Shown here: piece after piece, positions 1 through 64,000 of the stretch | How the letters are laid out: every line of letters begins with the position of its first letter | How positions within the stretch are numbered: the first letter of the stretch is position 1 | Assembly: GCA_903813345.2 (NCBI GenBank) | Contig: CAIIXF020000001.1 | Location: 6,448,001 to 6,512,000 of the forward strand | Source of the DNA: Owenia fusiformis | Taxonomy: Eukaryota | Direction of reading: 5' to 3' | DNA: 64,000 nt | Position numbers and translations under genes: made by a program | Notes under the pieces: model-generated | What the model was told of the DNA's origin: nothing | Seen by the model: the letters and a program-made list of their open reading frames with translations, nothing else | The model's database searches: none

Positions 1-182
1 GAAGTAATATTGTTTTTTCTAAGATTACATGAACAGGCTCAATACATTTTGGCCAAAAAGTACATCAAAACTGATCCTCCATTTGATCACATGAGGCCAA
101 TTTTAAATGACAGATCATACTTCTCAAGGCTATATTATATGGTAGAAGAATCCTGTGAATGTCTACTTCTTGCATACCAGTG

Positions 183-549
183 CAGGCCTGTCAACTGTCC
201 CGCAATTTGCGTATTTGTCACGCATTTGCTGAAGATTTTGAAGTCACGCCAGTTATTTTTGCGTGACAGAAAATGTCACGCAAATACGCATTTTACCTGG
301 TATTTGTCAAGCACAAATATTTCTGTAGAAAAATTTCTAAAAAAGATCGTCTACACAGCAAAAATACGAACGTCGGAAAAAAATGTACGCATTTCGTTCG
401 GACTTATCACGCGAATTACGTATATGTCACGCATTCTGTTCGAAATTTTTCGTACCTACCCCCCCCCCCACCCCACCTCCACATTTTGAGGGGAGGTGTT
501 CAACATTTCCAAGTCACTCATGTTAGGTGTTCCCAAGTTGACAGGCCTG
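183..549. mobile_element. Non-autonomous DNA transposon (MITE), hAT-like ends
   Basis: Perfect 14-bp terminal inverted repeats CAGGCCTGTCAACT (183-196) / AGTTGACAGGCCTG (536-549), flanked by a 6-bp direct repeat CCAGTG (177-182, 550-555); no coding capacity. Confidence 0.75.
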
Positions 550-3500
550 CCAGTGATTACTGATACTGATCAAAGCTGTGTTTTGCAGCTAGCAACATGC
601 ATGCATCAAGACACATGCTGGGGATCATGGCTTATCATAATGCTAGCATACCATCACATTAGGATGACTCAGATCCCAGGGGAGAGTTAAAGCTACAGAA
701 TGATTAGAAACGATAAGACTGGGATCAATAGCTCACTAGCCTGTAATGTTGACAAACCCTCTCTAGAAAATGAGACATACATGTACAAAGCAAACATGTA
801 CCATTTTCACAAAAACATAGGTTCATACCCAACAGTTTGATTTCACTTCTTAAAGAGAGCTTCATCTACTAAACTCCAATAATCAGGGTGATGGGTTCAC
901 TGTAGTCAACTCAGAAAATGGAAATATTAAAACCAAATCTTCACACTCGAAATACATAAAATGATAAGATTTTGAGGTGAACAAAAAGGATCAAGTCTTA
1001 TATAACTCCATTGTGTGACACAACCTTCTGCTGATTTTGATACATTGGGGGAGGGGGATATATAAGGACTTTGATGCATAACTATGCTATGCAACAGGAG
1101 AATCCCATAGTAATCGAATGACAAATGCTAAATTGAATTAAAAGGCCCAATTATCTATCTCCTAGATCTATAGTGAAAGTGGTTTCATTCATAATTTAGT
1201 ATGATGATTTAATTATCAGATGGTTGGTTACATTTAGTATTGGGCATGAGCCATATTGGAATGTCTGCTAATTACAACTTGGTTAAATCTATTCTTGGAA
1301 TTTTATTTCAAGCAATTCCGGTTCTCACTGATATCTTGAATAGAATATTTGAAATCATTGTATTTCTTTATCTGTAATCAATTCACGAAGAGAAATATTT
1401 TATGATCATAATTCATAGAATCATATATTGCTCAAAACATTTGTTGTAACAATATTGTGGCTTAGTAAACCATACTTCATTATACACTTCACACATTTCA
1501 TTGTTTTGTTGTTGAGCTTGTAAGTTATTAAATCACAGATCCGACACATAATAATTGTGGAAAACAATTATGGAAATTGTAATAATGATTGTAATTATTA
1601 TGATAATGGCTAAGATAATAAATATAATTTCAGAACTGATATCTGCAGTATTTTAAAACTGATTCATTCATTCTTTAGCTTTATTGTGCTAAGCCAACTG
1701 TGCTATAACATGTGTGCTGGGATAAGTGTGCCAACTGAGGATACATTGTTATTACACATTAAGTATTAGATTAGCAGCACCATACTATTTATATTTTACA
1801 AACAAAATCTTTTTGTCAAATTTGTACCTATTGCCTACAAGAAAATTGGAAAGATGAAAAATAGCTCCAAGTGCAACTGTGCAACTATTTTTGCTTCCAG
1901 TAAGGCTGTAATAAATCAAATCAATGTTTCACCTCAGGTTTGGCTTCCTGGGTTTAGCAGGCCTGCAATTATGTATAGTAGCCTTAACATGTCATCAGTA
2001 TAGGATTTCTGTTTCAGTTCTATGTACAGTATCTATGGGTTTCACATTTACCATCTACATGTATATGAGGTGAAATAGCAATTAACAGAATAGAATAATT
2101 AGAATACTGTCAGGAAACCATGGCAACATTACATTTTCTGCCAATAAGTAGCTAACAATCATTTCATATTCAACTCCCTTTGAATGCCAAGAAAGGTACA
2201 CATGCATATGACAAATGAGATCATTAAGATCATATTAACATCATCAAAACAAATGCATTTGTTGTAGTCAGAAAGTTAGTATAGCTGACTGGTAGAGGTT
2301 CAGCGTTCTACCAACACCGACGTTTATTCTGGTATTTCTGAAACCTACAATATTGATGAACATATAATTTATAGTTAGAATATTCTTGTTTTCTAAATGC
2401 AAAAAGAACAGTATCAATATTATTGTAGGAATTTGCATTACTGTAAATGTTTCTGTGTGATAAATCAGGAGAACCTGACAGGCAAACAATACAGAACACA
2501 TATTTTATTGATCACTTTACTACAGAGCATTAATATATATAAGACACATAAACAAACTTACCATGCAGGCTCATGTTGCGAACACCATTCGTTGGTGATG
2601 TCGCCATCTTGTTAGATGATGCTTTCTTTTAGCTTTGCGATGTAATCCAAAATATATTTTGTTAATCCAATTATAACGTCACACTTTTGTCTCTATGAAT
2701 CAGGGAGCATTGTATTATAATCTAGTATTCCTTGTGTTGTCTCCTCAAAGAGCCTGAAAGTTGCATAGATTATTACTAACATGCAATAAGTTATGTCGCA
2801 TCCAGTATTAATGCTCTATTGATTTTTAGAGAACCTATTCCGCAGAAACAACTGCAGGGTACTTATGAATCAAATATATTGATGGAAACCAAAGAGAGTC
2901 TCAGTAATTATAGACATAGCCCATGCGCTCTTTTATTTAACCACTGCAGAATTCTATGTTAGAGCCTGAGGTTTACAGGCTAATTGATTATTTCTTAAGA
3001 ACAATAAACTGTATTTTGCCTTTGTCTATGAAACACTGTACTATTGCAAATAAAATGGCACCTTTCAATTATAAATAGCTCAGAGAAAAACAATAAGTCC
3101 CTTAGGGTTCATGTTATACTTTTATTCATTAGTGTTATTATATGAAGATAACAAAATTCCCTAACGAATAACATCTGTAGCTTTTGTAAACGAACATCAG
3201 GTTGTCATGACCCTTCAGTAATTATTCATCAGGAATATATATACAATATCATCATTATTTATGCAGTGCAGTTATAATTACAACAACAACATTATGTGAA
3301 TTTTTTGTCTCTTCTCAAAAATGTTGGCCTTGAGATTTTTTGATTTTCTAAATGTAAATAAATTTATCGCATTAAAAATGTATTCATTCTTCTAACTTAA
3401 ATTTATGATGGAGAATCAAAGACTTTTTGTTAAGCTCATTTTTGTTATGATATTCTGAAAATTATTCTTAAAATAACAAACAGTATCAACAACATTATAT

Positions 3501-6500
3501 ATCAGCTTACCTTGAAGCATTGAAGTACAAATCTACCTCCAGGTTTAAAAATATACAAATCCAGCTCTAATTTAGCATTAACATTTGATCATTTGATCAA
3601 GCTCAAGGTAATCAGATCTGATATCTTAGCTCAAGGTAGCAATCTCCAGAAATACAATCTCACATACACATAACAACTATACAATGAAATTCATGTTGGC
3701 TTTTAGTCAAGGCCTTCCTTATACAGTTAATCCAATACTCTAATCCAAACAAATGGCACAAAAGATCTTGGTCAATGTTTAGAAATCTGAAACCTACTTG
3801 CTAAGTTCTGATATTAAGAACACAATACAAAGTTGTATCTTTGTCCACACAATAAAGAAGTTTTCTTATGATTGTGATTTTTCGATCAGCGTTTCATTTT
3901 CTGAATTTTTTAAGAAATTGAGTAAAAGCTTCACGAGGTTAACCTTATTCTCTTTTGTTCTTTATTTTTTGGATATACACAATTGTACGTTATACAAACA
4001 GGTCGAAGTAAAACTGGTGTAAACATTATGGTTCGAAACATTATACCTTTAGGCATGGAGACTTTTTGTAATGGATACCAAGCTTTTATTCATCAATGTC
4101 CACTTTACCAAACAAAAAATCATAACGCTTTAACACAACTGCATGCAAAATAGTTTTTTTCAAGTGAATTAAATTCCACAAAATCAAACGGCTTTCAAAA
4201 TGCAGTCAATAAAAACTGTTTTATCAAAACTACTTGTCAACTCCTGTTTTTGTGTTAATAGGCTATAAAAAAAGTTTGATAGTGATAAGTTAGAGTTTAC
4301 CTTAGCAACAACACTACAAACATATTAAAACTGATTTTGATTATTGATACTATAAACTGCAACTGCAAATAATAAATTTCAAATCTATATCATCCAACAA
4401 ATAGGCATTGTCTTGCTTAGCAATAAGCATAAGTAGTTAAAATGCACTTGGAATGGATCTCTGTTAAATCTATAAGAATCTAAACATAGAATTCCAGACC
4501 ATTGAAATCTCCAGCTATTGGTCTATCTTATTAATGGTAAAGAATATGAGATTTATAGGCCAAGATCCTGTCTGTACAATGTCTCAATCTGATAATTCAC
4601 AATGATTGAGTGGAAGTGGCAAATTGAATAAAAACGTTATTCCATCTGATTGGGATAAGATAGATTTGAAGAAAAACAGAAATTAAACTTTTTCGAAAAT
4701 ATTACTGATTAGGGGGTAATATAAAAAAATTTAAGAACAGAATAAATATATCTTAAAATCCAAACAATTGAGGTGAAACACAATAAAGAATATATTTCAA
4801 CAATGTAAAACAAAACAACATTGAGCAGCCTCATAAAAATTTATGTTGTACTTACTGTAAATAAAGATAAGTCCAAATATTAACTTTATGTTTAACTCCT
4901 GTTTTATTTCTTATGCATGTATAGCAATACTGTGCTCAGTGAACTTTTCTATACCATACACATACAACACCAACCACTTCAATCATGCAATGCTAAAAAT
5001 ATACCCAACTTGCCTAATTCTTGCCAAGCGCTCGGTGGTTGTGTGCCAATTTTAACCTACTGTATTCTGGGTTTTGTTGTTTTCTTGATCAAAGGTACAT
5101 ATGCTCATTTATCATTTATAGTGTCCAGTTAACCTACTCCAAAGGAAAGTAATAAAAAACAGGGACCAAGTTAAACTTTAGTTCTGCCTTTTCAAACATT
5201 TATGTTATGAATATATTAAAGTACCCTTTGAAGCCTATTATGAGATAAAAAATGAGCCAGGTGTCCAAACAGCCTTTTGGACAAAAAAAACTGAATCTAA
5301 AAATAAAACTGCAGGAGATGCTCTAAATAATTCAATGGTTTAAACTGACTTGTTTAGTTCGTAAGTAAGTTGGATTTCCAGTAAAAGTAAAATTAACGCA
5401 ATAATCTGGTCAATTTTAAATCAAAAAATAAAGTTGTTTCATAATGCAACACCATTTTAAAATGATTTATAAATTATATGGTAATTTATAAAATATACAT
5501 ACCCCATTATACAGACCTTCACTTTTCAAGTACATCACTTACTGCTGTACAGGTGAATTTTATATGAGATAAAGATAACCTAAATAGTTGAGATAAATTA
5601 AGATAATACCTGGTAATAAACAGACCTTACTTCCCACAAAACAGCACATATACAATCAAGGTCAGATTAGATTACAAAACATCACTCAGTAGTGAAGATA
5701 AACTTTATGTTAACCTTGCCTTTAAAAGATAAACTTACTTATCACACGGATAAGCTTAAATACCAAAATATTTCTCTGATTTGCTTACAGTTCAATAAAC
5801 CTATGAGTTTTGATTTACAATAATGAAGTCAATCAAAGTTGAGATAAGTGTTTCTTATTTTGAAATTATGTTGCATTTAAGGTTTTTACATGCCATTGAT
5901 ATAATAAAAAAAAAAAAAAGGTATGTCATATTTCATTGAATCAAGCATTTAGTTTACAAGAGCACTGCTTCTAGCCTGATTTTTTTTTATCAAGTACCAG
6001 GCCGGGATATACCCCTGTGTGGTCCAATAATTAATTTTTAGTATTTTTTTTAATCAATTGGTCCATTTACACTTGACAGATTGAGAACATGGTCATAGTG
6101 ATTGAGTGTTGTTATTGACAATATAGTTCCTACACCTAAAGGCTGCATAAAAATGAACTCTCTGGAAATGAAATGACTGTTTTTGGGAGTGATTACATCT
6201 GTATGACCTCATAAAAGTTTTCATGGTACATATTTTGTTGGAATTTAATATCATCGTGGAAAGCGACATGAAAGTCAAGTGATAAACCAATCATGCATGT
6301 TTCCAAACATTCTCCTTTAGTCAGTAATTTCAAGTAAAACTTTGTAAAAGGGGTAGATCATATATGATAGCAATTATTGTATTTAAGCTTGTTGTTCATC
6401 TTCTTCATACATCTAAACCTAAAATTATCAACCATAAAATTGTCAGTTCTTCTCGGAAAGTGGACTTGCAAACCCTAAAAAAAACACTACAGTAAGAATA

Positions 6501-7571
6501 CGAAAATTGAAATTAGTTTCCTCATATTATGTTTCTATTCATACATCCAAGTGCTATGCAAAATTTAATGACATTGTTTCATTGAAAGCTTGCATAAAGT
6601 TACTATACAGACTACATTCAAATAAAAAACTAACATTCTAAAGTGCCCTTCACAATTCTAAATGAATCCATTTAAAGTTTCTATTTAAAGCAGTTGTAAA
6701 TTCAATTGCCTTTAAAAAATTTTATAGTGCTGTTCTTTGTAATATTTGCCCAACACCTGAAACAGGAAAGAATATGTGTAGGTTCAATAAAACTTGAAGT
6801 ATATACATAATATAAAGTGTGTGTTCCTTTTAACAACAAGTCAATTTACATGTCAATATAATGTATACCTATAATGGTTTCATTCGAGACAAGTGTTTGT
6901 CGTCAAACAGAAACTTACCAAGGACATGTGGTTGGTATGCTGAAGTAGCAGCTGAATGGTACACAGGTGATCTACCCCCATCCCACAACACACTGACTTA
7001 TATCATTACATCTACATTACATTCAAGCTTGACCTAATGACCTTTTGTAAAGGTATGTAGAAGTCATTTGACCCTTTGATCCTTTTCTACAAATGAAATA
7101 AAAAACATATTCTTTAACTTGGATAAAGAACCACTATTTTGTCTATTTAGTGGCTTTCTATAATATTTCTCTTCACATTTCATAACTGATTTTTTCAGAA
7201 AAAGTTTCAAATACATTGTTTCAAGATATGTTTCAAAATAGTTCATATATGATATCCCATTCATGCTTAGTGATCAGGAAAATGGGACAGGGGATGCAGC
7301 AATTTCTGCTCGAAAATCCAAAAATCTGAAAGATTTATTTTTTCAAGAGAATGTTTACTATTGAATTGCTGAATGAATAGGCGCATGGTATGGTAGAATA
7401 TCACTGGTCAGTATCAAGCGAATGTAACAGCTGTAACCTTTGCATCAAAGATGGCGGATGTTTACTGTCGATTTCTATATTTCTAGTTTTTTGATATTTT
7501 TAGTTTAAACTACGTTATAGTTGACGTAATGCTTTGCTATTTTAACTATATATGACATGGAAACTCTGCAG

Positions 7572-7857
7572 TGTGATCATTTGTTCATAATACCATGCGT
7601 AGGCACCACGGTTCAACGATATCTTCCACTGCTTAAGGGAAGGTAACAGGGAATTTGGTTTTACAGGTGATAAGATAACTGATATGCGGTGATGCAGTAA
7701 CGTTATGAGAGTTTATAATGGACAGCTAAGATGTCCAGTTACCGCGTCTTGAAAACTAACACCATATTATCATACATTTCCAGTTACCTTCCCTTAGCGG
7801 GGGAAGATATTGTTGAAGTGTGGCGCCTACACATGATATATGAACAAATTATCATAT
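7572..7857. repeat. Degenerate inverted-repeat (MITE-like) element
   Basis: Arms of about 80 bp are imperfectly complementary, e.g. catgcgtaggcaccacggttcaacgatatcttcc vs ggaagatattgttgaagtgtggcgcctacacatg, and aagggaaggtaac vs gttaccttccctt. Confidence 0.6.
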
Positions 7858-9148
7858 TCTACTGATTTTGTTCAAATACCAAAACATAGGCCTTCATATG
7901 AATACCTGATTTACCCGGTAAGTGCAATCTTGCCAACTAAGCAAAACAAGGTGTTAACATGCAAAATAATTTTGGGCCAAAAAAGCCTTAAGGCCCCAAA
8001 AAGTGGGCCTTTTTGGTCATTACTAGGCCTTCTTAGACCTTATTCTTGAATTTCAGGCCAAATTTTGAAGAAAATGGGCCTCAAAATTTGGGCCCACTTT
8101 TCGGTTTTAGGGGCCCAAAACTTTTTGAGTTTTTATCTCTGACCGGAAATTTGAGCCCCCCCCCCCCTTGTTGGTTCCTGGATCCACCCCTGCTATGTAT
8201 ATCTACTCTGCTAATTCATTGTAAACACAAACAAGTACCATTTTGATACTCAACACTCTTTCTGTCATAGCTGAAAGCCCATGATCATACTAGTGTGAAG
8301 CTAATAGAAGGCCATGATTTCTCATGATGAACAAGTACTAATTGCAATCCATTTGTCCTTAACAAACCTTACTTATGTGCCAAAGTTAGCGAAATCTACC
8401 CAGTTGACATGAACAATATTATATTGACCAAGCAATAATCCCGGGAATTGAAAAAGTATTGATGAAGGTTTATAAAGAAATACCAAAGGTTACTGATTAG
8501 TTTATATATTCTTATCTAGACAGTATTTCTAGTATAAAATATGTTATTCATGACCCTTGAACATCACACAATTACTTTTATGAACTAAAATAGATATAAA
8601 AACCTGTTCAGTACGCTAATTTAAAGAAATTAGGAGAAATTACCTGCAATTTCAATATTCAATTAACACTTTCAGAACGAGGCTCGGCGCCAATGCAAAT
8701 TCGTACCGAACGAAAATGATACATCTTAAATAGTAGTGACATCTTTATAATACTATGAAACTCAATTTCTTACTTTGACATTGTAATGGACTTCTAAATC
8801 AATATTAGTACATGTTCTGAAGAATGAGTATTTTCAATATTTTAACAAAATTCTAAATTATCACGGAAAATTTATTTTTGCAGTACTTTCAGATGCCCGA
8901 GATACCCGTGGATTCGAGTCCCACTGTCTTTAAATGTTCAGTGATGGTTCATTGGTTGATACATTTACTAGTTTTATATGCTCGTTCTTCAACTGTTGCC
9001 CATATATTTGTTCAATAAGAACAAGTAACATGATGCAAAAACATAAAAAAACTTTTAATCTCATCATCTTTTTTTATTTTTCTATTCAATTTATTGTCTG
9101 TACAATTTCCTAAATACCTTTATTTTTACAAATAAATACTCTATTTCC

Positions 9149-9989
9149 CACAGGTTGGTATCGAAAGATTTGTCTGCTGTGACGGAGCATGCTATTTTTC
9201 ATAAAAACACTAAGAATGCTTCACGATTTATTTTTTAACTCATATGTTTCGTTATATCAAAGAAAATTACTTACTCCATGCAATGGATATATCATTTGCG
9301 TGTAACCTTCACTTCTGTTTGAAGTCCAATAACGCTAGGAGTAAAATCTATTGAAAACGGCGCCAGAGTATCAAACTCTAAAATGTACCATTTCTTTTTT
9401 AACTTTTTAATAGCATGATATAGTGACACGATAATATTAACATATGTTTTCAGCATAACTCTGAATGTATTAATGAGATATTAATGCATTGGGTCTTTTT
9501 AATTTTTTTATAAAAAATAATATTAATATTTTTTGTCCGCTGTGACGGAGCATTTTCACAGTTCACATTTGCAACTGCTCCGTCACAGCGGACAAAAAAA
9601 TTAAACATTATTTTTTTATAGAAGAATTAAAAAGACCAAATACATCAACATCTCATTTATCATGTTTATACCTTCATAGTTATGCTGAAACCATGTGTAA
9701 ATATTATCGTGTCACTATATCGTGCCATTAGAAAGTTAAACAAGAAATGGTACATTTTGAAGTATGATACTCCGGCGCCATTTTCAATAGCTTTTCTTCC
9801 CAGCGTAATTGGACTTCAAACAGAAGTGAAAGTTACCCGCAAATGATATATCCATTGCATGGAGTAAGTAATTTTGTATGGTGTAACAAAACATATGAGT
9901 TAAAAAATAAATCGTTAAGTATTCTTAGTGTTTTTATGAAAAATAGTATGCTCCGTCACAGCGGACAAATATTTCAATACCAGCCTGTG
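9149..9989. mobile_element. Fold-back non-autonomous transposon with Transib-type ends
   Basis: 841-bp near-palindrome with arms of about 400 bp, termini CACAGG...CCTGTG, and a 5-bp direct repeat TTTCC at 9144-9148 and 9990-9994. CAC/GTG ends plus a 5-bp TSD are the Transib signature. Confidence 0.75.
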
Positions 9990-11901
9990 TTTCCATGATA
10001 TACAAATTATCACAAAATCAATCAGAATTAACGACTAAAATAAGATTATTACTTCATATATATTAAAACCTGTCTATTAAGATGCACCATTTTATTGGAG
10101 ATCTACCAGATTATCTTGGGCATTAAAATGGACAGCAATCACAGGATGCCATGACAAATTCAGTACATGTATCCAAAATAATTCTACATACATTATTTAC
10201 AGGTACCATTGTATTTAATCTGTGGAAACTCATTTTAGATTAGTTTTAAACGTTATTGTAGAACACAAATCACACACAAACATATTTAAATGGCCATAAG
10301 GGCATGCATGATGTGCTACTGTCATGGACATAGCCAGTTATGACTTATGAGGCATACAAGGCAAATTGCCTCACTATAAATATCAGAAAATTTCAATTGA
10401 AACCATGAAAATGAAGTCTAACACAATGTTTAGATCCTGGCTACATCCATGCACTGCATTATTCACTGTCATTTTCTTTTTTCATTCCTTTCAACTAATG
10501 ATCTTGCTTCAAATTATATTGAAGTATATATGGTTCAATTTCTGAGATGCTTACATAAAGATTATTATATTACTGAGATATTATTGAAGGACAATTTTGC
10601 ATCGCCTATTGGAGTGAAAGTGAAGTATAATAAGACATTGGGAGAAAACTTCCCATTAAGTTTTCTATGTCCATGATAGCACAGTACAGTGTAGTGGAAA
10701 CAACAATCACTCCAATCTTGGCCATGATTGGTTCATCAAGTTTTCAGATTCTTACATAAACTACCAAACTACCCAATGCCAGCCCATGGCCTTCTCTTAT
10801 TGGGAAATACAATTGCCAAGAGACCATCTCTGGAACATATCTTGATTTCATGATTTGTGGAAAATTGAATCCAGAAATCACATAACTCATAACTAACAGT
10901 AAGTTCCAGAAATGGGCTCTCGATTAAAAGCATAAACATATTCAGCCTCTATTAAAATCTAGTAAAGGGCTTTTACTCTAAATTTACAACTTCAATCTCA
11001 ATCAAAAATACATAATAATATAATATACAATACTCATTGTCTGGAAACCCATTCAAAGGTCATTCCATAAACATATAAACATTTACAGAAGATACTTCTG
11101 CACCTATATTAAGTACATTAATTGAACATCTTATGTATTCACATACAAAAGGCCCTTGATTAAATTCCTAAGAACTGTACATGTTCAATTATATACAATG
11201 TCTGGAAGTAATATATATCTTACATATGTTTATAAAAAATGAGCGAATTATGTACATCTTTCTATATTTTACAGTGTACTGCACAGGATTTGATTATAGA
11301 TAACAATATAATTACATTTTGATGCTGTTCTTCACAATCATATTCTTGATTAATTTTGCCTAGCCTATAATGAACAGACCCGCAACAGAATATTATGTCA
11401 CATATATTTACAAAGTGTCCATTTGAAATGGTTATCTTGAAATGTGAAATGTCTTGCTGATGTGAAATACTAGATCAAGGTGTTTGGGCAATAAATTTCA
11501 AAGAAAATTACAAATTAAAAAGCATTTACAGTTAAGGATTCTTTTCTTATAAAACACACTGGTGATGCAGAAATGTTTCAAAACTTAAATAAGGCATGGA
11601 CATGTGAAATGTCACCACCTGCCATTTGCTACAGACACTGAATGCCGACCGTTGTACATCATCCACAAAAACCTGAAGACTTTTAACAGTATGTCACCAC
11701 TTGAGGTGGTGACATAAAAATTGAATTCAGGATGAAGGACATAGTCATCATTGTTTGTTTGGTCCTGTTTGCTCAGTGGCTTTGTACATGCAGGATTTCA
11801 TCCATGTGAACAGACAATGCATTTTAGCATTGACCAACCACAGTCAATAAAACTGACATTCTCCATAGAGCACTTTTATATGTTATTGATAATAATTTAC
11901 T

Positions 11902-14900
11902 TTATGATCCAAATTCCAGGGTATCTTCTGTTATAGGTTTGAAATCAAAAGAGCCTCTACCATCCATGTGTAGATAGTACTGAAAATAAAGAACAACGTT
12001 TTTCAAAATGATAAAACAAATACAACACACATAGTGTATATCATAGTACTTGTTGAATATTTGAAAGACATTATGATAGTACTTCAAACAGTATCAGGTT
12101 ACAAAACGTGAGTGAAATCTGACTTGACTTGAATCAAAAATGAGTTTAAGAAACACATGGTATATAACAAAGACTTATGGAATTACAGGGACATAGAAAT
12201 GAGAATACAGTTCCAAAGACGAACTTACAGAGACATATGTCTACCGTGTAACATAGACTATATATAAAACTGACCTCATGGTGTTTCCAAAGGGACTTTC
12301 TATGTGATACAGTGAACAATGTGATGCCCACTTCCCTACAGTATTGGTACATACAAGCCTCCACATCTACACTCACAGCACTAGTGCACTCATCTAGGAT
12401 TGCGAATTGGGGTTTGTGATAGAACACACGAGCCATCTAGAACAAGAATGATTTATAATTTCATCTAACAATATCACATTGTGTCATCCAAGATAGTATA
12501 ACTTAATATTTATATGAATACCAATTTCAAAAAGTACCTGAACAACTACTATAGGTTACAAAATTAAAGCATATACAGTGCAAGACTTTTGGGACAACTT
12601 CATTTAAATTGTGTATTTCTCATTAAGCTGTTACTGCATCTAAGTTATTTGCATTTATGAAGATTGTCAATATCTTCAATATCACTACATCTTGCAAATA
12701 TAATATGAATGCACAATTGCTAGCTTATATCAATACATACAGCAATTCTTTGTTTCTCTCCTCCACTGAGTCTGTCCATCCAATCATGCATAACATCCCA
12801 TCCTCCCTCTCTCTCCAGAATGTATGTAAGCTGCACCTAAAACACACAAATACTAAATATGCATCAAGAATTAAATTCATTTGGAACTCATATACTCATA
12901 TCATATATATCTATTTTATTTTTGCAAGTATATAATGCGTACACTTATTACAAACGTTAACACCATTAGTTGGCCATGAATGAATATCAACCATTGAATG
13001 GATAAATATAATAGACCTATGAAATCATAAGATATGACTTTGGATTTGTGTTTGCTGCTTAGGCACCACAAGTTGGAGACTATAACAATATGTCACCACT
13101 TCTGGTAGTGACATAATAATACTATTATAAGGACCAACCTTGTCTAGATATTCTTCTAGATCTTTATCAGTCATTTTCTTTTTCTTCAGGTCTTCCAAAC
13201 TATCAGGGTATATGACTTGGTCCCGTAGGCTCCCAAGGGTCATGTATGGCCTCTATAAACATATGCAAATTGATATAAAATATTGTAATATGCAGGAGTA
13301 TAAAACTAGATTCTTTTGTCCTCTTATACAACATCCTAATTACCACCATATTTACAATGCATATATTTTCACAGGGAAAAATGTTGTTCTGGGAATGAAC
13401 CATACATCAGTGTTTTGTAATCGAACACTAGAAATGCAATAACATTTTTACATTGATATAAAAAATGATCATAAGAGAATTAAATTATTTTCTTGTATTT
13501 GTTTCATTATTGATTTGACAAATCATTAGTAATATTAGTCACTTACTTGTGGAATATAAAACAGTTTTCCTCTCTCAGGTTTTGTCATGGTACCTCCAAA
13601 TAGTGGCCATAGCTGAAATAAGAGTAACTTGATTTCTAAATCACATGAAAATCATAATTTGTTCCTTGGTATTATATTAAACTGTGATTTTCAAAAAGTT
13701 GTAAAAATTTTATAATTTGATTACTCAAAACTTGAGGCAGTGCATTTCATGTTTTTCCACATTAAATGTTCATTTCTCCCCTCACCAATATAACAACTAT
13801 TTTTTCTGCAACTGCCAACATTTGGGCACTTTTTCACAAAACCCTTTTTCTTACCTCTCCCACCATTCTGAAAAGTGAGCTCTTCCCACAGCCATTGGGG
13901 CCACAGACTAGAACATTCATTCCTGACTTCACTTCAAAGTTCAGTTCTTCTACTAGAATATCACCATTTGGAGTAACCAGTGGAACTTTCTCAAATCTGA
14001 AATTATCATTATTTTTTCAATAAATGTAGATAGGAATTAACTTTGAATCATTCGTACAGATTTATATATCTAGTAATATAGGAAATGATATATCTTTAAA
14101 TGATATACAATACATGTCATGGTTTAACGTTATATCATATGGTATTCATCCTTAAACTTGGGTATTGGTTTCTTTGGCACACCCTATATATCATAAATAT
14201 TCATGCAGGCTGCTTTAAAGGTGTTTGATAAATCACAAAAACAGAAAAAGAAAATCTTCTTTACTCACTTAATTATTTTGTCTTTAATCACCACAGTTCC
14301 CGAGCCAGGTTTAAGATCAGCCTTTTCTTTGATAGCTGAAATATGATTAACAGCATGGGTAAAAGAAATCTTAATCAAGATGTATTTGATTAAATAAATC
14401 AAGAAATATGATAATTGACAATATGAGGGTTTGTTTCTAGTTTACCCTATATGCATGTAACTGATATATTATGTATATTGTGAAATTCATCTGATTACCA
14501 TGATTGATATTTTACTTGAATCCTTGATCTGCCTACGATCAGAAATTATTATTTTGTGTAGTTTTGACTTTTTGCGAGCCATTCTATAAACAGTACATAT
14601 GAAACTTACAGTTGGGTTTGTCATTCTCAGATACCATTGTCCTGGTATATTTTCCACTGTTTAAGTCATCCAATACTTGGATAAGTTCAGTTATCCTAGC
14701 TGTAAAACTGCAAAATTAAAACAGAATTCATTGACTTTATTTCCTGTCATACTAAACATACATATTACAGAATTCTTTTATCTTTGGGATACTTGGAAAA
14801 TAAACAATTGATAATTACACCCTGAAATATTAATAAATTGTAAAATGAATCCACAGAATGCATCCAATTTCTTCATATCTCCTCCCACCTAATGTTAATG

Positions 14901-17900
14901 TTAAGTATATGAATAGTCTTCTAAAAGTCATGTTTCATTGCTCTCCAATACCATAAACCTAACTCCTTACCCAGCAAGTCTAGTGAGCTCTCTTCCTGCT
15001 AAGACTACACGTCCAATAGCTTCTGCCATACGCACCAACATTCTACCACTGCGGTAGTAGTCCTGAAAAAATGTGGAATTGTAAATATAAAGGAATTTGA
15101 GAAGATAAATACTGAATACTTTCCCTATACTGTACTAACACTTCATATGATCAAATATTGGAATATATTTAGTCCTTAATCTAATCTAACCTTATAATGA
15201 TAAATCAAGGTGTATTGATTATTACAATTAAAACTGTTATATTTTCACCATAGCTTTTACTAAGAAATAGTTATAGATCTATCAAAACCCTAGCCTAAGA
15301 TAATACTGCTGCGTATCTAGCAGATTTGGTGTGTGCAAAATTAGAAGTGTTCATATTTACAGCAGAGTGCTTAACATTTGGGAAATAATTTAGATGAGTG
15401 ACACACAAATATGGTATCCATACCCCCAAACAAGTTTTATAATGGAGCATTAATCAAATAAAATGTAGCACTCAAAATCAAGTTTAGAATTTTTTATCGT
15501 GAAATTCTCAAAAGCTACAGCTAAGCTATAAGTAGAAAGCAATTCCAAAATGGACTCTATATATCTATAAATACAGGGTGGGCCAAAAGATTTTGCAAAT
15601 AACATTATGGTATTGACATGAAATTTTTTTTTGGCCCACCCTGTATTTGTAGGAATACAAGAACATTGTTCTAATCAACAATACTTATCTACCTCTAGTC
15701 TGTCTGCATGTGCAGTGTTTTCATATTTGTTGGAAAATAAAAATGGCTGACAGACTACCATGTAGCCTACTGTAGTTGCTACATCTGGAAGAACAGATAG
15801 AAGCAATGCAGGGTATAGAGCCTTAATTATAATTGGATATATTGTAGTCTCTAGTTCTGGATATATAATTAAAAGATTGTAAGGGGAGGGAAGGAAATGG
15901 AATATGGATTTTCTTCAAATTGATATTGACAGAGGAAAATATACATCATAGTGGCTGAAAAGTTAAATTGAGGTCAAATTGTTCCAAGGAATGAAATCAA
16001 AGTTCCATCCTGCCCATTGAAACATAGTTACACCATGAAAATTTAACTCATTGCTGGCCAAAGCTATTTTTGGAGGTTTTCTGCTGGTGACTGGCAATTT
16101 TGATGGAAAATTGAGAAAAATTGCACAATTTCACATTAGCATAAAATGGACTGTATCAACACCCCATGCACTACGTTTTATGTTATTTGTGAAGCCAATG
16201 GCAATATATTGCACCCAACCACGTTCCCCTAGTAACCCCTACAATATTTGGTAAGGTAATTGGTATAGATTATGTGACAATTATTGGACAGATATGATTA
16301 TGACGCCATAGACGAAATATCTCGAGGTTGGTCAGCAATGACTTAATTATGATGGAATCTTCTTGAATTTTACTGTGTAGATAAAGTAAAGAAGCAGTTA
16401 AATGGAGGAAGCAGTGGTATACCAAAAATATTAAGAAGATTCCATAATAGAGATAATTATTCAAAAATTAGAGGGTTACATCTTTTGTGTAACCCTGTGC
16501 AGTTCAGAATTTTGAAATGTCAGTTTTACTCTGACTGTATTTCCAAAGGAATAGTGTTATTCATGCAATAAGTATGTTTCAAATGTGACCATTATGACTG
16601 GTGCATCATTGCAAGTTAAGGACCTTACAAAGTATTCCTTGATCCAATTCATTTAATCAAAGGGTGTAAGAGAAAGTACAGTATAAGATTTGAAAGAATG
16701 TGAAAGCCAAGAATTTTATGCTATCAACAGTCATCAACTGTAAATCCATCATATTTTGCCATGAAACAAACCCATCAGCAAAATATTGAAGTTATTGTAA
16801 GAGTGAATGTCGAAGATCAAATATCTATGACAGTTAGCCCTTAGACCACATAGTATATGACTTATATCTAGCTATCTACAACTAAGTAGCATATATAGGG
16901 GGTTAAACAGTCGAACCTGGACTCTGTCTGAATGTGTAGAGTTGTCATATGTTGGATCAGAAAGATCAAGGAATGGTCGACTGACAACCATAAATCCAAC
17001 CATTGTGGCAATGTCTGCAAAATTTCACAAGGTTAACATTGAAAACAAAGAGAAAATCGTAGAAGGTTCAAGAACAACATTGTTGAATACATTAAGTCCA
17101 ATTCAATTTCAAATGAGACAAATCCGCCTTCCAAACTGCTCTTCCTGGAAATCTGAGGACAATCTCTTTAGAGAAAGTTGGCCTTCATCACAAATGAACT
17201 TCATTATTTTTTCCCCAAAATTTATCTTTGTGGGCATCATCTCGAGATTCAATCTGCATTATTCTAAGTGATCAGGATAGGCAACTTGTATCATCAGCAG
17301 AAGCAAGCTGATATTAATCTACAACTTATAGAACTTACTATTAGTAATTCAGGGACATATAAACTATGATTCTTAAATTTTATTGTATTGGACAAAATTG
17401 CCATATTTACAGAATGAAAGACAAATAAAATTCAAGAATCAAATGTTCTAAATTTTTCAGAAAGGAGATTAAATTAGGCCTGAGACAGAGAAACATAGAA
17501 ATGCTTTCAACGATGAAGTTCTGAAGTAAACACAAATCTTTCACTTCAAATTAAAACCTGATTTTTTATGACAGTTATATGAGGATTTCTATCCAATTAT
17601 CTGTCTCATCCTAAGATGTGTGTAAGAGAGGACGTTGGCCAGTAAAGGGCAGGTATGGAATATATTCTTGGTCCACTATAGTGTTCAGCTGTACCTGAAG
17701 CCTGGAACCTTGGGTTGAGTTGATGTAGCGAGGGTCAGACATATCAAAGAATGGCCGACTAACGATAAACCAACCAACAACCAGAGCAAAATCTAAAAAC
17801 AATCGCAGAGATTAAAGTCAATTCTTCTGAAATACAAAATTATTGTATGTGACATGATGAATAAGCATTAACTTTTAAATATGTTTTGGCTGAAATGTAC

Positions 17901-20900
17901 GTAAAACAGATTTTATTTTCATGATTTAATTTCTCCATTCAATATCTATGAATAAATGTCAATGAATAAAACTGGCAGTGGATATGGTAAGAGAGGGTCT
18001 TATAAATAAAATAGTACATCTAATCATCCAGAATGGAAATGTTGAATTGGGTCGAGTATTACTCCTTTAGGAGAGACATAACAGATGTTGCAAATGCTCA
18101 TTTAAAAAGCTGGTCCATTGGTAATTTTAAGATATCACATTTCACAGACTGATATTTTCCTTTTTTAGCTTAGGAAAATTACAATGCATTGTCATTGTTA
18201 ATGTCATTTTGACCACCTGGCAGTGGTTTCAGTAACTTTGTGTACAAGAGGCAGATGAAAAATACAAGAGGCGGCATTCAAAATAACCAACTTTACGCTC
18301 CCGACAATGCAAATTCTTGTTATTTTAGAGTCCATGAATTGAAAGAAAGATGTCCACGGTTTGTCAAAGTCATTTCCACGTGTGATGTGGCAAGACATGG
18401 GCTCCACAAAATAACACCTGGAACTGTGGAATGACTATGGCAACTTATATAGAATGTCATTTACCTTTTATAAGATAACTTACCCTTACACAGGTTGCAT
18501 TTCAAAAATCCAAATACACCTGTTGAATTGAACACTTTTGATATAAATCAAAATCTAGAATTGTCATTATTAAAATGAGAGTGATGTATTAATAGATGAT
18601 TCCCTTGTGATTATGTGTATATCAGATTCATTTTAGTTTTTTTACAACCTCCATAGGGTACAGGGTGTTCCAAAAGTAACAGGACTGGTGCTGGTATTTT
18701 GTTAAATATACACCAATTGTCTTCAAAATTTTACATAATGTACCTTCAAGTTTTGTAACTAAAATTGCCGAATTACATAATTTTTGTCGAAACTGATTTA
18801 GAAATCCGCCGATGCCTACTCATTGGCCGGCGCCCGGCCCATATGTGGCCTAGGCATTAGAGAGAGACCGAGGTGGGAGATATCCCCCTCCCCTCTACAC
18901 CAAACTTGTTCTCACTAAGTTTTCGAAAATTGCCTGAAAGGCCTCCTCACACATTATTAAGGAAAACATATCAGCAACACATTTTGCGCATTTAACCATT
19001 TGATAACATATTGTGGATCTTATCTTAATTTGTTAATGTGAATTCGCACCTTCATTTGCATGGAAGACTTTGATAAAATCCTTTTTTTTGATGATCTTTG
19101 TTAGAAAGCTGGTGTTTGGCTAAGCTTCGAAATTTCAAATTGAACAGTCTACTAAGGATACCATGTTGTAAATATTGTTTTCTTTATTTATAATATGTCG
19201 AGCTAGGACTGTTCAAACAAATTCGCTTTTTGTAGCTACAAGTATTTAATTTCAATAGATGATAAACTTCTCAATATAAGAAATTACCCTCATAAGACAT
19301 TGTTGCAAGGTGTGTTGCAATCCCGCATTCCCAGGCCCGCATTATGTATTCTCGAAGAAAGCCATCATGATAAACCATGACATCTCATTTCTTCTCGGCC
19401 AGTAATAATACTTGGCCGGTTGAGTATATATAAGGGTTATGTACTGGGAGGTTTTGGATATGGGGTTTATCCAGAGGGAGATATGCATATCTACCTGAGG
19501 GACCGTAGGGACCGAAGGTAGATGTGCATATATCACGAGGGATGAACCCAATATCCAAACCGACCGTACATAACTGCTTTATCCTATACCAAGTAAAGTT
19601 TTCTAATTTTCTTTCAATTTTTTTTATTTTTTTTATTTTTCCAATTTTCTCACATTTTTCTAATTTTTTTAAAAAAAATTCTATTTTTTTTCTTTTTCAA
19701 TTTTTTTTCACATTCCAAGCGGGAAGATATGCCCTGGAGCGGGAGATATGGAGGTTCAGGATATGGAAACCTCAAAATCAGGATACGGGATATATCTTAC
19801 CAACTTATCTCCCTTAAACTCTACTTGGCATAGGATAAAAAGGTTTATCCCATACTTGGACGTGTTACGGGTACATAAAGCCGGTTTGAAAAAACTTATA
19901 TTTTCATCAGCTGGCAGATATAGCTTTACGTCCCGCTCCGAGCGGGCAGATATACTATATCTGCCCGCTACGTCATAATCGCCGCTCGCATATTTGTTCA
20001 TATTCGTAACGTTCGCGTAATGACTGTAAACTACAATGGAGAAAACACAGACAATCGGGATCTGTTTGATGGTTTAAAAAAGGGAAAGAGCATCCACTTA
20101 ATCAATCAAAAATTCGAGAAAATAAATGTGGGAATATTTGAGAGAACAGGAAAATTCGCCCACGGCCAAGAAAACAAAGCTGGACATGAATATTCTAAAA
20201 TATTTCCACGATTGAACAATGTAAACCAGATGACCAAGATTGGTATGGGATAAACATATTATCCTATAGTCGGTTCAGGATATTGGGATTATCCCTTGGC
20301 CAATATAATATATTTTCCCTCGGGACCTGCGGCCCTCGGGCAAATATATTATATTTGCCTCGGGATAATCCCAATATCCTGAACCTCATATAGGATAATC
20401 TCTATATACATGTCCCAGCTTTTGGTAAGTGGGGGGTCAAACCTCCCCCCATCCACACATACACTTATTTTATCATGCAAGTAACTTCGCATTGTAATTA
20501 CAAGCATGTTATAAACGAGACACCAGGATGATAAGGTATGGGTACAATATAGGGCCCAAATCTTGAGAAAGAGTCGAAGGCATGCAAGGCGAATCCTGGA
20601 AACTCGGGTTCGGGAAAGCGGGATTCACTGTTTGGTTCCGTTGACACCTGTGCGAAACTACATTCATAATTTATCCGACAGTCGCTTTGATAATTTTCTT
20701 TATCTCGTCTGTGACTCGATAAAGAAGAATTATCAAAGCTCATCAAGAATGGACGATCTTGCACAGGTACCCATATAAGAACCTCTATATCTTTTTAACA
20801 CCAATATAAAGATTGAACAACGGACACACTATGTTAAAAATGTTATATCTAATGTGCCAATTCAATGATTTAGCATATCGAAAATATTTTCAACCTAAGT

Positions 20901-23900
20901 GACCATATCGTGACATCACTTAGGTGGCAACATTTTTCAATGTCAATCTTTTCTAAATATGCTAAACTTAAACCTGCACATCGCTCCAAAACGCAATATG
21001 TTGACATATATTGTTTTTACATTTTCAAGCTGTAATATAAAGTTTACGTAAATAAAAAAAAAATTCTGCGTAATGTCAAAGAACAATCATTTAGTTGAAA
21101 AAAAAATTTAAAAAAAAGGGGTGAATGCGGGATTCGAACCCGGGCCTCCCGCGTGCAAAGCGAGCATTCTACCGCTAGACCACAGTGATATTATGAATAA
21201 TGGAAGTAATTAAACGCTACTTATTTTGAATGCTATGATTCGGAAGTGACGTCACGTTCTTCATTTAGAAACCTTTCCAAAATCATATCGCTGGCTCCGA
21301 TCGAAGCAATTCAATGGAAAATCTTTGAAATGACACATTTATCGTAAGTATTTCTACACAAGATTTGCCCCATTTGTTCATCATTCTATAATCTTTCATT
21401 AAGCTCAAAATGATAAAGTTCATCCCCGAAACAACCCAAGATTGTGTTTCGGGGCAAAGTCCAGCTTTAAAAAATAAACCAATTTTGACTGTCTAACAAG
21501 GTTAAAAGGAATTATGTTTTTAATATTATTTTACCTAATTGGTTTCTATGAGAATTAAAATTTTGAAATGCATCTTTCCCTGAACCACTTTCATGCATGG
21601 ATGAGTTCATTGCTCGCTCATCTATCAACCAATTTTCTTGATTTTGTCGGCAAAAAACAAGTGAGGATGATTGGTATGCATCGGTGTGAATATTCGCTTT
21701 AAAGGATAAGTGTGACCTCTTAAAATAAATTCACGATATTTTGAACAAAAAGTCCTTCAAAAACATTTTTGAAATTAATAAATAGTTTCACATTTCACAC
21801 TTTGATAACATTGGATAAGACAACAATATAAGCCAAAGTGGTTTAAATTTTTATATGGGGCCTTTAACTGATTAACACAATTTTACACCCATTGGAAAGA
21901 CTGTACCGTGACTGGTTGGACAGAGTTGTATCAATCATGCATGTCCAGTGGAAAATAACCAACTCTGATTATACCAAAGGTTGGAATTTGAATTATCATG
22001 CACATGATAGTGGTCAGATAGTGATCTAAAATGCATAGCCCAAACGGGTAAAAAATTGGACGGTGTTTACTACTATAATGAGATCAAGTGATCTTTACGA
22101 TTATAGTGAGTTCCATTGCAGTTCGAAACTGAGGTACAAATCATAGACAAGGAAGTGCAAAACAAGATCGCTGAATAAAATAAAGAATAGTCTATAGAAG
22201 ACTTTTAATTTTCCCCCAAAACTGAGACAATATTTGACTTCTAGCAAATGGTGGATTATCGAAAACAAACGGCGATTTCGGACACTCGCCCCCTGCAATT
22301 GAAAGCCCAGCCTGGTCTCAAATCATATCCACAAACCCATTTCCTCGCCTCATGGAAAATCTACTTACATTTTGCAATAATATTATCTACAAGTCCCATG
22401 CTGAAGCGGAAGAAGATGAAAGTCCTGAGATGTTCTACCAGTTTCCAGAACTGGGCAGTTATTGTTTTCCTCTCTCGCTTATTTCCTTGGTAGAATGCTA
22501 CCTCTTCACTGAAACAGAGAATGTTTAAAAAATAATGAGTCTTGAAAATTTTGACTACATTGACCTATAATTTGTATAACAGAAGAGTGTCTCCTTTAGG
22601 CTAGCTCAATACCACTTCTTACATAATTGTACTATTAAATACATCATATGAAAGATACTAAACCCATTGGCCTACCTGTTAGTAATAAGTCTTGAATTAA
22701 CATATCTGAACTCTCCCTCCAGTCTTTGTTCTACAACTGTCATCTTGCCTATAGGTCTACGTAACCTGGTCAATATAAGACCCGAAACAGCCAGGTACAG
22801 CAACATATAGCCTGGGCCCTGAAATAACATCATGACCATTCTCTTATTTTTAGGCCTTTACAAATATTAGCTAGACTTACAAAAGACATTGCTACATAGT
22901 GACCTTGCAGTGTAACTGTTGATCTTTAACACTACAAAGACAATCATAATGAACTGGAAAATAGATGCATATCATGTGAAGATATGACAAGAATTGTTAT
23001 ACTATTGGTCACAATTAGCAAGATTGCATTGGAATATTGGGCTGCACTATATGCAATAACCACTCATTGAGACTTGAAAGTCCCTTTGACAGATGAATGC
23101 ATGGTTTATCATCAACAAAGCAATTATGACTTTGTTATCATATACTGACATGCTCCTTTAAGGCTAGTGAGTCTGACTCAATGCAAGTGAATATGCTTTA
23201 CCTGTATTCCTATAGCACCAGTTAGTTTGACAGAGTATAGTATGATGTCTATGACAGGCTTGCTGAGGTTGGAGTAGAGATCAGCCACACTGTTACAGAA
23301 CCTCTCTACATCTGTGGTCAGCAATTGATCAGCATTAGCTATCCTATTGTCCAGATTTGTCATCTTGTAGTATGTGAAGCCTCTGAAAGATAAGACAGAA
23401 AAATTAGGAAATTGATTTTCAGATTGGGGTTAATTACATATTTAGCAAGATATGGTTAATGAGCCTTATTATGGTCATTAAATTCTAAAGATGTTCAAGA
23501 AGTTAAATGTAAGGCACTTTCATTAAAGATTCACAATTTATGATTCTTAAACATTAACATCAGAAATTAATCACTTCTATTTCTAACAAAATGACAGCTC
23601 TATATTTTGGCAGTTAAGGATTACGAGTAAATAAATATAGCAAACCACTAGTGACAAAATAATTTTATTTCAAATAAACATCAGCGTCTTACTTGAGATA
23701 TCTGTCATAGAGGTACATGGTCAATCTTGTCCTAAACCTGAGTTTCAGTTCATTCAGACCATACTAAAATAACAAAACAAATATAGTGTTTTGTGTTACA
23801 TTACAAAAATTGTATAGGTGGCTGGGCAATCAGCAATGATCCATTTGATGTGAGACCTAATTTCCCATTGGTGTGAAAGTGATAATAAAAATGGGAGTCT

Positions 23901-26727
23901 TATCAAGTATTTCTTCTACAATAAATGGATGAATGAAGTGTCTAACTCTCTTATTTCTAAAACACAGTGTAGACAAGAACATTGAATACATGACTGTTTA
24001 TTTTAGTTTTGGATAACTTCTCTCCGATATTCTTTTTGTACAACAACAAGTGTTCAAAATGCTATATTAATAAATTAAGAGTTCTTACCTTAAGCATGTT
24101 GTTGATCACAGAGATCTACAAAATAAGACAAACTTATATGAGATGTTACTAGTTTACCACACATATTTATGATGATTATAAAAGCAATAGTAGAATGAAT
24201 TTTAAGAGATTAAATGCTCTGTTCATATTTGGAAATTTAAATGATTTCTTCTGGAACTGGCATTTATTCCCCATCCTTATCCACTCTCTCTTAAGTCTAA
24301 AATTAGATTTTGATATTACAGTTTTGTGCCTTTGATAAAGGTGATAATCCTACTTACGGCAGGCATGGCCCACATGAATTTGAACAAATGTTTCTTGAAG
24401 AGACTCATATCTCGACTGATGATGGCACTGGAATCAAAAAAACAAGAAAAATATGTTGCGTTCAAGTGGCACTTTAGCACACATGTAGGGTACTTTATTA
24501 AATAATATAAAAATTTCTAGTCAAAGTAAAAATTGTCATTATCCATTCTTTCTTCAGAATTACTTACTCAAGAACTACATTTACTATACTCTAGCAATTT
24601 CATAAAATTAATTAAAGAGATTTGCTCTACTGTATTATAAGTTGTGAATACCTTTCTATTGCTGTTCCATTCTGTATCATCCAAACATCACAGAATGTTC
24701 GAAGAAGTAAACTAGCAGCTACCATTATCATGTAGGCAACCTGAAAACAACACGATTTACAGTATGTACGCATGTGACCAACAGAATAAGCAATGCTGCA
24801 TGCTACTTGGCATAGATAAGACCCTAAAATCGTTTCTAAAGTCAAAGAAATTTGACTACATACAGTTGTTTTTTCCTATTACATATTTCTAATACTTAAA
24901 CAATTTAGTTATTCAAAACAATCAATAAAAATCATAAAAATGACATCAACATATTTACTTTTACACATACAAATATAGAATTATCAAATAGAGAATGCAG
25001 CTTTACCTCTGTTGTGAAGAATCCTGGCACTAGAATACGCAGGATTGTCTTGAACCTCCTGAAGAATAAACCATCAACAGCAGCCCTCTCTTTCTTCTGT
25101 TTCTGTAACCATGACAATGACAACATATAGAGAATGGTTCCTAGAGAACAACTACAGAGAAGAAGGAAATGTATGTTTTTCTTTGAGAGAATGGCAGGAT
25201 CAAAAGGTATGCGTTAAAGATGGCCTGGCCAACACATAGACCCTTAGACTTCATGTTAAGAAGTCGATTATTGTTAAAAATGCACCTTACCCTGATTTTT
25301 GCAAAGAAATATATTTTTCCATTTAGAACATGAATTTATTTTTTACATATTACAGCCTTTAAAATTCTTCAAATCAAATCAATGTGTCTTTTTTCTCCCA
25401 CAGAAAAGTAGAAAACTTGTCTGTGTAACTGTTTGTCCAAATGGTCTTTTAACTTACCCCATTGTCAAGTTTCACTTCAACTTTTGTATCTAATGCATGT
25501 TTCCTGTAAAATATACAACAATGAATAATTAACATGTAGATGACATACTATATATATTGCTATGACCATGGTAGTGTTATCGTGAAAGCCTGGTATAACT
25601 GTGACAATGCTATTATACTGTATATTGCAATTTGCAAGGCCTGTCATGACTGTGGTAATGTTAAAGCCTGATATGACCGTGACAATGCTATATTATATTG
25701 CAAGGCCTATCATGACCGTGGTAATGTTAAAGCCTGATATAACCATGACAATGGTTGTAAGGTCTGTCATAATTGTGGTTATGTTAAAGCCTGATATGAC
25801 TGTGACAATGGTTGCAAGGCCTGTCTTGACATTGACTGGGTAATGTTAAAGCCTGATATGACCGTGACAATGCTATATTATATTGCAAGGCCTGCCATGA
25901 CTGTGGTATTGTTTAAGCCTGATATAACGGCAACAATGGTTGCAAGGCCTGTCATGACCGGGTAATGTTATAGCCTGATATGACTGTGACAATGGTTGTA
26001 AGGCCTGTCATGACAGTGGTAATGTTAGATGGGTTTTGGTTACATGTACAAGCGTACATGTATATAGTCTAGATTTCAATATTTAAGGTATTTAATTTCA
26101 TTACGGTGTTAATAGAAATCAAGATAAGTAAAAGAGACCGACTTGGGCAAGGCTCCTTGCGCAACTTATCAACACTTATAATAACATGGTGACAGTTGTG
26201 CCAGGCATAAGTCTTGCAGCAGATAGGGTCTCTTCTGCTGCCCCCCCCCCCCCCCCAGTCCTACCCCTGTGGCAATACTATTTCCTAGGACAAGAGAGGG
26301 GTGTACTAGACTATTACTTTTTTCAATACACAGAATGACATGACAGATATAATTAATCTAAAAATAGGTCTATAGTCAGAGTCTATTCAATATATATGTT
26401 CAGTATAGTTGTGTATCATCTGGGCTTATTCTAGTCTAGTCATACATGTATGCATAGTTGATTCAAGTTGATGGCCATGCTAGTCACACATGCACTTTGA
26501 CTTTCCAGGTCAAATTTTGGGACTAAAAATTAGATTTGTTTGAAAAAAAATTCACAACTTTTCAATAGTCAAGTTAACATCCAATATCATACTTTTTAGA
26601 GGTATACTCACTTTGCACTTGCTCTTCTAGATAAGAGCTGACTATACCAGAATACTCCTGCGAACGCTGATGCAACAATAGCTGTTTTCTTCGGAGTTAT
26701 TTCTCCGAGTTTACTAAGTACAGACAT
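11902..26727 (-). CDS. ABCD3: Peroxisomal ABC half-transporter ABCD3 (PMP70), about 663 aa, 20 coding exons per isoform
   Basis: Minus-strand exons: 26612-26727, 25458-25503, 25007-25102, 24652-24740, 24358-24427, 24089-24115, 23693-23763, 23202-23382, 22676-22818, 22369-22508, [one of 17695-17792 / 16917-17014 / 15693-15784], 14971-15062, 14610-14707, 14269-14335, 13855-13996, 13547-13612, 13139-13252, 12741-12836, 12275-12436, 11902-11979. All introns GT-AG with consistent phases. EAA-like motif [10 protein letters not shown], Walker [10 protein letters not shown], signature [10 protein letters not shown], Walker [11 protein letters not shown], and C-terminus [10 protein letters not shown], which resembles ABCD3 as I recall it. 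Confidence 0.95.
15565..15652. mobile_element. Tiny Tc1/mariner-like MITE or hairpin
   Basis: TA-CAGGGTGGGCCAAAA (15572-15588) ... TTTTGGCCCACCCTG-TA (15629-15645); complementarity extends a few bases further out. A related end, tacagggtgttccaaaag, occurs near 18659 with no visible partner. Confidence 0.6.
15693..15784 (-). CDS. ABCD3: ABCD3 alternative exon 11c (92 nt)
   Basis: ctgttcttccag|AT GTA GCA...CTA GAG|gtagat; encodes (Y)[30 protein letters not shown]; phase 1 in, phase 0 out. Confidence 0.85.
16917..17014 (-). CDS. ABCD3: ABCD3 alternative exon 11b (98 nt)
   Basis: aattttgcag|AC ATT GCC...GTC CAG|gttcga; encodes (Y)[32 protein letters not shown]; same phases as 11a and 11c; the donor is weak. 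Confidence 0.85.
17695..17792 (-). CDS. ABCD3: ABCD3 alternative exon 11a (98 nt)
   Basis: gtttttag|AT TTT GCT...CTT CAG|gtacag; encodes (Y)[32 protein letters not shown]; same phases as 11b and 11c. Confidence 0.85.
19438..20399. repeat. Hairpin-rich interspersed repeat, possibly a Crypton-like non-autonomous element
   Basis: Imperfect palindromes at about 19438-19572 and 20258-20399, the latter centred on ccctcgggacctgcggccctcggg. Family assignment is from memory of similar invertebrate repeats only. Confidence 0.45.
21120..21187 (-). pseudogene. tRNA-like element with Gly-type body and UGC anticodon, lacking an acceptor stem
   Basis: Minus strand reads tgtggtctagcggtagaatgctcgctttgcacgcgggaggcccgggttcgaatcccg: A box, anticodon arm ctcgc/gcggg, B box GGTTCGAATCC, then a T-run. 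The 5' and 3' ends do not pair. Confidence 0.7.
25560..26028. repeat. Minisatellite, unit about 57-66 bp, in ABCD3 intron 1
   Basis: About 7 copies of gcaaggcctgtcatgactgtggtaatgttaaagcctgatatgaccgtgacaatg, followed by either gtt or ctatattatatt. Confidence 0.9.
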
Positions 26728-26759
26728 CTTTGAAGATCAGAGTCCAAATGCCACCCACC

Positions 26760-26875
26760 AGATAGCGCCACGGATCATGCTAAACTTTTGACGCATGCGC
26801 AATAGAAGACCTCGATTTTGATGCCGGAAAATTTCATACATAAACTGCTCTCTTGAGGAGTTATTGTGGTATGTA
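26760..26875. promoter_or_regulatory. Candidate compact bidirectional promoter of ABCD3 and brahma
   Basis: NRF1-like ACGCATGCGCA at 26791-26801 and ETS-like CCGGAA at 26824-26829, about 65-100 bp upstream of the ABCD3 ATG. A plus-strand donor-like GTG|gtatgt at 26868/26869 could end a non-coding first exon of brahma. Confidence 0.45.
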
Positions 26876-27344
26876 TACACTGTTTTATGATTCCTGTTCA
26901 ATTCTCATTATCTTTGGATCACACAGGTACACAATACGATTGGGTCTCTTGAAGGATATTTATAAAATCTTCATGTTTCTAGAATTTTTTTTGTCTTCAT
27001 CAAACCGGAAATAGAATTTTCTGGTTGGAAAAATAGAATAATAAAGGATTTCACATCTTTCCTTCTTGTAGGCCTATATTATTTTAAAAACTCATCCGAC
27101 ATATCATATCTAAATTATAATGTTCTCTTTTGATTTCATTTTCTGATCTGTACTTTGATCTTTGCTACGATGAGTCTCGTTTGTTGTCATAAGATTAGCA
27201 ATGGGCTTTCAAGAGAAGGGTATGCAACTCTGTGCACTAAGGGCAATCTACGTCTGATCCGTTTCTTTGATTCGGTTCTCTGCACATATTTTCTGACCTT
27301 TCTGCGCCTCTAAAATTTGATCAGTTAATTTTTATTGCACATAC

Positions 27345-27881
27345 CATGGGCTTTCAACTAGAAGGGTATGCAACTCTATGTAATAACATGAGACCTTCAA
27401 AATGAGCAATGACATGCTTCCCTTTTATGGCAATATTTCAAAAAGTATTAGATAAATGTATATGTTTTAGTATTAGTTTGAATAAAAATCAATTTTTAAT
27501 ATGATTTAAGCATAAAATATATTCAATATCATATAAAAGTAAACAAAAGAGACCAATAAGAATAAGAGTTATCAAGATGTTCTCTTTGAGTATTGCATTG
27601 TGGGTAATTATTCAAGAACACATTCCAATAAAAAGATAATTTGTGGGAGAATGTTCACTTTCTGTATTGTCATAATTAGGATGAATTCCAATTTTTATTA
27701 AATTATCAAGATGTATGTAGAAGATCATGTTTTTATTTTTGAGTTATTTCTTTTAATCATCAATAAAAAGTACAAAATAAGATTTTCTTGGAATGTGTAC
27801 ATTCTCCAATTTTGAAAACCCATGGCAATGTTTATGTATGAAATATGGGAAGTTGCCTACCCTTCTAGTTGAAAGCCCATG
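27345..27881. mobile_element. MITE with P-element-like ends
   Basis: TIRs of about 31 bp, CATGGGCTTTCAACTAGAAGGGTATGCAACT / AGTTGCCTACCCTTCTAGTTGAAAGCCCATG (1 mismatch); 7-bp direct repeat CACATAC at 27338-27344 and 27882-27888; an orphan TIR copy near 27200-27233. Confidence 0.8.
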
Positions 27882-28056
27882 CACATACGCAATGGTCATA
27901 GTAAAAAACAGGATAGAATTTACCCAGGAGACATTACGTTCTCAGTTTGGGCCCTTTTGCCAAATTATTGATATAAAGCAACATTATTTCATTTATATGT
28001 TTCGCCCATACATTTATTTTCCGTATTTGCCCCCACAGTCCATCATTATACTTTAA

Positions 28057-28919
28057 GGCCAGGGTGCATGTTGGGAAATTTTCTGGATTCCTCAATTGAC
28101 CTTTTGCGATCAGATTTCAGGAATTTTGTTTATGGATACTGTTGTCACGTATTTCGTCTTATTGGTGTGACGTCATAAAGAAATGATGTTAGACATGATG
28201 GAATCACGAAATGGCGGACACGTGGCAGTTTTGAGCTAAAAAATATTGTCGTTTCTTTTATGAAAACCACGGGTCAGATATTTACCAGGTATGCCGATTT
28301 GACTAGATCATGAGTATATCTATATATGTGCGAAGTTTGGATGAAATTCATACTAAACATCGATGCCTATAAGCGCCCCCCGTTTTTGTCAAAATCGGGG
28401 GGCGCTTAACCGCTATCTAAATCATGTCAGTAAGATCTTAGACTTGGTATGTGCTTATCATGAATGTTGATCTAGTCAAATCGAATGCTTTCGTGAAAAA
28501 TAAATCAATAAAGCACGAAATATAGAAGATAATCTCTCAAAATCAAGCATCTAAAGCTGGGTGGCCTAATTGTGACGTCACTACAAGATAGAATCCATTC
28601 GGTGATCGCAAATCATCAATTAAGTCATATGTTATTTTTCAAACAAGAATAACTTCTTCCCCACATTGTCTATATCTTCCAGGTTTTCACAAAGAGCGCA
28701 CTTATGTGCCTAGAAAAGACTTGTGAGAAGATTTGTTTTGTAAAATTTATATACTTTATCAAAACATTCTTCTCACAAGTCTTTTCTAGGCACATAAGTG
28801 CACTCTTTGTGCAAAACTGGAAGATATAGACAATGTGGGGAAGGAGTGATTCTTGTTTGAAAAATAACACGTGGCTCAATTTGAGGAATGCAGAAAATTT
28901 CCCATCATGCACTCTGACC
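28057..28919. mobile_element. TTAA-targeted (Kolobok-like) MITE carrying a nested palindromic insert
   Basis: Same ends as the 29572-29985 element (TTAA-GGCCAGGGTGCATGTTGGGAAATTTTCT ... AGAAAATTTCCCATCATGCACTCTGACC-ATAA), but with about 515 extra bp (28100-28615) that form their own imperfect palindrome. Confidence 0.7.
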
Positions 28920-28982
28920 ATAACATTCAACATACAACATGACCAGTACTGATTTTAGTAGTCTTGCTCAAAGACTGTATCC

Positions 28983-29073
28983 CTAGAGAGAAGGATAAAG
29001 GGGGGGGTACAGGGTCTTTTAAGCAAAACCTAGAGAGAAGGATAAAGGGGGGGAGTACAGGGTCTTTTAAGCA
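28983..29073. repeat. Tandem duplication of about 46 bp
   Basis: Two copies of cctagagagaaggataaaggggggg(a)gtacagggtcttt(t)aagcaa. Confidence 0.85.
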
Positions 29074-29571
29074 AGACTATGATTTTAGATGCACAATCTT
29101 TTACAAAAGTGTATGATGGATTATTTTAGGTTTAAATAACTACCTGGGATCATGGTCTTAAATTACTAAATAGTTTTGTTCACAGCATTGATGGTGGTGA
29201 TTGAAATAGATAATATAGAAATAGATCAATAGATCCAAAATTTACGGTGCATGAATACATAGCACAGATTTTAAACCCGACCCAGCACCAATTGAAATTC
29301 AGATTAATAGATTAAGCTGTATTGAAACTTGTTGAACCACTTGATAAGTTTAAGGCCTTTATAGGCATCACTAAATTAGGGGCAGGCGGTTTCAAAATTT
29401 TGGGTTTGGTTTATAAATCAGTTTGTTTGGTTTTCAATCTGGTTCTTATCACACTATTGTATTCTGACATGAATATCATGATCATAAGAATGTATCAAAA
29501 TTAGCCTATAAGGTTACTATGTATTTAATCTCATGTTAGAGGCTATATCTTGAAATTTCACAAATGTTTAA

Positions 29572-29985
29572 GGACAGGTTGCATGTTGGGAAATTTTCTT
29601 CAATCCTCAATTGAGTCACATGTTATTTTTCAAACATGAATAACTCCTTCCCCACATTGTCTTCATCTTCCAAGTTTGCACAAAGAGTGCACTTATGTGC
29701 CTAGAAAAGCCTTGTGAGAAGGTTTGTTTTGTAAAATGTATAAAAAATGAGAAAATTCAGTGAAAAAAAATTCTGAAAATTTTCTAATTTTTTTCACTGA
29801 ATTTTCTTGTTTTTTATACACTTTATCAAAACATTCTTCTCACATGTCTTTTCTAGGCACATAAGTGCACTCTTTGTGCAAAACTGGAAGATATAGACAA
29901 TGTGGGGAAGGAGTGATTCTTGTTTGAAAAATAACATGTGACTCAATTGAGGAATGCAGAAAATTTCCCATCATGCACCCTGACC
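29572..29985. mobile_element. TTAA-targeted (Kolobok-like) fold-back MITE
   Basis: 414-bp near-perfect palindrome with GG...CC termini and TTAA on both sides (29568-29571, 29986-29989). Confidence 0.8.
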
Positions 29986-30265
29986 TTAAATAATATATGT
30001 GTCAGCTGAATCTGATCAAATTAACTTGCTATTAAAAAACGAGATCAATGGTCGGGAGCTCCGCAATTTCAGTTATCCATCTAATAACTCCCTTAAATTG
30101 ATGTGTACAGACATGGGGTAACAATTGCATGTAATCTTGCTGGGGTTTGATGAACCTTTTCTAGATTTCTCCACCAGTTGCTGTAAATTATTTCAGTATT
30201 AATTTTATGAACTCAACTCAAAAATGATTAAATTCATTTACTGAAATTCGTTTGCAGATATCAAG

Positions 30266-46793
<16,528 letters not shown>

Positions 46794-48907
46794 ACTCGAA
46801 AGGACGCTTAACTAAGAATGGTCAACATATTTTTGATTGAACCTATTAACACATGTTTAAGAGTATTTGACTTGAGTTAGACTCTGTTCGTGTGTTTTGG
46901 ACTGAGAGCCAATTGCAATATTTATGGCTAATGTTAGAAAGCAGGATGTATAGAGCAAAGACTCATTTGTACAAATAAAGTTATTTTTTCATTACAATGG
47001 ACATAAAGGAGAGTTTGATAATAGATAATATTTTATCTACTAGAGTACCACTACCAGTAAGTTTTAAATGAGAGGACATTCAGATATCATAAATCATTAA
47101 TTTCTATATTGTTTAGGGGATACTATTTTTTATCTAAATGTAGTTGATTTAACTATAGATGGAATCCTATTAAATTGTGAAATGAAGTTCTGAGTAAAAA
47201 GGACATTTCTTTCCATGATTGTTTCCAATAGATTAAATCTTGGCCTGGAGAAAAAGTTTGAATTAGGCCGATGGACTTAATTCTTTGTTTCCAGTCAGTG
47301 ATCAATTTGCCTGATTTTCAAAAAAGCAAACACAAAAATGTTCCTGGGAATCCAGCATATCATTCAAATTACTGCCAAAAATGGGTCAATTTACTCAAAA
47401 TGAAAAAACTGATCTGTTTAAGGTGTGGATGGTTTCATAGATATAATAATTTGCAATGTGATACGAATATGACACAGTAAATATTAATTCAAATTGCATG
47501 TTCTCATATTTTGCTTTGGAAAGAAAATGAGATCACAAAACTGCGTCAAAGGTTTGTGTTTTTCCTGTGTTTTTCCTTGGCTTGTAATAGTGCAACCTGA
47601 CGGGAAACAGAATTTTAATCCATTGGACTTATTGGAAAATATTGCTCTATCTAAAATGTAGTTTATCAACTTTATGACTATAATACTCTCTCATGTAGAA
47701 ACTTTTTCATGTAAATAATGTATTGGATGCTGTTTTATTGGTTTAAATTGTGTAATAACAATATATTCAAGTACTGTATCTATATATTGATTATGGCTAT
47801 GACTTAATAGTCACTTCAGCCTTAATACTGATTTTACATCTAAAGGGCTATTCTTTCATGCTATTCTCCATTCATCAGTTTATTTCAATCCACAAGTATT
47901 TGCATCCAATACATGATTGTAGTAGTATCTAATCATGAAACAAAATATAGAATGTTATATATTGTGTTTAGAAAATAAATGTATTGATGTAAACTAAGTG
48001 TATATTAAGTCTTGTTAAAATGAAATACTGTAAACAGCGCTCCATGGTAACATTGTCTGGATATCTGCATTATAGTCACGACTTTATATAAAACCAATAA
48101 CAAGCTATAATTTATCATCTGTAAATACAGTGATGGACAGACTTTAATGGCTCACAGCCTATCATTTGATATGGTTTCTTTTGCAGTCATTCATCTGCTG
48201 ATGTCATCGGGAGACTTATTGTTTTAATAGCCACCATTTTTTTGTAACCGTTCTGGGACAATTGTTTAATTTCAACCAGATAGGGACGTTTTGATATGTT
48301 AATGGCTTGTTTGGAATATTGGCTAAATATGCCTATTTATATAATACATTCCGTATATCACGAGAGTAACATCATCATGTCTTTAAAAGTGTCCTTTAGG
48401 AAGTGCCTGAAATTGCTACATGTTTTATATAGCATACGCCATGGTGAATACCAAACTTGTATTTACATAGTTGAAAAATACATATCTGTTATACATGTTA
48501 TATAAATAATGTCTATACACTATGTAAATACATATTAATCAAACTATATGCATGAGCGACCTAGCACTCTGTTTATGATAATTGTCGTTAATAATTGATG
48601 ACCTTGTCTTTATATGTAATAGTGTGTTGTAATGGCCTCATATTCTGGTATGGTTAATAAGGTCTCCACTGTTTATGAGATCTTTAACCTAGCCGCTTGT
48701 TTGCGGCTTTTTCTTAGTGCGCATATCAAACTGGGGAATAATCTCGGTGTAATTATTGGTGATTATTGCCTTATTTCTTATTGTCCATGTTTTTATAAAT
48801 TCCAATGTGGCCAAGTTCGGCTTATTCACAATTATTACCAGTTTATGTATAATATTGGTATTCCTTGGGAGATATTTGTTTATTATATTGGTAAGACGTG
48901 ATAGTGG

Positions 48908-51900
48908 TCACTCAGTTGCCTGGCCTGGTATGATCTCATCCTGTTCAGGAGTCACGGGAAACACGTTCTTACGTGGACTGGTCGGTCTCTTATTCAAACC
49001 AGTTGTATGTGTGCTAGTCCCTCTTGATCGTGTCTTGGTCCTTGTTTGATGATCAGCCTCGACACCAGAATCAATACTTCTATCACCTATAGTAGCCACG
49101 ACAGGTTTGTTAGAGTTAATTGTCCCTATTCGGTCACGATATGAAAATATACACAACCCGCCACAGCAGCATTTCTTAGTCATGCGCCTCATGGCGTAGC
49201 GGAAGTCACGATTGAGGAGAGTGAAGACGTAGGGGTTGACGGCGCTATTGCTAAATGCTAGTAACGTCGTGAGGAGATCTGCGATGTACGGAACTTTGGC
49301 ATCATCGTAGTTGACAAACCAGAAGTTGAGAACAACATACGGTCCCCAACAGATGAAGAAAGCACCTGGAAATAAAAGGGCAGACAGATGAGATAGATAG
49401 ACATGGACAAAATGTTAGTGAACTACAGAGCTAATAGATGATCAGTGTTATAAAAGAGATACGGTTCCTGGATGATTATTGCCGCCCTTTAACGCGATCA
49501 TGATTTAGTGTAAACTTACTTGGAAGAGTTGCCACTGCATAAATGAAATGAAATAGTATCAACTAATTTCTAAAATATTTGTCATTTCACAAATCAAGTT
49601 GCATTTACACGTGATATGGCTACCAGAAAGAGAACATCGACGAGTCTTGGTCGCACTGGCTGAAAAAGCGCCATGCTTTTTATCATTATTTGTTCATTAT
49701 TTAATAATTATGTCTCCAAAACTAGAGTCAAGACTACAGATGCCCCCGAATATACTTATGTCACGGTACATTGTTTTATGAAAGTGCTTCTATTACTAAA
49801 TCATCAGATTTCCTAGGGATAACTTAAGACAAAATTATCATAGGATTTGATGTTGAAATGTATCGTCCAATTGAAACCATTAGGGTTTCACTTGTGATAC
49901 ACCTAGTATTCACCCAATATTGGAAACCAGGTTTCAAGGGGCTCCTTGCAATGGATACTTTTTCCGATAACCATAACGTCACTGAGTCACTAGGGAAACT
50001 TCTTAAAGAGCATTCACATCATTTTTCGTTCAACCTCGGTTAAAGACATTTCTTATGTAAAAACAAATAGGCTTTCGTTTGTCGTTTGATATGGCCGATG
50101 ATATGATGGTCCAAGTTCATTCGAAGTCATTTGAACCGATATCGGGCAGCCCCGCTTGGCTGTTAGTGTTAAATGATAAATGAAACCAAGAATATATAAT
50201 TATCTCCGGCCACAATCCATTTATCTTGTCAAAAATTGAAACCAATGACAGTTTTTGTCAGCTCGTTTTGCATCGTAATTCGTTATAACGAATCGTGAGA
50301 CTTCAAGATAGGCAGAGTGGGATTGCCCATGGATTTTGCCCTTCTATGTTCTCTCTTTGATTTGTTTAGTACTTTAATTATCTGTAAATGTTAATAACAT
50401 TACGTTACCAAGAAATCTATTTTAATGATTCATTATTTACAGATCATTTACAACAGGAAAATAATCCAATAAATAGAAATAATATTAAATCTACTTTCAC
50501 GAGGAGATAAACTGTAATCCCCTCTATAATCCCACATTACCATCAGATCATATTGCCCTCTTAATACTTATAGGCCTACACCCATAATCTCTGCCTATAA
50601 TGGGTCATAATCTAAGAATAAAATCTAATTGTAAAACTTATATAACAATACCGCATCTATTTATAATTTATTGTTATTTATATTAAAAAATAACCGATGT
50701 GATTTCGTTGTAGTTGAGACGACGTAGTGAGATAATATACGTTTTAAAGAGATGATATATATTCCAAATGAGCTTTTAGCTTCCATAAAATTCTCTCGTT
50801 GATAGATAAATCATTGAGCGGTAAAACCATCTATTGTCTTTTAGTTACTGCTGAATAATGCTACTATGCTAGAGGTAAGTCTTATAATGTTTTATGTGAA
50901 AAAGAATTGAATCCACTAGACTTGCCACTAGTCCCTTTTGATCGTCTCGAAAAACTATTCTTGGCATTTTCATATTACATTATTCCATTACAAAGGAAAG
51001 CCTTGCAGAAGGTCGATAAATCCATCATCTTTTAGGGCATTGTCATCGTATTATTGCCTAGTATTGAAATGCAGCTATTAATGTCATTTATAGGATACAT
51101 ATCTGTACATAATGAATAACACGATGGCATTACGTCACAATAAGTGGTTTGTGAAATGTTACGCCTCAGTCATATTTGTTAGGGCGGCCTTGCACGTTAA
51201 AATTCTACGGCCAATAGCAATTACAAGGCCGCTGTAGCATTTCCGATCCACGGTCACTCACTTTAGCAGTCACATATGCTATTGTAACCTTAGTAATGGT
51301 ACATGGGGGGGGGGGGGTTCTGGTCGTTTTCATTCTATATGACTTTTACTGATGTTGATAAACAAAAAGGATTGTATTAGGAGTTACTGAGCTAGGATTG
51401 CGTCAATTATTAACGAATAAGAAGACTGAAAAGGAAGCATTATTTTATTTGAAAGGATGCACATTCCCTGAACACTAAATGCTATCGTGTCCCCTTTCCT
51501 AATTCACTTATCTCCCTATATATGTCACATTGGATTTTCAAAAATAAAATGCGGTGGTGAAAAGGGCTATTAAGAAATAAGTAAAACGCGTCCTCGTCTG
51601 AATTATCACTACTTTAGCTTAGATCTACACTTGAATTTAGTGCCAGAATGATAAATGTTATATTTCCTTAGTTCTGGTTTAAAACCAAAACAACTTTATA
51701 AGAGCAATCGATAGAATCGAGTTCAAGAATTGTTGAATGCATGCTCGCAAAATACACCGGGCAGTTAGTACATCTTCTGCGAAAATAATATTGAAATACA
51801 TGCATTATAAAAGAATTATAGAAAATTCACACATAGCTAGGCAAGGTCTGTCCGAATCCAGCCAATCAGAGCAGAGTATTCACATAATGAACAGTGTGTG

Positions 51901-54500
51901 AAATATCAATAACACATGAAAGGTCACTAGTTAAACAGTTGTCATGGTAATTAAAGGACTTTTCACCGTTTGACCCATGCAAAAAAATCCATTGAAAATG
52001 TTTTCTTTTAGTGATTTCGTTCCTTTTGGATAATTTTGTAGAAAATATTGCAATGTGTGAAAATAACGTGAAGCCCAATTTAAGCCCAAGACCCAATGCA
52101 TTGTAGCTACTTCATTCCACTTAGGCGTTGTTTCCTAAACTTTGCATTCCCGCTGCGCGATCATGCAAAAGTTTGGAAACAACACCTTTATGGTATGATT
52201 CAGCCCCGGGGATTCAGCAAACAATGCACTGAGTCCATTAAATCCTTAAATAAAAGTGTTGACGTTTCTTTGTGCACACTGTAGATCAGAATCTATTAAA
52301 TTTGATATGAACACAAATTAGTAGTTTAAGCATCTTCATTTTATCCATACCGGTGTAAAAGGGAAGGAGGTCCTATCCAATTATGGTCCTACTCGCTATT
52401 GATTTATATGGTGACCTTATTACAATTATTTTCCTTATTATTTATACACAGTCAGGGCCAGTAAGGGTCGTAAGGAAAGGGGACCATAATCCCTGGGGGA
52501 CCATCATTTCTTTCACACCGGCACTTTCATTAACCACAGCTAATTAGTAGGTTAAACATTAAACAAGGAAGAAAAACAAGGGCACCAGGTTACGTCAGTC
52601 AATGAACCTTTCATCAGTAGTAGATAGTAGAATATCATCAAAACATTGTTTAATCAGGTTTTATAAAATCAAGCTTAAAGTACATCAAAACATCCGTTTA
52701 GTAATTTGACCTAGTAATTCAAAATCATATAAAATGAAAACATGATAATTTTTTGCAATATTGTCGATTGGATAATTTACGATATATTGTCAATTGGATA
52801 ATTGACGACATAGTGATTTCAGTTAGCTATGCATTCAGAAATCACATACAATTTAGAAATCACATGCAATTTAGAAATCACATAATTAAGAACAATGACA
52901 TCAATTTGCACTGATCGCGATACATGTAATTGAATCACTGACTCGGATCAATAAATCGTGACAAGAAATTATTTGTACTTCTATTCTATTCATCTTGTTT
53001 TTAATTGATATTGAAAGCTTTACCGGTTTTAAACAAGTGCCAAATCAAACAATTATATCGATTTTGTTGTTTTTTCCATTATTGTGAACCATGTGCGGTC
53101 AATTATGACTTTCAACATATCGTTCACTTAACCGGTAATTGATGTAAACGTCATTATGATTTTACTGTCTAATGAATAGCCCGCGCACCAATGACAATGA
53201 CGTTCGGCTTCTTTGTTGTATCGATATGTTGTGTTCGCGGATGTAATGAATGGCACAGAAGCCGTTATTATAAAACATTAAAATAATGTTTACAATATTC
53301 CCTTTCCTTAATTGTTTTCAGGAATTTCAGTTTTTACAAAAAATATCATACCAAACAAAGTCTATACATCATTTGGATTATATGGGAGGGAGGGGTTTGC
53401 TTTTGACGGACACATTAATATTATGCATTCCCATAATACTTATGGTCAATTCATATCTGTAGTTCTAATTATTTGGTTTGGAAAAAGTTTCCGATGTCAT
53501 TGTTCCGCACAATCAAAATGAAACGTTTAGCATCTCTGAGACAATCTACGAGTTGACTTTGAATTAACATGGAGGGGGTTGGCGGGTTGTATTGAAAATA
53601 AACCAACTAAGAAAAATACCTACCAACTACAATAAATACAGTCTTCAACGTTTTCAAGTTCTTGGTTACTGCATTCATCTTTTTAGCAGTAACGTTTGTC
53701 TCTTTTTTCCTCCCGTTCTTTGATTTAAAAAATTGAAATCTCCTGGTTTTATTTGTATTAGTCTCAGTTTCCATATCATTTTGCCCTGCACTAGTGGATT
53801 CACCTGTATCACAGTCTTGGGTTATTTGAGCTTGGATGGCAGCAATCCGACGGGCCTGCCGCCGGGCCACCTGAATAATTCGAAAATAGGAGAACAACAT
53901 CGCACCGAGGGGGATGAGTATTGCCCATATGATGAGGAAAGCGGAATAACTAATGCTGTGCCTCCAATTTGGGTTACATATGGGTATGGTCTGTGGACGG
54001 AAGGAATATTTACCCCAACCATAGAGAGGCGTACTAGCGAGGATGATACTTTGGATCCATATATAGAGAACGCAGTATATAACACGATGATGTGTCATCT
54101 CCATGGGGTACCGCAAGGGATGACAAATACTAAGGTATCTGTCCAGTGAGATTCCAGCTAGTGTTGCTATAGAAACCAGTAATAACATCTCAGTAACAAA
54201 AACTGCAATCTGACAGAGCCAGTGGGGGTACTCCCAGTTGCAGACGTAGGCGGACATCACTGTGGAATAAATCCATAGAGGAAGGACAAATGTTCCGACG
54301 GAAAAGTCCGTCACTGCAAGATTGATTGTGAAAATGTTCGTAACTGTCCGGAGTTTCGGCGTTCTGTATACCGCCGCGCACATCAGTGCGTTCCCTACAA
54401 TCGCTAATAGCATGATGGTGCTGATCGCGAATAGCTCTAGCCATAATGTCTCCACGTTCGTATATAGAACACACGGAGGTTCCTGGGAAGTATTCAACAT
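48908..54500 (-). CDS. Orphan rhodopsin-class GPCR (GPR161/GPR101-like), about 444 aa, two coding exons
   Basis: Exon 53624-54500 (TM1 to TM6 start: GNALM, LAVTD, SLDRY, PLYGWGKY) joins in phase 1 to exon 48908-49365 (GAFFICWGPY, FSNSAVNPYVF, helix 8 NRDFR, CCC palmitoylation-like cluster). Confidence 0.9.
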
Positions 54501-56744
54501 GGCAATCTACTTTCACCATTACTTTGCGTGACTATCTTCATTATAACCTAGGCTGCTTCAAACACATTCATCCTTACACCTTATAAGTTTTTACTGATCC
54601 GGGCGACGATCCCTTTATTACTGTAATCTCCCGTTTCCTCTTTCGGTCTCGACAGGCTTCCACAATTTACGATTAATGAGAACTATCGTGAAAGCATATC
54701 CGCTGAATCCGTGATGAAAGCTAATCCATTGCTAGGACATTAAACGGAGTAAATTCATATAATTAAGGCAGAATTCGTAACGTTTATCCTTTTCTCTGTT
54801 GTATTGGCCTGTTATGTCCGCGGATGGATATAACAAATAACATCAGTTGCGTTGTATGCGGATGATGGATGGACTTAATTGAAGATCCACAATTCTAAAT
54901 AATGACTTCGTGCGTCCGTTAGCTGGTTTTGTATGACTATAAAATACTGGTGCTACAACTTGCGTTGGACTTCCGATCAAATTCATTGATTATCTTTTCC
55001 TTCATTTCCTAGTTTTTATATCTACAATTTCGATGGTAGAAAAACGATACTTTGGGTCGCAGATTTAAGTCCAGTACAAATACGTTCCACTTGCTAACTG
55101 TTAAGTGTATAGAACAAATAAAGAAGCAATTTATAATGTTAACGATTTTTGATAGCTATATATTAAAGTTAGCATTCTACGCCTGCTAAATCAATGCGTT
55201 CCCTTAAAGAAACGATTGCTATTTGATGCCGTTGGGAGATTGATGCAATCTACCTTTAAAGCCTTTAATAGACGCATTAAAGCAATAAAAAACCTTTTCA
55301 GATTACAATGTTATGTTCCGCAGCAGAAAAATACGAGAAAGCAAATTGCATACACTTTCCATTGACATTCTCCTTTCTCAACTGACTTTTTTTACTAATG
55401 CTTATTTATGTGTCAGAAGGTTGGGTGCCAATTGCCATCCCGGGGGTTATTGCGGAAATTGACGCAAATATTGCGCCAATCGGCACGTTTTAGTATTTCT
55501 AATGATAAGGAATCCATGCTTTTTGGTGTAACGATACCATATAAGAAATTGCTAAAGGTGGCTCTGTTAAATAAAGAGTCGTATCGACCCTGAAGACTAT
55601 AACCTGAGTCTTTATATGCCTAATGTGATTTCTTCATTTATTTCATTGTGTATATAATGGCACAGAGTAAAGATGAAAGAATTCAATAAAACATCGATTT
55701 ATCTAATCCCCGATGGTTTGGTTTGATAAATAAAAATGGCGACCACTACAGGCAGACGAAGGCAAAATATACTTAGCCTCAAAAAGCAATCATTAATGAT
55801 AGAATTAAACAATTAATTATTTTCAGTCTACTATAAAAGAAAATCCATCTGTCTCCTGACGACCTTCTATTGTGTTCCAATAACTGATTATTTAGCGTAA
55901 ACGGAACATCGATGTCTTGGAAAGTAACAATACGTCTATTGTGCAAGTGTTTTCTACATGACCGCACGTTTATTGCTTCTCATGACATTTCCAATTGCTT
56001 TGCTTCAAGTGACAATATTGTCTGTAAAATTTAGACATTTTAAAGCATTCACTTAACTTAAAGTGACAATGTGATAATGATACGTAAAAGAAACAGTTTT
56101 AATATCTACAACTTTCATTTTCGAATCGGACTTTGATTTTGAGAGCTTCCCATCTATAGATTTATTTCAGATTTTGGAGAATTTGGAATACACATTTCTA
56201 GTACATGTGTAAAATCAATAGTACCACTTTTATAGGATATGTGTAATATGTATCCTTTACATTCGTTCGACTTTGCTTCTCAAAAGAGAGCTTCGTCTTA
56301 GTTTATAACTAAGCTCTGCGCGCAGGGTATGTAATATACGTATGTGACTCGTGTTGTAACCGTTCGAGATTGATTTGAAAAATGATCGCGAATGCTTAGA
56401 GAAGAATGCGAGAATGATATTGCGATTATTGTTTTCACACATCGATTTTTTATTCTGATCACATCATTAATCTCTAAAAGTGACATATTTGATATGGTAT
56501 TAAGCGTTAAATCTCATCCTACCCTACATATCTTAATGGAAATTCATACATAGGATAAACACTTGTCTATTAACACAGCTCGTACAATATCTGAGACGTT
56601 AGTCTCAGGTTTTATTGATGAAGTTTTTCTACTTTTCGCAAAATGTCCGCGAAAATTGACAGAACGAGCCAACTACACAGATTTAGATCCAAGAATCTAT
56701 CATGGTCATATATGTAGACTAATACACACAAACGTGGGATTAAG

Positions 56745-56957
56745 CAGGCCCGTAGCCAGGATTTGCCAAGGGGGGGTTCAGTTTTCAAAAATTTCCAGGG
56801 GGAGTTCACATTTGACAATTTTGGCCCAAATATGGCCAAAATCACTTGAAAAGTGCTCAAAATGGTGAAAAACTGCATGATTTTGAAAGAATTTTTGGCC
56901 AGGGGGGGGGGGGGTCGCCCGAACCCTGCGAACCCCCCCCCCCTGGCTACGGGCCTG
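56745..56957. mobile_element. hAT-like MITE
   Basis: Perfect 16-bp TIRs CAGGCCCGTAGCCAGG / CCTGGCTACGGGCCTG; flanking direct repeat GATTAAG (7 bp, or 8 bp GGATTAAG if the terminal G is shared). Confidence 0.85.
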
Positions 56958-58212
56958 GATTAAGATACATACTATACCAACTAATGAACTTTTTTCGGAT
57001 AAAGAAATTCAATGAACTATGATGCGCATCTAGAAACATAATCCCATTTCCACAAAACTATGCCGTTTGTGAGACTCAGTCTTCAGTCAGTTTTCTAGTT
57101 TGAAAAAAAAATAAAAATGATGTGTCGAGAGCAAGTACTCGCTTGATCGAAAATTGCTTGAGACGTCTTGAACAATTGTAGCTATAATCCCAGATTTTTA
57201 TAGAGTTACATCTGCTTGACCAATGATGGTGAATCAGGTACATCGCTGAACTTTTTAAATTATTGATGAGGGTGTGTCAGGCGAGATGGACAGTGACCAT
57301 TTTGTCTACTTGACGCGCCATCATCAAAATCAATCATGGTTGAACTTAACATGATAAATTATTGGGAAGAGCTAGTTTAATGTTTTGATGTTACACGAGC
57401 CCAACAAATACGCATAGTCTTAGCTTGTGTACAATATCAATTAATGAGACTACACTAAATAAACATCGATCAAGAAAAAATCCTTACAAAACAAAGATAA
57501 TGACGGGGAATGTATTGTGTGTGTATTTAGCAACGTTTATAAAGCATAAATTATTCCATTACTTGAAGGTCCATTGTATCAGGGGAGTTAGAAAAAAACG
57601 TTTTTACTTGTTTCATTACTTATTATCCAAGCGATATATCATCCAACATCATCATTTTTCACCAATAAATTGATTAATCATCGATGGAATCGATACACTC
57701 CGATTGTTTCATCCTACTTTCTTAGAATATAAAGCCATTCGTTCAATGATGTTTCATAATTTACAACCTATGTGACTTGCACCACCTCCATTTATTCATT
57801 TTACTCATTTTTACTCACATGGTGTGGTAAGTGCATCCACCGCCTTTTAAAAAGTATAAGAGGTGTACGCGTTTTAAAAAAAATTAAATTCAGCATTTAC
57901 AGAAGTATCGATGGCAATCGGTGCAAATGAAAATATATATCATTGATTTGTGGCATGTGGGGTGAGAGTTTACCGTTTATGACATTACTGTACTAAAGTA
58001 GAGGAGTCCAGTCAAGTTCTTGAAAATGATACCTGTATCAAGATAACATTTCACTATCTGTTAGTTTGCTAATTTCCGGTCATGATATCTCTCACCTCGA
58101 ACACCTTCTATCTGGCATCATACTTTTAGAAATGTGATTGAGTAGCCTATATGTAACACTGATCATGAGTGTTTGCTATTTATCATAGACACGAATTTCA
58201 CAGGTAAACACC

Positions 58213-61200
58213 ATGGCTTTACATGTTTCAATGCAATTTATTGCCACTTGTTGGATTGCAGTAGGTACCGCCGTACCATTGGCAGGAAGTGCCATTTCTT
58301 CGACTGTTGCTAATGAAGAGGTTCTCCCACTTGCCGATGATGGGCTGATGATAGGTGCGTTTAACATCCAGGTGTTTGGGAAAACTAAACTAGCTAAACC
58401 TGGCATTGTGGACATTCTTGTGAAGGTTTGTGGTTCATATTTCCTTTCTTTTATTTTGCCAGTTTCCAATGATACTCTGTACGTAGTGTGGGTACAAAAG
58501 GGGGTTTTACCTTGCATATAAAATCGAAACGCCAACCTATACGTATGACCAATCGCCCATACAAATAGTTGCGAAAAACATTGCAAGCTTAAACTCCCTA
58601 TTACTACCGTTTATCAATTTGTTTAAGCAGACAGGCACATGATATCAGAATGATTCTTCAGTATAGTAATTTAATACATTTTTAGATCAAAGCACTAAAT
58701 CAATCCGCACAATAACATTTTATTCCGATTTAGATCATCGAGCGTTATAGGGCATGTTCAAGTAATTCCAATTTTCTGAATTGCAACGCTTTTCTTAACC
58801 AAGGGCAAGTTATGACCACAAAAGAGGGACGAGTATTGCGGGACTATGGCATCTGCTGCACAACTTCTTGATTTTCCTATGTCTTGACACTTTTATCAGG
58901 TTTTTGTAGATCGTCCAACGATATGACATCTTATTGATCCAAGAAATAAGAGATTCAAAAAATGAGGCCATCTACGAGCTCTTGGAGAAAGTAAACAAGT
59001 AAGATCTATAATGCATATTGAGCATATCATAATATCAGTGTCATTTTATTATATTCATTTAATTTTCAAATATTACAATTATTTTGAATAATACTCCTTG
59101 TAGCTCCCCTTATTTGTAACACAAAAAGCTACCACAAATAAAATGGAATAGTAATAAGATGAATGATATGTCCATCATTCTGTTACACACCATGTCGCTT
59201 TTCTGGCAACAAAAAAGAAGTCTTCGGTCCTTTATGCCTTCGTGTCTGTGATTAAGTTTGTTTTTGTTTTTGTTTTTGACAATCAGTGCAACAGTGAGAG
59301 AGAAGGGGGGCAATGCTGCTAATGTTGAGGCAGAAGATGATGTTAAAGGTGTTTATGATGTGATTGTCAGTCAAAGACTTGGGCGAACTAGTTCGAAGGA
59401 ACAGTATGCATATATGTTCAGGTAATATAACCAATAAGTCTATGAGATTTGAGGTGACACCAGTGACACTTTGAATAAATCTTTCTGACTGTCTATCTGA
59501 CCTGTCTATAATTTCACTGATTCAGGAAAGACAAGGTTAACGTCTCCGATGTTTACCAATTTGACTTCCCCTGCATTAATGCTACAATGCTTAATACAAA
59601 ACTGTCTCCTAAAGTGGCGAAAGAAGAACAAACAGAATGTACAGATTTATTCGAAAGACCACCATTTGCCGTCAAATTTAGCGCACCAGGAGCAGGTAAT
59701 ATATTCCTTGGAAAACTATTTCAAATTCCATTTTTCACTGCAGAGTTCAATACCATGGTATTCCTTCAGTCATATGCAATACCTTGATATATCAAGGTGT
59801 GCGGATTCGAGATATTATAAATTACTTTTCATGGAAAACTCACTCTATTTGGTTTCGAGGCAAAAACAATACAATACAATTTTATAATACAGTACAATGT
59901 GATACCTGGGTGTGATACTTTTTATCTCTTTAGGTATACCTGTATTTGGTATGATTGGCATCCATACATCCCCTTACAAAGCAAAAGGGGAGGTGGATGC
60001 ACTAGTTCAGACATATGATGAAATCAGCGCAGCTTGGGACTTGAAGGTAACCCACATTATTTTAGAATTATTGGTCTTAAATAGTTCGATTGTTTCCTGT
60101 CGTGCTTATCAACTATTTGCTTTAAAATATCTTGTATGTATGTGTAGACTTCAGTTAGTGATTTTCGAGTATATTCATTCTCAAGTAGAAGTTTTACGAC
60201 TTTGGTATCTATTGGGTAATTCGTCAACGTGCAATCCTTCATGTAAATTGTTTTGTTAACTTAAGGTAGTTTTGTATGTTCATAAACGTTAATGGCTTCC
60301 TATTTTCATGGACACATAACCACGGGCTACTAGAGTTTCCACGTATATGGAGTATGACCGGTTCTTAGGCTACGAATATGACCTGTTTTAGAAAGTCATG
60401 AGAGGCACAGCTGCTTAAAAATTAAAAATAAAGGTTAACTTCTATATTATCCTTTTTGAAATTGTGTTTGTTGAATATAGTTTATGCTGTATTTAATAGT
60501 AATGTAACAAAAAAATGTTAAACATGAGCTATTTCAGCAATGTAACTGTTCATAATGGAATATCAATCAGAAAGTACAGATTTCTCGCCTTAGAGCCAAA
60601 TCATTAATACCACAGTAGAAAAAAAACAAATCCCAAACCTTTTTATGGCTTACCTGAACAAGATCTCCAAGTCTCAGTTTATATGATCCCCGTAGAGTGA
60701 GCAAGAGAAGGATTTATCTTTTCCCGGAGGATACGCTTGTGAAATGTCATGGAAACGAGTTAAACACGGCCCACTGATTGTTTCACAATCGTATTCTCCA
60801 ATAATGGGGCACCAGTAACATTCGTATTCTCAAAAATTCAAAGATGTATCATATTTGGACAGAGCAGGCTAAATTATTTAAAATATTCATGACTAATTCG
60901 TAGATCTAGCTATATATTATACATAAGATGTGTCATCCTCTTCGGAGTTGCGTTGTGTTACACAAAAACTGATCAAAGATGCTGGAAACTAGGATTTTAC
61001 GGCTTCAATCTAATATTAATACGTTTTCTTTTGATTAAGGCCCCTTGTGATATGCCTGGCATTATAAGTATAACAAGTATCATTCATTGACCAAGTAGGA
61101 TAAAAAGAAAACTTTCGAAAGTGTTCATAAAAAGCAAGTACTCACCTCGTCTGTTTATAGGAACAGAAATACGGTCACACTCGTAAGCTTAGAACCGGTC

Positions 61201-64000
61201 ATACTCAATATACGCGGATACTCTAGTAACCCGTGCATAACTCATTCCATATGTGGTCTACAACCAATTTCTAGCCGGGGACAAAGCGTGCGTAAAGAAA
61301 CCTAGATTATTTGTTTCACATACCAATATAAAAGGAGAAAATTCAATGATTTACATTTTTCCTTTTAAAAAGTAGGTCAGTGAATTTTCTGAATTTTCAT
61401 ACAATACATTAACCCTCAACTAATAATCTAGGCACACGTATATACTCTTCTAATTGAAAGATCTAGACCATGTATGCAATTATTTATCGATTCCTGAAAT
61501 TAACACGGGACTCCACAGGAAAACATTAAAGTTATTCTGGACTTAAAAAAACATAAAATAGTCAGAATAGCACATTCGAACTTTAACTCTGTTTTAAACA
61601 ATTTGATAAAACAAAGCCTTTTATAATGCTTACAGTATTATATGATTGTGGTAAGAGGACCTTTAATTATCGACTGCACTGTCTCGTTGATGTATAATTT
61701 GGTCCATCTAGGATATAATAGTAGCAGGAGACTTCAATATGGGATGTAGATATGTGAGGTCATACCAAGATGGAAACATCTCCCTCTACACAGATGACAG
61801 GTTTACATGGCTAATTGACAGGTGTGCAATCACAACAGCATTTGGGGCGGATTGCCCGTATGATAGGTAGGTAAAAACAAAATCATAATCCTCTTGGCCC
61901 GACTTTTTATGGTTGTACCATTTGTCTCTCCATACGATTGTTGGTGAAATTTCACGAATGACATATATACATGTAAGATTAGATAGTATATACAACCTAG
62001 AAAAGATAAACCTCTTCAAAAACGTGACATTCTGCATTGCACGTTATCCGAGTACATGTGATTTTGTTCTTAGGTTTGTTGTTGCTGGTGACAAGTTGAA
62101 GCAGCGTGTAAATGAGAAGAGGATAGGTGTCTACAGATATGATAAAGAAATGGGTCTGGATCCTGTAATGGTAACTAATGAACCTATCTTAACAGCAGAT
62201 ATAATACCAGGTTTACTAGCCATTTGGTGGATTGAACCTGGACATATCCTTCAGAATGTTGTCACTTGATTTTGTATGAAAAGATTCATATATGAGCCTG
62301 GCCATTGGAAAATTGGTCTTATCACAAAAATTAAAAATTGTGCTACAGAGCCAAAAATGTGCCCACGATTAAGAGGAAAGTGTGCTAAATTCAAATCCGA
62401 CTTTTTGGTCTATATATGCAAGAAAAAGTGTTAAGACAAAAGCAATGGCTCATTTGAAAGGTCTCTTTGTGGTTTTCAAGATAAACAAAAAATCGGAATA
62501 TTGAAAAAATCTGTGATAAGACTCCTTTTCCCGTGGCCTGGCTCATATCTTAAAGTCAGAATATAAAGAGTGATAAACCTGCAAGCAACATGTTGCATTG
62601 TATTCCTTATGACCTCAAATATAATATCTCCCAATAGATCCGGGATATGCTATACATTGGTGAAGTTATTTAAAATTCAAAGTGCAAACATGGAGGGGGT
62701 TCAAAATAAAGTATGCACTTTGGAGATAGAAAATAGATATGACATAGAATGATACGATATGAGCCAGAAATGTCCTGAAATTCAAACGATTTTTTATTGT
62801 TGAGGTTGCTCGCAGATCTGATACAACCTTTAAGTCCCTAGACCAGTAGACACTGGTTTGGTGCATTGAATCTCAGGCAAAATGGAAATCATCTCATTTT
62901 TTATATTTATGATCAACATGTGCAAACAAATATTTATTTAACGTATAGACGGATGTAAAACAAGATAAACAATATTATAACTGATTGCTCAAACGAGAAT
63001 AAACATAAAATCATAAAATTAACCATAACATAAACCATAAAATTGACTTATGCTGAGATGCAGAGTGGTAAATTAATATGGTTCAATAAATGTCTTTCTC
63101 AACTTTGCCCTCCACAAGGCTACATAACAAAATGAACTTTATTTATTCACATCTAGGCTAAAGAACTCAGAAATCATAAGTAAAATACCTCGATTTGCAC
63201 ATGAGAAATCGTCCAAGAATTCCCGCCAATTCAAAATTTCTTTTATGTATGATCTGGGATACTAAATTCCAAGGTATGATAAAGATATAGATGTCCTAAA
63301 CGTAACGAGAATTCGCATTTTCTCATGAAAATGTTAAGACTCATTCATCTGTTCATAATACTTTATTTTCATTTCAGACTCGAAAAGTCAGTGATCATTT
63401 TCCAGTTGAAATGGCAATTGAAGGAAGACGTAAGTCATCTGTTTTTATCTTCCCATAGAAACTCTTGAATATCATAGGCCATACGAGTGTACACTGTGCA
63501 GATATTACGAAAACGACTGACTTCTCTGGCTGTTTATTAATATTCGTGGTGGTTTCTCCATTGGTTCCTTATGCCACATCACATGTCTATATTTCTCCAA
63601 ATTAATTTTCAGGCAATTACAAGAATTCGAGAGTGACTTCATCATTTGCATACAGCCTTGAGTTCACCCCTATTGATGTAAGCAATCTGGACAAGGTGAA
63701 ATACATGGCATCTGCAGTACGTCGGAGTAGGGCATATTATGACATCAGTATCCTTGGGGATGGAGAAAACGATGTGATGTTCACAGCAACAAAGCAAAAA
63801 TATAGAGGCTCTGTCTACAGGACAGTGAAACTGTTCTCATCTAAATTTCCCGGCATTTTGAGCAATGAAGTTCTGGCAACACTGAAGTCCGTTTTGGACA
63901 GTAATGTGTTAAATGAAGAGCGCTATATATATGGTTCATCTGAGAAACCAGCAAAAGATCATAACATTGATATTTCTTGCCAATTCATCTCACCATTTAA
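58213..64000 (+). CDS. Secreted DNase I-family endonuclease with C-terminal extension (3' incomplete)
   Basis: Exons 58213-58425, 58910-58998, 59287-59421, 59526-59695, 59934-60046, 61712-61866, 62074-62170, 63378-63429, 63613 to beyond 64000; phases consistent. Hydrophobic N-terminus, then IGAFNIQVFG, YDILLIQEIRD, LGRTSSKEQYAY, FERPPF, IGIHTSP, GDFN, CPYDR, SDHFPVE (both catalytic His present). Confidence 0.9.
62294..62544. mobile_element. MITE with GAG...CTC ends (Sola-like)
   Basis: Imperfect TIRs of about 33 bp, gagcctggccattggaaaattggtcttatcaca / tgtgataagactccttttcccgtggcctggctc, with ATAT on both sides. Confidence 0.6.

What the first reader, a model, noticed from the sequence alone, without database searches (positions are those of the whole stretch)
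15693..17792. Three-way mutually exclusive exon cassette swapping TM5 and the lumenal loop of ABCD3/PMP70
Seen: between constitutive exons ending ...DNIIAK and starting DYYRSGRML lie three homologous exons (98, 98, 92 nt). Each has AG/GT sites, an open frame and identical phases: [97 protein letters not shown]. All lengths are 2 mod 3, so including zero, two or three exons frameshifts and only one keeps frame. The copies are strongly diverged yet stop-free, which implies old, maintained duplicates. Known: as I recall, vertebrate ABCD3 has one exon here; the segment is the second half of TM5 plus the TM5-TM6 loop; TM5 lines the acyl-CoA cavity in ABCD transporters; exon clusters of this kind occur in the ABCC gene MRP of Drosophila. 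I know of none described for an ABCD gene. Inference: one gene makes three peroxisomal importers with different fatty-acyl preferences, and up to six dimer combinations because ABCDs are half-transporters.
Basis: partly seen in the sequence, partly recalled or inferred. Interest (0 to 1): 0.92.

Follow-up and report, generated by a model that had tools for sequence, protein, structure and literature searches.

The report
Three swappable exons in worm ABCD3
The peroxisomal fatty-acid importer gene ABCD3 of the marine worm Owenia fusiformis carries three old, still-conserved copies of one small exon, of which only one can be used per message, so the gene probably makes three transporters that differ at the substrate cavity; use of each copy in RNA is still untested.

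Summary
The window holds the ABCD3 orthologue of the annelid Owenia fusiformis on the minus strand (20 coding exons). Three homologous exons of 98, 98 and 92 nt lie between exon 10 and exon 12. All have AG/GT sites and the same phase.

Only single inclusion keeps the frame. Every other combination gives an early stop. The public protein uses copy C, and A and B lie inside its 6.6 kb "intron".

Differences between the copies sit at synonymous sites (pS 0.70-0.78, pN 0.23-0.40). The flanking introns show no similarity. So all three have been kept as coding sequence.

RefSeq isoforms of a mussel (Dreissena) and a ribbon worm (Lineus) differ in exactly this exon. Echinoderm isoforms differ in the next exon (TM6).

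The exon encodes the lumen-side end of TM5, including two CoA-contact positions, plus the lumenal loop.

Different acyl preferences are speculation.

No paper describing this was found. Verdict: a real, unannotated mutually exclusive exon cluster; a new member of a known kind, of moderate interest.

The parts
11902..26727 (-). Coding part of the Owenia fusiformis ABCD3 orthologue, 20 coding exons as annotated
   Evidence: Spliced model rebuilt. It translates exactly to P0001 (CAH1772647.1, 661 aa), which was found at 100% identity. Human ABCD3 structures match at E 6e-299.
22369..22508 (-). Constitutive exon 10 (140 nt). It ends ...DNIIAK plus the first base of the Tyr codon. Its last full codon is Lys326, which aligns with human K322.
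   Evidence: Pfam ABC_membrane_2 E 1.1e-11.
17695..17792 (-). Alternative exon 11A (98 nt, 33 codons with the shared T). Not in the public protein. It has L at the position of human T326 and W at that of Y330.
16917..17014 (-). Alternative exon 11B (98 nt). Not in the public protein. It is the copy most like the orthologue consensus and keeps every invariant position.
   Evidence: Profile score 70 bits, against 45 for A and 46 for C.
15693..15784 (-). Alternative exon 11C (92 nt, 31 codons). This is the copy used in the public protein P0001. It has C and Q where orthologues have S and R, and its loop is two residues shorter.
14971..15062 (-). Constitutive exon 12 (92 nt, start of TM6, DYYRSGRML...). 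This is the exon that is alternative in echinoderm ABCD3-like isoforms.
17793..22368 (-). Intron between exon 10 and exon 11A (4576 nt). It holds inverted repeats that look like transposon debris.
17015..17694 (-). Intron between A and B (680 nt)
   Evidence: coordinates. No likeness to the other flanks.
15785..16916 (-). Intron between B and C (1132 nt)
   Evidence: coordinates.
15063..15692 (-). Intron between C and exon 12 (630 nt). It holds a 29-nt-arm hairpin at 15560-15657.

Best explanation
This is a mutually exclusive exon cluster made by tandem duplication of exon 11 of the Owenia fusiformis ABCD3 (PMP70) gene. Each mature mRNA carries one of 11A, 11B or 11C.

Because each copy is 2 mod 3 in length, transcripts with none, two or three copies change frame and end early. 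They are expected to be removed by nonsense-mediated decay (inferred). So only three proteins are made, of 663, 663 and 661 aa.

The proteins differ in 31-33 residues. These form the lumen-side end of TM5, the lumenal TM5-TM6 loop and the first turn before TM6. They include the positions of human T326 and Y330, which contact the CoA moiety of the substrate.

11B is the canonical form. 11A and 11C are derived forms that change positions which are otherwise almost never changed.

The likely effect (inferred) is a change in how acyl-CoA substrates are bound, gated or released. Further variety is possible through homo- and heterodimers of the half-transporter.

Shown: anatomy, frame logic, homology, protein-level constraint on all three copies, and the same exon being alternative in database isoforms of two other spiralians. 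Inferred: actual splicing of A and B, decay of mis-spliced forms, and any functional difference.
For: 1. **Anatomy.** There are three homologous exons with AG/GT sites and identical phase. Only single inclusion keeps the frame.

2. **Intron size.** The annotated intron 10 is 6584 nt. Of the 19 introns of the model, 17 are 167-630 nt and one is 1108 nt.

3. **Constraint.**
   - Nei-Gojobori pS is 0.74, 0.78 and 0.70, which is saturated. pN is 0.29, 0.40 and 0.23 for A-B, A-C and B-C.
   - When the observed number of differences is placed at random, a stop-free result with pN at or below the observed value arose in 1-2 of 20000 runs (A-B and B-C, either direction) and 25 of 20000 (A-C).
   - The exon pairs align at z 3.1-9.4, while 12 flank comparisons give z of 2.2 or less.

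4. **Family features kept.**
   - All three keep Y323, A325, G329, P336 and F337, each 123 of 123 in orthologue segments.
   - All three have an aromatic residue at Y330.
   - B keeps every invariant position.

5. **Precedent at the same exon.**
   - Dreissena polymorpha X1/X2 differ only in a block aligned to Owenia aa 328-357. Lineus longissimus X1/X2 differ only in a block aligned to aa 328-353.
   - The Dreissena X2 form is also 31 aa.
   - In 9 of 9 echinoderm species groups compared, isoforms differ in the block encoded by the next exon.
   - Three exon-12 types are shared across echinoderm classes.

6. **The region matters for substrate.** In human ABCD3, K322, T326 and Y330 of TM5 contact CoA, and Y330A lowers substrate-stimulated ATPase (passages of PMC11369193). 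T326 and Y330 are named again in PMC12154719.
Against: - No RNA evidence was obtained.
- The only public protein uses C. Its 90% cluster has one member.
- No other Owenia protein holding exon 10 was found among proteins of 82-2000 aa.
- The donors of A (GTACAG) and B (GTTCGA) are off consensus. However, only 9 of 19 annotated donors are GTAAG, and C's donor is not one of them either.
- A and C change positions that are invariant or nearly so in 123 orthologue segments. This could also mean relaxed constraint.
  - T326 to L in A (T in 123 of 123).
  - Y330 to W in A (Y in 114, F in 9, W in none).
  - S334 to C in C (S in 123 of 123).
  - R335 to Q in C (R in 122 of 123).
- Because pS is saturated, a recent loss of use of one copy cannot be excluded.
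- No docking/selector RNA pairing beyond chance was found.
- The genomic loci of Dreissena and Lineus were not seen. Their exon structure is inferred from isoform proteins.
Confidence: 0.75

Rival explanations
1. Only exon 11C, the annotated one, is used. A and B are relics of old duplications that are never spliced into productive mRNA.
For: The public model uses C only. The A and B donors are off consensus. No RNA evidence for A or B was obtained.
Against: - B is the copy closest to the orthologue consensus (70 bits against 46 for C) and keeps every invariant position.
- Synonymous sites are saturated while pN is 0.23-0.40. Random placement reaches this in at most 25 of 20000 runs.
- The flanks have lost all likeness while the exons have not.
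- Length class, phase and splice dinucleotides are intact in all three.
Confidence: 0.08
2. Two of the three copies are in use, B plus C or B plus A. The third has recently fallen out of use or is used at a negligible level.
For: A and C each change positions that are invariant or nearly so in 123 orthologue segments. A-C is the weakest pair (z 3.1; 25 of 20000). With pS saturated, a recent relaxation would be invisible. Dreissena and Lineus show two forms, not three.
Against: C is in the public model. A is stop-free, in phase, has an AG and a pyrimidine tract, and its pN against B is 0.29 while pS is 0.74. The crinoid Anneissia shows that three-way clusters exist in this gene, at the next exon.
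Confidence: 0.13
3. The copies are not strictly exclusive. Regulated co-inclusion or skipping produces frame-shifted, decay-prone transcripts as a way to tune ABCD3 level, and coding diversity is secondary.
For: Every combination other than single inclusion gives an early stop far upstream of the last junction. The introns between copies are long (680 and 1132 nt), so nothing steric forbids co-inclusion. No docking/selector structure was found.
Against: Protein-level constraint on each copy is not needed for a pure poison-exon role. Database isoforms in other species are clean one-for-one swaps.
Confidence: 0.04

Closest known systems
ABCD3-like RefSeq isoforms X1/X2 of Dreissena polymorpha (XP_052274386.1 / XP_052274387.1) and of Lineus longissimus (XP_064626456.1 / XP_064626457.1)
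   Same: Isoform pairs are identical except for a block aligned to Owenia aa 328-357 (Dreissena) or 328-353 (Lineus). That is exactly the exon that is triplicated here. One Dreissena form is 31 aa, like Owenia C.
   Different: They have two forms, not three. Their genomic loci were not seen. The variants do not pair up across phyla, and each species' variants share rare residues of their own: Y at human 345 in all three Owenia copies (6 of 123 orthologues), K-Y-V in Dreissena, R-H-M in Lineus. The duplications are therefore probably independent (inference). I found no paper that describes them.
Echinoderm ABCD3-like RefSeq isoforms (sea urchins, sea stars, crinoids)
   Same: It is the same gene family and the same device, with one-for-one exchange of a about 31-aa block of the TM5-TM6 hairpin. 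The crinoid Anneissia japonica has three forms.
   Different: The exchanged block is the next exon (Owenia aa 358-387, TM6, which holds the positions of human Y357, G372, I374, V375, R379 and R383). Three exon types are shared between echinoderm classes, so that cluster is old within echinoderms. Owenia has one copy of that exon.
Mutually exclusive exon clusters of the Drosophila ABCC transporter gene dMRP (recalled, not checked in a paper)
   Same: Tandem duplicated exons swap a membrane-domain segment of an ABC transporter.
   Different: It is a different subfamily (a full-length ABCC exporter) with a different segment. As I recall, competing RNA pairings were proposed there, and none was detectable here. 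One search listed 2 papers, and I read neither.
Human ABCD3 (PDB 9ngj, 8z9x, 8z0f)
   Same: It is an orthologue (E 6e-299, alignment), with residue n of Owenia matching n-4 of human up to the loop. The exon covers human 323-355.
   Different: In 241 of 279 proteins parsed, no vertebrate group with identical flanks showed a block swap at this exon. Vertebrate exon structure itself was not examined.

Membership tests
ABCD3/PMP70 orthologue (ABC subfamily D half-transporter) | One ABC_membrane_2 transmembrane domain followed by one ABC_tran nucleotide-binding domain | tested here: met
   P0001 carries PF06472 and PF00005 in the precomputed list. Exon 10 alone hits PF06472 at E 1.1e-11.
ABCD3/PMP70 orthologue (ABC subfamily D half-transporter) | Closer to ABCD3 than to ABCD1/2 or ABCD4 | tested here: met
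   PDB search: human ABCD3 chains E 6e-299 to 5e-298, ABCD1 about 1e-141, ABCD4 about 1e-67.
ABCD3/PMP70 orthologue (ABC subfamily D half-transporter) | Peroxisomal location and acyl-CoA import | not testable with these tools
   Inferred from orthology only.
Tandem-duplication mutually exclusive exon cluster | Neighbouring exons that are homologous to each other | tested here: met
   Exon pairs give z 7.6, 3.1 and 9.4 over shuffles. Amino-acid identities are 19 (A-B), 17 (B-C) and 11 (A-C).
Tandem-duplication mutually exclusive exon cluster | Same splice phase, compatible lengths and canonical splice sites on every copy | tested here: met
   98, 98 and 92 nt, all 2 mod 3, all AG...GT.
Tandem-duplication mutually exclusive exon cluster | Only single inclusion gives an open frame | tested here: met
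   single inclusion gives 663, 663 and 661 aa with the normal end. All 5 other combinations stop at codon 327-413.
Tandem-duplication mutually exclusive exon cluster | Each copy kept under protein-level selection | tested here: met
   pN 0.23-0.40 against pS 0.70-0.78. Simulations.
Tandem-duplication mutually exclusive exon cluster | Exactly one copy present in each mature mRNA, and each copy used | not tested
RNA runs of the species exist (X13-X15).
Docking-site / selector RNA pairing control (Dscam, 14-3-3 xi type) | One intronic site that can pair with a site next to each variant | tested here: inconclusive
   The best candidate is a G+C-rich stretch just 3' of the exon 10 donor. It pairs no better than with shuffled targets in 3 of 4 introns (fractions 0.47, 0.30 and 0.855) and weakly in one (0.025). 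No relatives were available to test conservation.

The most novel reading that the evidence does not exclude
The TM5-TM6 hairpin of ABCD3 has been turned into a swappable cassette several times independently in marine invertebrates. The TM5/loop exon is swapped in an annelid (three copies), a bivalve and a nemertean. The TM6 exon is swapped in the echinoderm stem (three types). This would mean repeated selection for several substrate-cavity variants from one gene, a splicing-based counterpart of the vertebrate ABCD1/2/3 paralogues. Homo- and heterodimers would give up to six transporters in Owenia. The natural variants (L/T at human 326, W/F/Y at 330, C-Q/S-R at 334-335, loop length) would point to the residues that set substrate choice or gating.
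Probability: 0.3. Interest if true: 0.7.

Novelty: new member of a known kind. Interest (0 to 1): 0.5.

Why it matters
How ABCD half-transporters choose among acyl-CoA substrates is still being worked out from a few human structures. If the three Owenia forms are all expressed, they are a natural mutagenesis series on the CoA-contacting end of TM5 and the lumenal loop.

Together with the echinoderm TM6 series and the Dreissena and Lineus pairs, they show that this hairpin is the part of ABCD3 that evolution varies when one gene must do several jobs.

The finding also corrects the Owenia gene model, in which two coding exons are hidden in an 'intron'. It also flags a pattern in RefSeq that, by my searches, no paper in the held library describes.

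Tried and rejected
**RNA evidence**
- The look-up of sequencing runs listed no RNA holder. Three RNA raw-read runs of the same species label (X13-X15) were listed as additions.
- So nothing was laid, and this says nothing for or against expression.

**Other data sources**
- No whole genome is held for this window. Paralogues and other oweniids could not be searched.
- Earlier findings of the scan had nothing on this genome or on ABCD3.
- The search with exon 10 found no second Owenia protein among proteins of 82-2000 aa.

**Cross-phylum orthology of the variant exons**
- Nearest-neighbour scores do not pair Owenia A or C with the Dreissena or Lineus variants. 33 residues are too few for a tree.

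**Docking/selector RNA structures**
- An inverted-repeat list and a duplex-energy scan gave nothing beyond shuffled controls.

**Extra copies**
- No fourth copy of exon 11 and no second copy of exon 12 turned up in the window by tblastn at E up to 10.

**Structure model**
- The AF2 model of P0001 was poor (mean pLDDT 58.2, and below 50 for residues 336-380). I used only its helix pattern (H290-343, H360-405), and only as weak support.

**Survey of ten further clusters**
- Molluscs and decapods: their extra members came from other species, so they gave no within-species isoform pairs to compare.

**Literature**
- Searches listed no paper whose title or abstract start concerns alternative exons in ABCD3/PMP70. 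I saw the listings only and read none of those papers.
- One search gave 2 papers for dMRP, not read.
- Supplements of the two ABCD3 structure papers, with their alignments and residue tables, were not seen.

**Rejected outright**
- An assembly duplicate or haplotig: the copies differ at 31-45 of 93-99 aligned sites.
Full report
**What is there**

The window is AT-rich animal DNA, about 29-39% G+C. A 46-aa translation of the exon ending ...DNIIAK hits Pfam ABC_membrane_2. It finds 28 proteins at E of 0.001 or better among 30 candidates. The first is a 661-aa protein of the annelid Owenia fusiformis, at 100% identity (P0001, CAH1772647.1).

tblastn plus an exact splice search rebuilt a 20-exon coding model on the minus strand, 26727-11902. 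It translates to P0001 letter for letter and includes a 27-nt micro-exon at 24115-24089.

P0001 matches solved human ABCD3 chains at E 6e-299. ABCD1 scores about 1e-141 and ABCD4 about 1e-67. The gene is therefore the ABCD3/PMP70 orthologue.

**The observation**

| Exon | Coordinates | Length |
|---|---|---|
| 11A | 17792-17695 | 98 nt |
| 11B | 17014-16917 | 98 nt |
| 11C | 15784-15693 | 92 nt |

- They lie between exon 10 (ends 22369) and exon 12 (starts 15062).
- The public protein uses C. A and B lie in what that model treats as a 6584-nt intron.
- Of the 19 introns in the model, 17 are 167-630 nt and one is 1108 nt.
- Single inclusion gives 663, 663 or 661 aa with the normal C-terminus.
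- None, any two, or all three give a first stop at codon 327-413, which is 779-923 nt before the last junction.

**Is it more than chance, and are the copies alive?**

- Exon pairs align at z 7.6 (A-B), 3.1 (A-C) and 9.4 (B-C) above shuffles. Twelve comparisons of 100-nt flanking blocks give z from -1.5 to 2.2. The duplication is therefore old enough for the introns to have lost all likeness.
- Nei-Gojobori counts give pS 0.74, 0.78 and 0.70, which is saturated, against pN 0.29, 0.40 and 0.23.
- When the observed number of differences is placed at random on one copy, a stop-free product with pN no higher than observed arose in 1-2 of 20000 runs for A-B and B-C, and in 25 of 20000 for A-C.
- A copy that had drifted since the duplication would have saturated at replacement sites too. 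So all three have spent most of their history as translated sequence. A recent loss of one copy cannot be excluded.

**Comparison with orthologues**

I compared the copies with 123 unique 33-aa orthologue segments, cnidarians to mammals, leaving out Owenia, Dreissena and Lineus.

- All three copies keep Y323, A325, G329, P336 and F337 (human numbering), each 123 of 123.
- B keeps every invariant position and scores 70 bits on an orthologue profile.
- A scores 45 bits and C scores 46. Orthologues score 63-121 (82 segments).
- A has L where 123 of 123 have T (human 326). It has W where 114 have Y and 9 have F (human 330).
- C has C and Q where 123 have S and 122 have R (human 334 and 335). Its loop is two residues shorter.
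- B therefore looks like the canonical exon, and A and C like derived ones.
- All three share Y at human 345 (H in 100, F in 14, Y in 6 of 123). This suggests the duplications happened in the Owenia lineage (inference).

**Relatives**

No eukaryote genomes were on hand, so I compared database isoforms.

- Same exon. The X1/X2 isoforms of the bivalve Dreissena polymorpha differ only in a block aligned to Owenia aa 328-357. Those of the nemertean Lineus longissimus differ only in a block aligned to aa 328-353. That is this exon. The Dreissena X2 form is 31 aa, like Owenia C.
- Next exon. In 9 of 9 echinoderm species groups compared, the isoforms differ in the block encoded by the next exon (Owenia aa 358-387, TM6). 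These were two Lytechinus, Strongylocentrotus, two Asterias, Patiria, Acanthaster, Antedon and Anneissia. Three exon types are shared across classes, and all three occur in the crinoid Anneissia.
- No swap seen. Mercenaria and Scylla isoforms differ only by single-residue indels elsewhere. Mya, Tubulanus, Oculina, oyster and amphioxus entries show no such swap.
- Wider scan. Among 141 groups of proteins with identical flanks (241 of 279 proteins parsed), block swaps occurred in only 2 groups at this exon and 10 echinoderm groups at the next one. The other 4 differing groups showed changes of at most four residues in one exon, between different species where named.
- Ten further clusters held other species only.
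- The variants do not pair up across phyla, and each species' variants share rare residues of their own. Independent duplications are therefore the simpler reading, but 33 residues cannot settle it.

**Where it sits in the protein**

By the alignment, Owenia residue n equals human n-4 up to the loop. The exon therefore covers human 323-355.

- Passages of PMC11369193 say that K322, T326 and Y330 of TM5 contact the CoA part of phytanoyl-CoA.
- The same passages say that Y330A lowers substrate-stimulated ATPase, and that the acyl tail lies in a fenestration of TM3-TM6.
- They also say that residues 339-346 are missing from the ATP-bound model.
- Passages of PMC12154719 again name T326 and Y330. 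They place the acyl pocket on TM3, TM4 and TM6.
- A low-confidence AF2 model of P0001 (mean pLDDT 58.2, below 50 for residues 336-380) shows a helix at 290-343, no helix at 347-359, and a helix at 360-405.

The cassette is therefore the lumen-side end of TM5, with two CoA-contact positions, plus the lumenal loop. The link to acyl-chain preference does not follow from these contacts. An effect on CoA-ester binding, gating or release is as likely.

**How exclusivity is enforced**

- The frame rule is shown. Removal of mis-spliced forms by nonsense-mediated decay is inferred.
- The introns between copies are 680 and 1132 nt, so steric exclusion does not apply.
- All sites are GT-AG.
- A scan for one intronic site able to pair next to each variant found only a G+C-rich stretch just after exon 10. 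Its duplexes are no better than with shuffled targets (fractions 0.025, 0.47, 0.30 and 0.855).

**What is missing**

Direct RNA evidence is missing.

**Novelty**

- Searches for ABCD3 or PMP70 or 'peroxisomal ABC transporter' together with mutually exclusive exons, for tandem exon duplication with ABC transporter, and for ABCD3 with sea urchin isoforms listed no paper whose title or abstract start concerns such a cassette. I saw the listings only and read none of those papers.
- The device itself, tandem mutually exclusive exons, is textbook.
- RefSeq already models such swaps for ABCD3-like genes of other invertebrates.
- I therefore file it as a new, unannotated member of a known kind. The recurrent targeting of the TM5-TM6 hairpin is its most interesting aspect.

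Noticed in passing
window 24089-24115 (-): A 27-nt micro-exon (exon 6, ISVINNMLK) of the ABCD3 gene. Plain tblastn missed it and read through the intron instead. It was needed to rebuild the public protein exactly.
   Followed up: yes
window 15560-15657: A hairpin with 29-nt arms, 90% complementary, 40 nt apart, starting 36 nt downstream of the exon 11C donor. A related 18-mer lies at 18659-18676. It could be a small inverted-repeat transposon or a splicing element; this is undecided.
   Followed up: no
window 19453-19559 and 20250-20407: Inverted repeats inside the long intron between exon 10 and exon 11A, with 44-nt arms (82% complementary) and 75-nt arms (84% complementary). Likely transposon debris that inflated this intron.
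   Followed up: no
window 53607-54506 (-) and 48908-49414 (-): Open frames that match rhodopsin-family 7TM receptors: 7tm_1 at E 1.3e-45, and a C-terminal piece at E 1.9e-6. This is a neighbouring GPCR gene or genes.
   Followed up: partly
window 30960-31505 (+): A 181-aa open frame with a QLQ domain (E 1.1e-11). It may be the first exon of a chromatin-remodelling ATPase-type gene upstream of ABCD3 on the other strand.
   Followed up: no
proteins P0044-P0046 and other echinoderm isoforms (no window coordinates): Echinoderm ABCD3-like isoforms carry three recognisable types of the TM6 exon (EYYQAGRML.., H/AYYRAGRMLV.., TYYKAGYM..). The types are shared between sea urchins, sea stars and crinoids, and all three occur in Anneissia japonica. 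This looks like an old cluster that is apparently not described in print.
   Followed up: partly
window 22270-22330 (-): A stretch with 56% G+C in an otherwise AT-rich intron, 40-100 nt after the exon 10 donor. It gave the strongest predicted duplexes with the downstream introns, but not beyond shuffled controls.
   Followed up: partly
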